Below are positions 1-64,000 of a stretch of DNA of 64,000 nucleotides, one piece after another. Within the stretch, counting starts at the first letter, position 1, and every line of letters begins with the position of its first letter. Both the position numbers and the translations under genes were made by a program. The notes beneath the pieces are model-generated. The model did no database searches. It had not been told where the DNA came from and saw only the letters and a list, made by a program, of their open reading frames with translations. The DNA lies in sequence record OM319461.1, one strand, 5' to 3'.

Positions 1-677
1 GCGCTGGTATGACCAAGCGTCTTAAAGCTTTGGTGGAAACCAAGGCAAAATCAATCACCGGTCTAAACTCAACACTTACTGCTGAGTTTGAAGAGATCCA
101 GGTTAGTAAGTCAGGTGAAATGCATCAGACGCTAACAAAGGTAAGTCGTGAACGTTCTAATCCGAACTTTGTTTGGAACGAATACCGCGGTATGCCTATC
201 TACAAAGACTTGTCTCGCTGGATGATTGATCTAATGGAAGATCCGATGACTGGAGCTCCTGGTGTAATCAAGTACCAAGCTTATGCTGACGACGGTTACC
301 CTGAACTGCTTGATCATCTGACTTCTATGATTGTGTTGTTCATTCAACCGAACCACAACCTAACTGGCGTTGACTTCGCGTACCTATGTTCTAACATGAA
401 ACCAATTTCGATTCCTAACGAAGCGGCATTGGAGTACGGCACGGCACGTACAGCTGTAGAGCACGCAATTGACTTTACTGCACTTACACTAACAAGTGAC
501 CAAGTTGTAGCAGTTGCTGATCTAGCTAAAGCGTACCTAGATTCGATCAATAAGCAAGGTTACTCTCCGGCAGCACTTAAGCCGTTCATCTCTCAAATCA
601 ACCCTGATCTGATGGAAGACGCAACAGGTGGTGTAGGTCTACGTGGCGGCGCTCAAGCCGTAGCTGACAACCTTTAA
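1..677 (+). CDS. Tail tube protein (phiKZ gp30-like), 5'-truncated by window edge
   Basis: Motifs KALVETKAKSITGLNSTLT, VSRERSNPNFVWNE, LFIQP and IDFTALT resemble phiKZ-like tube proteins. The frame is open upstream of the ATG at 9. Confidence 0.75.
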   Translation, partial: AGMTKRLKALVETKAKSITGLNSTLTAEFEEIQVSKSGEMHQTLTKVSRERSNPNFVWNEYRGMPIYKDLSRWMIDLMEDPMTGAPGVIKYQAYADDGYPELLDHLTSMIVLFIQPNHNLTGVDFAYLCSNMKPISIPNEAALEYGTARTAVEHAIDFTALTLTSDQVVAVADLAKAYLDSINKQGYSPAALKPFISQINPDLMEDATGGVGLRGGAQAVADNL

Positions 678-715
678 TCTTGCCACGGGCTAGCTGTTCG
701 CTAGCAACGTTGGTG

Positions 716-776
716 AAAAAAAAAATAAGACAAGATAGCCCTCCTGCCCGAAGGCAGGAGGGTGTCTTTATTTTTT
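716..776. terminator. Bidirectional intrinsic terminator
   Basis: A10 run, perfect stem CCCTCCTGCC-cgaa-GGCAGGAGGG (739-762) and TTTATTTTTT, between convergent genes. Confidence 0.85.
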
Positions 777-1785
777 AAAAGTAAAACTTGGCGACAACTG
801 ATTCTTTTTCATCTAGTGACCATTCTTTCGTGTACTGCATTGTACGGTTACGGATAGTTAGACTGTAAAGAGCACCATCATCATTAAATTGATACTCGAA
901 TTTAAAGATAAGTGAATCGCGCTTTGTTGTCGTTGCTTCTAAATACGTAGCGGCAAGTAACTTCTCTTTACCTTCGGTATAGTAGAATCTTGTCAGATCA
1001 GTATCATCTCGTTTTATATCGAGTGCAAGACCAAGGTTATTGTACTCAGTGATGACATCCTTGCCTTTGAGTTTCGGATGTACCGAATCAGATTTTGTAC
1101 GGATGAATCTACGGTCATCGAAAGTACTGACGGTTGTTTCAACACGCGGGAGGTGTGGCACATGTAGCTGGTACTCTTTGCGTGATGCCGCAGGGTTGTC
1201 CGCAACAACCTTGGTGATAAGAACTTCTGGAGTCTTTTCGATTTTGTTTTCACCGTTTTCGGAGTACCAACGTCCAGTAATTGCATGGGCACCAAACGAC
1301 GATGTTTCAACCCAATCTCCAATTTCTTTCTTAGGGTGCATCCCAGTATCGTCATAGTCGAGGTACAAGCGTTCTCTTGTATAGTCTTCTAATTCAAATA
1401 CTTCTTGCGCTACACGAGTGCTGTGCTCCATGACTAGTTCTTGATGGTCGGCAAGTACCTTGTCAAGACTTGGCAATATCCCGCCGAGAGACATATGCTC
1501 GCGTGCCTTTGCTTGTAGTGTGTCAGTATTAATGTCCTTTGTCACAAGACAAAGTGTATGACTGCGCGCAGTGACAACATATAGTCTGTTGATGCCATAG
1601 TCCATTTTTGTGCGAACTATCGCAGACTGATCTTTAACTGGTTTCCACCCCCAAGCCTCTAGAAGTTGGCTCTTAAAGATCTGTTCCCATGTCAGTGTTT
1701 CTGACTTTACAAGTCGGTCAACAAGTACCGCTGTTTCAGTAGGAATGTTAAGAATTTCAGCTAGGTTTAATTCACGAGTAAACAT
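775..1785 (-). CDS. Hypothetical protein (336 aa) with YD/RHS-like beta-hairpin C-terminus
   Basis: Likely start MFTRELNLAE at 1785 with GGAG SD. The C-terminus has TRFYYTEGK and FEYQFNDDG motifs. Confidence 0.6.
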   Translation of the reverse strand: MFTRELNLAEILNIPTETAVLVDRLVKSETLTWEQIFKSQLLEAWGWKPVKDQSAIVRTKMDYGINRLYVVTARSHTLCLVTKDINTDTLQAKAREHMSLGGILPSLDKVLADHQELVMEHSTRVAQEVFELEDYTRERLYLDYDDTGMHPKKEIGDWVETSSFGAHAITGRWYSENGENKIEKTPEVLITKVVADNPAASRKEYQLHVPHLPRVETTVSTFDDRRFIRTKSDSVHPKLKGKDVITEYNNLGLALDIKRDDTDLTRFYYTEGKEKLLAATYLEATTTKRDSLIFKFEYQFNDDGALYSLTIRNRTMQYTKEWSLDEKESVVAKFYF

Positions 1786-1829
1786 AATGGGTTCTCCATA
1801 CAATGGCAGGTTCTCTACCAAAGGTTTAA

Positions 1830-2268
1830 AAAAATAAAAATAATGAGAATAGGCCCATATCCAAAGGAGACGGGCACTCACACGTTTCATAGCTTTTGTA
1901 AGGTCAATGACTCTTAAAGAAACGAACTACACGCTAGGACGCTTCCCGAAGAGAAATTGAGCCACTTGCCTGAGACAGAGTGGCGTTCACACATTAAATG
2001 CTAAATTGCTTCTGTAATGTAATCCAGAAGTTAATTGGAAAGTGCGCTGATGCGCGAGTATTACCATTTGGTAATTAGGTAAAGAGACATAGCCATCGGG
2101 AGGAGACTTAATTCCTGAGGCCAAAAGTTTTACAATCGTAACATTCCGCTAGATTGAAGATGCCCGAACATCTCAGTTACACATATCGTTTCTAACAACG
2201 TTGGTTAGCTATGTCTCTTAAATCGTAATAATCAGAGGCCATAAATCATGACCTCTTGTTATTAAGAC
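1830..2268. ncRNA. Candidate structured non-coding RNA / long leader
   Basis: No credible ORF. A perfect 12-bp inverted repeat (2082-2093 / 2208-2219) plus several local hairpins. Confidence 0.35.
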
Positions 2269-2358
2269 TTAGTCGGCAAACATGCCGTCTTCGTAGTCTG
2301 CTTCTTCTGGATCATCAAACGCTAGGTTTGGATCGCATTCGTAATCTTGATCTTCCAT
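2269..2358 (-). CDS. Acidic 29-aa micro-protein MEDQDYECDPNLAFDDPEEADYEDGMFAD
   Basis: Hand-translated. The ATG overlaps the upstream stop (TAATG coupling), and a hairpin follows at about 2226-2263. Confidence 0.6.
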   Translation of the reverse strand: MEDQDYECDPNLAFDDPEEADYEDGMFAD

Positions 2359-2678
2359 TATGCTAGTAGACCTTCATACTTTGCCAGCTCGACTTTCTGT
2401 GCTTCGATCTGTGCCTGTACTGTAACAGTAGTTGCACGTCCATTGTTTCCAGGAATCTTTTCGCGTTTAACACGACCAGGGAAACGTTTGCCGAGCTCAG
2501 CCAACTTGAATGAGTTCTTGCAAAGCTCTGCAAGCATGCCTACCAATACACGATCCACTGATGGGTCTTGCTTAGGTTGCTTGTGAACAAAACGAGGACT
2601 ATTGCGATGCTCATCACGAGGTGCTGAACGACGACGATCACCAAAAGTACGACGGCCACGGCCATAAAGAGTAGTCAT
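2358..2678 (-). CDS. Small basic hypothetical protein
   Basis: 106-aa ORF with an Arg-rich N-terminus and GGAG SD upstream. Confidence 0.65.
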   Translation of the reverse strand: MTTLYGRGRRTFGDRRRSAPRDEHRNSPRFVHKQPKQDPSVDRVLVGMLAELCKNSFKLAELGKRFPGRVKREKIPGNNGRATTVTVQAQIEAQKVELAKYEGLLA

Positions 2679-2723
2679 AATAAAAATCTCCAGATTGAGT
2701 GTGTGATAAATTGAGGGTTGGTA

Positions 2724-3152
2724 TTAAGCGTCTGATTCTAGATCGCCAGCGCCAAAGTCCATACCAGCGACAAGGTCGGTAGCGTAAGACAGAACATCGT
2801 CTTTGCCATGCGAGACAATATTGAACGCTGTAACCGAATAGCCGTTTTTAGTTTCGCCGGCAATTTCAATTTCTTTGTCTACTGTGTGTTCGATTGAGCC
2901 ACGGGTAGTTTCAAAGTGCGTAGTGATGTGATCTAGATTGTTTTCAGCCATAACTCGTGCAGATGCAATAAGTGATGCCGCACCAAAGTCAGCCACAAAC
3001 TCTTCTGCTTTTTCCAGAGTAGCCATTGAAAGACCTTCTGGTAGAACCGACTCCATTACTGACTTGTCACCGCTAACGTGGTTACCTGTGATAGTCACGT
3101 TCTTTTGTACAGTTTCAGCCATGGTGTTGATCATATCGAATTTAGAAGACAT
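2724..3152 (-). CDS. Conserved jumbo-phage hypothetical protein
   Basis: 142-aa ORF with AAGGA SD. The LPEGLSMATLE motif recalls a small phiKZ-like family. Confidence 0.7.
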   Translation of the reverse strand: MSSKFDMINTMAETVQKNVTITGNHVSGDKSVMESVLPEGLSMATLEKAEEFVADFGAASLIASARVMAENNLDHITTHFETTRGSIEHTVDKEIEIAGETKNGYSVTAFNIVSHGKDDVLSYATDLVAGMDFGAGDLESDA

Positions 3153-3272
3153 GTGTATTCCTTTTAATGAATGGTTAGTTGCACACTATTGTGCATGCAT
3201 GTAAATATCAACAATTAGAGTTTAACAACCCTATGCACTTCAGTTATATAGAAATGAAAAAGCTTTGAAAAT

Positions 3273-3300
3273 AAGATACGGGGCCGAAACCCCGTATCTT
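3273..3300. terminator. Intrinsic terminator
   Basis: Stem AAGATACGGG / CCCGTATCTT with A/T-rich flanks. Confidence 0.8.
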
Positions 3301-3309
3301 TTATTATTA

Positions 3310-3570
3310 TTATTGTGTTGCCAGCTTTAACCATCGGTTACCAGCAGCATGTATAAAGATCTGTACGATTTCAGGTAAGTCCTGTTCTTGTGCAGAGTTA
3401 CGTGCTGTTTCCCAGTTGGTTAGGTCGACCTTGACGTTGTTAGTACGCAGTACGTTTTCAGCAATAAGGTCCAAAGACTTTGTGGACTTAGCTCGCTGTA
3501 AGAATACCTCGCAATCTTTTGCGGTACTTAATTTTTTAAGATAGCGACATTTTGTCACAAGATGTGGCAT
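3310..3570 (-). CDS. Hypothetical protein
   Basis: 86-aa ORF translationally coupled (TAATG) to the protease gene. Confidence 0.6.
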   Translation of the reverse strand: MPHLVTKCRYLKKLSTAKDCEVFLQRAKSTKSLDLIAENVLRTNNVKVDLTNWETARNSAQEQDLPEIVQIFIHAAGNRWLKLATQ

Positions 3571-4391
3571 TAGAAAAGATCCGTCGCATGTAGTGACAAT
3601 AGCTCTACTTTGTTCCAGCCAAGTTCATCTTTGATCATGGTGGTTGAAACGGCTTTCGAGTCTTCGATGCCAGTTAGACTAGATAGGTGATCTGCTACAG
3701 CTGCTGCTGCATTCAAGTCTTCTATAGAGAACTCAAGTTCAAGCAGAGAATCCATGCCTGCGTTGTCCACATAGCCTTCAGTATCAAACTGTGCTGGGGA
3801 ATTGTACTTCGTGCACAAGTCAACGCCTGGTAGGTTAACGTAGTCCCATGTAAAGATCGTGTGGATCTCTTTCTCAAGACGCATGTTGCCATCTGGGCCT
3901 TTGCGTTCATGGCGCTTAGACGCAGAACGAATCGAGAACGAACAGTTTTGTTCATCGTTACCGAATGCAGACTCCAGACAAGAAGCATAAGGACCGAAAG
4001 GTTTAACCCAGCCCATTGCTAGGACAACGTCGTTTCCTTCGTGGTCTTTTGCATGTTTAAGAACGATGTCTTTGATGTGGTGTGACATGTGCTTTTCCGT
4101 AATCGTACGAAAACGGTTAACAAATGACTGAACGCTTTCACCCGGTTGTAATGTAGGATGTCCCCATTCACCGTAAAGGTTACGCTCACGTGCACGCGTC
4201 ATCAACTGAGAGGAAGCCTTAAATAGGTTTTCTAGCTCTCGAGTAAATTTGTAATAAGCTCGACCGTCTCCGCGGTTCGAGTAGTTAAACGCACTAAGGG
4301 TTACTAAACGATAGCCCTTACTGTCTGTTTGTAATTCAGAAGCTTGTTGTACGTTTAGTACGTCACTTCCGAAGTATGCAATATTATCCAT
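3570..4391 (-). CDS. Prohead (head maturation) serine protease, phiKZ gp175-like
   Basis: LYGEWGHP (catalytic His), FSIRS (catalytic Ser) and TWDYVNLPG. Syntenic with gp176/177/178-like genes. Confidence 0.9.
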   Translation of the reverse strand: MDNIAYFGSDVLNVQQASELQTDSKGYRLVTLSAFNYSNRGDGRAYYKFTRELENLFKASSQLMTRARERNLYGEWGHPTLQPGESVQSFVNRFRTITEKHMSHHIKDIVLKHAKDHEGNDVVLAMGWVKPFGPYASCLESAFGNDEQNCSFSIRSASKRHERKGPDGNMRLEKEIHTIFTWDYVNLPGVDLCTKYNSPAQFDTEGYVDNAGMDSLLELEFSIEDLNAAAAVADHLSSLTGIEDSKAVSTTMIKDELGWNKVELLSLHATDLF

Positions 4392-4399
4392 GCCAACCT

Positions 4400-5128
4400 C
4401 TATGAGATAAGTATTTGCTCTACTTCTTCGATGTTTTCCGACGGGTTAACTAATGCAGAGTTAAAGCCCTGTGCCAGATAAGAACCAAGCAAACGCGTGG
4501 TTGTGTTATCGGCAACATAAGCAACGGAACGTAGAGCGATGCGGTCTACCTTCATTGCGTGGAAATCACTTTGCTTCTTATATAGTTCACGAGCCGGTTG
4601 TGTTCTATCTTGCGTCGCACGAGTTGTGGTAGCATTATAGATACGAAGAAGAGAGTAGTTTGTTTGTAGGTCAACGCCAGTAAACTCTTTGATTGAGTCA
4701 AGTAGCTTACATTGGTCGATGTTGTCCATGTATGGAGGAATTCGGTTTTTGGTAACGAACTCATCGTAAATCTCGAACGCCAGAGAAGAACGCTGAACAA
4801 GATTAAGGTTTGGACAAATCACGTCACCTTTTTCCCAAGTGAGTTCATAGTAATCTACTTGGTTGATTTTGGTGATCGTTGAACCTGCCGGAGTCAAAGG
4901 TATGATTGAACAGATAGAACATACGTCCCATGTCCCGTCTTCCAATACAACCACGAAGATAGCGACTGTATTAAAACGTTCATCAAGATTACCAAGCTTA
5001 CCACCTAGATAGCGCTTAGGAAAAAGAATTCTGATTTTTTCTTTAGCAATCCATTTATGATATTTTGTTTCTTCATGGATGGCCGCCATAACTTTATCGC
5101 GATTTCTTTTCTTTTGATCAAATTCCAT
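4400..5128 (-). CDS. phiKZ gp176-like virion protein (probable vRNAP beta-prime C-terminal subunit)
   Basis: Position between the protease and gp177/178-like genes. Motifs IRILFPKRYL and ALRSVAYVADNTTTRLLGSYLAQG. Confidence 0.7.
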   Translation of the reverse strand: MEFDQKKRNRDKVMAAIHEETKYHKWIAKEKIRILFPKRYLGGKLGNLDERFNTVAIFVVVLEDGTWDVCSICSIIPLTPAGSTITKINQVDYYELTWEKGDVICPNLNLVQRSSLAFEIYDEFVTKNRIPPYMDNIDQCKLLDSIKEFTGVDLQTNYSLLRIYNATTTRATQDRTQPARELYKKQSDFHAMKVDRIALRSVAYVADNTTTRLLGSYLAQGFNSALVNPSENIEEVEQILIS

Positions 5129-5182
5129 CGATAAATCCTTAAAAGGAAAATGCGACCAGGATTACCCCAGCCGCATCCTTTG

Positions 5183-6673
5183 TTAACCTACAGAGACAGG
5201 AGTACTGAGCTCATTGCCAACGCTAAAAGGTTGGGTAATGGTTTGCTTAGCCATAAAGCGAGCAAGCAGACGTGCGATGCCAAACTCAAGAGCTTTTTGT
5301 AGTGATGCATCTTCGTTGCCGTCACGCTCTAGGTAGTTTTGCATTTCTGTGATTACCACTTCGGCATCAAGACCACGACCGATTGTTTTACATACAGCGC
5401 GTGTCACATAAGCTACGTCTGTTGTCAACTGATCTTTACGTGCATGGTTGAAGTACTCGCGTACAGCAGCAACATCATCGCGTAGTGATTCTTTTGCTGT
5501 TTCTGAGCGCTCTGCTTCTGAGTTAAGATGACGAACGATTGCACTTTCTGTGATGCGTTCGATTTGTGACTCTGAAACAGTACGTGAAATCACTGACGCT
5601 TTCTTCATTGCGAAGTTGTAACGATCAACAAGTTCTTTCGGATCTTTGATCTCGCCATTAAGAACATTTGTCGCAGTAGTGCCGTAAGCAACAAGAGCAC
5701 CGAGAACCAACTCTTTTGTATTCTCTTCAGCTTCGACCCATTTCATGTAACGAGCTTCGTCAGCATGAACGATCTTTTTGTTTTCAGTACCAAGGAATAC
5801 GCGTTCGTTCTTAGCTTCACGAGCAAGGTAATCCATGCGTTGGTTAACTGCCCATTGGTAAGAAGAAATAGCACCTGCTAGTTCAACACGCTCATTTGCA
5901 TCTAGTGCATCAGGCGATACTAGTGGATGGTTACCAGCACGAACACCACGCAAGAACATAAACGTCAATAGGTCACTGTGCTCTAGATAAGCAGACATCA
6001 AACCGATACGCTTTGGCTCTAGGAAGATAACGCCGCTTACTTCAAAGCCAGTGTCAACATAGCTCTTTTCGTTGCCCACGTACGCTTCGTTTGATTTAGT
6101 TACGAGAGCTGCAAGTTCAGTATTGATTTCAGCAGAAGGTGTCTTCATTGTTTCGATAAGCTGTGGAACAGTTAGATCAGAAACAAGTTTGCGAAGCAGT
6201 GAACCACCGATAGACTTTTTGCGTTGTTCACGAAGACTTGGGTTTTTAACTGCCTGCTCTAAATAAGAACTAGAGTAAACGTTTGGAAGACGATGTAACT
6301 GAACACCAAGACCTAAAGCATTTTGCTCTGCGATCTCAATACGAGCACGTGTAATTTCACTGCGGATTTCACGAACTAGAGGATTGATCTCTTCTTGAAT
6401 AAGACGTAGTGTTTTACGCTCAAGAACACTCTTCAAGTTGTGTGCAAGTACCGCTACTTCTTCACCGTGATCATGTGGGTTCAGAGCATGTGGAGCCGAG
6501 GCAGACATAATTGCATCAGCACCTTTGTTGCGGAATTCTGCTTCAGTAATGCCACTTAGAGTAGTCACAAGAGCCGCAAGCGGAGATGCTGGGATAGCAG
6601 AAAGAACTAAACCGCGTGCACTAGCATTGCCTGCAACTACCATGCCTTGGGCAGTACTATGTGAATTAAGCAT
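5183..6673 (-). CDS. phiKZ gp177-like virion head protein
   Basis: 496-aa helical protein in the conserved position between the gp176-like and gp178-like genes. Confidence 0.6.
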   Translation of the reverse strand: MLNSHSTAQGMVVAGNASARGLVLSAIPASPLAALVTTLSGITEAEFRNKGADAIMSASAPHALNPHDHGEEVAVLAHNLKSVLERKTLRLIQEEINPLVREIRSEITRARIEIAEQNALGLGVQLHRLPNVYSSSYLEQAVKNPSLREQRKKSIGGSLLRKLVSDLTVPQLIETMKTPSAEINTELAALVTKSNEAYVGNEKSYVDTGFEVSGVIFLEPKRIGLMSAYLEHSDLLTFMFLRGVRAGNHPLVSPDALDANERVELAGAISSYQWAVNQRMDYLAREAKNERVFLGTENKKIVHADEARYMKWVEAEENTKELVLGALVAYGTTATNVLNGEIKDPKELVDRYNFAMKKASVISRTVSESQIERITESAIVRHLNSEAERSETAKESLRDDVAAVREYFNHARKDQLTTDVAYVTRAVCKTIGRGLDAEVVITEMQNYLERDGNEDASLQKALEFGIARLLARFMAKQTITQPFSVGNELSTPVSVG

Positions 6674-6851
6674 TGTGTTCTCTCCGATTGATAAGTTCTT
6701 GGTTGTATTCAGCAGCAGCGATTTGTGCTACTGATTCCATATCGATCTTGCCAAGGTAGCCACCTTCCATCTTTTGCATGGTTTGGCACACAAGATCAAT
6801 AGCTGCAACAGCAACTGTTGCATTTTGTTTTCTTATTTGATCTGTTAACAT
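6666..6851 (-). CDS. Small hypothetical protein
   Basis: 61-aa ORF with GGAG SD; its stop overlaps the next gene start. Confidence 0.55.
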   Translation of the reverse strand: MLTDQIRKQNATVAVAAIDLVCQTMQKMEGGYLGKIDMESVAQIAAAEYNQELINRREHNA

Positions 6852-6949
6852 GTTAAACTCCAGTTTGTCCTTCTTTTGCCAATGCGCTTTTGGCTAGGAC
6901 GCTGATTTATAGAAAAGGGCGCGTACGCCCTATCCTATTTGTGCTGCTT

Positions 6950-8080
6950 TTACTTCTTTGGCCCGTTGACTAGGATGTCCATTGCCATTTCAGTAACGCG
7001 AATCATCGTGGTATTCACAGTACCTTGTTTGATAGGTGAACCTACGATACGGTCGTTTACGGAACGATAACCAAAGATAACATCTAGCTCTTTTCCGTCC
7101 ATGGTTTGGTTAACACCATCCAGTGTACCGCCTGGAACAGACTTGAGCTGGTTACCCATCGCATGTTTATCACCGATAGAGTGAGGCAGCAGGCTATCGA
7201 TAAAGATAGAGATTACCATCGTACCTTCGATTACTTTCTCACCACTTACGAAAGTAGCACGAGAGATCTGTCCGGTCTTGGCAATACGTCCACCCATTTC
7301 ACGAGCATGTTTTGCACGTCGTTTGTTATCGGCTTCAATGATTGTGCGTAGACTAGGACTGAAGTCTTCAAGCTTACCATTGTAAACAACTTCGATTCGC
7401 GTAATCTTACCTTGCTTACCAGCAGTCGGGTTAGAGCCAACTAGTTTATCAAGAGCAGCAAGAGAAGCATCTGTATTAGCAATGCCTTCTGTACCGCCTT
7501 CAAGAATACGACAAAGAATCGTATCGTCTTCTACATCAGTACCAACTTCTAACAAACCTTCGACTGATTGATCTGCACGAATCAAAAGACCTTTTTCTTT
7601 TGAAGTCCATGTACTAAGTTTCTTAGTAACACGTGGACCGATGCGAGAACCATCTTCTAGGGTATCATTGTTTTCCATTAGTGCCGTGCGGAACATTGCA
7701 CCAGTCTTCATAACTACGTTACGAGGACTAAAGAAGTCACGCTCAAAGAAGCCAACGTTCCATGCAAGAATGTCACCGGCTACAAATGTATCGCCAGCTT
7801 TCAAATCAGTTTCGAAGTGATGAGGAATAGCTTTACCTTCGGCCTTGCCGTGGATAATGCCAATCTCAAAACCTTTCGTAGAACCGTCTTTGTATTCTAG
7901 TTTCATGTAACGATCATCGATCTTCGCAATCTTGCCTTCCTGTTCCGCCTTAACAACATACAGTGAACCAAGACGCGATGCAACAACTGCATCATAACCA
8001 GTGCGACACGGCATTACGTCGTAGCCAATGGCAGGAGTAAATGCTGACATCTGAACTGACCCTAAATTCTGTCGCTTCGC
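6950..8080 (-). CDS. Virion RNA polymerase beta subunit (phiKZ gp178-like), exon 2
   Basis: Beta motifs ENNDTLEDG and GDKHAMGNQLKSV. Begins AKRQNLGSVQM directly after the intron terminal G at 8081. Confidence 0.9.
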   Translation of the reverse strand, partial: AKRQNLGSVQMSAFTPAIGYDVMPCRTGYDAVVASRLGSLYVVKAEQEGKIAKIDDRYMKLEYKDGSTKGFEIGIIHGKAEGKAIPHHFETDLKAGDTFVAGDILAWNVGFFERDFFSPRNVVMKTGAMFRTALMENNDTLEDGSRIGPRVTKKLSTWTSKEKGLLIRADQSVEGLLEVGTDVEDDTILCRILEGGTEGIANTDASLAALDKLVGSNPTAGKQGKITRIEVVYNGKLEDFSPSLRTIIEADNKRRAKHAREMGGRIAKTGQISRATFVSGEKVIEGTMVISIFIDSLLPHSIGDKHAMGNQLKSVPGGTLDGVNQTMDGKELDVIFGYRSVNDRIVGSPIKQGTVNTTMIRVTEMAMDILVNGPKK

Positions 8081-9519
8081 CAATATCTTCAGGAAGTTCG
8101 TTAAGCTTCCCCTGTTTATACAGCTCTGTCATTACAACAGAAAGTAACAGCGCGACTCACTGTTACGTTGAGACTATATCATACCTGCTTCACTATTACC
8201 GCTAACAGGTTCCTTCCGCTTCCATTTAAGGGATTCAATACCCACCCACTTGGGCCGTACTCTACTCGCTTCTTCATTGTGGTATTTCTCCACAAATCTG
8301 CTTTCGATAGTCGTTGAACTTTCCTCGTATCCGTAGACTTAGAGGCTTAGCTGCGCTAGGGACTTGATGTCCGATTTTCCCAGGTAAAGCATTCTTACGT
8401 TGTCTTCTCTATTTCTAGGAAGGATAGTAGCTTTACTTTTAACAGGAGGTTCCCGCAATTCAAAAGGATTTAAAGACGACCCGTGTTTTTTCTATCACTA
8501 TAAAAGCAATAGGTACAGTTGTCGAAAATTCTTTCACCCTTTGTTTTACATCTGTAGAACAAAGTAGTTTTATTTATTTCCAGGGTCTCATAAGCGTCCT
8601 TGGCCGTGAGAAAGATTGTCTCTTTGCCAATATCCATATTTTTGACTATGACCACTCTCTGTGATGTACAGCGCTCATAATCTTCATATGGATCTTCAAA
8701 AGTTCTCCAGTCTTCATCGCCGAGCTTAAATTGCAGTAGCTTGGTGGTGGTTAGCTGGTGACCTTTCTTTAGCCATTCGCTTATGTAGGTAGGAACAATA
8801 TCGAAAAAACTAGCAGCCTCGTTGATCTTGGAAAATTCAAAAATCTCTCCAGTCAAAACTTTCTTGACGCAGATCTTTTTGGTATTACCAGGAGTCATCG
8901 TTTTAGTATTCTCGGTCCATTTTGGTTTTTCTAAAACCAAAGAATATTGTTTCTGTTCTGGCCAGATAGTCCCTTCGGAAAACTGGACCCGATATTTTAT
9001 TGCCTCGTATGACATATCCAAGCATACTCCAGCTTCTTTGAGACTTGGATAAAAATCCACTTCCCCTGTTGAAGCGTCCCTAACTAAGACTGGCTTACAT
9101 TTGCTGCTTAACTTGTTAAGTCCAGCATGATGACAGTTTTGTTGTGGAGTAGCCCACTCTAGGTTGTCGAGGAAATCATCACCCTTTATTCCATTCTTGT
9201 GGTTAACATATTTTTCTTCTGGGTTGGCAATTGGCTTAAATGTCAAGCACATTAATCGATGTCTGCCGATAGTCATCGTATCGCCTTTGTCATTACGTAG
9301 ACGATAGTGACAATACCCAGCCGGGTTTATCGAACCACTAAGTTCCTTTGTGGTAATCGAACTGTAGACAGTGCCGTCTTCATCGATACCATAATCAGGA
9401 TATCCTGGAATCTGGAAATATTTTAAATTTTCTCTAAGTCTAATCATTTTTCAATGTCCCAAAATTATTACCATGTAATTAGGGGTATAAACTTAGTTTT
9501 TGTACAAGCACCCTTATTG
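8081..9519 (-). mobile_element. Group I intron (IA-like) in vRNAP beta, carrying an HNH endonuclease
   Basis: On the minus strand: P AAUUGCGGGAA (about 8450-8460), Q GCGCAGCUAAG, R GUUCAACGACUA, S GAUAUAGUC (8172-8180). The exon ends in U (GAU) and the intron ends in G. Splicing restores HHDD-AKRQN. Confidence 0.92.
8470..9447 (-). CDS. Intron-encoded HNH homing endonuclease (NUMOD4-HNH-NUMOD1 type)
   Basis: IPGYPDYGIDEDG, HRLMCLTF, VNHKNGIKGDDFLDNLEW and repeated C-terminal F.S..EA motifs. Confidence 0.9.
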   Translation of the reverse strand: MIRLRENLKYFQIPGYPDYGIDEDGTVYSSITTKELSGSINPAGYCHYRLRNDKGDTMTIGRHRLMCLTFKPIANPEEKYVNHKNGIKGDDFLDNLEWATPQQNCHHAGLNKLSSKCKPVLVRDASTGEVDFYPSLKEAGVCLDMSYEAIKYRVQFSEGTIWPEQKQYSLVLEKPKWTENTKTMTPGNTKKICVKKVLTGEIFEFSKINEAASFFDIVPTYISEWLKKGHQLTTTKLLQFKLGDEDWRTFEDPYEDYERCTSQRVVIVKNMDIGKETIFLTAKDAYETLEINKTTLFYRCKTKGERIFDNCTYCFYSDRKNTGRL

Positions 9520-12336
9520 ATCGTCATGGTGCATCGCAGGTAGCAATAGACCAGTGGTTGACAGTACAGAGGTAGCGCCATCACGTTCAAAGTCGAATGA
9601 ACCATGCATGCCACGTTGGTTGCGGATCTTCGTATTAGGCGGAGCAAAGGTACGGATACCTACTTTACCCGAGTCAGGTGTATCTGCCGAGAAACGACCA
9701 ACATCTTCTTTGTGGAAAACACGAGAAGACTTAACCAGAGTTTCTGCCGCACGACCACCTTCACCAGATAGTGAAACCGCTTCTAGTTGTTTAAGAGTAT
9801 GAACAGGGTTTAGTTCTTTAACTAGCTGACAAGTACTGTCAGAAGTAACCGCTGTCCAGACGTCACGAGGGCCAACATAAACCGGATGTAATGAAGGGTT
9901 AGGTTTGTTACGTTGTTCACGTACTGCCTTAACCATTGCCGAATAAACGAATCCAGGGATACGCTCTAGTCGACGCTCGCGCATGAAGTTAGGGTCTGTT
10001 TCATCTGGGAACTCATCGTTGGTAACCAGCTCAGAACAACGAACATACAGATCAAGAATGTCTGTTGGTTCTTTCATCTCTTCCAATACTTCTTTTGTAA
10101 TTGGGTCGACGAAAAGTTCTTCGATTAAATCGATTTCGTTCAGATGGTAGTTACCAAGACCAAGTGACTTGAAGATTGGTGTGTACGAATCACGTTTGTT
10201 TAGGTCACCCGCATTGAAGCCTTTGAGGATATCGTCAGCCACAGTAAAGCCAGCAATGATGAATTCAGCTGTCTTATTAGGGAACGTAAAGTGATAGCGG
10301 TAATCAGCAAACGTAATAGTAAACTCATTGTCTTTTGCCGTAGAGCGAACGTTAGATGGTTCGTTGCGGTATTTTACATTTAGCTTACGCAGAAGCTTTG
10401 TAAAGGACATAGAGTACGCCAGAAGAATACCGATAGGTACACGCTTGCCTTTTAGGTTCTTAAGCTCTGAGAACTCCTGAGGACGTTTGCCCCATCCACC
10501 ACCAATCGCTTCCATGAAGTCACCAACCGGTTCAGACTTCTTAGGTTGATGTCGATGCACGACGTCATTCATGTCAATCGTGAATGCCCAGTCTTTGTTC
10601 TTACCGATTAGGACATGACCATTCTTTTCATATTTCTTGATTGCGCCCTCGCCAAAGAACTCATCGCGATGGACATATTCAAAGTAATACGTAATACCTT
10701 TTGACTTGAATTCAGAAATGGTTTGCATTACAGCGGTATAAGCACGTGGCAATTGAATCTTCTTCGGAATATGGTTCTCACCAAAGCGGATGTTTTGAAC
10801 ACGACTATCGTCTGAAAGCAAACCAGCAGAACGAATGTTCTTTTCAACCCAGGCCGAGTAGTTGTACTTAACTAACTCAGAGCGCTGAATGAATAGCTTA
10901 CCAAAGTAAGAAGTCAACGCCGCACGATGTGGATGTGTCTTACGAATCGGTACGTCCACCTTTTGGCTATCAAGTGCGTATCTCACTCCGTCGGCCTTGA
11001 ATGTACCGTCTTCGTTTACATTGAATAGCTCGATTGGTAAGGTAGTAGACTTACCATTAACCGGCAGTAGCTTAACCTTCAGAGTCATCGCGTCATTCAA
11101 TGCATCGATTTTGTCTTCTTTCTTGATGTCTTGAATCATTACACCAGCAGCAGAGAAATGCTGTAACATATTCAAGATGTCTGCTTCATAGAGACCTGAC
11201 TTAACATAGTCGGCATAAAGAGAGTTAGTCGATGCATTCAACGCATGTGATGGAACCGACAATGGGTTAACAGAGGAAACAAGACGCTCTTTAACCTTTG
11301 TCATTTCCGGAGTAATCTTCGATGCTTCTTCGATGGACTTAGAAGTATCAAAGGGATTAGGCAATTGCTTTGTTCGTTGTTGAACATTGATCATTGCACG
11401 TGCTTGACTAGGAGTCAGTTTACCTGCTTCTGCTAGTGAAGATACTTTGCGAATAAGGCTATTTGGAGTGCCAGGAAGAATCTGTTCCTCGCTTGTGATA
11501 TCCGGGCCACTTGTATCTTCATCTGCCAATGCGTCATTATCACCGCCAGGACGCGTAGCAAGTGTCTTCTCAAACATGTCATAGATCTTAGTGACTTGTG
11601 ACTCACCGCGCTCTATGAGTTGTTGTGCTGATAATACAACACTGTTACGACCTTCGGTAATAACAAACCAAACACGCTTAGGCTCAACCAGCTTTAATAC
11701 TTCGGCCTTGCCTAGCATTAAGTTACGTAGTTCACGTAGCCAAAAGTGACCTGACTCAGTGAAGTCATCCATTAAGTCACGCGGTAGTCCATCTTCAGCC
11801 TTTTTGAAGTTAGCTTCGGTAGGCAGGTTTGAAGGGAACTTGATTGGGATGATGTGGTTACGCAGATAGGTCTGGTCGTTGACTTGTGCAACAATAGCAG
11901 TTGTTAGGTTACGCCATTCGTCATAGAAACGACCAACTGAGTTAGTGTAACGGAACATACGAGTAAGTAGACTATAGTCCACAACGGCCAGTTCTCTTTC
12001 GCGGGCAATTGCGCGATCGACTGTGCCGAAGTATTGCATCCCGCGTTGACTAGCACGATAAGCTTTAATTAGACTGCTGGTATTCGAGTTGATTTTCGAG
12101 TAGTTACCAAACTTACCATAACCTTCGGTACTAAAGGCAATTCGTGCGCTGCCTTCTTCTTTTTGTAGTAGGGGATGACTACCACGAATACCGATATCTG
12201 CTTGAGAGTCACTGATGTGGTGAATCAAAGCACCCAGCGGCAACTCAATTTCCCATGCATCAATAAGTCTCGGTGTAGATAAAGAAGCGCTGAGTCGATG
12301 CTCATACTTCTTTACAAATGATTCTAGTTGTAACAT
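9520..12336 (-). CDS. Virion RNA polymerase beta subunit (phiKZ gp178-like), exon 1
   Basis: Beta motifs SLSGEGGR and DTPDSGKVGI. Ends LPAMHHDD; spliced product is about 1315 aa. Confidence 0.9.
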
Positions 12337-12344
12337 TTTAATTC

Positions 12345-12512
12345 CTATTCGTTACCAGTCATAAATGACAGCACCCATTCGGAAACGTCATCGAATGATT
12401 TAACGGTTAGACCACCATTAGGAGATAGATAGTTTTTCCAGCTTCCCATTAGTTCGTCTACTTCTTGTACAGAGTCACGACTCCACACGTAGTTACATGA
12501 CAACATGTCCCC
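12345..12512 (-). CDS. Virion RNA polymerase beta-prime catalytic subunit (phiKZ gp180-like), exon 2 (55 aa, not in ORF track)
   Basis: Hand translation GDMLSCNYVWSRDSVQEVDELMGSWKNYLSPNGGLTVKSFDDVSEWVLSFMTGNE* completes GADFD-GD. Confidence 0.9.
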   Translation of the reverse strand, partial: GDMLSCNYVWSRDSVQEVDELMGSWKNYLSPNGGLTVKSFDDVSEWVLSFMTGNE

Positions 12513-13906
12513 CAACATGTTAGTTCGACTATATCATCACTCTAACCTTACTCACTTCTTCAGTGCTAATTAGAGGCTCCGCACTTCGCCGCCTGTGATA
12601 GGACTTACGCTACTCTACTCACTGCCCGAAGGCGCTTTCGATAGTCTGTGAACACTGACCGTATCTTGTCATCTCGACAATACTTAGGCCCATAGCTGCT
12701 GATACCCACTCTTTTGGTCACTTAGTGCTATTAACACATATGACAATAGAAATATCTTTTCTGTCTTTAGACGACCGTTGCCGCATATCCTTTCGGATTC
12801 CGTTTTGGTTATTTCTATAGTGTGTGACGTCCCAGCAATTCACGGAGTTTTATTTCGACAGGGATTTTTAGTATGTAACTATAAAATTTTTGTATTTGCC
12901 AGTTTTGGCTATGGCGGTTTTTACATTCGTGGTGGACCTTGATTTCCCACCAGTAAAAACGTAAAAGGCATAGAGACTAGGAAACGTAAACTCATTACCC
13001 TTCTCATCAATTGCCTTGACTACTTTTTTGTTTGACCTATCTTCTTTGGCTACTCTTTCTGGCGTCCAAATTTCCCATTCGGTAATGTCTTTTTTGTACT
13101 TGACTGAAAACGAACCAATTGGAAACTGGTCTTTTTCGCGTAGTCTTTTTCGCAGTACAACAGACGAAACTTTTAACTCTCGCTGAGCAGCGGACACAGA
13201 TTTAAATTCTAAAATTTTTCCTGTGTTAATGTCTCTCGCTAAAACAGAGTCAAAAACTTTTTTCCGTGGTAGTTCTTTTGCCGTTACGTACTTGGTGTCT
13301 TTTAATGTTTCAAAATCTCTGGGATCACAAACATATTTAAAGACATATTTGCCTTCTGGATCAACGTGTCCGTATTTTAACCAAGTTCTAAACTTAGTCG
13401 GTGGCCATTTGAAGAAGAGTGCAGCACGAGTAAGAGATTCAAAAATAAACTCTCGACCGTCTTCAAGTGATTTTATTTGTATGTCGATGGCGTCCTTATT
13501 GAGATCGGTCAAAATCGCATGGATATTGTTTTCTCGTTTGGTGAGCCATTCCAAATTTACACTTCTTGGGTCGGTTTTATCGCCATTGATGTGATTAACA
13601 ACCATTTCCTCGTGATTGGGTGGTGGATTGTTATGTGTCAATGCAATGAGTCTATGCAAACGAACTATGGCATAACCGCGCTTGTCATGTTTTATGCGAA
13701 GCACAGGATAACCAGCGTCATTTACGTAGGTTTTTAGTAAATTTCCAGTAGTCTTATTTTTTATGACGCCATCGGCGTCAATAACATAGCCAGTGTAGTC
13801 TGGTATTTCTTTGGCATTCATTCTATATCTTTTAACTCTTTGTTATAAGTCCATGTGACTAGACTCAACTATAAAGTTGTTAATAGATATGCTCGTCCCA
13901 GGTTAA
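12513..13906 (-). mobile_element. Group I intron inside the catalytic DFDGD motif of vRNAP beta-prime, carrying an HNH endonuclease
   Basis: On the minus strand: P AAUUGCUGGGA (about 12830-12840), Q AUCAGCAGCUAUG, R GUUCACAGACUA (12642-12653), S GAUAUAGUC (12527-12535). 5' exon ends in U; terminal G at 12513. Confidence 0.93.
12868..13821 (-). CDS. Intron-encoded HNH homing endonuclease with NUMOD1-like repeats
   Basis: IPDYTGYVIDADG, LHRLIALT, VNHINGDKTDPRSVNLEWLTKREN and FESLTRAA / FKSVSAAQ repeats. Confidence 0.9.
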   Translation of the reverse strand: MNAKEIPDYTGYVIDADGVIKNKTTGNLLKTYVNDAGYPVLRIKHDKRGYAIVRLHRLIALTHNNPPPNHEEMVVNHINGDKTDPRSVNLEWLTKRENNIHAILTDLNKDAIDIQIKSLEDGREFIFESLTRAALFFKWPPTKFRTWLKYGHVDPEGKYVFKYVCDPRDFETLKDTKYVTAKELPRKKVFDSVLARDINTGKILEFKSVSAAQRELKVSSVVLRKRLREKDQFPIGSFSVKYKKDITEWEIWTPERVAKEDRSNKKVVKAIDEKGNEFTFPSLYAFYVFTGGKSRSTTNVKTAIAKTGKYKNFIVTY

Positions 13907-15382
13907 ATCGAAATCAGCACCTAGGCCGGAGAGGAACGATGGATGAACTGCCATTGATTCGTAGAACGACATGCCTGGTTTCGGATATTCCAAAACCTCG
14001 TTGTCAGTTTCTGCCCAATTGTCATCTAGTTGTTTTAGACGATACCCCGTGTTCGTGGACTTGATGTAGATTTCACTCGGGTAGTTTGAGCCAAGACCAG
14101 TTACAGGATATCGTGTATTGAACACACGAACGTTAGGCATGATCTCCGCACAATGAAGATAGAACATTTCTACCCATGTCATCGGAGATACGTTTTCTTT
14201 CGGATAGCCTTCAGGTAACTCATCAATAGAGTTCATAACCTTGAAGTACTTGTCATCGCGATAGATAAGTTTGAGATAGTAGCCGTCAACCATAATAGGT
14301 TTGTGACGAGACTTCGCATTCTTAAAGCCGTTGATCAATTTTTCACGGCCTTGCTTAGTGCCCCATTTATCGCGCTGTTTTGGCGATACCACAGTATCTT
14401 CTGCTTTCCATGTGTCCCGATTGATAAGACTAACCGTTTGGTCAATGTTTTCAATAAAGTCAGCAAGGAAGCCTTTAGGCAATTTGTTCAATGCAAGAAT
14501 TGGTTCCACACCTTTCATGAATTGGAACAAGCCGTTGATCGTTGTACTCAAATCAGGTTGTCGTACGTCACCCAAAAACTCAGAACCGGTTTCCATCGAA
14601 GTAAGTACGTTACGAGTAGTACCAAATACACGACGAGAACCAAACTTACCAGATAGGAAGCCTTTCTTACCTGCTAGGATATTGATGATGTATTCTGAGA
14701 TGCCGTTGATAGCAATCTGAACCGAACGGCGCGGGCCATCAAATAGTGGGCTGTTCTTGTCATCCAGTCCAACTGGAATGGCATTCGTTGCAGAGATAGC
14801 TTTTCGGTACAGAGGACCGATCTCTTCTTCTACTGGGCGACCAGACGCTTCGTCGAACTGGACGTCACGAAGACCAGCCGGTAAAACAGGAAGAAAGTCT
14901 ACTAGTGCTACCGAACGATACTCTTCGAGTACTTCGATGCGGAGCTGACGTTCTTTTGACTCGCCTTGTTTAAATTCGAGTTCATTGAAGTGACTCAAGA
15001 AAAAGCTAAAGCCAGTTTGACCATCTAGGATGCCTTCTTTAGAACGAACGAAATCTTTTTCTTTTTCGTCCCATACGGCATATTCGCGACCTAGGATAAT
15101 GTCAGTATAAAGAGACTTAAGGCGCTTAAGTTCTTTAAAGTAAATTGGGTTGAATACAGGAACTTTCAAGTCAATGTAACTACGACGTTTGTCGCGTTGT
15201 GGTGTTCCTTGTTGACCAAAGATCAAGGTGGAATATAAACCATCTTGTTGAAAGTCTGAGGACAAGTGATCCATCGTAGACAAAGAACGAACTGGTAGTA
15301 ATGTTTTCAGTCGTCCTCTGCTATTATCCAACAGAGATATGTTGAATGGGATCTGTCTCAGTTTAAGAGACGCTTTTGGCAT
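13907..15382 (-). CDS. Virion RNA polymerase beta-prime catalytic subunit (phiKZ gp180-like), exon 1
   Basis: GLYSTLIFG, GKKGFLSGKFGSRRVFGTTRNV, RYPVTG and GLGADFD. Start MPKAS at 15382 with GGAG SD. Confidence 0.92.
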
Positions 15383-15448
15383 TGGTATAACTCCTGGTTT
15401 TCGAAGCGGCCAAATCAAATAGACCGTACACAATTAAAGGGGAATGTC

Positions 15449-18400
15449 GTGAGCGAATTCAATCTCGATGATGACGACCTAGATATGGACGACTTGTGGG
15501 ACGACGATTTCGGAATCGATGATATCGATGAAGATAAGCGCCAACCCATCGAAGCATTGTTTGACGGTGCTTTAGAGTCTGTCCTTGATCGTGACATGCA
15601 AGCCGATGTGGCTCGCATCGTTCTAGAAAACTCTTTGCCTGAGGGCTATGGTACCGCACTTACTTCAGTTCGCAATTTGACAAGAGATGCAACATCTCTA
15701 TACAATGACACGAAGAAGCAACTGAAAGGTCCATTTGATGCAATTCGAAAAGACTTGGCTCAGATGGCAGAAGAAAGCAAAAAAGAAACCTTTATGGGTT
15801 TCAAGATGGATTCCATCGCTAGCTTTCTAAGACCAGAAGACGAAGAGACTCGTTCTAATTTAACATCCCAGAATCCGCAAGACAACGCAGTCGATGCGGT
15901 ACTCAATTCCATCTTTACTCGTGAAAACGAAAAGAAAGAACAAGATGCCAAGTTACTTGAAACCGAACTCGTAGCAGGTAGACAAAATACAAACGCAGTT
16001 GTGGCTGAACTGAATCGACTTACGTCTTTCCAAGACTCGATTCAATACAACTACATGCGTAAGTCATTAGAACTACAGCAACGTATGTTCTTCGGTCAAC
16101 AAGAGCTTGTGGCTACAACAAAGGCTTTTGCTGCGGATAGCGTATCAAGCAATAAAGCTTTAATTAAGAATACCTCTTTGCCAGACTTTGCAAAACAAAC
16201 TCTGATGGAAGGCTATTCTGAAGAAGCACAGAATCGAATCTTTGGCAAGGTATCTGAAAAGGCAACTGACTACTTCCGTAATTTCGGAGGTAGACTACAA
16301 GAGAATATTCAAAACCGCTTGAATGAACTCGTGGGCAATGTAGTTGAGTTTGCCGAGGCAATCAGTGAAGCTACCGGTGCTATGAGTGGCATGGGTGATG
16401 AAATCAACCCAATGGAACTCGTTGGCGGCATGGGCGTCTCCATGACTGCCGAATTTGCCGGCGAGGCACTGGGGGATAAATTCCGTCGTGTACTTAACAA
16501 GTATCCGAAGATTGCCAAGTATGGACAAGAACTCGCGTTCTATGCTGAAAACTATCCATCCGAACTTCAGGAAGCTCTTGATAATTGGGATGGTGGTTTC
16601 CCAGAGGAGGTTGTTGAGAAGTTCCCATTCTTAGGCCGCATTCGTTCAGAAGCAATGGCAGATGAACTACGTGCGCTTATTCCGCGAATGGACGATATCT
16701 CTCTGGGTATCAACAACAACCTAGCCGGAGATGGTGCAACAAAAGAACGCTACTTCGACGAAATAACTCGTAAGTCTATTATTGAAATCATTCCTGGGTT
16801 CCTTTCTCGAATCCTTGAACAAACAATGATCTTTAATAATGGGCCTGGTGTTGAACGCGTGGTTTACGATGTAAATACCGAGACGTTTACGACTGAGAGC
16901 GAGGCAGCTCAAACTGCTCTCAAAATGATTCAGGGATCAGCAGGCAAGACAAAACGCGAACAAGAGTTGGAAGTAATGAAGCTCTTGAACGGTGGTCGTC
17001 CTATGGATCCTAAGGTCATCGATAGTCTCATTGGTACGATCAAAGAGTTTCGTGAAGCAGGTAAGGAAATCAATGCCTTTAGCATTGTCGACCATTTCTA
17101 CGACACCGGCAATGACCGCATGGGTAAACGTATTGACCAAGCCTTAACAAGAGCTTCGGAAGATACTGATGGTCAGAATGATATCATTGATCGTCTAGCC
17201 GCTGGTCAGGATTCCGGCCTTCGTAAGACAATGATTGCCAAAGACGCACTGCGTCGAATCAATCCTCGTGCAGATGCTGTTTCGAAAGAAGCATTGAATG
17301 CACTAGAGCTTTGGTTTACTGACAATGCACTTGAGTCAACTCGTCCTAAGTTCGAAGAGATGGCGGATGCATTTGCACGCCGTGGTTTTGGACCAGAGAT
17401 TGCCGAAGAAATCCAGAAGGTAGTCGACAGCTCAGAAAACAACCAACGTGAAAACGATCGTATCATTGCCAAGGCAGCTCGTGAGACAGGTGATGTTTTC
17501 CACGATATGCAAAATCAAATCAATCGTCTGTACGCAGCTGGTGCGTCTGATACGCTGCAATCAACTGGGATCATTACACGCAACCAGAATTTGCGTGGAC
17601 GAAATGAGATTCGCGATGACCTCATGTTCGGTGAACAGAAAACACCAGAACGAATGGACAACCCATTCGAAGAGATGCAGTCTGCTGGACGTCGCCCGAC
17701 AACAGCACAGCGCAGTGAGATGGACTATACTCCGTCAGGTGCAGCTACTGCTTTCGATTTTTGGAAAATGTTTACTGTTGTCCGTGACAAGGTCGAGGGT
17801 GTCCCGGTTCATGTCGTAAGTCAATTTGGTCGCACTCAACCAGAAGTGGATACTGGTGCACCTGTTGCTCCGACTGATGATGGTTGGCGCAATAACATGT
17901 TTGGTATGGTTGAACGTGGCTTTGTCACACAGGCTGAATTACTGAACATGATTCTGCAAAAAGACCTTACTGTGGAAGTACAAGCACCAGAAGGACTGAT
18001 GAGTAAAATCATCGGTGGTGGTTCTGCTGTTACTTCTGCCGGCTTGAATTTATTGAGCAGCTACACAACTGGCGTTTATAAGATGACAGCGGCTGGTATT
18101 GGTGCAGGCGGTAATATCATTGGTGGTGGCTTAAATGCAATGGGTGGTGCTCTAGGTATTCTGGGTGATCGCTTTAGACCACGCGATATTTATGTCGCAG
18201 GTAGCACCACTCCAGTTATCAACATCGGTGACCTTAAAGCAGGTCGCTTTATCGATGAAAACTCCGGCAAGCCAGTACGCAGTATAAAGGACATTACCGG
18301 TCGAGTAATCGATGCAGATGGTAATGAAATCATTTCTGCCGAAGATGCGTCCAAGAACCTTTATGATCGCCAAGGCACTAAGTTGTCTGCATTAACAAAC

Positions 18401-21244
18401 ATCATCGGCGGTGGTCTTAATATGATCGGCGGTGCAATGGGGATGCAATATCGAATGGCATTCGCAGCTATGCGCGCAGCAGTAGGTGTTCCTGTTAAGC
18501 TACTTAACAAGATGCTGGATCGACCACGTGACGTATTTGTAAAAGGTGAACCAGAGATACCTGTTCTGTCAGCACTAATGATGAAGCAGGGTGGCTACTA
18601 TAGTGAAAATGGCACGCCGATTACAAAGCCGTCTGATATCGATGGTCAGGTATTTGATAAACAAGGCAATATTGTTCTAAGTCACCAACAAATCCTTCGT
18701 GGACTTGTTGACCGTTTCGGTGTACCTATTGATGCTAACCGTGCTTTCCAGTTAGCGAAGAGAAGTGTGCAGTTGGGCTGGAGTGCTGTTAAAGGCTCTA
18801 TAGGCCTCGGTGTTGCCGCTGTTAAAGGTGGCGTGGACATTGGCCTTGCTTTAACCAAAGGTGCCGTTAAAATGCCGCTGGCGGTCCTAGACGCTATCCG
18901 CGGAACAGGCCCGAGTACCGGAATGAGCGAAACCGGTGGTCAAGAGGCAATGGCTGGAAGAAGCGAACAATACCTGCATGGCATCCTAAGCTTTATGATG
19001 GAACGTTGGCCTATTGGTACGGCTTCTCCTACTGAAACTTTATTGCAGACTTTGGTTGACCAAGGTAAGCCTAAAGAGAAAGCAGGAGACCTAGATGGTG
19101 ATGGTGATCGTGACAATTCATTGATGGATCGTATCCAACGTAGACGCGAAGGTGCATCTACCGAAGACGTAGAACAGATTGCTAAAGAAGAAGCCAAAGA
19201 CGATGATAGCCCATGGGCTAAGTTGTTGATGGGACTTAGTGTAATCGGTACGAGTCTAAGTGGTTTGGTCGGCACGGCTAAGGCCTGGATGGAACGCATG
19301 TTCATGGCTAAGACAGCAAACAGCATTGCTGATGGTCTTGGTGATGCAGCAGATGTTGCAGGCGACATGGCTGGACGTGGACGCAAAGCCGGCAAGGTAG
19401 GTAAGCTGGGTAAACTAGGCAAGTTCGGTGGTGCAGCCATCCGTGGTGCAAAAGGTTTGATTGGTGCTGCTGGTACACGTATTGCTAAAGCGGTAGGTGG
19501 ACAAATAGTCAAGAAAGGTTTGCTTGCAGCGGGTGGTGCGGTACTTGGTGGTATTGCTGCTCCTGCACTCGCGGCAGCTGGTGCGGCTTGGACGGTTTGG
19601 GAAATCGGAGAATACTTCTATGAACGCTCTGATGCAGAAGAACTAGAAAAGCTACGTTTTATGCAGTATGGTCTTGATCCTGAAAATGGAGATTACCTTG
19701 CAGCTATTCGTAATACAGAGAAAGTGCTATACAAGTCCGTCAGTAAAACTGGTATGAAGCTAAAAGTGAATACAAGTGATATTGACTGGGAAACAATCGC
19801 CGACTTCTGGGGCGTGAGTATGGACAACCGTGCGGAGATCGGTAACTTTGCTGATTGGATTCGCATGCGTGTTGCTCCTGTACTATCGCTTCATGCTAAG
19901 GCTGTTTTTGAAATTGACCGTAAGTTAGATCTTTTTGATATTGACGACGAGATCGATGACAAAGACATTATTCGTTTCCTTAAGAAAGTAAATGCATTCT
20001 CTGGCAAGCAGCCATTGCAGTATCTTGGCTCGGCCGCTCCGATGATTGACCGTCTATTGTCAGAAGCAGAAGTTAAAATCTACCACGACAGCTTGATTGC
20101 GAAGTACTCTGATAAAACAGACGTAACGAAACAAACACGCGAAGCTGGTAAGACTTTAAAAGAAGCACACAACGACAGCACGGCAGCTCAGTCTAATAGT
20201 GCAGCTTATCGTGCTTACGCAGAGGCAGAGAAAGCCAAACTAGCAGCCAACAAAGTCGACGATGTTCCAATCGTGGCTTCCAAAAATAATCCACAAACAA
20301 AAGCCGCACAAAAGACTTCCCTGGAAACACTTCGTCAAGGAGTAATGTCCAAAGAAGAACAATTCGGCGGTAAGAAGATAAAACTTATCAAACCATGTGG
20401 CGGACGATTAACCTCTCCGTTTGGTATGCGTCCTGTTAATGGACGTCAACACATGCACAAAGGTGTCGACTGGGCAGACTACGAAGGTTCTCCTATTGTA
20501 GCCGCAGCCGACGGTATTATAATGCGTCGCGAATACAGTGAGTCTTACGGCAAGTGTATTTACATCCGACATCCTGGTGGTTGGCATACTCGTTATGCAC
20601 ACCTTCATAGCTTTGCTTCGGGAGTCGGAAAAGGCGATCGTGTTAAGCAAGGTGACTTATTAGGGACAATGGGTAACACGGGCCATTCTCGTGGTGTACA
20701 CTTGCACTTCGAACTGCGCGACGGTATGTGGAATGATACTAATGCTTATGACCCACTTAAATACATCGTCAATGGCTCGAAAGAAGCTCAACAGGCGAAA
20801 ACTCAAGAGCGCGACATACGCAAAGAACAGAAGGCGGATCCGGAGAAGTCGATAGAAGGGATCGATACAATCGAGACTGCGGCTAATCCAAATGCAATGC
20901 CGGAAGAAGTCATCAAGAAAACCGATGATAATAAACGTGCATTCATGCCAACTCAAATTGCGAAAGAAACGCTCGATACCGCACAGCGAGATGCAACCAA
21001 CAAGCAATTGGCCAACCTGGGCAATGCTACTGGTAAGTCTACTGCTGAACTCAAAACACAGACTGGTCATTTGGAAACTATTGCCAATAAGCAAGATGAG
21101 TTGATTAAAGCAATCGGCTTGTTGACTGAGGCAATCCAGAACAAAGAACCTGTTGTGATTGATGGCGGTAACGCAAGTAAAACGAAGTCCAAGAGAACAG
21201 GACAGTCAGCTAACCTGACTCCTGTGGTAAACTTGGGTAGTTAA
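15449..21244 (+). CDS. phiKZ gp181-like giant tail protein (putative tape measure / virion lysin) with M23 peptidase domain
   Basis: 1931 aa, divergent from the gp180-like gene. M23 motifs HKGVD, YAHL and GHSRGVHLHFE near the C-terminus. Confidence 0.85.
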   Translation: MSEFNLDDDDLDMDDLWDDDFGIDDIDEDKRQPIEALFDGALESVLDRDMQADVARIVLENSLPEGYGTALTSVRNLTRDATSLYNDTKKQLKGPFDAIRKDLAQMAEESKKETFMGFKMDSIASFLRPEDEETRSNLTSQNPQDNAVDAVLNSIFTRENEKKEQDAKLLETELVAGRQNTNAVVAELNRLTSFQDSIQYNYMRKSLELQQRMFFGQQELVATTKAFAADSVSSNKALIKNTSLPDFAKQTLMEGYSEEAQNRIFGKVSEKATDYFRNFGGRLQENIQNRLNELVGNVVEFAEAISEATGAMSGMGDEINPMELVGGMGVSMTAEFAGEALGDKFRRVLNKYPKIAKYGQELAFYAENYPSELQEALDNWDGGFPEEVVEKFPFLGRIRSEAMADELRALIPRMDDISLGINNNLAGDGATKERYFDEITRKSIIEIIPGFLSRILEQTMIFNNGPGVERVVYDVNTETFTTESEAAQTALKMIQGSAGKTKREQELEVMKLLNGGRPMDPKVIDSLIGTIKEFREAGKEINAFSIVDHFYDTGNDRMGKRIDQALTRASEDTDGQNDIIDRLAAGQDSGLRKTMIAKDALRRINPRADAVSKEALNALELWFTDNALESTRPKFEEMADAFARRGFGPEIAEEIQKVVDSSENNQRENDRIIAKAARETGDVFHDMQNQINRLYAAGASDTLQSTGIITRNQNLRGRNEIRDDLMFGEQKTPERMDNPFEEMQSAGRRPTTAQRSEMDYTPSGAATAFDFWKMFTVVRDKVEGVPVHVVSQFGRTQPEVDTGAPVAPTDDGWRNNMFGMVERGFVTQAELLNMILQKDLTVEVQAPEGLMSKIIGGGSAVTSAGLNLLSSYTTGVYKMTAAGIGAGGNIIGGGLNAMGGALGILGDRFRPRDIYVAGSTTPVINIGDLKAGRFIDENSGKPVRSIKDITGRVIDADGNEIISAEDASKNLYDRQGTKLSALTNIIGGGLNMIGGAMGMQYRMAFAAMRAAVGVPVKLLNKMLDRPRDVFVKGEPEIPVLSALMMKQGGYYSENGTPITKPSDIDGQVFDKQGNIVLSHQQILRGLVDRFGVPIDANRAFQLAKRSVQLGWSAVKGSIGLGVAAVKGGVDIGLALTKGAVKMPLAVLDAIRGTGPSTGMSETGGQEAMAGRSEQYLHGILSFMMERWPIGTASPTETLLQTLVDQGKPKEKAGDLDGDGDRDNSLMDRIQRRREGASTEDVEQIAKEEAKDDDSPWAKLLMGLSVIGTSLSGLVGTAKAWMERMFMAKTANSIADGLGDAADVAGDMAGRGRKAGKVGKLGKLGKFGGAAIRGAKGLIGAAGTRIAKAVGGQIVKKGLLAAGGAVLGGIAAPALAAAGAAWTVWEIGEYFYERSDAEELEKLRFMQYGLDPENGDYLAAIRNTEKVLYKSVSKTGMKLKVNTSDIDWETIADFWGVSMDNRAEIGNFADWIRMRVAPVLSLHAKAVFEIDRKLDLFDIDDEIDDKDIIRFLKKVNAFSGKQPLQYLGSAAPMIDRLLSEAEVKIYHDSLIAKYSDKTDVTKQTREAGKTLKEAHNDSTAAQSNSAAYRAYAEAEKAKLAANKVDDVPIVASKNNPQTKAAQKTSLETLRQGVMSKEEQFGGKKIKLIKPCGGRLTSPFGMRPVNGRQHMHKGVDWADYEGSPIVAAADGIIMRREYSESYGKCIYIRHPGGWHTRYAHLHSFASGVGKGDRVKQGDLLGTMGNTGHSRGVHLHFELRDGMWNDTNAYDPLKYIVNGSKEAQQAKTQERDIRKEQKADPEKSIEGIDTIETAANPNAMPEEVIKKTDDNKRAFMPTQIAKETLDTAQRDATNKQLANLGNATGKSTAELKTQTGHLETIANKQDELIKAIGLLTEAIQNKEPVVIDGGNASKTKSKRTGQSANLTPVVNLGS

Positions 21245-21245
21245 A

Positions 21246-21270
21246 AGAGGGCTTCGGCCCTCTCTTATTT
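21246..21270 (+). terminator. Intrinsic terminator
   Basis: AGAGGGC-ttcg-GCCCTCT followed by CTTATTTTT. Confidence 0.75.
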
Positions 21271-21286
21271 TTAGACTGGAGTAATT

Positions 21287-23311
21287 ATGGCGGAAGAAAC
21301 AACTGCCAGAGGCAGAGATACTGCCTGGGTACGACAGGCTTTCTTTAAACGTGGCGGTAACCGTGGTTATGCGGGTAAGGCCTTGGGTGGTGCTGGTACA
21401 AACAGTGCAGATATCAATAGTAGCTATAACTTTTATGATACCACTCTGGGCGGAAACCGTGTACTTAACCCACCTCCACAGTTCTGTCGTTGGAGTGACC
21501 CAAAGGTGAATACTATCGCCTCCGGATGTCGTTCTATGGGACAGGGATATAAAGAAGCCATCGACGACAACGCTCAGCGAATATCATTGCAGTTCGGTAT
21601 ACCAAAGTACAACTCAATGACTTCGTTTATGTCAAACTTCTATAGTCCTGCTGCGGCAGCTATGGCAAAATATGGTACGGTCAATGGCAGTGTCTTCCAC
21701 TCCATTGGCTATACAGCAGGTGTATTGTTTACTTTACCTCTGCAAACATTCTTTGGTATAAACCACTTAGTCAACCGAATCTCTGCTGCAATCAGTGGTA
21801 ACCCTTATAGTAAGTTTTATTACATGCAACCAACAATGGCTCTCTATTGGAATGCCGTGGCGTTGATGTTTAACAAACTTGCTGTAGACATGGGCGTGAT
21901 GGATCCAGTGGCAGCCGATGAAATCAAGGATGGCAAAATCGCACTTGGGGGTCAAGCACCAAGCAAGGTAGATGAACTACAGCGTCTTTTACCAGATGTT
22001 TTCCTTGGCGGCGGCGGTGAAAACGAAAGTGGTTCAGCATACATTGATGTTAAGGCAATTGCGTCTCGTTCACAGCGAATGGCCAACCAGTTTAACGAAG
22101 CACTCTATGAATTAGAGAATGGCATCAGTACGACCGGTGAACAAGCAAGAGAACAATACGTCAATGGATTAAAGAACCTCGGTAGAGAAAACGCCCTGTC
22201 GAATGAACGTCCACAAACTCATACGCAATCTATGAATGAGTATACCGGATACTTCGGTACCGACAACTTAAATAATGTCGAGGCTGAAAACCAACAGGCA
22301 TTGCAGGCTGCTAAGGATCGTAATACCGGTGCCGTGGCACAAGACGGTGGTCCGGCAGTTGAAAAAGAACAGAAAGTCTGGAATGACTTGGATAGTCTTT
22401 GGAAATACATGAAGGCCGACTTACAAGAAGGTTCTGCGTTTGTTAGTTTCCATGTAGACAAGACTGGACCGATCAGCCATTCGTTCAGCAATACAACCAA
22501 AGAAGCTCCGTTGAAAGAGACGGCCAATGGTGTTGCACAACAAGCACGTGATATCCAGATCAGTATGTTTGGTGGTAACATCGGCGATAACGTTGTCTTC
22601 AATGCAATGGAGAGTACAGTAGGTGCAATCAAGGATTTGGTTGCAGGTGCGGTAAGTTCTATCGGTATTGGTTTAGAAGGCGCTTTGTCTGGTGCAATGA
22701 TGGACATGTCAGATGTCTATGATAATAGCTCGGCAGAAATAGCAAGCCAAGATTACTCGATGACTTTTGCCACTCCGTATGGTAACAAGTTCTCGATCTT
22801 GACTCGTGTGTATCTCCCACTATGTTGTATCTTGGCAGGTGTATTGCCTCGTCGCTCTGGTAAGAACTCTTACGTACAACCATTCCTATGTCGTCTTCAT
22901 TCTCAAGCATTTGAGGATATTCGCCTGGGTATTATTAGCAGTGTTAACATTGAACTAGGTACGTCAAACATTGGACGCCAAATCAACCAATTGCCAACGG
23001 CCATCAAAGTAACGATGACTGTTGAGAACATGGATAAGATGATGTCTGTTCCATTGAGTGACAGTGTATTAGATAGCATCACAAGCTTCTCTGCTTTTGA
23101 TGAAGATACTACATTGACCGACTTCCTTGGTTCATTGGCCGGTGTAAGTATGTACGACCAATACTTTGCTGTCCCACGATTGAAACGCGCATGGAAGAAG
23201 ACGGTTGCGGATTGGAATACCTTTGCGTCACCAACATACTTCTCACAATGGTTTGCTGGTACGATACCAGGGAAAACCGTTTCGGCATTCTTGAAAGCCG
23301 GAGATATTTAG
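21287..23311 (+). CDS. phiKZ gp182-like tail/baseplate protein
   Basis: DTTLGGNRVLNPPPQFCRWSD and TPYGNKFS motifs; follows the gp181-like gene. Confidence 0.75.
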   Translation: MAEETTARGRDTAWVRQAFFKRGGNRGYAGKALGGAGTNSADINSSYNFYDTTLGGNRVLNPPPQFCRWSDPKVNTIASGCRSMGQGYKEAIDDNAQRISLQFGIPKYNSMTSFMSNFYSPAAAAMAKYGTVNGSVFHSIGYTAGVLFTLPLQTFFGINHLVNRISAAISGNPYSKFYYMQPTMALYWNAVALMFNKLAVDMGVMDPVAADEIKDGKIALGGQAPSKVDELQRLLPDVFLGGGGENESGSAYIDVKAIASRSQRMANQFNEALYELENGISTTGEQAREQYVNGLKNLGRENALSNERPQTHTQSMNEYTGYFGTDNLNNVEAENQQALQAAKDRNTGAVAQDGGPAVEKEQKVWNDLDSLWKYMKADLQEGSAFVSFHVDKTGPISHSFSNTTKEAPLKETANGVAQQARDIQISMFGGNIGDNVVFNAMESTVGAIKDLVAGAVSSIGIGLEGALSGAMMDMSDVYDNSSAEIASQDYSMTFATPYGNKFSILTRVYLPLCCILAGVLPRRSGKNSYVQPFLCRLHSQAFEDIRLGIISSVNIELGTSNIGRQINQLPTAIKVTMTVENMDKMMSVPLSDSVLDSITSFSAFDEDTTLTDFLGSLAGVSMYDQYFAVPRLKRAWKKTVADWNTFASPTYFSQWFAGTIPGKTVSAFLKAGDI

Positions 23312-23315
23312 ACAA

Positions 23316-23353
23316 GCCCCTTCTCCCTTTCGGGAGAGGGGGCATGCTTTTTT
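23316..23353. terminator. Bidirectional terminator
   Basis: GC-rich stem 23316-23343 plus T-run between convergent genes. Confidence 0.8.
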
Positions 23354-24447
23354 TATCTTGTTTCGTGAAAACGAATGGTTGGAAAATCACGATAAGCAAC
23401 TTCCTTCCAAGGAAGAGTAACTGGATGAAACATGTCAGCTACAATACCGATCGGCCAATAGGTAGGGTGATATGCCATGAGCATTGCGAAGTCACGTGGA
23501 ACTTCACGCAAGTACTTCGTAGACAACACTTGACCATTTGCCGTATTCTGATAAAACCAGTTCGGATGGATTTCAGTAAGAATATCGGCGATGCGTACAG
23601 CTTCCTCTTCGTAGTCTTTCGGACTCAGGTTGCGATTGATCTTGTATCCAGAAATCGTACCCTCCAAAACAGCAGCTCTATCGTCTGCACCGAAATACTC
23701 TTTAGCCTTGTAGATCCAATCTTGAACAAAATCAAAACGCTGCATGATAGCAGCTACTCGGCTTGCTCTTGCTAGAATCTTACCAATCGTACCGTCTGAC
23801 AACAAACCACCACTAAGGCCATCAACAATCGATAATGCTTGTTCCCATAGACTACAGCGAAGTAGATCTTCTAAGTCATGTAATAGAATAGCACCTTCCC
23901 AATATTCGGAATCAGGATAATTACCACCGTATTGATTACCTAGCTCACCACAGATGCCTTTACAAAAGTCACATTCGAAACCTAGTGATTCTGCCAGATA
24001 TGACATGTTGTCAAATACACCAGTAAGAAAGTCATTGCCTATCTTTTGCCAGCGACTAGGAGATAGAATACTACGGATCTTTCTCAGTCCTTCTGTCAAG
24101 GTGGCGATATCGTAGGTAGCCATAAGTTTGTCTAACATAGCACCTGGAGGAATATTGGACTTCAGGATACGAATGGTTTCAAGTAAGTTTTCACTTGAGC
24201 CGATGTTCTTTAGTTTGTCTAGCCCGCCGGCAGTATCAGAGATAACACCAAGAATCTCTTTTGATGGACCGAGACTCAAAACATCTGATGGAACATCTGG
24301 GAAAACAGAAGATAAAGAAAAATCACCTTCTGGTAAAACGTTTTCTAAAAATGACTTTACTGCTTCCTCATTATAGATGTCAGGAACAAGTGCGGTATCT
24401 TTAGGGTCGTTAGAAAAGGTGCTCTTACTTAGATCAGCCTTTGCCAT
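23353..24447 (-). CDS. Conserved virion structural protein (phiKZ-like)
   Basis: 364-aa ORF. The N-terminus STFSNDPKDTALVPDIY resembles a phiKZ-like virion protein family. Confidence 0.55.
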   Translation of the reverse strand: MAKADLSKSTFSNDPKDTALVPDIYNEEAVKSFLENVLPEGDFSLSSVFPDVPSDVLSLGPSKEILGVISDTAGGLDKLKNIGSSENLLETIRILKSNIPPGAMLDKLMATYDIATLTEGLRKIRSILSPSRWQKIGNDFLTGVFDNMSYLAESLGFECDFCKGICGELGNQYGGNYPDSEYWEGAILLHDLEDLLRCSLWEQALSIVDGLSGGLLSDGTIGKILARASRVAAIMQRFDFVQDWIYKAKEYFGADDRAAVLEGTISGYKINRNLSPKDYEEEAVRIADILTEIHPNWFYQNTANGQVLSTKYLREVPRDFAMLMAYHPTYWPIGIVADMFHPVTLPWKEVAYRDFPTIRFHETR

Positions 24448-24490
24448 GGTTAAGTCCTCGTTGGTTGAAAATAGTTCTATCTAATTTGAG

Positions 24491-24540
24491 AAAAAAAAAA
24501 GAAAGCTGAGTGCACAGGACCCCGTGAGGGGCCCTGTACT
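24491..24540 (-). terminator. Intrinsic terminator
   Basis: Stem around 24514-24537 followed on the minus strand by U10. Confidence 0.8.
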
Positions 24541-24545
24541 TTGTT

Positions 24546-25205
24546 TTAAGGTTTCTTTATAACTAATTGGATAGAGATGGGCACCTTTGGTGCAGAACGC
24601 TTGTACACGGTGATAGAGAACTTAATTCCATCGAAGTCATGAATCAACAATCCTTTGTAGAATGAGTTCCAAGTTAATGCTTCCGCATCTAAAGAACGAG
24701 GCAAGTTAGAAACCGCATCTACTTCAAGTCCTTCGACTTCTTTGCAGTATTGGCGATACTTGTCTACGTGTTCTTTCCAGTTCTCAGTACAGTGAGGAAA
24801 CTCCTTAATCATCTTCAGCCATAAAACTTTAAGATAGCGACCGCCCTTTTCATCAAAGGTAGGTGGAATCTCAATCTCTAGTGTTTTCTCGACACCGTCT
24901 TTAACAAGGTCAAGAGAGATCATTGTTTTATGGAAGTTAAAAACACTAATACCACGACAAAGGTTTTTAAAGGTAACTTCTTCACAAGCCAGACGTTTAG
25001 GCAGATTGCCCTTTAGATTGGTTGCTTCTTTTTGACCTTTGAAATCCCTTGCTTTAGAAATATAAGTAGTTAAAAGAGTATCCCATCCAGATGGTGGTAC
25101 TTGTAGCTGAAACAACAGATAGCGCCAAGCGCGTGCAAGTACATGGTTCGTCGAAACGACGTGTTGGATGTCTTCTTTTAACAGATCATAAATGTGGGTA
25201 TTCAT
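24546..25205 (-). CDS. phiKZ gp174-like protein with internal tandem duplication
   Basis: Two similar halves: LARAWRYLL..GNLPKRL..TFKNLCRG and LKVLWLKMI..SNLPRSL..TWNSFYKG. Confidence 0.6.
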   Translation of the reverse strand: MNTHIYDLLKEDIQHVVSTNHVLARAWRYLLFQLQVPPSGWDTLLTTYISKARDFKGQKEATNLKGNLPKRLACEEVTFKNLCRGISVFNFHKTMISLDLVKDGVEKTLEIEIPPTFDEKGGRYLKVLWLKMIKEFPHCTENWKEHVDKYRQYCKEVEGLEVDAVSNLPRSLDAEALTWNSFYKGLLIHDFDGIKFSITVYKRSAPKVPISIQLVIKKP

Positions 25206-25207
25206 GA

Positions 25208-25720
25208 TTACCTTTGTTCGATTATCAAGTTAGCGATAAGCTCCAAGTCGTCACATAGGGGCTTCAACATTCTTTCGTTGTGGCGAGTCAATTGATTCTT
25301 TTCTAGTACAGCAGCTAGGCCACAGAGAGATTCTTGTATCTGCTCAAAATGTGTTTTGGAGTCTTCTTCCTCTTCGTCTTGTTTTCCACAGACATAGCTG
25401 AAAGCATTTATTGTTTTTAAATGCGATGCATCCCCGATAGCAAGTTTGCGCTTATCGAGCAATGCCAGCCGAGTTAAGTCAAGACATTGAATCAACTCTT
25501 GTGGACTATAGTGCCATAGTGGATTGCTCTCACATAGCTTGGAAGAATTAACATCTTCTGATTTTAGCGAACCCAAAACTTTTGACATGTTTCGAATGTA
25601 TTCCCCTGATTGAAAGAGGGCTCCATTCGTGTCATATTTTTCTTCTGTCAGCCACATTCGATAGTGGGCGACAATCAGTCTAACCTTAGACCTTATCTTT
25701 TTTAAATAAACCACAGTCAC
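25208..25720 (-). CDS. Conserved hypothetical protein
   Basis: 170-aa ORF with GGAG SD, downstream of a TATATTAC motif. Confidence 0.6.
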   Translation of the reverse strand: MTVVYLKKIRSKVRLIVAHYRMWLTEEKYDTNGALFQSGEYIRNMSKVLGSLKSEDVNSSKLCESNPLWHYSPQELIQCLDLTRLALLDKRKLAIGDASHLKTINAFSYVCGKQDEEEEDSKTHFEQIQESLCGLAAVLEKNQLTRHNERMLKPLCDDLELIANLIIEQR

Positions 25721-25749
25721 TCCTTAGTTAATGCTACTATATCACATTG

Positions 25750-25757
25750 GTAATATA
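25750..25757 (-). promoter_or_regulatory. phiKZ-type early promoter motif TATATTAC
   Basis: Exact match on the minus strand, 30 nt upstream of the 25720 start. Confidence 0.6.
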
Positions 25758-25795
25758 GATTTTAAGACAGACTGAAACTTACGAGGTAATTAACA

Positions 25796-26200
25796 ATGTC
25801 AGATACTACAGACCAAGATGTAGGCAATCCAGCATTGCCGCAAGATGACGAGATGATTGATATTATTCAACAACGTCGTTATCAAATGATCTTGGATGGC
25901 CATGCACCGGATAAAGATTTTCTTCAGCTGCTAAAGCATACGGCTGATACTTCAATGGCGAGAAAACGTCTTCAATCAGATAATGAAAACTCTGAGAAGG
26001 ACCGCGCTACCATTCAAGCGATTGCTGCAAACCTACGTCAATCAAACCAGAATCCATTTGTTGCTGCTGCTCCGGTTGATCGTGAGCCACCTAAGGCAGA
26101 TGGTCCATTGATCGATATGGCACTCACACCTGAAAACATGTCCACTACTTTGGGTTCGCCGGAGTATGAAGATGTAGCATCTAATCCCGACGAAGACTAA
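25796..26200 (+). CDS. Conserved jumbo-phage hypothetical protein
   Basis: 134-aa ORF with GAGG SD. Confidence 0.65.
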   Translation: MSDTTDQDVGNPALPQDDEMIDIIQQRRYQMILDGHAPDKDFLQLLKHTADTSMARKRLQSDNENSEKDRATIQAIAANLRQSNQNPFVAAAPVDREPPKADGPLIDMALTPENMSTTLGSPEYEDVASNPDED

Positions 26201-26241
26201 ATAATGTGTCTTCCAAAGTTTCAGACAAAGCGATAGAAACA

Positions 26242-26277
26242 CTCTCCCTCGAAAGAGGGAGAGATGTCTTTATTTTT
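26242..26277. terminator. Bidirectional terminator
   Basis: CTCTCCCTC-gaaa-GAGGGAGAG then TTTATTTTTT. Confidence 0.85.
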
Positions 26278-26954
26278 TATGTCAGACAACAGAACATGTC
26301 AGATGGCACGGGGTTGTAGTTCATATATGGACGTAGCTCTTCTGTAGCCTGTGCTACAAGCGTCGCAATGTCACACTTGGGCAAATCCTTGCCTTTAAAA
26401 GAAAGTGGCGTGATAAAGCGCACATGCGTTAATGGACGCTTAGCTACTCCTTCCCATTGATGAGAGAACCAATAGTTCATATCATACATGATTGCTTCTC
26501 GGTAACTACCAAAGTAATCAGAAGGGATGTGGGCAGGATCCATTTGTACAAACTCAACCGAGTTAGGGCGAGCGGTTTCCATAAGCATCTCAGATAGAGC
26601 TTCTTTGGTTTCATCATCCAAAGAGAATGGCCAGGTATTTACTACTAGGTCATCTAACTCAGCCTTGACGCCTAAGGCAAAGAAACCATCGCGTTCGATA
26701 CGCTCTTTTCGCATCTCTACGATAACCCCAGTGATTCGTAAATCATTGAAGTCAATCAAAGTCGCACGGTTTTCCCAGCCTTTACGGAAATCGGATTCGC
26801 TAAAGGAATTGTCCATCTGCCAAAATTTATCATCTAGACGTCTTCGATATTTCGTAGCCGTTTCTAGTCGCTTAGCCGCACTACGATTAAGCTTCTTGAT
26901 TACTGCAATGCGAGTATCAAAGATAGAGTCAAAGTCGATATAGATTTTAGCCAT
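26277..26954 (-). CDS. Conserved phiKZ-like hypothetical protein
   Basis: N-terminal IYIDFDSIFDTR (HAD-motif-I-like); typical neighbour of gp149-like genes. Confidence 0.6.
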   Translation of the reverse strand: MAKIYIDFDSIFDTRIAVIKKLNRSAAKRLETATKYRRRLDDKFWQMDNSFSESDFRKGWENRATLIDFNDLRITGVIVEMRKERIERDGFFALGVKAELDDLVVNTWPFSLDDETKEALSEMLMETARPNSVEFVQMDPAHIPSDYFGSYREAIMYDMNYWFSHQWEGVAKRPLTHVRFITPLSFKGKDLPKCDIATLVAQATEELRPYMNYNPVPSDMFCCLT

Positions 26955-27354
26955 AGAGTTCTATAATGCGCAACCATACAAGTTCAGGTTTCTTTTTGTA
27001 GATTGCAACAATATCCTTTGTTTGTTTACCGTACAGCCAAGCATCAGAAGCCAGACCTTCCAAAAGGATTTCTGTCTCTTCTTGTGATTGTACACAGCGA
27101 CCAAAGAAAACACCAAGACAGTTGATGATCTTTTTCTTTATTTGTTGGCTGTTTACTTCACTGATGAGTTCGGCATAAGTATTGTCAGCTATCTTGTTAT
27201 TGACTGCTTTAGTCAGAGAAGCCTTTTGGTAGTTAGCAATCCAATCCTTGTTAACAAAGGAAGTAAAACTAAAACCATTGGACTTGATGGCCGCATAGCG
27301 ACCCATGATTTCAAGATAGGTTGGTTTTTCTTCCGGTTGCTTTGAATTAAACAT
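26947..27354 (-). CDS. Hypothetical protein
   Basis: 135-aa ORF overlapping both neighbours by 8 nt. Confidence 0.6.
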   Translation of the reverse strand: MFNSKQPEEKPTYLEIMGRYAAIKSNGFSFTSFVNKDWIANYQKASLTKAVNNKIADNTYAELISEVNSQQIKKKIINCLGVFFGRCVQSQEETEILLEGLASDAWLYGKQTKDIVAIYKKKPELVWLRIIELYG

Positions 27355-28036
27355 TGCTCATTCCTTGTAGGTTACTTTGAATGTATGTCGCTAATAGCAA
27401 TTCATCCAGAGTTTCTACTGCCTTAGGTTTAGAACCAAGTTTGGTAATGTTCTCCATAGAGAACGTACCTGTTTCTTCGATCTCTTTTAAAGCAGCTTCA
27501 AATGCAACTGCATCACCACCACGAACCTTCATAAACTCCAAAGGAGATACGGTTAGTTCTTTTGCGTTCATTACTGTTAATTCAGGAGAACTAATAGAAG
27601 ACGCTTTAGAAGCACCAGTAGCCTGACCCGCTAGGTGGTCAGTAACACGAGAGTGCTCGGCAGTAGACATCTTGTCTAGGATGTGTTGAATTAGGCGTCG
27701 GCCAGGCAGGTCGAGTACCAAGTATTTGATTGGTGTGGTATAACGTTCACCGGAAACGTGGTCAGTAAGGATACAGTGTTGAAAGTATTCAATACCGAGT
27801 GTCTTACCAAACTTCATTACTTTGTGTTCGTCAATGCGTGCCTTGCCCATGTTATCAACGATGATTGGGAAGTAGAACTTACCCGCTTTAAAGCGCTCTA
27901 GGATCTTTTCCCAGTGCTCTTGCGTCATCTTTTTAAATGTGTCTTCATAAAGCGGAACATTGAGTTCCGCATTAGGCATTTGTTTTACAGCATTAAGAAC
28001 GAAAGCTTCAGTTTCTTTAATATATAACTTAGCCAT
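27347..28036 (-). CDS. Virion RNA polymerase beta-type C-terminal subunit (phiKZ gp149-like)
   Basis: DLPGRRLIQHILDK, DHLAGQATGASKASSISSPE and KVRGGD. Likely start MAKLY at 28036. Confidence 0.8.
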   Translation of the reverse strand: MAKLYIKETEAFVLNAVKQMPNAELNVPLYEDTFKKMTQEHWEKILERFKAGKFYFPIIVDNMGKARIDEHKVMKFGKTLGIEYFQHCILTDHVSGERYTTPIKYLVLDLPGRRLIQHILDKMSTAEHSRVTDHLAGQATGASKASSISSPELTVMNAKELTVSPLEFMKVRGGDAVAFEAALKEIEETGTFSMENITKLGSKPKAVETLDELLLATYIQSNLQGMSNV

Positions 28037-28343
28037 TGGTCTTAGGTATCCGTGGTAGGTTGTGTTCTTCGATAAGGGTTTTGAATGTACGCATGAAACC
28101 TTCCATGCCTTTTTCATTCATAACATTGAACGCATAGTTGCGTTGCTGTGGAGTTACTTGGATACCAGCCATAGCCATCTGTGAAAGCCAGAACTCTACT
28201 AGCCAATGACTAGGATTAACATCTGGCATCACAGCAGGGACAAGCTTTTCTTTCCAGTTCTGTACTAGAGCAAGAAATCGAGCAGCATTGTCCCCGTCAA
28301 TATGGGTTTGTAGCCATACTCCACATTCATCTAAAAGATGCAT
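28029..28343 (-). CDS. Hypothetical protein
   Basis: 104-aa ORF in the operon between the UvsX-like and gp149-like genes. Confidence 0.6.
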   Translation of the reverse strand: MHLLDECGVWLQTHIDGDNAARFLALVQNWKEKLVPAVMPDVNPSHWLVEFWLSQMAMAGIQVTPQQRNYAFNVMNEKGMEGFMRTFKTLIEEHNLPRIPKTNG

Positions 28344-28358
28344 GTGTCTGTACCTTTA

Positions 28359-29828
28359 TTAAGTTGAGTGTGGATCGATTTTTGGCAACCAAGCTTTCTT
28401 GATTGTTTTCTTATCGTCTTCCAACCAGTAAGGGTGGTATTCGCCTTTGCGCATTTTCAATAGGTCGTAGATTGTCAACTCGTTAAAGTCTTGATCTTTC
28501 TCTTCTTCAAGAGGAACCCACCAGTAGCGTGTAAATAGAAGAATGTCCCAATCGTAACCAAGAGCTTTGATGTCATCGTAAAGTTCTTGTGGTGTACACA
28601 TTAGGTCTTCCAAACCTTTCCATAGCTGACGCATCTGGTTCAGTTCAGCAGTCAAGCGAACTGCTGTATCTAGACGCCAGTCAGCACGAAGTTTCTGTTG
28701 GATTGTTGTACGAGAGATTTTACACTCAGGGTACAGGTCCATATGGAAAGTCGTGTTGTTACCAGAGATACCGTTCTTACCACAAGTCTCTTTGATGTAG
28801 TCGAACTCAGTTAGGCCTGGCAGCATACCGTCACGTTGAGAAACGATCATTGCACGAGTTAGACCAGATTGACCGTTCTTGTTACGAGAAGAAACTTCTG
28901 TAATCTGGATAAGGTCGTTACCTTTCTCACGGTCAACATCAGAGTAAGGGTATTTAGGTGCCTTGTCACTCGGGTTCAATAGTGGACGTGCAGAGTAGAT
29001 TTCACCAACGAAGTCATTGATGAACTGGAACTTCTCTGGAACACCTTTTTGTTTTGTACCGTTCTTAGAGAACTGGAGTGTAACAGGCTTCGGTGCATAT
29101 GGGTCCATTTGGATATGGTTACCGATGTGTGCTGTCATAGAGAAACCGATGCCGTACTTACCAGTAACAACCGGAAGCTGTGTAATCATCTGTGTCTTCA
29201 TTGCACCGTCTTTCATAAAGATGGTGTTAGCACCAGACTCACCTACTGCGTTCTTCTCAACGATGTTGTTTTGAATCGTGTTAGAAGACATTGCAGATAA
29301 TGAGTCGATAACTGTTGTACATGGAGCCGGGATTTTAATTGGGTTACCAACAGGGTCTGTATGTGGCAGAGTGATAAAGTTCTTTTTGTCTTTAATACGC
29401 TCTTTACCAAACTCTTTGATAGCGTCAAAGAATTCATCACCTTCTACTTGGCTACGTTGCCAAAGCATAAAGCGAGGACGCTCTTTGTACTGTTCGTTAA
29501 CAAAGTCAAATTCTTCCAGCCCATAGAACATACCTTTACGGTCTTCGAAGCGTTTGTAGCCCAGAGAGTTTTCTGTATCGTAAACCAAAACAGAAGAAGC
29601 TTTGATGTGACTCAATACTTTCATTGGGCCGTATAGAATCTCATCGGTTTTGTGAGTGTTACCTGGACCGGTAGTAGAGTTGATTGGATGGAAGCCACCC
29701 ATAAGAACCCAGTTGCCTTTTGGCGTTTGTACAAATTCGCCAGCCGGAATGTCACGAAGCATTCGGATTGGGTAACCTACTTTGTGTGCTTGAGCAGGTG
29801 GGATAGCTTTCAATTTTTGACCGAACAT
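28359..29828 (-). CDS. uvsX: RecA/UvsX-like recombinase (phiKZ gp152-like)
   Basis: P-loop variant GPGNTHKT, Walker B TVIDSLS and RNKNGQSG. Start MFGQK at 29828. Confidence 0.8.
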   Translation of the reverse strand: MFGQKLKAIPPAQAHKVGYPIRMLRDIPAGEFVQTPKGNWVLMGGFHPINSTTGPGNTHKTDEILYGPMKVLSHIKASSVLVYDTENSLGYKRFEDRKGMFYGLEEFDFVNEQYKERPRFMLWQRSQVEGDEFFDAIKEFGKERIKDKKNFITLPHTDPVGNPIKIPAPCTTVIDSLSAMSSNTIQNNIVEKNAVGESGANTIFMKDGAMKTQMITQLPVVTGKYGIGFSMTAHIGNHIQMDPYAPKPVTLQFSKNGTKQKGVPEKFQFINDFVGEIYSARPLLNPSDKAPKYPYSDVDREKGNDLIQITEVSSRNKNGQSGLTRAMIVSQRDGMLPGLTEFDYIKETCGKNGISGNNTTFHMDLYPECKISRTTIQQKLRADWRLDTAVRLTAELNQMRQLWKGLEDLMCTPQELYDDIKALGYDWDILLFTRYWWVPLEEEKDQDFNELTIYDLLKMRKGEYHPYWLEDDKKTIKKAWLPKIDPHST

Positions 29829-29922
29829 CTTATTGTTTCCTCTTTGTGTCAAATTTAGTAGTTCCACTAACAAATTATACAATTGTGTTTTAATTGACGA
29901 TTGATTCATCCGGAGAACCAAC

Positions 29923-30762
29923 ATGTCTTTAGAATTTATTTTAGACGATACCGAACATGCGATTAAGCAGGAGTTCCAATTTGACACAGAGAAGTTCGCT
30001 AGTTTCGACCTCTTTGTAGACAATGTAGAAGAAGCTATTACGGGGACGCTCGATTGGCTACTTAACAACCACAAGACTGCTGATATCGTTACACCTGACG
30101 TACTAGGTGTACACCATCAAAAACTAGAGTCACTGGGCTACACGGCTTTACGTGACGTAAACGTTTATTTGCCTCCTTACTGCAAAACTGATATACTTAG
30201 TTATGCAGCGGAGATCTACAAGCAACTTACAATGTTGCATGACATCGAACAACGTCTGTATGACCCAGTAGCAGAACACATGCAGTTTTCTGTTTCACTG
30301 GATGGTTATCATAACAAACCAATGACTTCTCGTGACTATCGCACAGTTGACGTTGACAAGATGAAGAAAGATCTAAAGCGTGTTAACGCCGAGGGAGATA
30401 AACCTGAGGATCTTAAGGCCGTATCGGAAGTCGAGGCATTCGGCAAAACTTTCCGAAACATGCGCGGTCTTAAAGATACCGAGCAGCTAATGGTCAAAAT
30501 CGGAGAAATGCTAAGTTCAGTAAATCTGATCGAACTCCAAAAGAAAGAAGCCGTGATCCTAAAAGATCTTAATCGTCTTCTAGACAAAATAGCGGAAGGT
30601 GAAAAGGCGGAATTATCTGCGGGCGCTAAGAAGCAGATGGCACAAACCCTAATGCAGCTTGCTGTTGAAACTGAATATCTTTCTGTCATGTTGTTTACTG
30701 CCAACACCGCGATTGAAGCGTGGAATAAAACAGTAGAAAAACTTCGTAAGTTCGACGAATAA
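29923..30762 (+). CDS. Virion head protein (phiKZ gp153-like)
   Basis: 279 aa with an acidic propeptide-like N-terminus; synteny between UvsX and RNase H. Confidence 0.6.
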   Translation: MSLEFILDDTEHAIKQEFQFDTEKFASFDLFVDNVEEAITGTLDWLLNNHKTADIVTPDVLGVHHQKLESLGYTALRDVNVYLPPYCKTDILSYAAEIYKQLTMLHDIEQRLYDPVAEHMQFSVSLDGYHNKPMTSRDYRTVDVDKMKKDLKRVNAEGDKPEDLKAVSEVEAFGKTFRNMRGLKDTEQLMVKIGEMLSSVNLIELQKKEAVILKDLNRLLDKIAEGEKAELSAGAKKQMAQTLMQLAVETEYLSVMLFTANTAIEAWNKTVEKLRKFDE

Positions 30763-30814
30763 AAAAAAAATAATAGTACCTCTCTCCCATCAGGGAGAGA
30801 GGATACTTATTTTA
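30761..30814. terminator. Bidirectional terminator
   Basis: A10, CCTCTCTCCC-atca-GGGAGAGAGG (30779-30802) and TTATTTTATT. Confidence 0.85.
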
Positions 30815-32176
30815 TTAATGTGGCAAGATGTAAAGGTTAGTTGATGGGTTGTTAAACAAACCATAACCAATCGGTGTAGTTACCAGCATATGCCAACGGA
30901 ACGTGTTCTCAGTTCTGTCAGTGATGATAAGTTCACATTTAATATCTTTGCCTTGCTTGAGTGCTTTAGCTAGTGAGTTGCGGTTAGGAATCTCATAGTC
31001 AAAAGTCATAATGATTCGAGCAGTACGTGAGTCTACTTTCCAGTTGTACTCAACTGACTTTGATTTTATGATTTCTGGTTTAACAGCAAGTTTACCTTTC
31101 GCATTCTCTTCAAAGAATAGACTAGTAACGTCGATACGTTCGTAATCACTGTCAGCTGCAAGTGACTCGATGATCTCTTTCTTGTTAGCCATTGACTCAA
31201 GACAACGACGAGCTTGACGTGGTGGATTAAGGTATTTAGTAATCGGAGTTGCTTTATCACTCAAGATAAGGTCATCACGACGACGCAAGAAAATACCAAG
31301 ACCATCAAAGGCAAGTTGCTTCCATGTTTGAGTAGATCTAAGTTTATCCCAGTAAACAATAGTAGGACGAATCAGACTATCAGAAAGAATAGACTCTTGG
31401 TGATTGACAACATCTTCGTATAGGTCTAAGGTTTCATTCGGAACAACCAAACCTTCAAAACGTTCACCGGAGTGAACGCCAAGACCGCGTGCTTTGATTG
31501 GGTCTGTATCGTCGTAACTGCAAGTCATGTATGCGCGCTTACCATCAATGGTCATGCGTTCTGCGTTCATAACTTCTAGCATGCGACGACCACACAAGAG
31601 TCCAAAAGGCTCACTGACTTTAACCTTCTTGCGCTCAGCTGCTTTCGCTTCAACTTCTTCTTGCATTGACTTGACGTCAAGTGTGCGTTCATCAAAGTCA
31701 CTAGCACGAGCAAGTGCTGTACCACGAGTAGCTCCTTGGTCAGCCATTTCATTGCCGTGTTTACCTGAGTGTCCTTTAACCCAGTCAAGACGGTATTTGA
31801 TTTTCCTGGATTGCATTTGTTGTTGCAATGCATCAATCATTACCCAAAGGTCACGGTTCTTAACTGGCTTTCCTTCTTTTGTTACCCAGTTGTTTGCTTC
31901 CCAGATATGTACATATTGAAGCGAACCTTCGATAACGTATTTTGAGTCAAGGATAAAACGAGCATCAGTTACGTCGTTTTCTAAAACCCATTTCATCGCA
32001 CGGATATATGCACGTTGTTCTGCACGGTTGTTCGTATCGCCATGAGGACATGCAGCGAAGATAAGTAATTCAGTTTCGGAATCATCGACTGAGATGTGAA
32101 CACCCCAACCACCATAGTAGCCAACTTCAGCATCAGCTGTTGCGCCACCATCGGTATGGATAGTAACAGATTTCAT
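30815..32176 (-). CDS. rnhA: Ribonuclease HI with C-terminal extension (phiKZ gp155-like)
   Basis: IHTDGG, TNNRAE, LDSKYV, KPVKNRDLW and WVKGHSGKHGNEMADQGA. Confidence 0.9.
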   Translation of the reverse strand: MKSVTIHTDGGATADAEVGYYGGWGVHISVDDSETELLIFAACPHGDTNNRAEQRAYIRAMKWVLENDVTDARFILDSKYVIEGSLQYVHIWEANNWVTKEGKPVKNRDLWVMIDALQQQMQSRKIKYRLDWVKGHSGKHGNEMADQGATRGTALARASDFDERTLDVKSMQEEVEAKAAERKKVKVSEPFGLLCGRRMLEVMNAERMTIDGKRAYMTCSYDDTDPIKARGLGVHSGERFEGLVVPNETLDLYEDVVNHQESILSDSLIRPTIVYWDKLRSTQTWKQLAFDGLGIFLRRRDDLILSDKATPITKYLNPPRQARRCLESMANKKEIIESLAADSDYERIDVTSLFFEENAKGKLAVKPEIIKSKSVEYNWKVDSRTARIIMTFDYEIPNRNSLAKALKQGKDIKCELIITDRTENTFRWHMLVTTPIGYGLFNNPSTNLYILPH

Positions 32177-32178
32177 TT

Positions 32179-32529
32179 TTATTCCCCACATTCCAGTCGC
32201 TGGATTTGGATTTCAACTTTGAGTTCTTTGATTTGTTTGATATAGTTCTCTAATGCTTCGCCATAGCCTTGCCAATCATTGCTGGCTTTATAGTCGGCTT
32301 CGCGTGGTTCTTCTAAAAGCAAGAGGCGTTCGAGAGCTGGTATCTTACAGTATTTGGTGACGATTTCTTTTTCGACAGTTATCGGTGCCGGTGTCTCTAC
32401 GTTTACAATAGGTGCTGGGATATCAACATTGATGTCACGAAGACCACCTGGTGCATCTGGGTAGTTTACGTTGATTGTACAGCCAGCTAGTAGTAATAGA
32501 GTAGCGAATAAAGTAAATAGGTTTTTCAT
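32179..32529 (-). CDS. Outer-membrane lipoprotein, putative o-spanin
   Basis: Lipobox LLLLAG-C after a K-led hydrophobic signal; Pro-rich periplasmic part with extra Cys residues. Confidence 0.7.
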   Translation of the reverse strand: MKNLFTLFATLLLLAGCTINVNYPDAPGGLRDINVDIPAPIVNVETPAPITVEKEIVTKYCKIPALERLLLLEEPREADYKASNDWQGYGEALENYIKQIKELKVEIQIQRLECGE

Positions 32530-32547
32530 GGTGGATTCCTCGTTTTA

Positions 32548-32931
32548 TTACCATGGCCACTTTTGTGGATTCGGTGTTGTAGTAACTGTTTCGGTTTTTG
32601 CTGCTTCAGCGGCAGCTAATGCTTGTTTGTATTCAGCTAAAGCATTCATGGCAGACTCTAAGTCTTTTCTTAATTGTTCGTTTTCTGCCTTGGTCTTTTC
32701 GAGTTCGACTCGATAGGTTTCTATAATGACTTTAGCTTCAGCCAACTCGTTCTTTGTTTGTACGAGTTCGGTTTGAGTTGTCTGAGTTGTTGCGGTTGGT
32801 TCATCGCCAATGTAATAAAGTGGCAATGTAACAAGAATATTTAAAAGTACAGTAATGACGATCGCAGTAGTAATAGAATAATATTTTTGTAGGTATTTTA
32901 CTACGCTTATTAAAAAGGCTAAACGTTGCAT
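32548..32931 (-). CDS. Putative i-spanin
   Basis: N-terminal TM segment (ITTAIVITVLLNILVTLPLYYI) followed by a coiled coil, directly upstream of a lipoprotein. Confidence 0.65.
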   Translation of the reverse strand: MQRLAFLISVVKYLQKYYSITTAIVITVLLNILVTLPLYYIGDEPTATTQTTQTELVQTKNELAEAKVIIETYRVELEKTKAENEQLRKDLESAMNALAEYKQALAAAEAAKTETVTTTPNPQKWPW

Positions 32932-33019
32932 GGGTTCACTCCAGAATTTTCACTATTTAATTGTGCCTGCTTGTTCAAAACGATGGAGATAAATTAGATA
33001 GAACTTTTTATCAACCCAG

Positions 33020-34315
33020 ATGGAGAATAGAGACGTGGTTTATATTATTGACGCGTTTGCTGAAATCCAGTCACTGATCAGCAACGACAATAAGGTTACG
33101 ACACCGGCGGGTGAACTGTCTCCACGCGCCAAGGCTTATACGCGTGACCTTCGAACATACAGTGACCCAGGTGTTTTTCCTGGTACTACAATCCATGTGT
33201 TTAGCTGTAAGCAAAACGAAACGGATGTAGCCGTGCCTCTAGCAGGTGTGAGTAAGGCAATGGATATTGCCCATCAAATTTCTTTGAACTATACCGGTGG
33301 CTCTACTGGTCGTACTTTCTTGGAAGATACTTTCAATGATCTTTATAGTGTAGCCGTAGGTAGTGACGTACCAGTGTCTGGTAAGACATTGATCGATCAT
33401 ATCGAAGTAAACTTTGATGTCGGTGGCAATACGTTCTTGTTGCGTCTATATATGGCAAGTGCGTATTTTGAAGCAAACTACAAAGAATACGAGATCGCAG
33501 TAGTACCGCCTATCTTCCCTGTAACTCAGCTTCAAGATACGTTCACGAACGTCGTAGCTCTACTGAATAACGTCGACCCGACTGACATTGCTGCATTGGA
33601 ATCTGACACAATCGGTAAGACGCCGGCTTCTCATCGTACGGTTTACCGTCTACGCTGGAAGGATGCTGACAATAACCAGATCAATACCTTCTGGACTATT
33701 ATCGGCTGGGGTGCAGAGTCAATGCGTACTGACGTAATCCTACAAGCGATTCGTGATTACCTGACTCTAAACTCAGGTTCGAGTATTGATACATGGCGTA
33801 ACTACCTGCCAGATATTCAAGTAGAGGATAACTTTACCTTTGTTCCACTATGGGACCAAGAAGCAGTATCGGCTGGTAATGGTATTGATGCTTACTATCG
33901 CCCTATTCTAAATATGGGTGAAGCAATCAAGATCGGTGCCGAAAACTTCCAGACTCGTAATGCCACTGAGTGGGCAGAGCAAGGCGAGATGATGACTATC
34001 TTCAAGAAGTCATTGCCAATGGTGGTTATCGGTGGTCTAGGTAACTCGAACGAAGAGCGCTTGTTCTCTACGATGTATAATGACTATACGATGTTCATGG
34101 TCAATGAACCAGTATCCGGTCATGTGAGCAATACCACGAAAACGGCAATTCAAACACTAGAGACTTTGGCTATGTTGGCTGAATCATACTCTGGTGTAAC
34201 CGTTCTGCCTGGCAATATCACACGAAACGTAATCAACAACAAGACGTTCTTGGAAACTGCTGTAGATGGCATGTTGTTCAAGATGCTTGTTAAAGCAGAC
34301 TATGTTCGTCCATAA
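33020..34315 (+). CDS. Virion structural protein (phiKZ gp157-like)
   Basis: TTPAGELSPRAKAYTRD and W..YLPDI..F..VPLWD motifs; synteny. Confidence 0.65.
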   Translation: MENRDVVYIIDAFAEIQSLISNDNKVTTPAGELSPRAKAYTRDLRTYSDPGVFPGTTIHVFSCKQNETDVAVPLAGVSKAMDIAHQISLNYTGGSTGRTFLEDTFNDLYSVAVGSDVPVSGKTLIDHIEVNFDVGGNTFLLRLYMASAYFEANYKEYEIAVVPPIFPVTQLQDTFTNVVALLNNVDPTDIAALESDTIGKTPASHRTVYRLRWKDADNNQINTFWTIIGWGAESMRTDVILQAIRDYLTLNSGSSIDTWRNYLPDIQVEDNFTFVPLWDQEAVSAGNGIDAYYRPILNMGEAIKIGAENFQTRNATEWAEQGEMMTIFKKSLPMVVIGGLGNSNEERLFSTMYNDYTMFMVNEPVSGHVSNTTKTAIQTLETLAMLAESYSGVTVLPGNITRNVINNKTFLETAVDGMLFKMLVKADYVRP

Positions 34316-34325
34316 GGAATAAACA

Positions 34326-34937
34326 ATGATCCGTCCAGAAATTAATGCGACAGGTCAGTGGGTTCTGGAGCAACCATTTACTGCTGACCCAAGTGTCGTT
34401 TACAGTTGTCAAGCAATCAATGGTTTTGAAGCATTAGAGTTAGCCGGTGTTGATGTTTTTCTTCGTTACTATTCTCCACTTGGAATCGATGAGGCCAAGT
34501 TCCGCGAGGATAAACTAAACAAGGTAGATATCGTTACACTCATGGCAGAAGGGAAGGATCCAATTCTTGTCCCTACTAGCTATATACTCCAAGCCCCTGG
34601 CGTGGATGCAGTAGAGTACAATCAATACTACTTGGCAATTCAACTGGGTATGTTGCCTGGCAATACATCTTTTGTTTCTTTGGTAGAACGCCTTAAAGAT
34701 GTAGTCAAGTCGGATATCGGTATTACTCCACTCATTCGACAAGTAGCGCATCCTGTGGCCAACACAGTAACAAATGCCGAACACGAACAGATCGAAGCAA
34801 TGCGTGCAACGTTGCGCGAAGTAACACCTTCTAGTGAGCAGAAAGTGATCGAACAGCAAAAGGTTATAGCCGCCCAAGCTGTGCGAATCAAACTGTTCCA
34901 AGAAGAGATCGTTCGTCTGCGTGACCTATTGGGTTAA
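34326..34937 (+). CDS. Conserved structural protein (phiKZ gp158-like)
   Basis: MIRPEINATGQWVLEQPF, DVFLRYYSP and VPTSYI; follows the gp157-like gene. Confidence 0.6.
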   Translation: MIRPEINATGQWVLEQPFTADPSVVYSCQAINGFEALELAGVDVFLRYYSPLGIDEAKFREDKLNKVDIVTLMAEGKDPILVPTSYILQAPGVDAVEYNQYYLAIQLGMLPGNTSFVSLVERLKDVVKSDIGITPLIRQVAHPVANTVTNAEHEQIEAMRATLREVTPSSEQKVIEQQKVIAAQAVRIKLFQEEIVRLRDLLG

Positions 34938-34985
34938 AAAAAAAATAAATAAGCTCCCCCTCCCGAAAGGGAGAGGGAGTATTAT
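34936..34985. terminator. Bidirectional terminator
   Basis: A-run and stem 34954-34979 with GAAA loop between convergent genes. Confidence 0.85.
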
Positions 34986-35284
34986 TAACCGCCTATAAAG
35001 ACATCTGAGGATCCACCAGCAACAGCAGAGCCACAGCCAACGGGATCACCAATCCTTACAGCTGGCTTACCATTAATAATTACTGTGCCACTACCACCTA
35101 CAATAACGCTACCATGAGTAGGGTATGGTTTACGCACACAGGTATGTGGTGCCATTGGGTCTCCGGCCAACATCGCAGGCTTACCATTGATTGTCACGTC
35201 CGGTGAACTGCCAGTAACCGTGGACGGTGGAAAACATCCATGGCCAGTAGTTGGAACAGTACCTGAAGAAGCTGGTTTACCCAT
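34985..35284 (-). CDS. PAAR spike-tip protein (T4 gp5.4-like)
   Basis: Repeats INGKPAMLAGD and INGKPAVRIGD; His/His/His/Cys metal-binding pattern. Confidence 0.9.
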   Translation of the reverse strand: MGKPASSGTVPTTGHGCFPPSTVTGSSPDVTINGKPAMLAGDPMAPHTCVRKPYPTHGSVIVGGSGTVIINGKPAVRIGDPVGCGSAVAGGSSDVFIGG

Positions 35285-35906
35285 CTGTACCTCCTGGGTT
35301 TGTTGAAGCGACCAAAGCGTCTCTACCGCTAGTCCAGTCGTTGGTTACAATCTGTGTGAATTCAGAACTAATCGTTTCTTCTGACTTAACGCCCATCTCA
35401 TCTCGTTCAATAACCGCAGTGGCACGGTAACGAGCAGTCGTTGTTCTTACCCCACTGTCTTGAAAAAGAATGAGGCTAAAGAAATCAGGGTCGGTAGGTT
35501 CAGGAACATCAGACCAAGAGTACACAGTAACAATTGTTTTCTGGTCGGCTTTAAGATATTGGATCTCGGCGTTGCCAAATAAAGATGCTGCATAACGTCC
35601 ACTAAAGCTAAAGTGTTCGGGACTATATGTTAGCCCCGTATTACTAAGTTCTTCTACAATCAAAGACTTTGGAGTCCAGGAAGGAGGAGGGGGACCAGCA
35701 TCACCGCCGTCGCCTCCGTCACCACCTGAACCACCACCGCCAGATGAGCCTCCACCAGCAGTGAGTGATTTTTGAACTCCGAATACAATATACTGATCTT
35801 CGATTACGGAGGTTTCAACCATTGTAAAGCCAAGCGGATCTTCTCTAACATTGACGGTGAGTTCAAAGGGATTACTGGCTGATTCAATCGGACCTGGTAA
35901 TGACAT
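35277..35906 (-). CDS. Spike-associated protein, T4 gp5.1-like
   Basis: FSGRYAASLFGNAEIQY, YSWSDVPEP and QIVTNDW, plus a Gly/Ser-PPPP linker; lies between the spike and PAAR genes. Confidence 0.5.
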   Translation of the reverse strand: MSLPGPIESASNPFELTVNVREDPLGFTMVETSVIEDQYIVFGVQKSLTAGGGSSGGGGSGGDGGDGGDAGPPPPSWTPKSLIVEELSNTGLTYSPEHFSFSGRYAASLFGNAEIQYLKADQKTIVTVYSWSDVPEPTDPDFFSLILFQDSGVRTTTARYRATAVIERDEMGVKSEETISSEFTQIVTNDWTSGRDALVASTNPGGTDG

Positions 35907-35915
35907 AATCTACTC

Positions 35916-36740
35916 CTAGTTGATCGCAACAGTAGAACCATTAATGGTAACAGATCCACCGGCTTTAAGTTCAGCAGAGTTCTTAGCATCCACACCAAAC
36001 GTTCCTGTACTAAGGTTCCATGCATCAGAATTGCTCCATGTAGTTTTCTTGGATTTGACGGTAATGTTGTCTGCATCGACATTGAAGTTCTTGCACTTCA
36101 AGTTAATGTCTTCTTTAATGATTTGGAAGATCGAGCCATCCACATTCTCAAATTTGAAATCGGTATTCGTACTATCGAAAGTCCAGCTGTTTCCTTTCTC
36201 GTCTTCGCGTACCCAGTAACCTTCTTCTAGGTTGTACTGTTCGATCCATGCAGCACGCTCTCCGTTGGCCATTGTGGTAACAAGAGTAATGTGCTTGTCA
36301 TGTGATGACCATTCCCAACGATAGGTATTGGTCTCGTCATTTTGTTTCGCATTATCTGGGTTAGCAGAGATAGCAAAGGCCCATGTTTCCAAACGACGCA
36401 ATACATCGTCCTTGCCTTCACTGACCCAATAGTAACGATCGTCGTTACCTATCTGCCAAATATCAACACGTTCCCCACGTCGCACGTCAGGTGGCAATAC
36501 ACGGTTCGTCTCACCGAACCATTTGATGTTCTTTAAAACAGCACTGCGCTTTGCACGATAGGTGACAGGACTACCCATGTCATTGATTGCTTTTACTTCG
36601 ATTGTCTCGCTGTCAGTAGTGAGTTCACCATTTAGTTCTGGCAATAAATCAATAGGCCAGGCAGAGATAAGATCGGTACCGCGAGACTTATTCGCAGCAA
36701 CGATGCCACGAGAAACTCGGCGTAAGATTGGACCGGACAT
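35916..36740 (-). CDS. Baseplate central spike (phiKZ gp164-like; OB-fold plus beta-helix)
   Basis: PPDVRRGERVDIW and DDVLRRLET, with a C-terminal beta-strand repeat; divergent from SbcC. Confidence 0.8.
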   Translation of the reverse strand: MSGPILRRVSRGIVAANKSRGTDLISAWPIDLLPELNGELTTDSETIEVKAINDMGSPVTYRAKRSAVLKNIKWFGETNRVLPPDVRRGERVDIWQIGNDDRYYWVSEGKDDVLRRLETWAFAISANPDNAKQNDETNTYRWEWSSHDKHITLVTTMANGERAAWIEQYNLEEGYWVREDEKGNSWTFDSTNTDFKFENVDGSIFQIIKEDINLKCKNFNVDADNITVKSKKTTWSNSDAWNLSTGTFGVDAKNSAELKAGGSVTINGSTVAIN

Positions 36741-36804
36741 AACGGACTCCTCATTAAAAATTTACTACACAATTTGTATAGTAACGATTATAAGGATTAG
36801 CATA

Positions 36805-39285
36805 ATGATCACACGCCTATATCTTAAAGGTTTTATCCCGATGGGATTCTGTGGAGTAGTTGAATTAGAATATACTCCGAAAAGCCTATTGCAAATCATC
36901 GTAGGTACGAATGGTTCTGGTAAGTCATCTCTACTGCGTGCACTGTCACTTGTTCCACTTGACAAGAAAGAGTTTCAGAAAGGCGGTTGTCGTGAACTCG
37001 AAGTAGAAGAAAATGGTGTTGCCTTTAAAATGGTTAGTCACTATAAAGGTAGTGCTCCGCATCATGAATTTTGGATGGGAGATGTGAATCTTAACCAAGG
37101 TGGCACAAGTGCCGTACAAAAGCAACTCGTGGAATCACACTTTGGTTATACTGCATTCCATCATAAACTATTGACGGGTAAACTCCAATTTACTGAGATG
37201 TCACCAAACGGCCGCAAAGACCTCCTGATCATGATCTCAGGTTTAGAATTAGATTATGCGTTGGAAGTATTTGATAAGCTTAGAATCGCACATAGAGACA
37301 TTCAGGGTGCACTTAAACATCTACGTGGCAAGTATGCGGATGCAGCAAAGCAATTGGCGTCAATGCAGAATACCGATGAGTTAGAACAAGAGGCTGCGAA
37401 GCTTCAAGAAGAACTAACGACGATTATTCCTCGTACAAACTTTTCCGTTGATGTGAGTCTACATGAGAACGCTATCCAGTTAGTTCAGAATAAGATTCTT
37501 TCAGTATACCGTGGCTACACACAACTGGTTAAGAAGCTACAATCACTAGCACCGGAATACAGTAACCGCGATGGCGATGTGCCAGTTCCACTTGAGGGAG
37601 TAAAGGACCGCGTATCAAAAGACGAACATCGTTTGGAGGATATCGGTAAGAAAATCCAAACCAACGTAGAAGAATTTGGTCAGCTGGAAGAACAAGCAGC
37701 TAAGTTTGCTAACTTACCAGAAGACACAAATAAAGGAAACCTAGAAAAGGAAATCGAAAAGCTAGAAGCCGAGTACAAAGAGTACCCTCGCCAACCACAG
37801 CAAGAAGTACCAAACTTGGAAGGCTACATGCAGGAACTACTAGAATGTCATGCAGCTCTCCTTAATTATATGGAAGTATTTCCGGACGTTCCAGTCATTT
37901 TCAAGCGCGATGATATTGAGTCGACGACCGAAAAACATAATCATTTAACCGGCACCATCTCTAATTTAAAATCTGGCATAAGTGCAATCAAGCAAAAGAT
38001 AGCACATGCAGAAGCAGCACGCGAAGGCAACATCCAGTGCCCGGAGTGTAAGACTGAGATATTAGCTGATGGCGCACTTTCATTGGACCGCATCAATGCA
38101 TTAAAGCAAGAATTGCGCGAAGAAGAAATCAAACTTGAAAACGAGGAAAAGGCATTCGCTTTGGTAGATGCCGAGAGACAGAAGCAGTATTACTACATGG
38201 ATGCCCTAAAGCATCTACGTGGCATTGCTATGCGTTATCCACAAACCCGTACGATAATGGCTCCTGACTCACCTGCTCAAGTAATGACAGGTACACGAAA
38301 CTCAATTAGCAATCTGCATCAGGAACATCTTGCAGTCAAAGACGCAATCAGCCGACGTGACTTGGAGAAAACAATTTCTGAGAAGAAACTACTGCTATCG
38401 TTAATGAATGTTTCTGGAAAGGAAAAAATACTTTCTCGCTTTAAAGCTGTTGAAAGCGAACTTAATGAGCTCTACCGATTGAAGACAGAAATCGAAGAGT
38501 CCTATCGACGTAACCAAACCATCCGTGCAATTTTGCAAAAGATGGGCGAGGCCATGAATGCTCTTTCTAATTACGAAAAAGAATTCATGATTCATTGTCA
38601 CAATCTTGCAAAAGCGATGGGCGAAAAAGCAACCAACGACGTTGTTCGTGAAAAGCAATCGCACTTGGCTATGATGAACAAAACTATCCATGATTATCAA
38701 CTTGTTGAAAACCGCCTTAAAGAACTCGATGAAGAGGAAAAAGCTCTCTCTGCCAAGAAAGCTTCATTTGAAGTACTTCTACATTGCTTGAGTTCAAATA
38801 GAGGTTTGGTTGGTGAACAATTGCTCACTGTCATTTCGGCTGTGTCCAGAGCAATCAATGATATTATTGGAGACGTTTGGGAAAAAGAACTCAAACTTGT
38901 TGTTCCAGAATTTGGTAAGAAATTGGACTTTCAATTCTTTACTCAAATTGAAGGACTTAACGGACCAGACATAAAAGACCTGTCAGCTGGCCAGAAAGAA
39001 ATTGTAAACTTTGCAATGACTATGGTTGTGATGCGTCAATTAGGTCTGACGAACTTCCCTCTTCTTTTAGATGAGACATCGGCAAATATGGATCCGCTTC
39101 ACCGCGGCAACTTCATGAAGTACATTCGTGACCTAGTGGATAATGGAGAATTCCGTTCTATCTTCTTGGTGTCACACTATGCTTCTGAGTATGGTGGTTT
39201 TACGAATGCCGATTTGGTGGTAATGAATCCTGATAATATCGGGGTACCATCTGGCGCGTACAACGAAAACATCCAGCTACGATAA
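36805..39285 (+). CDS. sbcC: SbcC/Rad50-like SMC ATPase
   Basis: Walker A GTNGSGKS, zinc hook CPEC, signature LSAGQ, Walker B LLLDE. Start MITRL at 36805. Confidence 0.9.
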   Translation: MITRLYLKGFIPMGFCGVVELEYTPKSLLQIIVGTNGSGKSSLLRALSLVPLDKKEFQKGGCRELEVEENGVAFKMVSHYKGSAPHHEFWMGDVNLNQGGTSAVQKQLVESHFGYTAFHHKLLTGKLQFTEMSPNGRKDLLIMISGLELDYALEVFDKLRIAHRDIQGALKHLRGKYADAAKQLASMQNTDELEQEAAKLQEELTTIIPRTNFSVDVSLHENAIQLVQNKILSVYRGYTQLVKKLQSLAPEYSNRDGDVPVPLEGVKDRVSKDEHRLEDIGKKIQTNVEEFGQLEEQAAKFANLPEDTNKGNLEKEIEKLEAEYKEYPRQPQQEVPNLEGYMQELLECHAALLNYMEVFPDVPVIFKRDDIESTTEKHNHLTGTISNLKSGISAIKQKIAHAEAAREGNIQCPECKTEILADGALSLDRINALKQELREEEIKLENEEKAFALVDAERQKQYYYMDALKHLRGIAMRYPQTRTIMAPDSPAQVMTGTRNSISNLHQEHLAVKDAISRRDLEKTISEKKLLLSLMNVSGKEKILSRFKAVESELNELYRLKTEIEESYRRNQTIRAILQKMGEAMNALSNYEKEFMIHCHNLAKAMGEKATNDVVREKQSHLAMMNKTIHDYQLVENRLKELDEEEKALSAKKASFEVLLHCLSSNRGLVGEQLLTVISAVSRAINDIIGDVWEKELKLVVPEFGKKLDFQFFTQIEGLNGPDIKDLSAGQKEIVNFAMTMVVMRQLGLTNFPLLLDETSANMDPLHRGNFMKYIRDLVDNGEFRSIFLVSHYASEYGGFTNADLVVMNPDNIGVPSGAYNENIQLR

Positions 39286-39326
39286 AGCTAACCGGCCCCC
39301 GCAAGGGGGTCGGTAGCTTATTATTT
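39286..39326. terminator. Bidirectional terminator
   Basis: Long stem with GCAA loop (39286-39319) and TTATTTTT. Confidence 0.85.
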
Positions 39327-40538
39327 TTAGAAATAATAAATGTCTTTTACATAGAGATTGCGGAAACTTAAAGTACCGCCACTGCCAGACTTCGGTTTAG
39401 CCTTTGTTTCTGTCCAGTCCGATGTGTCATGCATCCATTCTTTGCGGATACTGTCGTGGACTGTTAACGTGGCATGGTGCTGGTTGTAGTTAAACACGCT
39501 TGGCTGTGCCATCTCACCGTTGTCAAAATAGCAGATGCCTTTAGGGATACGATAGTGAGTATAAGACGTACCCTTAGAACTAACAGGTATGTCTTCGTAA
39601 CGCACAAGCAGATCAGCATGATTAACAAAGCCAAAGAAGCTGTGGTTATTGGTAACCAACTTAACAATATCTAAGGTATCGATACGTGCACCACCTTCAG
39701 AGATATTGGCACTGCTCATGTACTCGAGGCGTTCTCCGATGTTCTTGTCGATTAGGGCATTTTCTACAAGACGCTTTTTATCATAGACAACAACAAACGT
39801 ATCGGCATTGGCCTGGAAGATACTTTCATCAAGGATAGACAAGTGACCGTCAGTAACAATAAACGGTGTCTTACCGATAACTTCTTCCGGTAGCTTGATG
39901 CTGATGCGAACACGGCGATTTAGTTTATCGGTTTCTGTTGTGATTTCCGTTACCATCTCCGGAGTAATGTCATACGTCTCGACCCCACCGAGCTGATGAA
40001 AGTCAATAATGCCAACAGAGTAATCAGGTTGGTCTCGAAGCCAATCACCGGCATGGTAGACGAAGTACTTGTTGAGTAACTTACTGATTCTAAATACACG
40101 TCGGTTAATTGCCATGAGGCAGTTCTTGTAAAGATAAGCTGGTGCATAAACTTGAGCGCCGACTCGACGAGAAGTAAGCTCTAAGTCCTCGCCCTGGATT
40201 CTTGCATTGTGTACACAAGCACCGGTACGAAAAAGTTCTCTTGCCCATACATGTTTTATTTCACGTAGGTTGGTTGGACGATCAGCACGACGAAGTCGAT
40301 CTTCGGTAAATTCAGATAGCCAGACAGCTAAGGCAAAACGTCCAGTAAAGTCATTGTTGTATTCTAGCAACGCTTCTTTCATTACTACGAATTCTTTATC
40401 TGGTTCCGTTTGTAGGCTAAGGATAAGTTTAAAATCAGGAAACTTCATTATCTCACTGATCTTGTACAAACTTAAATCCTTTCTGTCCCAAGAGCCGAAA
40501 AAGCTATCGAAGACATAGGAGCGATTCAAAATATACAT
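39327..40538 (-). CDS. Conserved virion structural protein
   Basis: 403-aa ORF with AAGGA SD, divergent from the tail-fibre operon. Confidence 0.55.
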   Translation of the reverse strand: MYILNRSYVFDSFFGSWDRKDLSLYKISEIMKFPDFKLILSLQTEPDKEFVVMKEALLEYNNDFTGRFALAVWLSEFTEDRLRRADRPTNLREIKHVWARELFRTGACVHNARIQGEDLELTSRRVGAQVYAPAYLYKNCLMAINRRVFRISKLLNKYFVYHAGDWLRDQPDYSVGIIDFHQLGGVETYDITPEMVTEITTETDKLNRRVRISIKLPEEVIGKTPFIVTDGHLSILDESIFQANADTFVVVYDKKRLVENALIDKNIGERLEYMSSANISEGGARIDTLDIVKLVTNNHSFFGFVNHADLLVRYEDIPVSSKGTSYTHYRIPKGICYFDNGEMAQPSVFNYNQHHATLTVHDSIRKEWMHDTSDWTETKAKPKSGSGGTLSFRNLYVKDIYYF

Positions 40539-40671
40539 GGTCTTTTCCTTTAGTTTAGACTATAAAATTAACCATACCGGGTGGACAAATTAAGTGAACC
40601 ACACAGAGAATCAGACGGGACGCCATCTGGTTCGTGGTTAGATTTTTTGCAAAAAATTTAGGAGCATCAAA

Positions 40672-41661
40672 ATGGCAATCTATCCATTTGATCAAACCGG
40701 ACGTGCTGCGAGTAACCGCATTATAAACGAAGACCAAGAAATCGTCTCCGTAAATGGCGTTAACCTCAATTACCTCGTTCCACACAACGCACCGTTCTTT
40801 GGTCACACATTGCGTATCTTGGACCTGGCCTCAAGTCAGTTTCTTGAAGAAGGGACGGACTATATCTTAACCCACAAGTTCCAAGAGGCCGAGGATAACT
40901 TGGCCATCGGAGTTTATGGTTCCGTAACTTTCCTTGAGCCGAACCGAACCGGTAAGTTCAGGTTTACCTACAATACCCTCGGTGGTGATTTTGTAACTTC
41001 GGTAACACAAGCAATCGACCATGGTTATGGTGTATTGAACGATCTAATCAATGTCGACTGGACGGCCTTGGCTGGTACAGGGATTACTTTCCCACCAACG
41101 CACCATACTCAGCCGCTAACTGATTTAGACGCAGTTGCTGACGTAATTACGATCATGCAGCAAATCCGTGATGCCTTGGCAGACCCGTTCAATAGCTTAA
41201 CACTTTCTGATGTTCAGGACTTAGATGTTAAGTTTATTGTTCCATTCATCAGTGGCATCGGTGACATCGCTGGCGCTATCCGTGGCTTGACTCTACAGAA
41301 GCGCTTGCCGCACGAGTATGATCATTTTCCTGGTAATGCAGTAGTTGACCTTGGTGCGATGAATCCTGGCGTATGGGTCGACACAGGGCTTTCTATTGGT
41401 ATTGTCGAGGCTGGTACCTATGTCGTTGATTGGTCAGCGCTGGAACAACCGGTCTTCCCAATTACAAGTCGTCATTGCTATCGATTCGTAGTTAATAATG
41501 GTGCAGTAAATGAAAGCTATGTCCGTGGGGCTATTGTTGCTCTTCCTGCAAATGCCACGATTAAACTACAGGCAATGGTAAAAGACGCTATTGTCACTTC
41601 ATTCAAGATTGCTGAAGTGGGCCANGGTGCACACATCAAAGCAGTACGCATCGATAACTAA
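40672..41661 (+). CDS. Baseplate/tail-fibre-associated protein (YPFD-TG N-terminal family)
   Basis: N-terminus YPFDQTGRAASNRIINE and VPHNAPFF, paralogous to 41673 and 52421. Confidence 0.65.
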   Translation: MAIYPFDQTGRAASNRIINEDQEIVSVNGVNLNYLVPHNAPFFGHTLRILDLASSQFLEEGTDYILTHKFQEAEDNLAIGVYGSVTFLEPNRTGKFRFTYNTLGGDFVTSVTQAIDHGYGVLNDLINVDWTALAGTGITFPPTHHTQPLTDLDAVADVITIMQQIRDALADPFNSLTLSDVQDLDVKFIVPFISGIGDIAGAIRGLTLQKRLPHEYDHFPGNAVVDLGAMNPGVWVDTGLSIGIVEAGTYVVDWSALEQPVFPITSRHCYRFVVNNGAVNESYVRGAIVALPANATIKLQAMVKDAIVTSFKIAEVGXGAHIKAVRIDN

Positions 41662-41672
41662 GGAGNTAGTCA

Positions 41673-42575
41673 ATGCCAGCTAATCAATATCCTTATGACC
41701 CTACCGGTCANGCGGCAACNAATGCTATCCAAAACGAAGTACATGCAGTGGACACCGCANTAGACATTTCTGTATTCCCACTACATGGTCCAGTATATGC
41801 GGAAAAGATGAAAGTCGAATCACTGCAAGCTGGTGNATGGGTAGAGTTAAAAGAACAAAAAGATTATGTTTATTCTCCTTTGTTCTTGAGTGTGTCTGCA
41901 TCAACACGAATGGATACGGTAACCTATATCGTACTTGTNGATAAAAACCACACGCAGATTCGATTGAACTACCANCTTGTCGGTCAGTACGAAGACGACT
42001 ATCTNTTACAGGAAATCACNAACAAGGGTGCATCNCTNGANCGNACAGACTTGCGTTCTTGGCTGGGTGTAATGGGNCAGACAAACTTCTGGGAAATCAT
42101 TCAGCGTCATCCTGACCTAGGNGAGAAAGGNTTACTTGAAGTCATGGTCGGNCAAATGGANCGCATGGTAAAAGCCATGGCNAACCCATATACGAGTAAT
42201 GACAACCTTGGNCCTAAAGTAACNGANNTNTTGTCGNTNGTAAACCANNTAAAAGAAGACATGGCAGACTTCATGTCGACGAAGTTTACAGAGNNNGATG
42301 TNCAGGCAAANACNCCGNCNGACATCTANGTTCATATGTATGGNNCAGCNGGNATGNTNCANGCTTGNTTNGATGCNGCNGATGGTTCAGCTCATACTAG
42401 TTCTCTGATTAACATNGTTGCCGGTTCTTCTGCACGACATGCGGAAATCAATACTGTGAAAGTAGGNACANTCACAGTAACGTTNAGTTCGAATGTTAGC
42501 AATGGTCGNCCAGTACTGCGTGCCCANGCAAGCAANGCCGGTACATTNAANACGAAACCGCTAAGTATCAAATAA
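41673..42575 (+). CDS. Baseplate/tail-fibre-associated paralogue (N-rich)
   Basis: YPYDPTG.AA.NAIQNE and LVGQYED motifs; many ambiguous bases. Confidence 0.6.
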   Translation: MPANQYPYDPTGXAAXNAIQNEVHAVDTAXDISVFPLHGPVYAEKMKVESLQAGXWVELKEQKDYVYSPLFLSVSASTRMDTVTYIVLXDKNHTQIRLNYXLVGQYEDDYXLQEIXNKGAXXXXTDLRSWLGVMXQTNFWEIIQRHPDLXEKXLLEVMVXQMXRMVKAMXNPYTSNDNLXPKVXXXLSXVNXXKEDMADFMSTKFTEXDXQAXXPXDIXVHMYXXXXMXXAXXDXXDGSAHTSSLINXVAGSSARHAEINTVKVXTXTVTXSSNVSNGXPVLRAXASXAGTXXTKPLSIK

Positions 42576-42584
42576 GGAAACACA

Positions 42585-45500
42585 ATGCGTAATCCTACTA
42601 ACATGCGGGCCCTTCAGATNGATCGCGATGGNCAGTTAGCTGNACCANGTGGTCCGCAATCAGAACGCAATCCTNNTCCGTTGCCTGGNGAAATACGTGG
42701 CGACGAAACAACAGGATATGGCGAGATNTNTATCAATGGNCGNTGGGTTCGTTTCGGNCAAGACAGNTTNCCNTTGGTTGAAACAAAGACCTCTGCTTAT
42801 ACNCAGACNGGCAGTGCTTATGTGCCNGTANATACNTCNGGCGGTGGTTTTAAAATCACACTGGATAACCTGGCAGTACCACGTGACCATATCATCTTTT
42901 TTGATCCAGANAAAAGNTGGTANCGNTTCCCATTTACGNTTTCGTCTACNCACAAAATAGACGGCAGNNANGATGACCTNAAAGTCAACAGCGAAGATGG
43001 TTTTATCGAGTTGTTTTATGTTAGTCCNGCAATCGGCTATGTGATTCTTAACGGNAGNCCAGTNACTGANGAAACNGGTTTTGTTGGTTCNGTAGAGATC
43101 ACNGGNAATGCAACNGCACANCCACGNACNGAGTATGTNTTAACGGCNNATNCCAACTGTACACTNACNCTNCCNAACTANGCTCCAGATGGTNCNATGG
43201 TTCGATTCATNGATGGTGTTGGTGCTGGANTNGCCAAGAAACTCAAGATTGCTTGTNCNGATGCNATTATTGATGGTAATCTAAACGAGTANGAAATCGG
43301 NAATGATTTCGGTAGTGTNACTNTNATGTGTCGTCANATCAAAGGNNTNCCTAAATGGATNATCGTCAGTGACAATNCNTANGAGTATGGNTANATGGAN
43401 GAAGAANGNGTAGCCNCNTTTCANATGTCTGCTCAAGAAGACCGAAGTACNCCAGCNAATACAACNGGNGGTCCATTTACTATCACGCTTCCTGNCGACC
43501 CACGNCCAGGNCAAAAGATCTATATCTCTGACTCNCGTGGTACNTGGCATCTAAANCCATTGACNGTTGATTTNGGTGTTAAGAGTTCNTACCCNTATGG
43601 TTCTCGTGTTACNTTGTCTGAACGNTTTGGTCANNTNGTGGCNATCTTCAACTCGAAGACNAATCGCTGGGATGCNTTATCGAGTAATACTTATACNGAT
43701 GTNCANAAGTGGGAAGATAAGACCGGTACGTTTACGGCGGCACCATATACTGGTTATCGTATTCAGACTTCTGGGTCATTTACGATCAACCTGCCGGACC
43801 CTGCTAACATAACCGACGGTGGCATCATCCGTCTGATCAACGTTTCAAATACTGCTCAGGCTTCAACGAACCTCTTTATTGTAAAAGGTCCTTCCGGTGA
43901 TGTATTGGAAGGTGACTTGTTGATGGGTGGTAGCGAGTCTTGGTGTTTCCGTATTAAGAAGACGGGTAATACTAAGAAATGGTATCTAGCAGAAACCAAC
44001 GGTAGTGCAGTTGCAGTTAAGACGAAGACAACTAGCTTTGAAGCTTATGGTGGTTTTTCTTACCGTGCTGACTTCGGTGGTAACGCTGTCATTACTCTTG
44101 ATTCCGATCACACAAAACAAGGTGAGCGAGTAATCATCTATGACTACGATGGTGGCTGGGCAGGTAGAAATATCCGTCTTGTTCCTCAGACTGGTACTCT
44201 TGATGGCTGGAGTGAACGTACTTTCAGCAAGGGCTATGTTCGCCTGGAGCTAGAACGTGTAACCGAAGGCTGGGTGACAGTATCAGAGACTTACCAAGAC
44301 TATCGTGATGTTTCCAGCACCGCCAATATACCGAAGCTTCAGAACTGGTTGCGCGGCATCCATCATTATGATCGCCGTACGAGTAGCTTCACAGCAATTA
44401 ACGGCTATCTGCATAATGTACGTAGTTCTTCTGTCAGCGGTATATCGGTTAAGTTACCAACGCCATCTAGAGCCGGTGACCAGATCGCAGTGGTTGATGA
44501 ATACGGTACATCGAGACGTTTCCCGATTACGGTAATCTCTCCGTTACTCGGTGGTGCTGGTCGTGGCTATATGCGTCTTGCGTCTAATGGCGGTATGATT
44601 CTTTTCGAGGCACGCTTTGATGAAGCAGGCATTCGTTGGTATCCGGTATTAACACCAGATGGCGACAACAAGTATACCTATCCGGTAGATATCGGTAGTC
44701 CTTGGCCAAATTCAAAAGTGCCAATCAACAAAGGAATGACTGTACTGCTGCCGACGAACGCAATTCAAGGTGATGAGATTACAATCTATGAGCACCAGTA
44801 TCGTATCTTTAAGAACCATGCAGTAAACGTTCGTGTTCAAGGTACTCACGAAATGATGAACCAAGCAGGCAAGACTTTCCGCATTCCGCCGGAGATGTCG
44901 TCTGTTACGTTTACGTTTAGTCAAGAGTACAACACATGGACCATTACAGACTCGTCGCTACGTATTGATACTGACACGAGCAAGCTAGACCTCGTAACAA
45001 ACCTGACGTGGATTGATACGACTACGGCACATACTGCCCAAGCAAACCATGGTTATTCATTTACCTTGCAAAGCATGGGTGCGGCACGAAGAATTACACT
45101 GCCTACGTCAGGCATTGAAATAAACTCTGTTGTCGCAGTAACGTGTCGAGAAGGCACAAACACGAATGGTCGATGGGTTGGCTTCAGTGGTGGTACTATC
45201 GATGGTATTCCTGCTGCTGATTACGAATACCTGCGCATGCCTGGCGAGTACGTAGAACTTGTCAACCGTGGCAATGGCGTATGGATTTCAAAGAACCGTA
45301 CGAAAACGTTCAGTAAGATCAACTACAGTTCAAGTAACAATATTAATATTGACTTCACTGAAGGCGAGAATACAGTTTCTCGTACGATCAACGGAACAAC
45401 AAACATTTCCGTAACGGTGATGCCTGGTACTACCCAGACGTTCTTCTTCTTGTTACGACAAGATGGTACGGGTAATCGTGCAATCAATATCCCATCGAGC

Positions 45501-45614
45501 TGGAAACGTTCGGCTGGGTCAGAAGAAATTAACTTGCTTCGTAATACTTACAACCTCATTCAGGGCGTCTGTATTGGCAGCCAAGTCTTCTACAACGTAA
45601 CGACTTACATTTAA
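42585..45614 (+). CDS. Long tail fibre proximal-type protein with T4 gp34-like repeats
   Basis: At least six repeats of the form (F/H)TA..GY..T....ITLP....G..I...D. C-terminal LLRQDGTGNRAINIPSSW domain. Confidence 0.7.
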   Translation: MRNPTNMRALQXDRDXQLAXPXGPQSERNPXPLPXEIRGDETTGYGEXXINXXWVRFXQDXXXLVETKTSAYXQXGSAYVXVXXXGGGFKITLDNLAVPRDHIIFFDPXKXWXXFPFTXSSXHKIDGXXDDXKVNSEDGFIELFYVSXAIGYVILNXXPXTXEXGFVGXVEIXXNAXAXPXXEYXLTXXXNCTXXXXNXAPDGXMVRFXDGVGAGXAKKLKIACXDXIIDGNLNEXEIXNDFGSXTXMCRXIKXXPKWXIVSDNXXEYXXMXEEXVAXFXMSAQEDRSXPXNTXXGPFTITLPXDPXPXQKIYISDXRGXWHLXPLXVDXGVKSXYXYGSRVXLSEXFGXXVXIFNSKXNRWDXLSSNTYXDXXKWEDKTGTFTAAPYTGYRIQTSGSFTINLPDPANITDGGIIRLINVSNTAQASTNLFIVKGPSGDVLEGDLLMGGSESWCFRIKKTGNTKKWYLAETNGSAVAVKTKTTSFEAYGGFSYRADFGGNAVITLDSDHTKQGERVIIYDYDGGWAGRNIRLVPQTGTLDGWSERTFSKGYVRLELERVTEGWVTVSETYQDYRDVSSTANIPKLQNWLRGIHHYDRRTSSFTAINGYLHNVRSSSVSGISVKLPTPSRAGDQIAVVDEYGTSRRFPITVISPLLGGAGRGYMRLASNGGMILFEARFDEAGIRWYPVLTPDGDNKYTYPVDIGSPWPNSKVPINKGMTVLLPTNAIQGDEITIYEHQYRIFKNHAVNVRVQGTHEMMNQAGKTFRIPPEMSSVTFTFSQEYNTWTITDSSLRIDTDTSKLDLVTNLTWIDTTTAHTAQANHGYSFTLQSMGAARRITLPTSGIEINSVVAVTCREGTNTNGRWVGFSGGTIDGIPAADYEYLRMPGEYVELVNRGNGVWISKNRTKTFSKINYSSSNNINIDFTEGENTVSRTINGTTNISVTVMPGTTQTFFFLLRQDGTGNRAINIPSSWKRSAGSEEINLLRNTYNLIQGVCIGSQVFYNVTTYI

Positions 45615-45622
45615 AACTACAC

Positions 45623-45640
45623 GCCCCTCCTCGGAGGGGC
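45623..45640 (+). terminator. Hairpin (terminator or processing stem) between fibre genes
   Basis: GCCCCTC-ctcg-GAGGGGC with no clear U-tract. Confidence 0.4.
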
Positions 45641-45659
45641 ATGACTAGGATGAATAAAA

Positions 45660-48600
45660 ATGTCATATCCTTTTGTAAACTTTGCAATCGGCAAAGCCCT
45701 CAATAAAGAATGGGAAGACTGCGGATACTCTAGCAAACCTTCTTATATTGCAGCCTATGGTAATGTAGGTAGTGGCATCTCACTTTCTTCAGATGATATC
45801 TCCGACCGTAGTACAGAGCATGTTTATGAGTTTGCTTATTCTGGCAACTTAACAACATGGGCTTTAAAAGTCCGCTTTGCGATTGACGGTGCACAAGACG
45901 GTACGATTACGTTTATCCGAATGCATCGAGAAGATTATCCAAACAGTGCTTTTACCGTTCGTGTAGAAGCAGGTCTTTTGATTGTTACTCACTTTACTGC
46001 AAGTAATAACCAAAAGCACATTCATTACCACAACCTCAATGACAGTGCATCAGGTCGCATCCTTACACTACATGTTTCATCGACAGAATCGAGCGGTACG
46101 TTTTATACCACCGTCGATGGAAGAGAACCTGACTCAATTACAACCGGTGCTTATGGTACGGCCAATCAGTTTGTCGGAGTAGCTCCGGGTAAATTAAAAA
46201 TCGGTAACCTAGACGGAAAATTCCCGAATGACCGTGGTAATGTAACAATCTTTGATTTCCAATTCATTCCAGAATACACAGGTTCTTTCGCGGGCAACTA
46301 TGATGTTGACACAGGTATTTATACATCACCTGACTTACTGTCAACAGGCCACCAAAGCGAAGTTATCTTTGATGGTACTTTGGTAGAAGCAGAGCCATCA
46401 GCAGAAACTCACAATATCCTAGATAGCAGTGCCTACACATTTACCATTGCTGGTACTGATGGTGTCGTGATGACTGTTCCGACAGCCAGTACTGGCTTGA
46501 CGCAAATGGGTAAGTATACGTACTACATGGATGGACGTAAGTACGATTGGCAGTTTGACCGCACCCGAACAAACGTGGTGAATGTAAACTATACAGTCTC
46601 TGGCGGCAAGTGGAAAATCACCGCAGCGCAAAAAGCACATGTGGCAGTGCATCTTCCGAATAGCCCACAGGGCGGTATTGAAGTAATGGACTTTACTGTC
46701 CCTGCCTCTACTGGATCTAATCCAACGATTACGCATAACCTGGGTACTCGAGTTACAGCGGGCATCTTTATTGATTCCAGTGGCATGAAACATTACTTTA
46801 GTCAGAAGACCGATGACTTGCGCCCTATCAGTGAGAAGTATTACGGTGGTAACTTCGCCAAGAAAGAATACAACCCGTTTATGCTGAAAGGCGAGTATAA
46901 TACCCCTAGCTCACTAACCTTTGTTAACTCGAACCACCTTAAGGACATCACGCCTTATCTGAATATTTCATCAATGCCAAACGTAGATGAGATTATCCCG
47001 TTTTCAAATTCGTCAGGTCAAAAGTTTGTTCTTATCAAACCACGCCTTGATGTATGGGATGAAAGCGCACTAAATGACAAGGGCCGTATAAACATCTACG
47101 AGATCACGTCAACGGGTATGCGATGGACTGGTCCAAATACAGCATTGGATGAGGACTTTACGGAAACCAGAACGTCAATCTCAATTGTTAACGATGGTAC
47201 ATCAAACGTGGCCATGGTTATCTATGCGAAGCAGAAAGGCTGGCACTCAGGTGCTATCGGTCAAACAAAGATCGGTATCTTTAATCTAGGTACCGGTAAC
47301 GCAGTGCGTCGAGCAACGCGTACGCTAGACTATGATGACTGGTTAAACATTCCTGGTGCAGGTGTTCGCCAAGTATTGGCAGCTCGTGCTATTCCTGTCG
47401 GCAATACCTATTATTCGGTTGTCCTGCATAGTAGTAATCCTCCTGGCGGTACAAGCAACACAGGAACCTCACCTGATCCAACACAACCTGACCAGCCAGA
47501 GCCGAACAAGAACCGACCAGTGGATCTTAAGATCAGTGTTTTCCGTGACATGAGCTACAGCGGTATCTTGATGACGAATACAAGTCGCATCGTGACAATT
47601 GACTTGAATGATGGCGCTAAAGCTACACTGGGTGAATCATCGCTTACAGAACTCGACGTAGTTCAGTTGGTAGGCAGTAGCTATCATTATGTGAACCTAT
47701 ACATTCCAGTAGAAGGCAACAATGATATCTGTGAACGATTCTTGTTTACTAACATCGGTCAGCTAGAAGAGCATGGTTCTGGCGGTGGTGTTTCGGTACC
47801 AGACATTCAGTCTCGTGCTGGTTCGGTAGCAGGTCTTAGAACCACAGGTGGTGTTAACTACCTAGTAGAGTCAAACCTGTCAGATACGAACCGTAGTAAC
47901 GCACAGGGTGCTTTAAGAGTTTACCGTGTACGTTTTACTGGCAAGAACTTAAACGGCGCTACACGCGTCTCTCGTGAGCTTGTGGCATCTATCGATACTG
48001 GTGGTCAACAAGCACACTGTGATATCTTTGAATTTGATGGTAAGATCTGGCTTGCATCTACACCGCATTCTGTTGGTGCAGATCAAAGCTTAGAGATCTT
48101 TACCTTTGACCCTGCCAAAGAAATCATTGAGCCAGTTCAAACAATGTCGACTTATGCTTTCTGGCAAGGTCACACAGTAAACGGCATCTGGGGCTTTAAG
48201 CGACCTAAGTTTATTTCGCACAATGGCAGATTGTATCTTGGTCTTTGTCAAGCTTCTGTAAACCAAACAGATGGTGATAAAGAACTGGGTTCTGTTCTTA
48301 TGGCGTACTCACCTAAACTTGGCATCTTCTGTCACAATGGTTTATTTACTCAGATGAAGCATGGTATTGCTACAGGTAAAGGTAAGCTTATCCTCTTCGG
48401 AGAAGGCGGCAACCTAGAGCGTGTACCAGACATTCCGTTTCGTTCTTCTCGTCAAAGATACTTTGGTGAAGTAGACGAACTAAGAATGATTCCACTGGGT
48501 TGGCGAGAAATGCCATTGGTATCAACTATCGCAACAATGCTTAATAATAGTGGCGGTATGATAATGGATGCTGCGGTTGCAAACAAAGAGTTTGTGGTAG

Positions 48601-51600
48601 TAGATGCACTAACTGACATTGCTCAGGTTGCTGCGACAACGTACAACAACGAAACGTACATGATCTGTCATGACCGAACTAACAACCGCATTCGTGTGGG
48701 GCAGTACGGTATGTCAAATCGCGATCAAAAGAACGTGCCGTTTTATTACTCGGAGTCCCATGTGGCAAACCAGAAGGCGACGGGTACTGGCGAAGTAGAC
48801 ATTCCGACTCTGGCAATGTTTAACGAAGATCTGAATGGTTATCCGGTTGCATTCATGTCCAACTACAGTGGACGTAACGGTACCTGTGCCGTAGCAAAGA
48901 TTGATCCTAGTACCGTGTCACCACAGAACTGGGTGGAATTAAACACTGCAACACAAGGTAAAGTAATCAAGGCAATCCCATGTCGCATCCGTGCAGTAGA
49001 TGATGATACGAACCTATTGGCTGTTGCTTTTGACCGTACAACCGATCGCTGGAATGCACAAGTTCGTTTTGTACTGGCTTCTGGTAATGTTCGTACTTGG
49101 GGTTATGGTGGTTTAGAAAACAAACGCAGTTCGAAGATTCGTGACTTTGATATCTGTCAGACACACCATAGTAGTCGTGACACTATTGCGGCAATCGTAA
49201 CAGAAGATGGCTATCTACAGCTGTACTCTGAGATCGATATGGGTGCTGTTTCTGCACAGCCAAAAGTTACCGCGTTGCCTTCGGGTAGTGCAGTTGGTTT
49301 TGGTAACCTAACGAAGTTTGTTTCGTGTCGTTGCTTCAGTGACGGTAAGAACTCTTATGTTTTTGCTTTTGCTGCTCCGAGTAGCTTCATGGACTCAAAG
49401 CGTGGGTACTGTATTGTTTATCGTTGGAATGACACAACTCGTACTTTCAACACGTCAAACCAGAATCCATACTTCCACTGTGTTCAATTGGCAGACAAGC
49501 CGTTCCAAATGAATGGTGAATGGTACTGGCATGCAATGGGTACATCGTCACCAGATGCCGATGAGCTTTCATACATGAACACCAATGCCATCGAACAGCC
49601 TGTTATGATCATGAAGTGGTATCCGGAACTAGAGGCATTTTCTTCTACTCACATGTTCCCTGATACACAGCCATTTAAAATAGGCTGGCCACGCTTCCCA
49701 TCGAGAACAAGTCAGTTCAATGCTCACCCTGTAGTACAGGCTTACAGCAATGATGGTGGTCGTTTGCAAGTAACAGCAACACCAATCAACTGGAATAGTA
49801 ATATATTCCAAGGTGGTACAGAACGTCGCTGGTTACACAACCCATACGAGGGTACGCGCATTGATACCTTTATGGGTAAGCGCTACCACTTTGACTGGGT
49901 GCCAGAGAACGGCCGTACGTTTGGTAACAGTGCTTTCGGTCGCGGTGGTGAAGATTTCGTGTTATTGGTCGGTGAGGGTGAATCGTTTGTTAACCCAATG
50001 AAAGGATTTACAGTTGATCCACGTTGGAAGCAAAACGAATATCCATTCAACTATAATGATAACCGACATTTTTATCCTAAGGCTCAGTTGTCTGTTGGAT
50101 TCGTCTATCAGCCAAATGATCTTGAAGCAGTACAGCAAAACCTACTACTTCAAAACGGCGGTACGAAGTTCAAGTTAGGTACACTGCTATCTTGGCAAAA
50201 CCAAGCTACGTTTGTTACGCCATCGGTAATCCCTGGTCTAGCCAGAAAGACAAAGGGTAAGCTTTATGTTGAATGTGAAACCCACAACTCAATGCATTTC
50301 TCTATACCGACGTATTGTGCTTTCTATGTAGAAGGGCCTAATTCCGGTCAAAAGATCGGGGTGGTTAGAAACAGTGATCGCTATTGGCCAACAGCAGGAT
50401 ACCGCGTAGCAGATGGCGGGGTGGCAACTACCACACCGAGAGACATTGTTGTCGGTTTGTTGTTTGACTATGATAACCGCGTTATCGACGTCTACTTCAA
50501 TGGCGGTAAAGCAAACTACATGTCAATGCCACGGCATGATATGCGCATTCGTGGTATGATGCGACGTGAGAATTCAAGTGCTCAAGGTGAATTGGTAATT
50601 AACTTCGGTCAAGTACCATTTAAACATCAGCCTTCTGGTTCTCAGGCAGTTTGTGGCCCAACGTTGGCTGGTACTTATCCGTACAACAACCTAAGTGAAC
50701 GGTTTACATCGACACGTACAATCAACAACATTGCGACATCAACGAACATCACGATGACACATATTGGTAGTCCAACAGTGGCATTCATTATCTCGTCTAA
50801 CGGTTCTTATGTTTTAACAGAAGATACTGGATGGGATACGACACTTTGTCTTGATCGTCCTGGTGGTGCCATTAAACGCTCTGGTGATGTTGTAGAAGAT
50901 CTTGGTACAACGGTTCGCTTTAATACGAATCGCTGGGCTACGACTACTACAGACGCATCTGTGGTTGCCATTAGTGGTGAAGCATGTCGAGGTGTTCATG
51001 TAGAAACAATCGTTGGTTCAGGTGTACCTGGTAAACGTGAGTTCAACATGACGCTAGGTAAGCGAGCAAGTGCCTGTCTGGTTCTACCACATACAAGTGG
51101 CAAGCATCCATATTGGTGTTTCTACTCGGAAGGAGAAGATCGCCATTTCTTTATTCGTGCCGACAAGAATACCGGCTATGTTCCACAGGGATGGGAAATC
51201 CAAATACCTATGGAAATGAAAGCAAGTAAAGATGGACGCTGGACTCTTAATGATGTAGGACAAACAACTGCACCTAACTGGAATATAGCAGGAGAGAAAA
51301 CAACATTTATCTTCTTTGCCGAAATTCCTGGCTTGTTGAATGTTCGTGTCAAAGACTTGACTCACAACAATCACAACGAGATGTTGAGTCTGGATACAAG
51401 TCCACGCATGACATTCTTGGCGACAACCGGACCTGACGATGCCAACTCTGGTAAGTGGTTAGCTATTGCGCAAAACCCACTAAGTCACAACACCATCAAT
51501 GCTTCGTCGTCACAGGCTTGGTCTGTAGGTCACACGATTGCCGGTGGTACTGGCTATGTGGATGTGGCACACAAATCACTTGCGCGTTACTCCGGTGGTG

Positions 51601-51734
51601 TAATCACAACTGCGGGTGCTAACGAAACTTCGTTTTATCCTGGCGATGACAATATGGGCTCACCTGCTCTTTACTACTTTGCAGTGGTATTGGGCGATGG
51701 TCCATATATCTACGCACCAACTCCACGTAACTAA
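45660..51734 (+). CDS. Giant multidomain tail/receptor-binding protein (2024 aa)
   Basis: LamG-like N-terminus, propeller-like repeats and a SPRY-like segment (GKLYVE..VGLLFDYDN..INFGQVPF). Confidence 0.65.
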   Translation: MSYPFVNFAIGKALNKEWEDCGYSSKPSYIAAYGNVGSGISLSSDDISDRSTEHVYEFAYSGNLTTWALKVRFAIDGAQDGTITFIRMHREDYPNSAFTVRVEAGLLIVTHFTASNNQKHIHYHNLNDSASGRILTLHVSSTESSGTFYTTVDGREPDSITTGAYGTANQFVGVAPGKLKIGNLDGKFPNDRGNVTIFDFQFIPEYTGSFAGNYDVDTGIYTSPDLLSTGHQSEVIFDGTLVEAEPSAETHNILDSSAYTFTIAGTDGVVMTVPTASTGLTQMGKYTYYMDGRKYDWQFDRTRTNVVNVNYTVSGGKWKITAAQKAHVAVHLPNSPQGGIEVMDFTVPASTGSNPTITHNLGTRVTAGIFIDSSGMKHYFSQKTDDLRPISEKYYGGNFAKKEYNPFMLKGEYNTPSSLTFVNSNHLKDITPYLNISSMPNVDEIIPFSNSSGQKFVLIKPRLDVWDESALNDKGRINIYEITSTGMRWTGPNTALDEDFTETRTSISIVNDGTSNVAMVIYAKQKGWHSGAIGQTKIGIFNLGTGNAVRRATRTLDYDDWLNIPGAGVRQVLAARAIPVGNTYYSVVLHSSNPPGGTSNTGTSPDPTQPDQPEPNKNRPVDLKISVFRDMSYSGILMTNTSRIVTIDLNDGAKATLGESSLTELDVVQLVGSSYHYVNLYIPVEGNNDICERFLFTNIGQLEEHGSGGGVSVPDIQSRAGSVAGLRTTGGVNYLVESNLSDTNRSNAQGALRVYRVRFTGKNLNGATRVSRELVASIDTGGQQAHCDIFEFDGKIWLASTPHSVGADQSLEIFTFDPAKEIIEPVQTMSTYAFWQGHTVNGIWGFKRPKFISHNGRLYLGLCQASVNQTDGDKELGSVLMAYSPKLGIFCHNGLFTQMKHGIATGKGKLILFGEGGNLERVPDIPFRSSRQRYFGEVDELRMIPLGWREMPLVSTIATMLNNSGGMIMDAAVANKEFVVVDALTDIAQVAATTYNNETYMICHDRTNNRIRVGQYGMSNRDQKNVPFYYSESHVANQKATGTGEVDIPTLAMFNEDLNGYPVAFMSNYSGRNGTCAVAKIDPSTVSPQNWVELNTATQGKVIKAIPCRIRAVDDDTNLLAVAFDRTTDRWNAQVRFVLASGNVRTWGYGGLENKRSSKIRDFDICQTHHSSRDTIAAIVTEDGYLQLYSEIDMGAVSAQPKVTALPSGSAVGFGNLTKFVSCRCFSDGKNSYVFAFAAPSSFMDSKRGYCIVYRWNDTTRTFNTSNQNPYFHCVQLADKPFQMNGEWYWHAMGTSSPDADELSYMNTNAIEQPVMIMKWYPELEAFSSTHMFPDTQPFKIGWPRFPSRTSQFNAHPVVQAYSNDGGRLQVTATPINWNSNIFQGGTERRWLHNPYEGTRIDTFMGKRYHFDWVPENGRTFGNSAFGRGGEDFVLLVGEGESFVNPMKGFTVDPRWKQNEYPFNYNDNRHFYPKAQLSVGFVYQPNDLEAVQQNLLLQNGGTKFKLGTLLSWQNQATFVTPSVIPGLARKTKGKLYVECETHNSMHFSIPTYCAFYVEGPNSGQKIGVVRNSDRYWPTAGYRVADGGVATTTPRDIVVGLLFDYDNRVIDVYFNGGKANYMSMPRHDMRIRGMMRRENSSAQGELVINFGQVPFKHQPSGSQAVCGPTLAGTYPYNNLSERFTSTRTINNIATSTNITMTHIGSPTVAFIISSNGSYVLTEDTGWDTTLCLDRPGGAIKRSGDVVEDLGTTVRFNTNRWATTTTDASVVAISGEACRGVHVETIVGSGVPGKREFNMTLGKRASACLVLPHTSGKHPYWCFYSEGEDRHFFIRADKNTGYVPQGWEIQIPMEMKASKDGRWTLNDVGQTTAPNWNIAGEKTTFIFFAEIPGLLNVRVKDLTHNNHNEMLSLDTSPRMTFLATTGPDDANSGKWLAIAQNPLSHNTINASSSQAWSVGHTIAGGTGYVDVAHKSLARYSGGVITTAGANETSFYPGDDNMGSPALYYFAVVLGDGPYIYAPTPRN

Positions 51735-51739
51735 GACTT

Positions 51740-51760
51740 GGGGCTTCGGCCCCTTTCTTA
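51740..51760 (+). terminator. Intrinsic terminator
   Basis: GGGGC-ttcg-GCCCC followed by TTTCTT. Confidence 0.6.
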
Positions 51761-51773
51761 TAAGGATCTATAA

Positions 51774-52421
51774 ATGCAATTAGTAAGACTTTGCATGGCT
51801 GGTGAAGGAATTCAATTCATCAACCCAAAAGAAGTAAATATTCCAAACACAGCTAACTTTGTCGAGTTGTCTGATGAACCCTCAAAAGAGGAATTGGAAG
51901 AACACCAACTTTATGAACTCGTAGATGATCTTCCTGAGCTGGGTCCACTACAGCGTATGCAGGTGGTGTCTATTACGCCGGATGAAGAGACTCGTACGGT
52001 GACGCGTTGCTACGAGGTAGTTGACTACACTGCACACGAGGCCGAGACTCACCTACGTGAACGCATCAAGCAATTCCATGCACTGGAAGCCGAAGGCGTA
52101 CGCTATGACGGTGTCTTTGTTGATGCTCTAGGCGAGAAACTAGAAGCAGCAAAAGTCCCTGTTTATTACGATGTGTTCAGTCTGACTCAAATGGTAGAAT
52201 CCGGACAGATCGCAATCCATGTTTATGGCAATGCCTTCATAATGGCTGGTGACAAAGAAGCAGCGGCTCTATACGAAGAACAGCGTGTAAAATATATTCG
52301 CAGTAAGTCGATCGTACTGGCAGGTGCAATGCAGGCACTGGGTCTACAAAACGCTAATGCCATGCGTATCGCTTACGGTGAGTTAGAGAAACTCATTGCC
52401 ACTTGGTTAGGAGAAAAATAA
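51774..52421 (+). CDS. Putative tail fibre assembly/chaperone protein
   Basis: 215-aa acidic ORF directly after the giant fibre gene; function inferred from position. Confidence 0.4.
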   Translation: MQLVRLCMAGEGIQFINPKEVNIPNTANFVELSDEPSKEELEEHQLYELVDDLPELGPLQRMQVVSITPDEETRTVTRCYEVVDYTAHEAETHLRERIKQFHALEAEGVRYDGVFVDALGEKLEAAKVPVYYDVFSLTQMVESGQIAIHVYGNAFIMAGDKEAAALYEEQRVKYIRSKSIVLAGAMQALGLQNANAMRIAYGELEKLIATWLGEK

Positions 52422-53419
52422 TGTCAGTTACTACTCCGTATCGTGCAGCCTATGACCCGAGTGGTTTATTGCTGTCAAACTTCCAGCGCTTTGAAGTTTC
52501 ACTAAAGGGAATCAATCACCTGCCTCAAGTTTGTCCTTATGGTTTGTTCTATGGTCACTCTGTCGAGGTACGTCGTACTTCTGACAATGAGCTAATGACC
52601 CTGGACAAAGACTACAAGTTCGTAGGCTGGGAGAAATGGGTATCAGAAGAAACAGGTCTTGATCCATATGCAGCGATCGACTTTCTTGACAAGAACTCTG
52701 CTGAAAAGTATGAAGTTACATGTCAGTTAGTAGGTGGTCCTGAAGGTTCTCCGATTTCCTTCATCAGTGAAATCAAAAATGCGATTGAAAAGGCAGCCCT
52801 GCATCCAGAGTTTGACTTTAACTTACACGTTAAGAACAAACCACATTTCTATAACACAGGTCCTCACAAACATGTTCTACAAGACATGGAAGATCTGTAC
52901 AAGCTATCCCAAAAGTTCGACGATGTTTTTAATGCCTTGGTTACGCGTCAACCGATGCATCAGTCAGGCATGCATTATCAACAACAGATCGATCGTCTAT
53001 TGGGTCTAGTAGGTCGACTTTACAATCGACTAAATATTGTGTCAGCAGAAACAGGCACGGACAACCGAGATCGCGTTGACCAACTTACTGATCTTCTGGC
53101 CAATTATGTAAGAACAGAAGACGACGTGGTTACTGTAGAAGCTAACGCAACTGTTACGCTGTCAACTCATAACGTTACCGAGGTAAGTACCTTGCGTGGC
53201 ATTGTGAGTTTGAATACTGGTACACACATCGAATCAGTTGACTTTATTGTCTCTTCGGCTCCCGGTATTGTTCCACAGCTAAGAGAGATGGGTTACTGTA
53301 ATACCGAAGGCAAGCGCTATCTTGAACTAGATGTGGTTTCTTCGGGTTCGTCTCTGGCTCTTATTTCTAAGTCATCGAAAGGTGGCGATATTAAAGTTAA
53401 GTACTACGCAGTACTTTAA
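52421..53419 (+). CDS. Tail/baseplate paralogue (YDPSG N-terminal family)
   Basis: AYDPSGLLLSNF, PYGLFY and CQLVGG motifs shared with 40672/41673. ATG overlaps the upstream TAA. Confidence 0.6.
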   Translation: MSVTTPYRAAYDPSGLLLSNFQRFEVSLKGINHLPQVCPYGLFYGHSVEVRRTSDNELMTLDKDYKFVGWEKWVSEETGLDPYAAIDFLDKNSAEKYEVTCQLVGGPEGSPISFISEIKNAIEKAALHPEFDFNLHVKNKPHFYNTGPHKHVLQDMEDLYKLSQKFDDVFNALVTRQPMHQSGMHYQQQIDRLLGLVGRLYNRLNIVSAETGTDNRDRVDQLTDLLANYVRTEDDVVTVEANATVTLSTHNVTEVSTLRGIVSLNTGTHIESVDFIVSSAPGIVPQLREMGYCNTEGKRYLELDVVSSGSSLALISKSSKGGDIKVKYYAVL

Positions 53420-53428
53420 GGAGACCAA

Positions 53429-53860
53429 ATGAAAAAGATCACCTTCCATTACTTCGCAACTAGCAAACTGATTTCTATGCGCTTTGGTACGCCAGTGGCA
53501 CACGTCGGTGTTGAGTTCGAAGATGGAACGTACTATGAGTCGGACATGCTTAAGGGCAATATCCGTATTCATAATGTTCGATTAGGTCACAAGCCAAAGT
53601 ACTCAGTGACAATTGAAGTACCAGAAGACAAATACATCCTGGCACGAGCAGAAGCAGAACGCATTCACGGTTCGCATTATGACTACCTGGCTATTGTTGG
53701 TTTCTTCTTCGGCTTTAAACTTCAAGACGACAAAGGTTACTTCTGTAGCGAACTAGGTCGAGCTGTATTTGAAGCAGCGACAGGCGTAGTTGTACCACAG
53801 GCACGTTTGTGTACCCCGTATGATCTTTATCTCATGACTGCTACTTACGTACGCACTTAA
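53429..53860 (+). CDS. Permuted papain-like amidase (YiiX/YebB, NlpC/P60 superfamily)
   Basis: His first (AHVGV), then YDY, YFCSEL (catalytic Cys) and TPYDL. Confidence 0.8.
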   Translation: MKKITFHYFATSKLISMRFGTPVAHVGVEFEDGTYYESDMLKGNIRIHNVRLGHKPKYSVTIEVPEDKYILARAEAERIHGSHYDYLAIVGFFFGFKLQDDKGYFCSELGRAVFEAATGVVVPQARLCTPYDLYLMTATYVRT

Positions 53861-53873
53861 TGTACCCAAGAGA

Positions 53874-53910
53874 GCTCCTGGCGAAAGCCAGGGGCAATCT
53901 TTTTCTTTTA
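53874..53910 (+). terminator. Intrinsic terminator
   Basis: GCTCCTGGC-gaaa-GCCAGGGGC followed by TCTTTTTCTTTT. Confidence 0.8.
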
Positions 53911-54015
53911 TTTGATAGATGGCTTGGATTAATAGAGAAATACTTGTCAGAGGGTTTATGACGAATATTTTGGAGTACACTGCTCCTAATTCACATATGG
54001 TATAGAGGACACACT

Positions 54016-54429
54016 ATGCTAACAACGATCATATATACTAACATTTTTCAAGATACCGACCGAGGCTTAGAAGTGGCAGCTTTCTACGCTCAGGAAGGCA
54101 ATCAAGAAATTGGATTAGAATGGCTGGGGAATATTAACTATACTTTGGGTTGTGTTATGGCACAATTGCGTGTCCGTAGCAATCCTTCAAAGGCAGTTAC
54201 AGTTCTTATCGATTTAATACAACAATACATAGATAGTGACTTTAACTTTGCGGATGTAGACATGTCCTTTGTCGGACAAGACTATATGTCAATCGAAGTA
54301 ATTCACGCGCTTCAAGCTGTACTAGAGTTGGACCCGTATGCAGAAGACTGGTTTTACCAACATCTTTTTGATGCAGCCGCTGAAAGCGACGAAGGCGAAG
54401 ATATTGAATATCTTAAGCCGCTTGTATGA
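54016..54429 (+). CDS. Acidic hypothetical protein
   Basis: 137-aa ORF with GAGGA SD. Confidence 0.6.
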   Translation: MLTTIIYTNIFQDTDRGLEVAAFYAQEGNQEIGLEWLGNINYTLGCVMAQLRVRSNPSKAVTVLIDLIQQYIDSDFNFADVDMSFVGQDYMSIEVIHALQAVLELDPYAEDWFYQHLFDAAAESDEGEDIEYLKPLV

Positions 54430-54431
54430 AG

Positions 54432-54485
54432 AAAAAAAAAATAAATGCTAATCCTCCTACCCCGAAGGGTAGGAGGTTAGTATTA
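54432..54485. terminator. Bidirectional terminator
   Basis: A-run and stem CCTCCTACC / GGTAGGAGG with CGAA-containing loop, between convergent genes. Confidence 0.85.
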
Positions 54486-55301
54486 TGCTTCTGGTAGGAA
54501 ACGTTTCATAGCCCAGTAGCCTTCTGCATCAAAGATGATACGACCAGCAATGCTAATGTCACGGATACGTCCAGGTACATCAGGGAAGTAACGAGTCATA
54601 ACTTCAGTTACATCTGCTTGAGTATCTTGGCCGCGTTCTACTTTAAGTTCTTTTAGGATTTCTTTTACGTTACCATGTTCGTCGTAAGTGAACGTTGTTT
54701 CATGGTAATCTGTTTCAGACTTGATGATAAGACCGTCTTTGTTGTAAGTGTAAGACTCGATTACATTGTTATCAGAATCAATGCGACGAGCAGGACGACC
54801 ATCATCACCGATAACGTAAGTCTCAGTAGAAAGACCTTGTTGAACTAGATACGGTTCAAACTCTTCGCCGTCTTCTGCTTCGCGACGTTCCACCTTAACA
54901 GAACCCATTGTTTCTTTTACTACCACGCCAGCATCGTTGAATTCAACTTCTGTCTGAATCATTGTGTTGCCGTGAGTATCAGAAATAGTAGTTTTGTAAA
55001 GCGCACCAGCCGGAGTAAAGTAATCGTTGCGAACAACACCAGTCATTTCGGTTTTTGTTACAATGCCGTTAGCGTCATCAGATACTACTTCTAAACGAAG
55101 GTTGCCGTAGTACCATGCTTTAATGCTGTCGTCTTCGTTGTACTCGAAAGTATGCAGGTTACGCATGTTCTCGTCTTCGATAGAAACACCCATGAAGTCT
55201 TCTTTAGGACATGGAATGATTCCCTGTGTTACAAGCAGGCGAACGTTTTCAGAATCAAGACCAGCAAGGTTAAGTGTTTTTTCTGTAATGATAATAGACA
55301 T
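54483..55301 (-). CDS. YD/RHS-repeat-like protein
   Basis: ETYVIGDDGRP, ESYTYNKDGLI, TFTYDEHGNV and FNDAGVV repeats. Confidence 0.6.
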   Translation of the reverse strand: MSIIITEKTLNLAGLDSENVRLLVTQGIIPCPKEDFMGVSIEDENMRNLHTFEYNEDDSIKAWYYGNLRLEVVSDDANGIVTKTEMTGVVRNDYFTPAGALYKTTISDTHGNTMIQTEVEFNDAGVVVKETMGSVKVERREAEDGEEFEPYLVQQGLSTETYVIGDDGRPARRIDSDNNVIESYTYNKDGLIIKSETDYHETTFTYDEHGNVKEILKELKVERGQDTQADVTEVMTRYFPDVPGRIRDISIAGRIIFDAEGYWAMKRFLPEA

Positions 55302-55317
55302 GATATTTTCCTATCTT

Positions 55318-55836
55318 TTAAACTGCGTGAATTACAAGTCCACTGTTGTGGATAATTTGGAATAAGCTAGCCATCTTTTGATAACCAGATTGAGCTTTGA
55401 ATTGGCCGAGTGTTTGAATTGTTTCGTCTTCATCAAAGTAAGCATCAGCCAATGTATTTGAAAGTGTTTCTGTTGACTCGCCGACATAACATACGAAGGC
55501 CTTGTCTTTTTCAAAGACCACGGCACCCTTGAAGTCTAACCACTCTCTGTCTACAGGGAAGTTAGGATTCCACTCGGATGCCGCCATGCCAACCATAGGA
55601 GCATTGTACAAGTCTAATTCGCTATCAACTGGATAGACTCGAATCTCCTGTGATTCGTTAACAAGGGCCTTGGCAATGATACCCCTGCGCATAATCGGTG
55701 CACCGGTGCGTTTGTCAGCATCGGGGAACGGCCAGTCAAAAACTTTAACGCATTCCAGATAAACATTGTTAGCGCCTTCAATAATCCAAGCGTTCGGTAA
55801 ATTTGCTAGATCGCCAGCACGTTTAGAAAGCAACAT
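55318..55836 (-). CDS. Hypothetical protein
   Basis: 172-aa ORF with TAAGGA SD. Confidence 0.65.
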   Translation of the reverse strand: MLLSKRAGDLANLPNAWIIEGANNVYLECVKVFDWPFPDADKRTGAPIMRRGIIAKALVNESQEIRVYPVDSELDLYNAPMVGMAASEWNPNFPVDREWLDFKGAVVFEKDKAFVCYVGESTETLSNTLADAYFDEDETIQTLGQFKAQSGYQKMASLFQIIHNSGLVIHAV

Positions 55837-55845
55837 AGTTGATCC

Positions 55846-56436
55846 TTATTTTACTACTTCGCCATCTTGAGGGATGGCATTGATTTTCATATCGATGGCC
55901 TTGATTGCATCGAGTAGTTCTTTCGCACCAGCAGGTGCTTCGTCCCATGGAACAGGAGAGATGTTTGTCGCATCAAGTTCGATCGTATGGACTCCGGTCT
56001 TTCCAACCATGTTTGGTCCAATCTGTCCGAGTCGAATAATGCGATAAAACCACGTCCCCCTAGGACTGAAGAATTTGCCAATGACTGCACCATATGGTCT
56101 CGATTGGTTTGTACCGTTTTCAATGCGTACGAGAAAAGGTAGCTTTGCGGTAGCCAGCGGAGCAGCACGACGATATTGTTCCAAGGCATTTTCCAAACCC
56201 TGTAGAATAGTATCATTCGGCATCTTCTCTAGACCCAACATGCCAAACAGAGCACCAGGGGGAGGAGTAGGAATCTCCGGTAGCTTTTCTTTGGGTGGCT
56301 CAGCCTTTATGTCTGGGACAATATACTTGCGCTCAGTATGAATAACTTTCTTGTCACCACCCCGAATAGTAAGCCCAGAATTATTTTTGGTCGGCCTACT
56401 TCGCATACTGCGAATCTTTGGTTTTCTTTGGTCCAT
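55846..56436 (-). CDS. Hypothetical protein
   Basis: 196-aa ORF with GGAGG SD and a basic N-terminus. Confidence 0.65.
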   Translation of the reverse strand: MDQRKPKIRSMRSRPTKNNSGLTIRGGDKKVIHTERKYIVPDIKAEPPKEKLPEIPTPPPGALFGMLGLEKMPNDTILQGLENALEQYRRAAPLATAKLPFLVRIENGTNQSRPYGAVIGKFFSPRGTWFYRIIRLGQIGPNMVGKTGVHTIELDATNISPVPWDEAPAGAKELLDAIKAIDMKINAIPQDGEVVK

Positions 56437-56472
56437 TGGTATAACCTCCTAAAATATTTCTGGGACCTGTCG

Positions 56473-57201
56473 CTAATAACCGAATACTGGTTCGCGCCAT
56501 AGATGTGACTTGATGATCTTTTCATCTGGCCACTCTTTGCCATCTAGCTTCTGTGTTCCGTCGACACGTGTAACCCACGCACCATCAACACAAGCTTGTT
56601 TTACTTTGATGCCTTGGGTTTGATATTTCTGCACGGTTAGCTCAGCATCTTTTTCATTGTCATCGAACTTGGACGCATTAGACTCTATAACGACGTCAAA
56701 CGCATCAGGAACGTCGATGTCGAATATTTTACCCAGTAGGGTAGCTGCTGCAATAATGCGCTGTGTAGCGCCATCTATGGATCTTTTGTTGATTCTGCGT
56801 TTAAAGTTCTTCTGAGCAGCTTTTATGCTAAGTATTTCGTTCTTCATGATAAACGTTAGTTCATCGGCTTCACGCTGCTGGGTGTTGAGCAAGCAAGCAT
56901 ATTCATTGAGATACTCGTAAAAGTCAGCATCGACGACATCGCCGTAAAGCATGTATACCAATCCCATACCAGAGAACAATACGTCACCTAGGTCATCTGC
57001 TAATTGTTCGCGATCTAGTTTTTCTTTATTGCAATAAAACTTATCCATTGTGTCCAGAGTCTCTTTTATTTCTTCAAAGAAACAAGAGATCTGCGTTGGG
57101 ATATAATCGGTGCGTTCTTTTTCTGTGCGCAGTCCGGCACGATGAAAGAAGAGAGAGATTGCTGAATGGTCGTCGTATGTGTATGGAAGAATTTCACACA
57201 T
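56473..57201 (-). CDS. MazG-like / PRA-PH-like all-alpha NTP pyrophosphohydrolase
   Basis: FFEEIKE...EQLADDLGDVLF and VIESNASKF motifs. Confidence 0.75.
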   Translation of the reverse strand: MCEILPYTYDDHSAISLFFHRAGLRTEKERTDYIPTQISCFFEEIKETLDTMDKFYCNKEKLDREQLADDLGDVLFSGMGLVYMLYGDVVDADFYEYLNEYACLLNTQQREADELTFIMKNEILSIKAAQKNFKRRINKRSIDGATQRIIAAATLLGKIFDIDVPDAFDVVIESNASKFDDNEKDAELTVQKYQTQGIKVKQACVDGAWVTRVDGTQKLDGKEWPDEKIIKSHLWREPVFGY

Positions 57202-57288
57202 GATGGATTACTCCGGTTGGTTGATGCATTAAAGAGATAACGCGGGAAAAGAATATAATGTACTAACTTATTAAAGAGGAATGTAAAA

Positions 57289-57486
57289 ATGCCAGCTTCC
57301 ACTGACCTTGATTTAGATGCTTCAAAAACAATGCTAGATAAACTAAAAGAAGAATATCTGAATCTATTGTTGACGGATGATGACGAAGCCATCCAGCGCA
57401 AGCGCCTAGCAATTGATAGTGTAATAGAACACATCGAGCATCTAGAGCGAGAAGATGTACTAGGTGATTTAGATCTAGACTTTTAA
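57289..57486 (+). CDS. Small acidic hypothetical protein
   Basis: 65-aa ORF with GAGGA SD, followed by a terminator. Confidence 0.55.
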   Translation: MPASTDLDLDASKTMLDKLKEEYLNLLLTDDDEAIQRKRLAIDSVIEHIEHLEREDVLGDLDLDF

Positions 57487-57501
57487 AAGAATAACGATAT
57501 A

Positions 57502-57540
57502 CCTGTCTCCCAAGTGGGAGACAGGGTATTATTATTTTTA
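57502..57540. terminator. Bidirectional terminator
   Basis: CCTGTCTCCC-aagt-GGGAGACAGG followed by TATTATTATTTTT. Confidence 0.85.
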
Positions 57541-58032
57541 GTTAAAACGAGTTCGGTATTCTGTAATGCCGTCTTCGATTGGCCAAACACCTTCGTTGGT
57601 CAATAGATGATCTTCGTAACCAGACAAGCCGATTAGCATTGGTTGTGCATTAGGACGATCTTCTGGATTATAGCCAACGCCGACAGCAGAAGAGAAGTAA
57701 TGGCGATTACCAAAGGCATCAGTAAGAAAGCCAATGTCCTCTGCACCGTCGATGATTGGATCAATAACAGTCATNGCATCTTCGGTGGCAGTAAGGTCAA
57801 CTACCAATAAGCCATTAAAGTCTTGAATAACTTCTTGGTCAATGTGGCCGATATGTGTAAACAAGTAAGGTACCTCATCTACAATCTTGCCGATAGCGAA
57901 ACGAACAACGCATTTGTTGTTATGTGCTTCATCAATTGCAAAGGCAATAGCATTGACGGCTAGGTTTTGTTTAAAGAACCAGTTGCGAACTACGTCTTGT
58001 AAGCAAGGAAGGTTTTCATTTGGTTTAGTCAT
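57538..58032 (-). CDS. Hypothetical protein
   Basis: Likely start MTKPNE at 58032; the longer ORF overlaps the thyA end. Confidence 0.6.
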   Translation of the reverse strand: MTKPNENLPCLQDVVRNWFFKQNLAVNAIAFAIDEAHNNKCVVRFAIGKIVDEVPYLFTHIGHIDQEVIQDFNGLLVVDLTATEDXMTVIDPIIDGAEDIGFLTDAFGNRHYFSSAVGVGYNPEDRPNAQPMLIGLSGYEDHLLTNEGVWPIEDGITEYRTRFN

Positions 58033-58063
58033 GATAANTCCAAAGTGCCCCGAAGGGCACCTA

Positions 58064-58992
58064 TTAAACAGAAAATGGATAGATGATAGAACCGTGGCTT
58101 TCATAGCCCTCTAGTTTGAAGTAGTCATCAAACTTGTCCATGTCAAATGTCTCTAGTGCTTCCAGAGAATCAATCTCAGGAGAGATCCATAGACGAGGAG
58201 CATCAAAAGGTTTACGTTCGTGTTGGCGTTTATCCATTANGATNNNNTATTGNTCTTCNTAGATNTGACAGTTNTCNGAACANTGNTTNGCAANACCNGC
58301 NNGNTGNTTTGTGATCTGNGCAAAGATAGCTAGNAGGAAGTANGTCTGTACNTCATTNNNNANNCCNCCNANNAGNNANTCNTTNNNNCGCTGANNNGTA
58401 CGNAGGTTNAANTTACCATNGATNAGGTTNAANGCCCANGTATGCATACAAGGNCGNAGACANGAACNNTGCAAANCTNTCNACGTTCCATGCNGTANCA
58501 NTNAGNCCNCGNTCATCTTGNCCTTTACAAAGTGANTCGTAGATATANCGAACCATNTCNCGNCCTTCGCCTTCGTAGTTNGCTTTGACTTCCATTGNGT
58601 CATCTTCTTTACGAAGAATCATTGGTACGTAACCTTTAGGGCGGAACAGATANGCNTNNCCCATGTCNCCATGNCCTTTNCGATGNGGNTTNGCNAACCA
58701 TGCTTCNTTNTNGTTGGCATTGNCNTNCCANGTAGGTACNACCCATNGCNTCGAANANANNNGAANTNCGATANCCNCGNATNTANCCGATGATTTCTTT
58801 GATNGCNNTNTTCCANACNTTCTTACCNCAAGCACGAGTNGTCTCTANNGGAAAGACNCCAGNACCAACATCNATCNNNGTNTCGATAAANGCNTACTCN
58901 ANNACNTTCTTNCCNGTGCGTTCGTTGTAGTTCCATGCNCCNTGTTCTACNATGCGNTTNAGGCCATCNAGCCANCCAGTATANGCAGCCAT
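58064..58992 (-). CDS. thyA: Thymidylate synthase (Vibrio ThyA type); two apparent +1 shifts at N positions, probably assembly artefacts
   Basis: Three ORF-track fragments join: NERxxK..KEIIGY, W..NAN..EAW..HRK..DMG, CLRPCMH, QR..N.VQ, NCHIY, and the C-terminus YPFSV. 929 nt = 309 codons + 2. Confidence 0.85.
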
Positions 58993-58996
58993 NGTT

Positions 58997-59450
58997 TTAT
59001 TCTCCNGTGATTACTTCGTAGCCGTTGAAAAAGTTACGCGCCCAAGCGTATTCCATTGTGTCCTTGTAGCNCTTGAGTTCTTTGTTCTCTACAAGNTCNC
59101 CNTANGNAGCCGCCCAGTCAAAGTCCATCTCTTTGCTNTCNAGCTTNCNATACNNNNTCNGGNNNATGCCANNGCCANNGGAANCCAANNCCAGTGCGNT
59201 ATTNTGCTTNACCNGANACNAGCATGNNCTTNTNTTCNCCNTCTAGGGTTTTGACATGGATCACATCCAAAGAACCAACCGCACTGATGGTCGCCATAGT
59301 ACAGTCTTCAGCGATACGGTAACGTGCCTTGAACCACATCGGTAGTTTAGCTTGAATTGTTACCGACATTCCAGTGCCATTGTGCTTTGTGTTTTGCTTT
59401 ACTAGTCGCTCGAAACGAGCTTCTGAAATAAACATGTTTGACTTGTTCAT
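58997..59450 (-). CDS. Hypothetical protein (frame broken in N-rich stretch)
   Basis: ORFs 59118-59450 and 58997-59188 overlap in the ambiguous zone; 454 nt = 151 codons + 1. Confidence 0.5.
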
Positions 59451-59827
59451 CTTTCACTAAGTCCTTTATATTCCATTGTATGTTCACCAACAAGACTATT
59501 CAGTGGTCTCGTTGAAGTATCTTCGCCGATTCGTTTAACCAGCTCAGGAGAGATGTTATCGATATTGTCTGCTATAAAGACAAGGCGATTACTATAAGTT
59601 TCAGCTAACTCTCGATTTGATTTTGATTCTTTTTCAAAGAACTCGCAATTAAGAGTAAGGGTTTTAATTTCGTTTGCGCTTTGAGTCGTGAGCTGCTCTT
59701 GTCTTGCGTGTTTCTTTTTCCAATTTTGGATTGAATTCAAGAGAGCACAAACCCAAACGACAAAACAAATTAGAGTTATCCCCAGTACGATTGAAAGCCC
59801 TTTAAAATAAAGCAGTGAGTATTCCAT
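59447..59827 (-). CDS. Membrane-anchored coiled-coil hypothetical protein
   Basis: N-terminal TM segment (LSIVLGITLICFVVWVCALL). Confidence 0.6.
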   Translation of the reverse strand: MEYSLLYFKGLSIVLGITLICFVVWVCALLNSIQNWKKKHARQEQLTTQSANEIKTLTLNCEFFEKESKSNRELAETYSNRLVFIADNIDNISPELVKRIGEDTSTRPLNSLVGEHTMEYKGLSER

Positions 59828-60312
59828 TAGACATTCCCCTCTATGCGAGCCTGTGCCATAGGTGCATTAGGGACACCACGACCAGACATTAATTGACCAT
59901 TGCGTTTAGACATGAATACACCATTAGGGATTCGGAACCAAATCTTAACCGGTGTGTTTTGCGTTTCAAAGCGAATATGAAATCCATCACTGCGTTTCTC
60001 TCGCTCTAGAGTCACATGGTGTGTAAGACGATCTGGTGCGTCACTGTCAAGGCGTTTACCTATGAATGCAGCATGTTCTCTAGCATGGTCGTCTTTTAGT
60101 GTGACTGACAAGAATGGAGCAATGACCTTCTTGCCTTTTGGTGCTTTTCGTGTAGCCCAGCGAATATCTAGGTCACAAGCAAAACTGATGTCCATGGGGT
60201 CAAGCCATGGAAATGAAAACGTAACGGGTTTGCCTGGCTCTACTTCAAACGCCATTGTTCTGCGAGTACAAACTTGATGAGTACCCGAGCTTTTTGAAAG
60301 TGTTCTGTACAT
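59827..60312 (-). CDS. Hypothetical protein (probably early)
   Basis: 161-aa ORF with AAGGA SD and a TATATTAC motif upstream. Confidence 0.65.
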   Translation of the reverse strand: MYRTLSKSSGTHQVCTRRTMAFEVEPGKPVTFSFPWLDPMDISFACDLDIRWATRKAPKGKKVIAPFLSVTLKDDHAREHAAFIGKRLDSDAPDRLTHHVTLEREKRSDGFHIRFETQNTPVKIWFRIPNGVFMSKRNGQLMSGRGVPNAPMAQARIEGNV

Positions 60313-60344
60313 GATACTATCCTTTATTGAGAATGATCCTTATG

Positions 60345-60352
60345 GTAATATA
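60345..60352 (-). promoter_or_regulatory. phiKZ-type early promoter motif TATATTAC
   Basis: Exact match on the minus strand, 33 nt upstream of the 60312 start. Confidence 0.6.
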
Positions 60353-60374
60353 GAGATCATCCTCTACTGAATGA

Positions 60375-61052
60375 TTAAGCTTCTTGGCCGTCTAGGTGTT
60401 CAGACAGATACTTCTTGTCAGTATCAATCGCCTGTACCATCTGACGAATCAAATCGATTTCACCTAGGATGTAATCACAATCGTCCATTGCATTGTGTGT
60501 TACTGCACCTGGCTTTAAGTCAGTCATTGTTGGGTGGAACATGCGAATAGCCAGACGAATAGAACTCACGTCTAACATCTGGTGAGAAAGCACCGTACCT
60601 AAGTTAGGCATCTGTGCGTCAATAAAGCTACGGTCGAAACCAACCGAACGTGCTGCCAGACAGATTTGGATTTCGTTTCGTGGGTTCGCTGGAACGAGTT
60701 CGCCGATGTGTTCTTCTAGCATGGCTACTAGTTCTTGTTCTAGAGATTCTACAGAAACGCGTTCTCCGGTCTCCCAGCGAGTCATGAATGGTTCTGTGCC
60801 TTCTACATGGACTTTGTTATGGAAGTCGCGTGTAGACTCGTTCCAGTTGCCAATACGCACTGGATCATAAACAAGACGTTCTGTCTGTGCAAGTACTTCC
60901 ATTGTGCTAGCGTCAACTAACTGGAAAGCACCTTCCATGATGGCATGGTGTTGTTGACCTAGAATCCAGTTGTTGTCTTTATCTTTCTGTGCGCCATTGA
61001 AGCCGTTTGTTTCAAAGTCAGCATTGAGAATGAAGTAGCGTTTATCGTACAT
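60375..61052 (-). CDS. DEDDh 3'-5' exonuclease, oligoribonuclease (Orn)-like
   Basis: ADFETNG (Exo I), SVGFDRSFI (Exo II), LDVSSI and HNAMDD (Exo III). Confidence 0.8.
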   Translation of the reverse strand: MYDKRYFILNADFETNGFNGAQKDKDNNWILGQQHHAIMEGAFQLVDASTMEVLAQTERLVYDPVRIGNWNESTRDFHNKVHVEGTEPFMTRWETGERVSVESLEQELVAMLEEHIGELVPANPRNEIQICLAARSVGFDRSFIDAQMPNLGTVLSHQMLDVSSIRLAIRMFHPTMTDLKPGAVTHNAMDDCDYILGEIDLIRQMVQAIDTDKKYLSEHLDGQEA

Positions 61053-61104
61053 GATGATTCCTTGGGTTGTGGGTTCTTAACATAATATTCAAAACAACGG
61101 TTAA

Positions 61105-61132
61105 AAAAGAGTATTGCCCCGAAGGGCAATAC
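61105..61132 (-). terminator. Intrinsic terminator
   Basis: GTATTGCCC-cgaa-GGGCAATAC with a minus-strand U-tract. Confidence 0.8.
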
Positions 61133-61139
61133 GTCTTCG

Positions 61140-63197
61140 TTATTTCTGTTCTTTGAGTTTCTTTTCGGCTTCTTTGACAAGAGCGTTACACGCCTTGATC
61201 GACGATTGGTTCATACGTCTAACCAAAAGAGCGATGTCTCGACCGAGTGCAAGGTGACTCAGTGCCAGTGTACGATTTTCCTTGGCGAGCTTAGAAAAGT
61301 CCTTCTTCATGAGCTCGTCGATGTTTCTAGCCAGATCACCTGCTTTAACAATTGACTTTTGAGCAGAGTCGGAGTATTTTTCTAAGTCTTCCAAAGAAAC
61401 GTTTCTAACTACTTTGTTCTTGACTTTTGGTACGTCTTCAAACCAATGGAAAGAAAGTTTATAAGGGTCGTCTTCATTCACTTTGGCACGGAAGCCACTG
61501 TTAGTTCCTGCCCACGGACGGATCTCCAGCATATTGTCCTTCATCCCAACCGCTTCAAAACCATGCTTAACTGTATTTGAAATTTCATCAACAGCTTTTG
61601 GTGGCTGGCCAAGACCAAATTGGATGATACCAGCCATGAGACTCTGAGCGGTCTCGATCAGTATCGTTGTTTTCTTGACAACTTCCAATGGATGGATGAT
61701 CTCTTTGCCGTTAGCAAGTACAGCTGCCTCAATTGCAATCGTCAGGTTGAGATCCATGGCCATCTTGCGAGGGTCTTTGTTGATCTCTTCCTCCACTTTC
61801 TTCGCAGTAGCTTCGGCCTTCTTGCCTACTCCATCGGCTTCATCGACGGCTTTCTTTGTTGCCGCTGTACCAAAGATACGAGAAAACATGGCCTTGATCT
61901 TTTTGAGGATCTCTTGGATCTTGTTTGCTATAGCCACGCCAGCACGCTTGATAAAGCTTTGTTTGCCACCAGCTGCCATCACTAGTTCTTCTGGTACATG
62001 GTACATAAAGCGAGCTTCATCGACTTCTGTTTTGGCTGATGATTCAAAAGCAATTGCTTCTTGCTCTGCTTTCTGCATTGCCTCTAGCTCATGTTCTAGT
62101 TGAGCAATTTCGATTTGTTCTGGGTATAGGAAAGACATGTTTGTTCCTTGGTCTTTGTTTGCTTTCTTGATGGAGTCGCCNAGNACACGGTAACCNCCAT
62201 TGAGNGTTTCTTTGTACATTGCTACAGTAATGCCAAGAATGCGAGCAATCGCTGATTGNGTTTTTNCATTCTCTTCGTTTANCTGNGTGTTGTANNGTGC
62301 AATTGCACGTTGGACCTTTGGCATTGCNGCAAAGCCTTTNATGANNGNNTCNGAACCTTTTTCGAANTCNCCCTTGTCNANANNNACNCGCCCANCNTTA
62401 ACGATNGCNGCTTTNGCATTTACCATCTTNGGAGAGATNCCANCAGNCNTAACNACACTAAGTGNCANACTNTGATNTTTNGTNAANCCAAATGNCATTG
62501 CNCGANTNTCNNNNGTGGCACCNAANCCATAAAGATCCGTAAGAATTTTACCTAGGCCTTTTGAATAGTTTGTGTCATCTAGTTTGCCCAATGACGAAAG
62601 TGCACGTGGCAGGTTATTAATCGAATCCAGTGCAGCTTCCAAAGTAGCAGTAATCTGTTTCGAATTCATGAAGTCCACGGTAGCAGAACGCCCGCCTGAA
62701 CGATCAGTGGCAAATGCATGATGCGATTTGTTTAGCGGAACAACTCCAGTAAAATACGTACCATTGGCTACGCCTTTGCGTGCTGTCTCTAGACGAAGTT
62801 GTTTGACTCGACTGTCGCCGACAAACTTGGTCAGTACATTTGTAATCGCGGCTTTTACTTTAGCAATTGCCTGTTTGATCTTAACTGCGGCCTTTGCTTT
62901 AAAGCCTGCTGCCCCACCTGCTTTCAAAACAATTGATTCTGGCACGGCGGCATAAAAGCGGGCCTCTGCTACCTTCAGGCTTTCTTCGTCGCCATCGTGT
63001 GCCAAGAATACATCTACTGCATCAATGGCCGCCTCGACTATGTTCAGTTCTGTCAGCGCAGCAAACAATGCCAATGTTTCATTATCTTCCGTAACCGGCT
63101 CGTCAGGAAGAATGATCGATGTCCCAGGGGCTTCTTCGCCTTCGTCTTCTGGGAGAATATCAGCTTCGAATAGTTCTTTTAAAGTAATCTTTTTCAT
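61140..63197 (-). CDS. Internal head (ejection-type) protein; apparent in-frame fusion of two paralogues (63197-62151 and 62138-61140)
   Basis: Both halves carry an acidic propeptide then EARF..VPE..V..AGG...F...I...I..I. An internal SD and ATG sit at 62138. Confidence 0.65.
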   Translation of the reverse strand: MKKITLKELFEADILPEDEGEEAPGTSIILPDEPVTEDNETLALFAALTELNIVEAAIDAVDVFLAHDGDEESLKVAEARFYAAVPESIVLKAGGAAGFKAKAAVKIKQAIAKVKAAITNVLTKFVGDSRVKQLRLETARKGVANGTYFTGVVPLNKSHHAFATDRSGGRSATVDFMNSKQITATLEAALDSINNLPRALSSLGKLDDTNYSKGLGKILTDLYXXGAXXXXXAMXFXXXKXXSXXLSXVXXXXISXKMVNXKXXIVXXGXXXXDKXXFEKGXXXXXKGFXAMPKVQRAIAXYNXQXNEENXKXQSAIARILGITVAMYKEXLNXGYRXXGDSIKKANKDQGTNMSFLYPEQIEIAQLEHELEAMQKAEQEAIAFESSAKTEVDEARFMYHVPEELVMAAGGKQSFIKRAGVAIANKIQEILKKIKAMFSRIFGTAATKKAVDEADGVGKKAEATAKKVEEEINKDPRKMAMDLNLTIAIEAAVLANGKEIIHPLEVVKKTTILIETAQSLMAGIIQFGLGQPPKAVDEISNTVKHGFEAVGMKDNMLEIRPWAGTNSGFRAKVNEDDPYKLSFHWFEDVPKVKNKVVRNVSLEDLEKYSDSAQKSIVKAGDLARNIDELMKKDFSKLAKENRTLALSHLALGRDIALLVRRMNQSSIKACNALVKEAEKKLKEQK

Positions 63198-63220
63198 TTG
63201 ATTTTCGTCCGATAAAAACA

Positions 63221-63242
63221 ATAGGGGGAAGTACCCCCCTAT
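63221..63242 (-). terminator. Hairpin/terminator between head-protein paralogues
   Basis: ATAGGGGG-aagtac-CCCCCTAT stem, then TGTTTTT on the minus strand. Confidence 0.55.
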
Positions 63243-63248
63243 GATGTT

Positions 63249-64000
63249 TTATTTTTTCTTCTCTGTACCAGTACTAACAAGCAAAGCAGTAGCACCCAGG
63301 AAACGCAGCTGGAGCTGAACCATCTTGTCAACACCACTGATCAATCGCATTACCCATTTGGTATCGAGGCCGTCAGTAGAGGTACCTTCGGAAGTCGCCC
63401 ATTTGTCGACATCAAGGTTAGTCTTATCCAGTGATAGCCAAGAACGACCAATTACTTCTGCCAAGTCAGCTACTTTAGCTTCCTTGCCAGTTAGATCGAT
63501 TCCTTTAGACTTCTCTTCTGGATGTGACACCATGGTGATAGGAAGTGCTTTAGGACCACTGTCTACAACAACTGCACAGCCGTTTTCTGTCAGGTAAGCA
63601 TAAAAGACATCAGTATGGGTCTCACTTTCGATTGTGTGGGTCGCACTGGAAATCTTGGCCATTTCTTCTAGCCATAGTTTTCCTAGTTTCTTCGCCGGTA
63701 GGTTGTCGTCGAAACCTTTTGCTGTAGTGGTATTATGCGCAGCAGCAAGTGCGGGGATAGCAGAAACCGTCTTGACCATGTCTTCGAGTGAGATTGCTTC
63801 TCGTGCCACGCGCTTGACGATGTAATTCTTTATGTCATGGCCGCCGAGATCATATAGTGGCCCAAGTTTTTCAGAAGGCTTCACTTCCTTACAAACAAGA
63901 TCTCCGTTGCGCAAACCAACTGCAACTGTCATCATTTGTTTGTTGATCTTTTTGCCTTTAGCACGGAAGCGCTTAACGATACCAGAAATAGCTGCTTTGA
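63249..64000 (-). CDS. Internal head protein paralogue, 5'-truncated by window edge
   Basis: The frame stays open to the window end (KAAISGIVKRF), matching KAAITNVLTKF of the downstream paralogue. Confidence 0.6.
   Translation of the reverse strand, partial: KAAISGIVKRFRAKGKKINKQMMTVAVGLRNGDLVCKEVKPSEKLGPLYDLGGHDIKNYIVKRVAREAISLEDMVKTVSAIPALAAAHNTTTAKGFDDNLPAKKLGKLWLEEMAKISSATHTIESETHTDVFYAYLTENGCAVVVDSGPKALPITMVSHPEEKSKGIDLTGKEAKVADLAEVIGRSWLSLDKTNLDVDKWATSEGTSTDGLDTKWVMRLISGVDKMVQLQLRFLGATALLVSTGTEKKK

Follow-up and report, generated by a model that had tools for sequence, protein, structure and literature searches.

The gene of the virion RNA polymerase (vRNAP) beta subunit in Vibrio phage C-ZP2022 is interrupted directly behind two conserved aspartates by 1439 nt, which very probably constitute a mobile, self-splicing group I intron with an active HNH endonuclease of the gp210/I-HmuI type. 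The presence of the intron at this DD site is real and had not been annotated; its exact site and its endonuclease family have already been characterised experimentally in phage PhiPA3 (PMC11620839). The new details are that the endonuclease ORF lies in the P1 loop and its final codons contain the guide sequence, that P2 has been lost, and that two phages which are 98% identical have reciprocal introns. The window, i.e. the whole stretch of 64,000 nucleotides that was analysed, is 100% identical to the record of C-ZP2022 (OM319461, 288 kb), a phage mentioned in no paper found in our literature search, and the intron is located on the minus strand. The interrupted gene consists of the following parts:

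9520 to 12336, minus strand: exon 1 of the virion RNAP beta gene, 939 codons, ending in ..LPAMHHDD with U9520 as its last base
8081 to 9519, minus strand: group I intron of 1439 nt (5' leader, HNH ORF and ribozyme), absent from phage vB_pir03, recognised by the Rfam match and by orthologous introns
6950 to 8080, minus strand: exon 2 of the virion RNAP beta gene, 376 codons plus stop, first residues AKRQNLGSVQM

Three independent lines of sequence comparison indicate that the beta gene is interrupted at 9519..8081, namely the protein family profile, the allele of vB_pir03 and the alignment with Thermus RpoB. Each exon was searched on its own, and the junction was examined with the uninterrupted allele that occurs naturally in vB_pir03; the only exon join made comprised about 90 nt on each side, for comparison with vB_pir03. 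The RNAP beta profile phrog_3148 matched exon 1 with its positions 410-1050 (1.5e-208) and exon 2 with its positions 1051-1420 (5.5e-121), and the join of the exons is thus seamless, since the profile leaves exon 1 at 1050 and resumes in exon 2 at 1051. Phage vB_pir03, which shares 98% identity with the window, has a beta gene that reads through uninterrupted: the blastn alignment breaks at window 8077/9521, the missing piece is exactly 9519..8081, and the vB_pir03 protein contains the exon ends of the window side by side (..LLLPAMHHDDAKRQNLGSVQM..). These results, together with the Rfam match described below, bear out the boundaries LPAMHHDD / AKRQNLGSVQM that had been proposed in the initial annotation. 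The intron is preceded by U (9520), where vB_pir03 has C as the last base of exon 1, and it ends with G (8081). A junction shifted by one base, which would give DD|PKR as in orthologues, was also considered; it would place C at position -1, and it is ruled out by the U required there and by the vB_pir03 sequence, which encodes DD-AKR. Exon 1 lies within an ORF (9514-12336, minus strand) in which CAA TAA directly follows ..LPAMHHDD, in agreement with the earlier prediction that translation of unspliced RNA would end at the second codon of the intron, and exon 2 opens at 8080 with the codons GCG AAG CGA. When the uninterrupted vB_pir03 protein was aligned with Thermus RpoB, HHDD|AKRQNLGS stood opposite EHDD|ANRALMGS, which upholds the suggested equivalence to an RpoB motif; the insertion directly behind the two conserved Asp residues corresponds to the D675 region of E. 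coli RpoB.

Judged from its sequence, the host gene is the orthologue of PhiPA3 gp211/209 and of phiKZ gp178, the virion RNAP beta subunit. Exon 1 has 30% identity to PhiPA3 gp211 in an alignment which stops at DD, and exon 2 has 38% identity to PhiPA3 gp209 in an alignment which opens at KR; the gene order of C-ZP2022 (glycoside hydrolase/gp181, gp180, HNH gp179, gp178) is that of phiKZ. The assignment as vRNAP beta is considered sound because of this orthology of the exons and the matching gene order. In the GenBank record the region is divided among three unrelated CDS, labelled 'RNA polymerase beta subunit', 'putative endonuclease' and 'hypothetical protein'; the third is exon 2 begun at an internal ATG. 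With the intron recognised, this becomes one essential gene that encodes a single beta subunit of 1315 amino acids.

The covariance-model search proposed in the initial annotation was carried out, with a result in two parts. At gathering thresholds the Rfam scan of the whole window gave no match at all, since the RF00028 score falls below the curated cut-off of this family (50 bits). In a search of 9 kb with an E-value threshold, RF00028 matched 8151-8512 on the minus strand over the full model (1-253) with 40.2 bits and E 1.2e-7; the score is depressed because of long insertions in the window intron. The conserved core segments are all present: J3/4-P4 (AAUUGCG), J6/7-P7 (GUUCAACGACUA) and J8/7-P7 (GAUAUAGUC). 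Constrained folding of the window intron yielded P3 (8468-8461 with 8218-8211), P8 and P9-P9.2, and from the presence of P7.1/P7.2 we take the core to belong to subgroup IA. The elements of the intron, in 5' to 3' order, are as follows:

9448 to 9519, minus strand: 5' leader, 72 nt, with the in-frame CAA UAA stop and then untranslated up to the HNH start
8470 to 9447, minus strand: gp210-like HNH ORF of the putative homing endonuclease, 325 amino acids, catalytic His83
8475 to 8481, minus strand: internal guide sequence, the 3' strand of P1 (G-GUCGUC), overlapping the final codons of the HNH ORF
8461 to 8468, minus strand: 5' strand of P3, UCCUUUUG, pairing with CGGAAGGA at 8211-8218 (Rfam alignment, constrained fold and covariation)
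8318 to 8460, minus strand: J3/4 and P4-P5-P6 domain; P5 is extended by a long insertion, and the 3' strand of P4 contains an additional hairpin (GGAC..GUCC)
8308 to 8312, minus strand: 5' strand of P7, GACUA, holding the guanosine-binding pair and following J6/7 GUUCA; invariant in 7/7 introns
8183 to 8210, minus strand: P8 hairpin, longer than that of the orthologues (Rfam alignment, constrained fold)
8172 to 8176, minus strand: 3' strand of P7, UAGUC, within J8/7-P7; invariant in 7/7 introns
8092 to 8166, minus strand: P9-P9.2 region (constrained fold; stems paired in the orthologues)
8144 to 8166, minus strand: P9 (constrained fold)
8126 to 8140, minus strand: P9.1 (constrained fold)
8112 to 8123, minus strand: extra hairpin in the P9 region (constrained fold)
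8092 to 8110, minus strand: P9.2 with the conserved UAACGAA loop (constrained fold)
8081, minus strand: terminal G (omega-G), the final intron base; an invariant column of the alignment of seven sequences

The HNH ORF had been placed 5' of the ribozyme core, with its stop abutting P3. Both statements agree with the coordinates, since the ORF (8470-9447) lies ahead of the core and its TAA (8472-8470) stands 1 nt ahead of P3 (8468-8461), and the position can be refined: the ORF sits inside the P1 loop. This follows from the location of the guide sequence, which falls in the last codons of the ORF (GGU CGU CUU UAA, containing GUCGUC at 8480-8475). The exon bases GACGAU (9525-9520) pair with GUCGUC in 6 bp, extended by C9519-G8481, and U9520.G8480 forms the wobble pair at the 5' splice site. 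GUCGUC at 8480-8475 is the sole 6-nt site in the whole intron which pairs with GACGAU and has G opposite U at -1, and the chance expectation of such a guide site within 25 nt of P3 is 0.015; the 72-nt leader beside the 5' splice site contains no local guide sequence. Because of this arrangement the two strands of P1 have to meet over a distance of about 1040 nt. The intron has no P2, only UUUAAA separating the guide sequence from P3. The exact pairing in P4/P5 is uncertain, as the constrained fold does not give a cleanly canonical solution there, and in none of the seven introns compared did the first bases of exon 2 and those 5' of the guide sequence form a convincing P10.

Searches with the endonuclease protein recovered seven introns in the same place of the same gene. 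The insertion site reads NDD|MKR in PhiPA3 and YDD|PKR in Serratia phage 2050HW, whose endonuclease is also carried by Haymo and by Pectobacterium ParM-25, and four IMG/VR contigs (L006, L008, L009 and L010) contain a DD-site intron as well. The orthologous introns all exceed the RF00028 cut-off with scores of 51.9-91.7 bits. With about nine occupied DD sites among 50,697 phage records and IMG/VR, the occurrence of this intron is sporadic. The 3' parts of seven introns were aligned and their covariation was analysed by RNAalifold and scripts. The terminal G and both strands of P7 are invariant in this alignment, and 26 of 50 pairs have compensatory double changes (in P2, P3, P5, P6, P7.2, P8 and P9.1); the window sequence is misaligned at P3'/P8, and both helices were confirmed separately by the Rfam alignment and the constrained fold. 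The sequences of the P9 and P9.2 stems, and also of P9.1, vary among the orthologues while the pairing is kept in each; the loop of P9.2 (UAACGAA) is conserved, as is the 3' tail UGAAGAU..G. In all seven orthologues P2 is directly preceded by GUC, whose partner is the GAU codon for Asp, and the P1-extension pair at +1 differs (U-A, U.G, C-G) and is always paired. Compared with the orthologues the window intron has six rather than three to four exon pairs in P1, and extra hairpins in P4/P5, P7.1, P8 and P9.

The leaders and flanks of the orthologues contain further elements. In L003, L004, L006, L009 and L010, within the 70 nt before the HNH start, the Shine-Dalgarno sequence GGAG is paired in a hairpin with an upstream CUCC, the stems of these hairpins covary, and the same leaders share a UUGAAU motif complementary to UUCAA of J6/7; neither the hairpin nor the motif was found in clear form in the window leader. 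In the IMG/VR contig 3300031933_000228 (L011) a second P3/P4-like start (CUCUAAUUGACUGGAAG) follows right after the group I core, about 450 nt past the HNH ORF, and tandem introns may be present there.

The product of the intron ORF is, by homology, an HNH nicking homing endonuclease of the gp210/I-HmuI type, and its activity and specificity would be expected to be of this type. It passes the Pfam HNH_3 cut-off (25.5 bits vs 24.8) and is matched by phrog_59 (4e-30). Over its full length it is most similar to PhiPA3 gp210 (37.6% identity over 99% of the query, E 6e-58) and to the proteins from Serratia and Pectobacterium phages (38% identity). His83 is aligned with His82 of gp210, the residue whose replacement in the H82R mutant abolishes nicking (PMC11620839), and N95, N104 and H107 are invariant. 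The N-terminal part resembles I-HmuI (PDB 1U3E, E 7.9e-5). The Shine-Dalgarno sequence of the ORF is weak, and NUMOD1, which is present in the HNH ORF of the other intron of the window (see below), was not detected by Pfam in the 325-aa protein. Marginal matches of anthrax protective antigen chains to residues 220-263 (window 8659-8790, minus strand; E 0.007-0.08) were treated as chance.

Comparison with the nearly identical but intron-less vB_pir03 allele revealed clustered substitutions around the insertion site, in the tract given below:

7934 to 9577, minus strand: putative co-conversion tract including the intron, with exon flanks from -58 to +147

The 205 exon nucleotides of this tract contain 23 substitutions relative to vB_pir03, all of them synonymous, against 11 in the approximately 2020 nt beyond it, and the background rate predicts about one substitution in the same 205 nt. 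Of the 13 substitutions in the 1428 nt upstream of the intron, 8 fall no more than 58 nt from the 5' splice site; downstream there are 15 within 147 nt and only 6 in the next ~650 nt. This pattern looks like the co-conversion expected from homing, or like the trace of the reverse event in vB_pir03, and its direction may have been either gain in C-ZP2022 or loss in vB_pir03. Separately from the intron tract, a second dense patch was seen in exon 2 from +888 to +1119 (window 6962-7193, minus strand), where 33 substitutions in about 230 nt cause one amino-acid change; it may be another recombination tract.

The intron-containing allele was also found, with few SNPs, in an independent seawater metagenome (X1) and in two culture runs of a second study (X2 and X3), in contigs that span both junctions or the intron interior, and no intron-less contig or joint was seen among the DNA contigs of these three datasets. 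One listed joint from 8014 to 8123 (side 20, a single low-depth contig) was too weak for interpretation. No RNA-seq run containing this phage was found. In the environmental variants four of the five SNPs in the ORF are synonymous, the 400-nt ribozyme contains none and the leader contains three.

The same polymerase cluster harbours other introns. One lies at window 12345-13906 on the minus strand (RF00028, 40.7 bits at 12501-12895), carries an ORF with HNH and NUMOD1 domains (12868-13821, minus strand), splits ..GADFD|GDML.. in the gp180-like beta-prime-type subunit gene, whose second exon has 55 codons, and is conserved in vB_pir03. The designation of the DD-site intron as the second HNH-bearing group I intron is therefore right for the vRNAP cluster but not for the beta gene of C-ZP2022, in which it is the only intron. 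The beta gene of vB_pir03 has a further group I intron (L002:7619-9167; RF00028, 45.4 bits at L002 7619-8036, minus strand), absent from the window, where the corresponding site is 10955/10956. It was placed after ..SQKVD|VPIRK, again behind a GAU codon and 1.43 kb upstream of the DD site, and contains 5' of its core a 362-aa ORF with matches to DUF723, CapR and treble-clef zinc-finger families. C-ZP2022 and vB_pir03 thus each possess a group I intron with an endonuclease-type ORF that is missing from the other, 1.43 kb apart.

From the homology to PhiPA3 and the intact core we infer that the intron splices, that its endonuclease is active and that it plays a role in competition. In the proposed mechanism the final six exon bases GACGAU would form P1 with GUCGUC, located about 1040 nt further downstream, with U.G at the splice site, external guanosine would cut after U9520, G8081 would dock in P7, and exon ligation would give CAUGACGAU-GCGAAGCGA (the junction reading CATGACGAT-GCGAAGCGA), restoring the single 1315-aa beta subunit. 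Without splicing the protein would terminate in HHDDQ, and AKRQNLGS, a conserved segment, would be missing. Unspliced or excised RNA would serve for translation of the endonuclease, which would nick the intron-less alleles of related phages in co-infection, and repair would copy the intron together with flanking exon sequence. Since the guide sequence is contained in the final ORF codons, P1 formation and ORF translation could be mutually exclusive; we tentatively suggest that this constitutes a switch between splicing and endonuclease expression, and that C-ZP2022 and vB_pir03 form a natural two-way interference/homing system, a combined proposal to which we assign clearly less than even chances.

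Several features do not favour the intron explanation itself: there is no P2, P4/P5 are not cleanly canonical, P10 is not convincing, the RF00028 score is below 50 bits, P1 has to span a loop of about 1040 nt, and the Shine-Dalgarno sequence is weak. It could be imagined that the ribozyme is dead and the gene simply split, the two halves assembling as separate polypeptides beside a free-standing HNH gene. The RNAP subunits of jumbo phages are indeed naturally split, GenBank annotates three separate CDS, and an in-frame ATG occurs 30 nt into exon 2. However, the core is intact and conserved in all its elements, as are U at -1 and the terminal G, the ribozyme is free of SNPs among the environmental variants, the phase is exact, and a product started at the exon 2 ATG would be devoid of AKRQNLGSVQ, which corresponds to the conserved RpoB segment ANRALMGSNMQ; we therefore regard a split gene as very improbable. 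Even less credence can be given to an assembly or annotation artefact of recent origin in one genome record, for which the absence from vB_pir03 is the sole point: it is refuted by the seawater metagenome and the two culture runs, which cover the junctions or the interior.

A more serious competitor accepts the splicing and supposes that the endonuclease is no longer an efficient homer, being either in decay or mainly a weapon which damages the polymerase gene of co-infecting relatives, with little transfer of the intron. The sporadic occurrence described above is in line with this, as is the PhiPA3 case, where the benefit consists in interference and the alleles are only ~60% identical. On the other hand, the ORF is of full length with its catalytic residues conserved and its SNPs mostly synonymous, and the substitutions clustered in the flanks relative to the 98%-identical vB_pir03 are of the kind that homing leaves, so that the supposition appears rather unlikely. 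A mobile, splicing intron with a functional endonuclease remains the explanation which we strongly prefer.

To our knowledge, a competitive advantage for the phage has so far been demonstrated for no intron endonuclease other than gp210. With DD-site orthologues in jumbo phages of Vibrio, Serratia and Pectobacterium as well as in four contigs from metagenomes, the gp210 system now extends beyond the Pseudomonas phages. C-ZP2022 and vB_pir03 represent a natural near-isogenic pair with and without the intron, suited to the measurement of homing, co-conversion and interference, and unlike in PhiPA3 vs phiKZ, recombination between them is not limited by allele divergence.

Among the known systems, the intron of phiKZ gp179 and the other intron of the window resemble the DD-site intron in that a group I core follows an HNH ORF belonging to one superfamily (25-29% identity) within the same vRNAP gene cluster; they differ from it in the gene, which is that of the gp180-like subunit split at ADFD|GD, and in the insertion site. 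I-HmuI and I-BasI are HNH nicking endonucleases encoded by group I introns in the DNA polymerase genes of the Bacillus phages SPO1 and Bastille. They share with our protein the phage intron-encoded HNH nicking type, and its N-terminal domain resembles that of I-HmuI, whereas the host gene and the host phylum are different and our protein is almost double the length (325 against 174 amino acids). An endonuclease gene in the P1 loop, as in the window intron, has been described in fungal mitochondria, e.g. in the group I intron cox3-i2 of Hypomyces (PMC4964425), but those introns are organellar, encode LAGLIDADG enzymes and belong to an unrelated ribozyme lineage.

The closest system is the gp210 intron in the vRNAP beta gene gp211/209 of PhiPA3 (Birkholz et al. 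2024, Science; PMC11620839), where gp210 was proven to be a nicking homing endonuclease, encoded right after the same two Asp residues, which nicks the intron-less PhiPA3 and phiKZ gp178 alleles and provides PhiPA3 with a 3.7-fold relative advantage in co-infection. The benefit measured was interference and not homing, because the PhiPA3 and phiKZ alleles are only ~60% identical, and a role as a weapon against phiKZ was proposed (PMC11620839). The two introns are inserted directly past the second conserved Asp of orthologous genes, encode orthologous HNH endonucleases with the catalytic His kept, and have the same layout of leader, ORF, guide sequence, core, P9.2 hairpin with the UAACGAA loop and UGAAGAU..G 3' end. 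The window intron differs from that of PhiPA3 in its host, a Vibrio phage, and in being known from sequence alone; it has no P2, has six exon pairs in P1 instead of three, possesses the extra hairpins in P4/P5, P7.1, P8 and P9, and scores 40 bits against RF00028 compared with 68 bits for PhiPA3. A further difference is the intron-less partner, which for C-ZP2022 is a phage of 98% identity, in contrast to the divergent alleles of PhiPA3 and phiKZ.

What the first reader, a model, noticed from the sequence alone, without database searches (positions are those of the whole stretch)
12345..13906. Group I intron splits the catalytic DFD|GD motif of the virion RNAP and hides a 55-codon exon
The ORF track ends the beta-prime subunit at GADFD-LTWDEHIY*, which lacks the third metal-binding Asp. 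Removing 12513-13906 (U at the 5' exon end, terminal G, full P/Q/R/S core) gives GADFDGDMLSC...MTGNE*, 547 aa. An active vRNAP therefore needs self-splicing. The vRNAP is packaged into virions, so failed splicing would be expected to give particles that cannot start early transcription (inference). Automated annotation would call this gene truncated.
Basis: partly seen in the sequence, partly recalled or inferred. Interest (0 to 1): 0.75.

Follow-up and report, generated by a model that had tools for sequence, protein, structure and literature searches.

The report
Self-splicing intron in phage polymerase gene
A mobile self-splicing (group I) intron that carries its own DNA-nicking enzyme sits in the catalytic centre of a giant Vibrio phage's virion RNA polymerase gene. 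It is real and unannotated, but it is one more example of a kind already known from phage phiKZ and its relatives.

Summary
The window is Vibrio phage C-ZP2022, and the gene is on the minus strand. The beta-prime-like ORF ends GADFD plus 8 read-through codons. A 1,394-nt insert (12513..13906) follows, then a 55-codon exon (12345..12512).

Removing the insert gives a 547-aa protein with DFDGD. It aligns end to end with intron-less orthologues: in vB_VpaM_sm033 the two exon matches abut exactly.

The insert has these features:
- an I-HmuI-like HNH/NUMOD1 ORF;
- an RF00028 core (40.7 bits, E 1.6e-8, below the gathering score of 50);
- an internal guide that pairs with both exons (8-bp P1 with U.G, 5-bp P10).

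Five metagenomic introns at the same DxD|GD site show compensatory changes in P1, P10, P3 and P7.

The protein is the orthologue of phiKZ gp180, a virion RNAP subunit. PhiKZ itself has a known intron (gp179) 6 nt upstream in the same motif. The window's neighbouring beta gene carries a second intron at the PhiPA3 gp210 site.

Splicing itself could not be tested, because no RNA run was listed.

The side results are of moderate interest: three staggered insertion sites, with 44 of 120 homologue clusters interrupted in the motif.

The parts
13907..15382 (-). Exon 1 of the virion-RNAP beta-prime (N-terminal half, phiKZ gp180-like) gene; 492 codons ending ...LGADFD
   Evidence: ORF list. The GenBank CDS start maps to 15382. 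34% identity and E 3e-92 to phiKZ gp180. PDB hit to the AR9 RNAP beta-prime subunit 7S00_d.
12513..13906 (-). Group I intron, 1,394 nt. It starts after the U at 13907 and ends with G at 12513.
   Evidence: RF00028 hit. Exon matches are contiguous in intron-less sm033 and BONAISHI. P1/P10 pairing.
13880..13906 (-). Start of the intron read in frame with exon 1: 8 codons (LTWDEHIY) and a TAA stop. This is what makes the annotated ORF look truncated.
12868..13821 (-). Intron ORF, 317 aa: an HNH_3 + NUMOD1 homing endonuclease of the I-HmuI type. It lies between the 5' splice site and the internal guide, that is, in the loop of P1.
   Evidence: Pfam HNH_3 at 38.4 bits (cut-off 24.8) and NUMOD1 at 23.3 bits (cut-off 22.8). 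PDB 1U3E I-HmuI at E 1e-4. Full-length 34% identity to the ORFs of the same-site introns L010 and L012.
12852..12864 (-). Internal guide sequence UCCCU-GUCGAAAU. Positions 12852..12859 pair with the last 8 nt of exon 1 (13907..13914; P1, with U.G at the splice site). Positions 12860..12864 pair with the first 5 nt of exon 2 (12508..12512; P10).
   Evidence: Covaries with the exon sequence in L010, L011, L012, L014 and L015.
12513..12851 (-). Ribozyme core. P3 is 12841-12847/12577-12583; P4 is 12832-12837/12697-12702; P5 arm is 12703-12831; P6 stems are 12654-12696; P7 is 12641-12646/12527-12532; the P7.1/P7.2 region is 12584-12640; P8 is 12540-12575. No P2 and no P9 were found.
   Evidence: RF00028 alignment. 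Helix check. RNAalifold and manual pair tables with compensatory changes.
12502..12521 (-). Hairpin spanning the 3' splice site: the intron tail AACAUGU pairs with exon-2 ACAUGUU. The terminal G and the Gly codon are in the loop.
   Evidence: A matching, covarying hairpin is present in L012 and L014 but not in L010.
12345..12512 (-). Exon 2: 55 codons (GDMLSC...SFMTGNE) plus a stop. It supplies the third catalytic Asp of DFDGD. It is unannotated in C-ZP2022 and listed as a 'hypothetical protein' in vB_pir03.
   Evidence: tblastn finds it directly after exon 1 in sm033 (78% identity) and BONAISHI (52%). Alignment. Annotation.

Best explanation
The gene for the N-terminal half of the virion RNA polymerase beta-prime subunit (phiKZ gp180 orthologue) of Vibrio phage C-ZP2022 is interrupted by a mobile group I intron. 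The intron is subgroup-IA-like, with a P7.1/P7.2 insertion. It sits between the second and third codons of the metal-binding DFDGD motif.

Proposed mechanism:
1. In the pre-mRNA, the last 8 nt of exon 1 pair with a guide sequence that lies 1,047 nt downstream, just before P3. The whole HNH ORF therefore sits in the loop of P1.
2. A guanosine cofactor attacks after the U.G pair.
3. The adjoining 5 nt of the guide hold the start of exon 2 (P10).
4. Exon ligation after the terminal G restores one 547-aa reading frame containing DFDGD.
5. The I-HmuI-like HNH enzyme encoded in the intron probably nicks intron-less alleles of related phages during co-infection. This spreads the intron by gene conversion.

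Shown here: the sequence anatomy, the covariation, the contiguity of the orthologues and the domain content. Inferred: splicing in vivo, endonuclease activity and target, and packaging of the protein into virions.
For: Boundaries:
- tblastn of exon 1 and exon 2 lands on adjacent bases in intron-less vB_VpaM_sm033 (147281|147282) and in BONAISHI.
- The spliced protein aligns over its full length, with LGADFDGDMLSCNYVWS identical in sm033.

Ribozyme:
- RF00028 over the full model, E 1.6e-8.
- P1 has 8 bp with U.G, and P10 has 5 bp, both from one contiguous guide. The wobble-tolerant pattern is expected about once per window.

Covariation in five other DxD|GD-site introns:
- The guide reads GUCGAAAU, GUCGAAGU or GUCGUGG, matching exon ends AUUUCGAU, ACUUCGAU or CCACGAU.
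- The middle pair of P10 follows the Gly-codon wobble base: G-C, U-A, A-U, C-G.
- Four P3 positions and two P7 positions change on both sides.
- ORF-less relatives have a P1 loop of 9 to 41 nt, against 1,030 to 1,083 nt in ORF-bearing ones.

Endonuclease: Pfam HNH_3 and NUMOD1 hits, and similarity to I-HmuI.

Mobility:
- The intron is present or absent among orthologues.
- The intron and its flanks (10552..14449) are 99.5% identical between C-ZP2022 and vB_pir03, against an 86-90% genome background, with a sharp edge at 14450.

Necessity: there is only one copy of this gene in the genome, and the phage is a propagated isolate.

Identity: E 3e-92 to phiKZ gp180, no significant hit to gp55/71/73/74, and synteny with gp181-like and gp178-like genes.
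Against: - No RNA evidence: no RNA run was listed.
- The RF00028 score is below Rfam's gathering threshold (40.7 against 50).
- The predicted folding energy of the core is no better than that of shuffled sequence (z +0.97).
- No P2 and no P9 were found, and the intron ends 14 nt after P7. This is unusual and might weaken autonomous splicing.
- Nanopore transcriptomics of phiKZ did not detect splicing of its homologous introns under the conditions used (PMC10914365).
- No intron-less DNA allele of this lineage was seen in four DNA runs.
Confidence: 0.88

Rival explanations
1. It is a group I intron at these boundaries, but it does not splice on its own. Lacking P2 and P9, it would need a phage or host protein (or the ribosome or its own ORF product) to fold and splice in vivo.
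For: No P2 or P9 was found and the intron ends 14 nt after P7. The RF00028 score is below the gathering threshold. The MFE is not better than shuffles. PhiKZ long-read data did not detect spliced reads for the related introns.
Against: The ORF-less relatives L011, L014 and L015 keep the same P1-P3 junction but do have P9-type hairpins, so the core is otherwise standard. Many small group I introns self-splice with few peripheral helices (general knowledge).
Confidence: 0.08
2. It is a decayed intron or plain insertion that no longer splices. The gene would then be broken or expressed as two polypeptides: exon 1 ending DFD plus 8 aa, and a 57-aa peptide from the ATG at 12518.
For: The annotated ORFs are separate. 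An ATG opens an ORF, MLGDMLSC..., at 12518.
Against: There are zero substitutions in the 382-nt core between C-ZP2022 and pir03. P1, P10, P3 and P7 are kept by compensatory changes in relatives. That ATG is not conserved in L010 or L012 and has no Shine-Dalgarno sequence. Breaking the Mg-binding loop in two would be expected to be inactivating. The gene is single-copy and the phage is viable.
Confidence: 0.03
3. The 3' splice site is 12 nt further on, after G12501, where the RF00028 alignment ends. This would give DFD|SCNYVW without GDML.
For: The Rfam alignment takes the hairpin 12502..12521 as P9 and ends at 12501. That junction is also in frame.
Against: It would delete the third catalytic Asp. 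All intron-less orthologues have GD plus two residues there. P10 pairs with GGGGA at 12508..12512, and the same P10 register covaries in L010, L012 and L014.
Confidence: 0.01

Closest known systems
phiKZ gp179 intron in gene 180 (virion RNAP beta-prime N-half)
   Same: Same gene, same catalytic motif and the same layout: 5' splice site, HNH ORF, guide sequence, core. Exon 2 has about 60 codons ending ...MTG. RF00028 scores 92.2 bits in phiKZ. The literature treats gp179 as an intron-encoded homing endonuclease (PMC11512511, PMC12676376).
   Different: PhiKZ (and Vibrio phage Yong XC31) are split at GAD|FDGD, 6 nt upstream. Their introns have P2 and P9/P9.1/P9.2. The HNH proteins share only about 25-32% identity over part of their length.
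PhiPA3 gp210 intron in the virion RNAP beta gene (Birkholz et al. 2024, PMC11620839)
   Same: A group I intron with an HNH nicking endonuclease in a chimallivirus-type vRNAP gene, placed at invariant catalytic-site codons. Gp210 is among the most similar phage proteins to the window's HNH outside its sister phage vB_pir03 (27.8% identity over 90% of the query).
   Different: It is in a different gene (beta, after HDD). That site is occupied in this window by a second intron (8081..9519), not by the one in the finding. Function was shown for gp210; nothing is shown here.
Bacillus phage SPO1 DNA-polymerase intron with I-HmuI
   Same: A phage group I intron encoding an HNH nicking homing endonuclease. 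I-HmuI (1U3E) is the only solved structure matched by the window's ORF.
   Different: Different host gene. Similarity is limited to the N-terminal 97 residues (E 1e-4).
Phage T4 td / nrdB / nrdD group IA2 introns
   Same: Subgroup IA-type core with extra helices between P7 and P3' (by recall; not tested against a subgroup model).
   Different: By recall, the T4 ORFs sit in P6 or P9 loops and encode GIY-YIG or HNH enzymes. Here the ORF is in the P1 loop, and P2 and P9 are missing.

Membership tests
Group I intron (Rfam RF00028) | 5' exon ends in U, which forms a U.G wobble with the internal guide in P1 | tested here: met
   AUUUCGAU (13914..13907) pairs with GUCGAAAU (12859..12852): 7 Watson-Crick pairs plus a terminal U.G. 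It covaries in five relatives.
Group I intron (Rfam RF00028) | Intron ends in G (omega-G), and P10 aligns the 3' exon on the same guide | tested here: met
   G at 12513. UCCCU (12864..12860) pairs with GGGGA (12512..12508). The middle pair is G-C, U-A, A-U or C-G in four introns.
Group I intron (Rfam RF00028) | Score at or above the curated gathering threshold of the covariance model | tested here: not met
   40.7 bits against 50. The E-value is nevertheless 1.6e-8 and the match covers model positions 1-253. Same-site relatives score 27.9 to 46.7 bits. Yong XC31 (69.9 bits) and phiKZ (92.2 bits), which are split at the GAD| site 6 nt upstream, score higher.
Group I intron (Rfam RF00028) | Conserved core helices P3, P4, P6, P7 and P8, with the P3/P7 pseudoknot | tested here: met
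   All were located. Both-sided compensatory changes were found in P3, P5, P6 and P7 across six introns, and a structurally conserved P8 hairpin.
Group I intron (Rfam RF00028) | Guanosine-dependent self-splicing | not testable with these tools
   No RNA run was listed. This needs a bench assay.
HNH (I-HmuI-like) homing endonuclease | HNH catalytic domain plus a NUMOD-type DNA-binding module | tested here: met
   HNH_3 at 38.4 bits (cut-off 24.8) and NUMOD1 at 23.3 bits (cut-off 22.8). 1U3E at E 1e-4.
HNH (I-HmuI-like) homing endonuclease | Cleaves or nicks the intron-less allele near the insertion site | not testable with these tools
   Indirect evidence only: presence/absence among orthologues, and a 99.5%-identity tract around the introns against an 86-90% background.
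phiKZ-type virion RNAP, beta-prime N-terminal subunit (gp180) | Orthology to gp180 rather than to the non-virion RNAP subunits | tested here: met
   blastp E 3e-92 to gp180, with no significant hit to gp55/71/73/74. The neighbours are a gp181-like M23 peptidase giant protein and a gp178-like beta gene, as in phiKZ.
phiKZ-type virion RNAP, beta-prime N-terminal subunit (gp180) | Complete DxDGD metal-binding motif | tested here: met
   Met only after removal of 12513..13906.
phiKZ-type virion RNAP, beta-prime N-terminal subunit (gp180) | Protein present in the virion | not testable with these tools
   PhiKZ gp180 is annotated as a structural head protein. There are no proteomic data for C-ZP2022 or pir03.

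The most novel reading that the evidence does not exclude
The 12 nt that encode DxDGD in the virion RNAP beta-prime gene may be a contested landing pad used by at least three distinct intron/HNH lineages at staggered positions: xxD|, DxD| and DxDGD|. About a third of known homologue clusters are occupied.

In these Vibrio phages the intron endonucleases, together with those in the adjacent beta gene, may act as interference weapons in co-infection, as PhiPA3 gp210 does. That could have driven the recent 3.9-kb gene-conversion tract shared by C-ZP2022 and vB_pir03.

The covarying hairpin that presents the 3' splice site in its loop may be a substitute for the missing P9.
Probability: 0.3. Interest if true: 0.6.

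Novelty: new member of a known kind. Interest (0 to 1): 0.35.

Why it matters
1. Annotation. An essential virion polymerase subunit is recorded as truncated in both phage records, and its last exon is missing or called hypothetical. The same holds for many metagenomic relatives: 44 of the best 120 homologue clusters stop inside the motif.

2. Biology. Together with the second intron next door, at the exact PhiPA3 gp210 site, and a third intron in the sister phage, this locus extends the picture of vRNAP genes as an arena for intron-borne endonucleases beyond Pseudomonas phages. Vibrio jumbo phages are being considered for aquaculture therapy. Intron-plus/intron-minus pairs (C-ZP2022 or pir03 against sm033 or BONAISHI) would allow a test of interference competition in a second system.

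3. RNA structure. This is a compact intron lineage with the ORF in the P1 loop, no P2, no P9, and a 3'-splice-site hairpin.

Tried and rejected
- The Rfam scan at gathering thresholds found nothing. The hit appears only at E-value thresholds.
- Thermodynamic stability of the core gave z +0.97, which is uninformative.
- The sigma-70 promoter and terminator scan of 12200..15600 gave nothing above chance.
- An IMG/VR search with the HNH protein and with a 30-nt guide-to-P4 DNA pattern found no relatives.
- Distant blastn of the core against phage genomes found only a roughly 60-nt conserved stretch in EL-like and FishSpeaker phages.
- The RNA-run search listed none.
- Laying four DNA runs showed no joint, so no intron-less allele.
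- A conventional guide near the intron's 5' end (GUUGAG within the first 85 nt; 6 bp, three of them wobble, no P10) was considered. It was rejected in favour of the 13-nt guide next to P3, which covaries in relatives (by eye).
- The PubMed Central copy of Ceyssens et al. 2014 was not held, so the claim that it reported the gp180 intron rests on PMC11512511.
- No custom covariance model was built, because the alignment exceeded the 400-column limit.

Full report
**Source and layout.**
The window is Vibrio phage C-ZP2022 (OM319461.1, 100% identity). Its sister phage vB_pir03 is 96.2% identical over 12000..15600. The gene in the finding is on the minus strand.

ORF 13880..15433 ends ...GLGADFD followed by LTWDEHIY and a stop. 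ORF 12868..13821 encodes 317 aa. ORF 12345..12518 encodes MLGDMLSC...MTGNE. GenBank annotates the first as a 500-aa hypothetical protein starting at 15382 and the second as a putative endonuclease. It does not annotate the third. In vB_pir03 the third is a separate hypothetical protein. The pir03 genome paper never mentions an intron (PMC7765460).

**Checking the observation.**
In gene sense, exon 1 ends GATTTCGAT at 13907. The insert runs from 13906 to 12513 (1,394 nt) and ends ...ACATGTTG. The next bases, GGGGACATGTTG, read GDML. Joining 13907..15382 to 12345..12512 gives 547 aa with GADFDGDMLSC.

Rfam at its gathering thresholds reports nothing. At E-value thresholds, RF00028 matches 12501..12895 on the minus strand over the whole model. 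The score is 40.7 bits (gathering score 50), with E 1.6e-8 for the region and 6e-7 for the window. The alignment shows the P, Q, R and S elements.

**Boundaries from orthologues.**
tblastn of exon 1 finds 294 phage records. tblastn of the 55-aa exon 2 finds 14.

In vB_VpaM_sm033 the two matches abut exactly (145797..147281 and 147282..147446), inside one annotated 549-aa CDS. The same holds for BONAISHI, with a 555-aa CDS.

The spliced C-ZP2022 protein aligns end to end with both (73% and 52% identity). The stretch LGADFDGDMLSCNYVWS is identical in sm033.

**Ribozyme anatomy.**
The last 8 nt of exon 1 (AUUUCGAU, 13914..13907) are complementary to GUCGAAAU at 12859..12852, with U.G at the splice site. 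The 5 nt just upstream (UCCCU, 12864..12860) pair with the first 5 nt of exon 2 (GGGGA). Together these give P1 and P10 on one contiguous guide.

A fully wobble-tolerant version of this 13-nt pattern is expected about once per window on both strands. This copy sits exactly in the slot 4 nt before P3.

Because the guide lies 1,047 nt after the 5' splice site, the HNH ORF occupies the loop of P1. I found no P2. P3, P4, the P5 arm, the P6 stems, P7, a P7.1/P7.2 insertion and P8 were located. The intron ends only 14 nt after P7, so there is no P9.

Instead, the intron tail AACAUGU pairs with exon-2 ACAUGUU (12502..12521). This places the terminal G and the Gly codon in the hairpin loop. Rfam mistook this hairpin for P9, which is why its alignment ends at 12501. 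Splicing there would be in frame but would delete GDML, including the third Asp. It is also contradicted by the orthologues and by P10.

Folding energy alone gives no support (z +0.97).

**Covariation from relatives.**
A search of the large protein collection with exon 1 listed 120 best clusters. After alignment:
- 76 are full length;
- 44 stop inside the motif: 27 after xxD (GAD), 8 after DxD, 8 after DxDGD and 1 after DxDG.

I fetched contigs for five other DxD| cases:
- L010 and L012 carry HNH ORFs;
- L011, L014 and L015 are ORF-less introns of 387 to 455 nt.

All have RF00028-type cores (for L010-L012; motifs). In all six introns the guide lies just 5' of P3. It changes with the exon: GUCGAAAU with AUUUCGAU, GUCGAAGU with ACUUCGAU, and GUCGUGG with CCACGAU.

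The middle pair of P10 tracks the wobble base of the Gly codon: C-ZP2022 G-C, L010 U-A, L012 A-U, L014 C-G.

P3 shows both-sided changes at four positions. P7 alternates between GACUAU/AUAGUC, GGCCAU/AUGGUC and GAUCAU/AUGAUC. P8 is a hairpin of unrelated sequence in each.

The P1 loop is 9, 24 and 41 nt in the ORF-less introns, against 1,030 to 1,083 nt in the ORF-bearing ones. This shows where the ORF was inserted.

The hairpin across the 3' splice site recurs with different sequence in L012 and L014, but not in L010.

C-ZP2022, L010 and L012 form one lineage. The core is 72% identical to L010, and the HNH proteins are about 34% identical over their full length.

**The intron ORF.**
It has HNH_3 and NUMOD1 domains above the Pfam cut-offs. 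It matches I-HmuI (1U3E), the nicking endonuclease of the SPO1 DNA polymerase intron. Beyond vB_pir03, the phage matches are only about 25-30% identical, and PhiPA3 gp210 is among them (27.8%).

**Which polymerase.**
The spliced protein matches phiKZ gp180 (34% identity, E 3e-92) and has no significant hit to the non-virion RNAP subunits gp55, gp71, gp73 and gp74. The flanking genes correspond to phiKZ gp181 (a giant M23-peptidase protein) and gp178 (beta), in the same order and orientation. PhiKZ gp180 is annotated as a structural head protein. The tblastn search with exon 1 (E <= 1e-10) found only one copy of the gene in the C-ZP2022 genome. Virion packaging here is therefore an inference from orthology.

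**What is already known.**
PhiKZ itself has the same arrangement. The gp180 ORF ends ...LGAD. Gp179 is an HNH protein. RF00028 scores 92.2 bits just downstream. An unannotated exon begins FDGDTVSF and ends ...YMTGEPKQRD.

The literature lists gp179 as an intron-encoded homing endonuclease and gp180 as intron-containing (PMC11512511; PMC12676376). One long-read study saw no spliced reads (PMC10914365).

Vibrio phage Yong XC31 is likewise split at GAD|FDGD (RF00028 69.9 bits). Raoultella phage VB_ZK_P1 is split after DFDGD. So there are three staggered sites within 12 nt. The C-ZP2022 site (DxD|GD) is 6 nt from each of the other two.

The functional precedent is PhiPA3 gp210, whose intron sits after HDD in the vRNAP beta gene and which nicks phiKZ gp178 (PMC11620839).

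**Signs of mobility.**
Between C-ZP2022 and vB_pir03 the intron differs at 10 of 1,394 positions, none in the core. The tract 10552..14449 is about 99.5% identical, and divergence jumps to 11-20% from 14450 onward. The rest of the window is 86-90% identical. This fits recent recombination or gene conversion around the introns, but it does not prove homing by this endonuclease.

Four DNA runs showed no intron-less allele.

**Mechanism and consequences.**
The best explanation is conventional group I splicing guided by P1 and P10, which is needed to make an active beta-prime subunit, plus HNH-mediated homing. Splicing, endonuclease activity and packaging are all inferred.

The outcome may therefore be few or no virions rather than inert ones.

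**Verdict.**
This is a new, unannotated member of a known kind. Interest is modest for the intron itself. It is somewhat higher for the three-site hotspot, the compact architecture and the 3'-splice-site hairpin.

Noticed in passing
window 8081..9519 (-): A second group I intron (1,439 nt; RF00028 40.2 bits at 8151..8512; HNH ORF 8470..9447) splits the adjacent vRNAP beta gene at ...AMHHDD|AKRQNLG. Exon 1 ends at the residue aligned with phiKZ gp178 D1072, the insertion site of the PhiPA3 gp210 intron. vB_pir03 carries the intron-less allele, which fixes the boundaries at DNA level.
   Followed up: yes
L002 409..1953 (vB_pir03), inserted at about window 10957: vB_pir03 has a further intron of about 1.5 kb (RF00028 45.4 bits; 362-aa ORF annotated as a homing endonuclease in the pir03 paper) in the same beta gene. 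C-ZP2022 lacks it. The two sister phages therefore differ by two intron presence/absence polymorphisms within 3 kb.
   Followed up: partly
window 10552..14449, edge at 14450: A tract of about 99.5% identity to vB_pir03 is set in an 86-90% background, with a sharp boundary 543 nt upstream of the 5' splice site, inside exon 1. This looks like a recent recombination or co-conversion tract covering the intron-rich vRNAP region.
   Followed up: partly
window 12502..12521 (-); L012 about 6351..6366; L014 about 4505..4525: A hairpin is formed by the intron's last bases and exon-2 codons 2-4, with the terminal G and the Gly codon in the loop. The sequences differ but pairing is kept in three of the six same-site introns. 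Its role is unknown.
   Followed up: partly
window 13912 (run X3): A 743-nt contig nearly identical to exon 1 leaves the window sequence 6 nt before the 5' splice site and continues (gene sense) GGTGCTGAT-TAACCAATGCC... This looks as if a very close relative carried a different intron at the GAD| site. The same run also holds the window's HNH ORF.
   Followed up: no
L007 10158..10346 (-) (phiKZ NC_004629): The RefSeq record of phiKZ annotates gp180 as 490 aa ending GAD and leaves its second exon (FDGDTVSF...YMTGEPKQRD) unannotated, although the intron is mentioned in the literature.
   Followed up: partly
L004 5574..7061 (Yong XC31): The beta gene of Yong XC31 is also interrupted (RF00028 43.3 bits at 6698..7058; ORF 5974..6678, homologous to the pir03 beta-intron ORF at 44% identity).
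   Followed up: no
protein clusters P0001-P0120: 44 of the 120 best homologue clusters of this subunit end inside the DxDGD motif (27 after xxD, 8 after DxD, 8 after DxDGD, 1 after DxDG). Public gene calls for this essential subunit are therefore often truncated.
   Followed up: partly
window 12774..12809: A 36-nt piece of the P5 arm also occurs on other contigs in runs X3-X5. It is probably part of another intron of the same phages.
   Followed up: no
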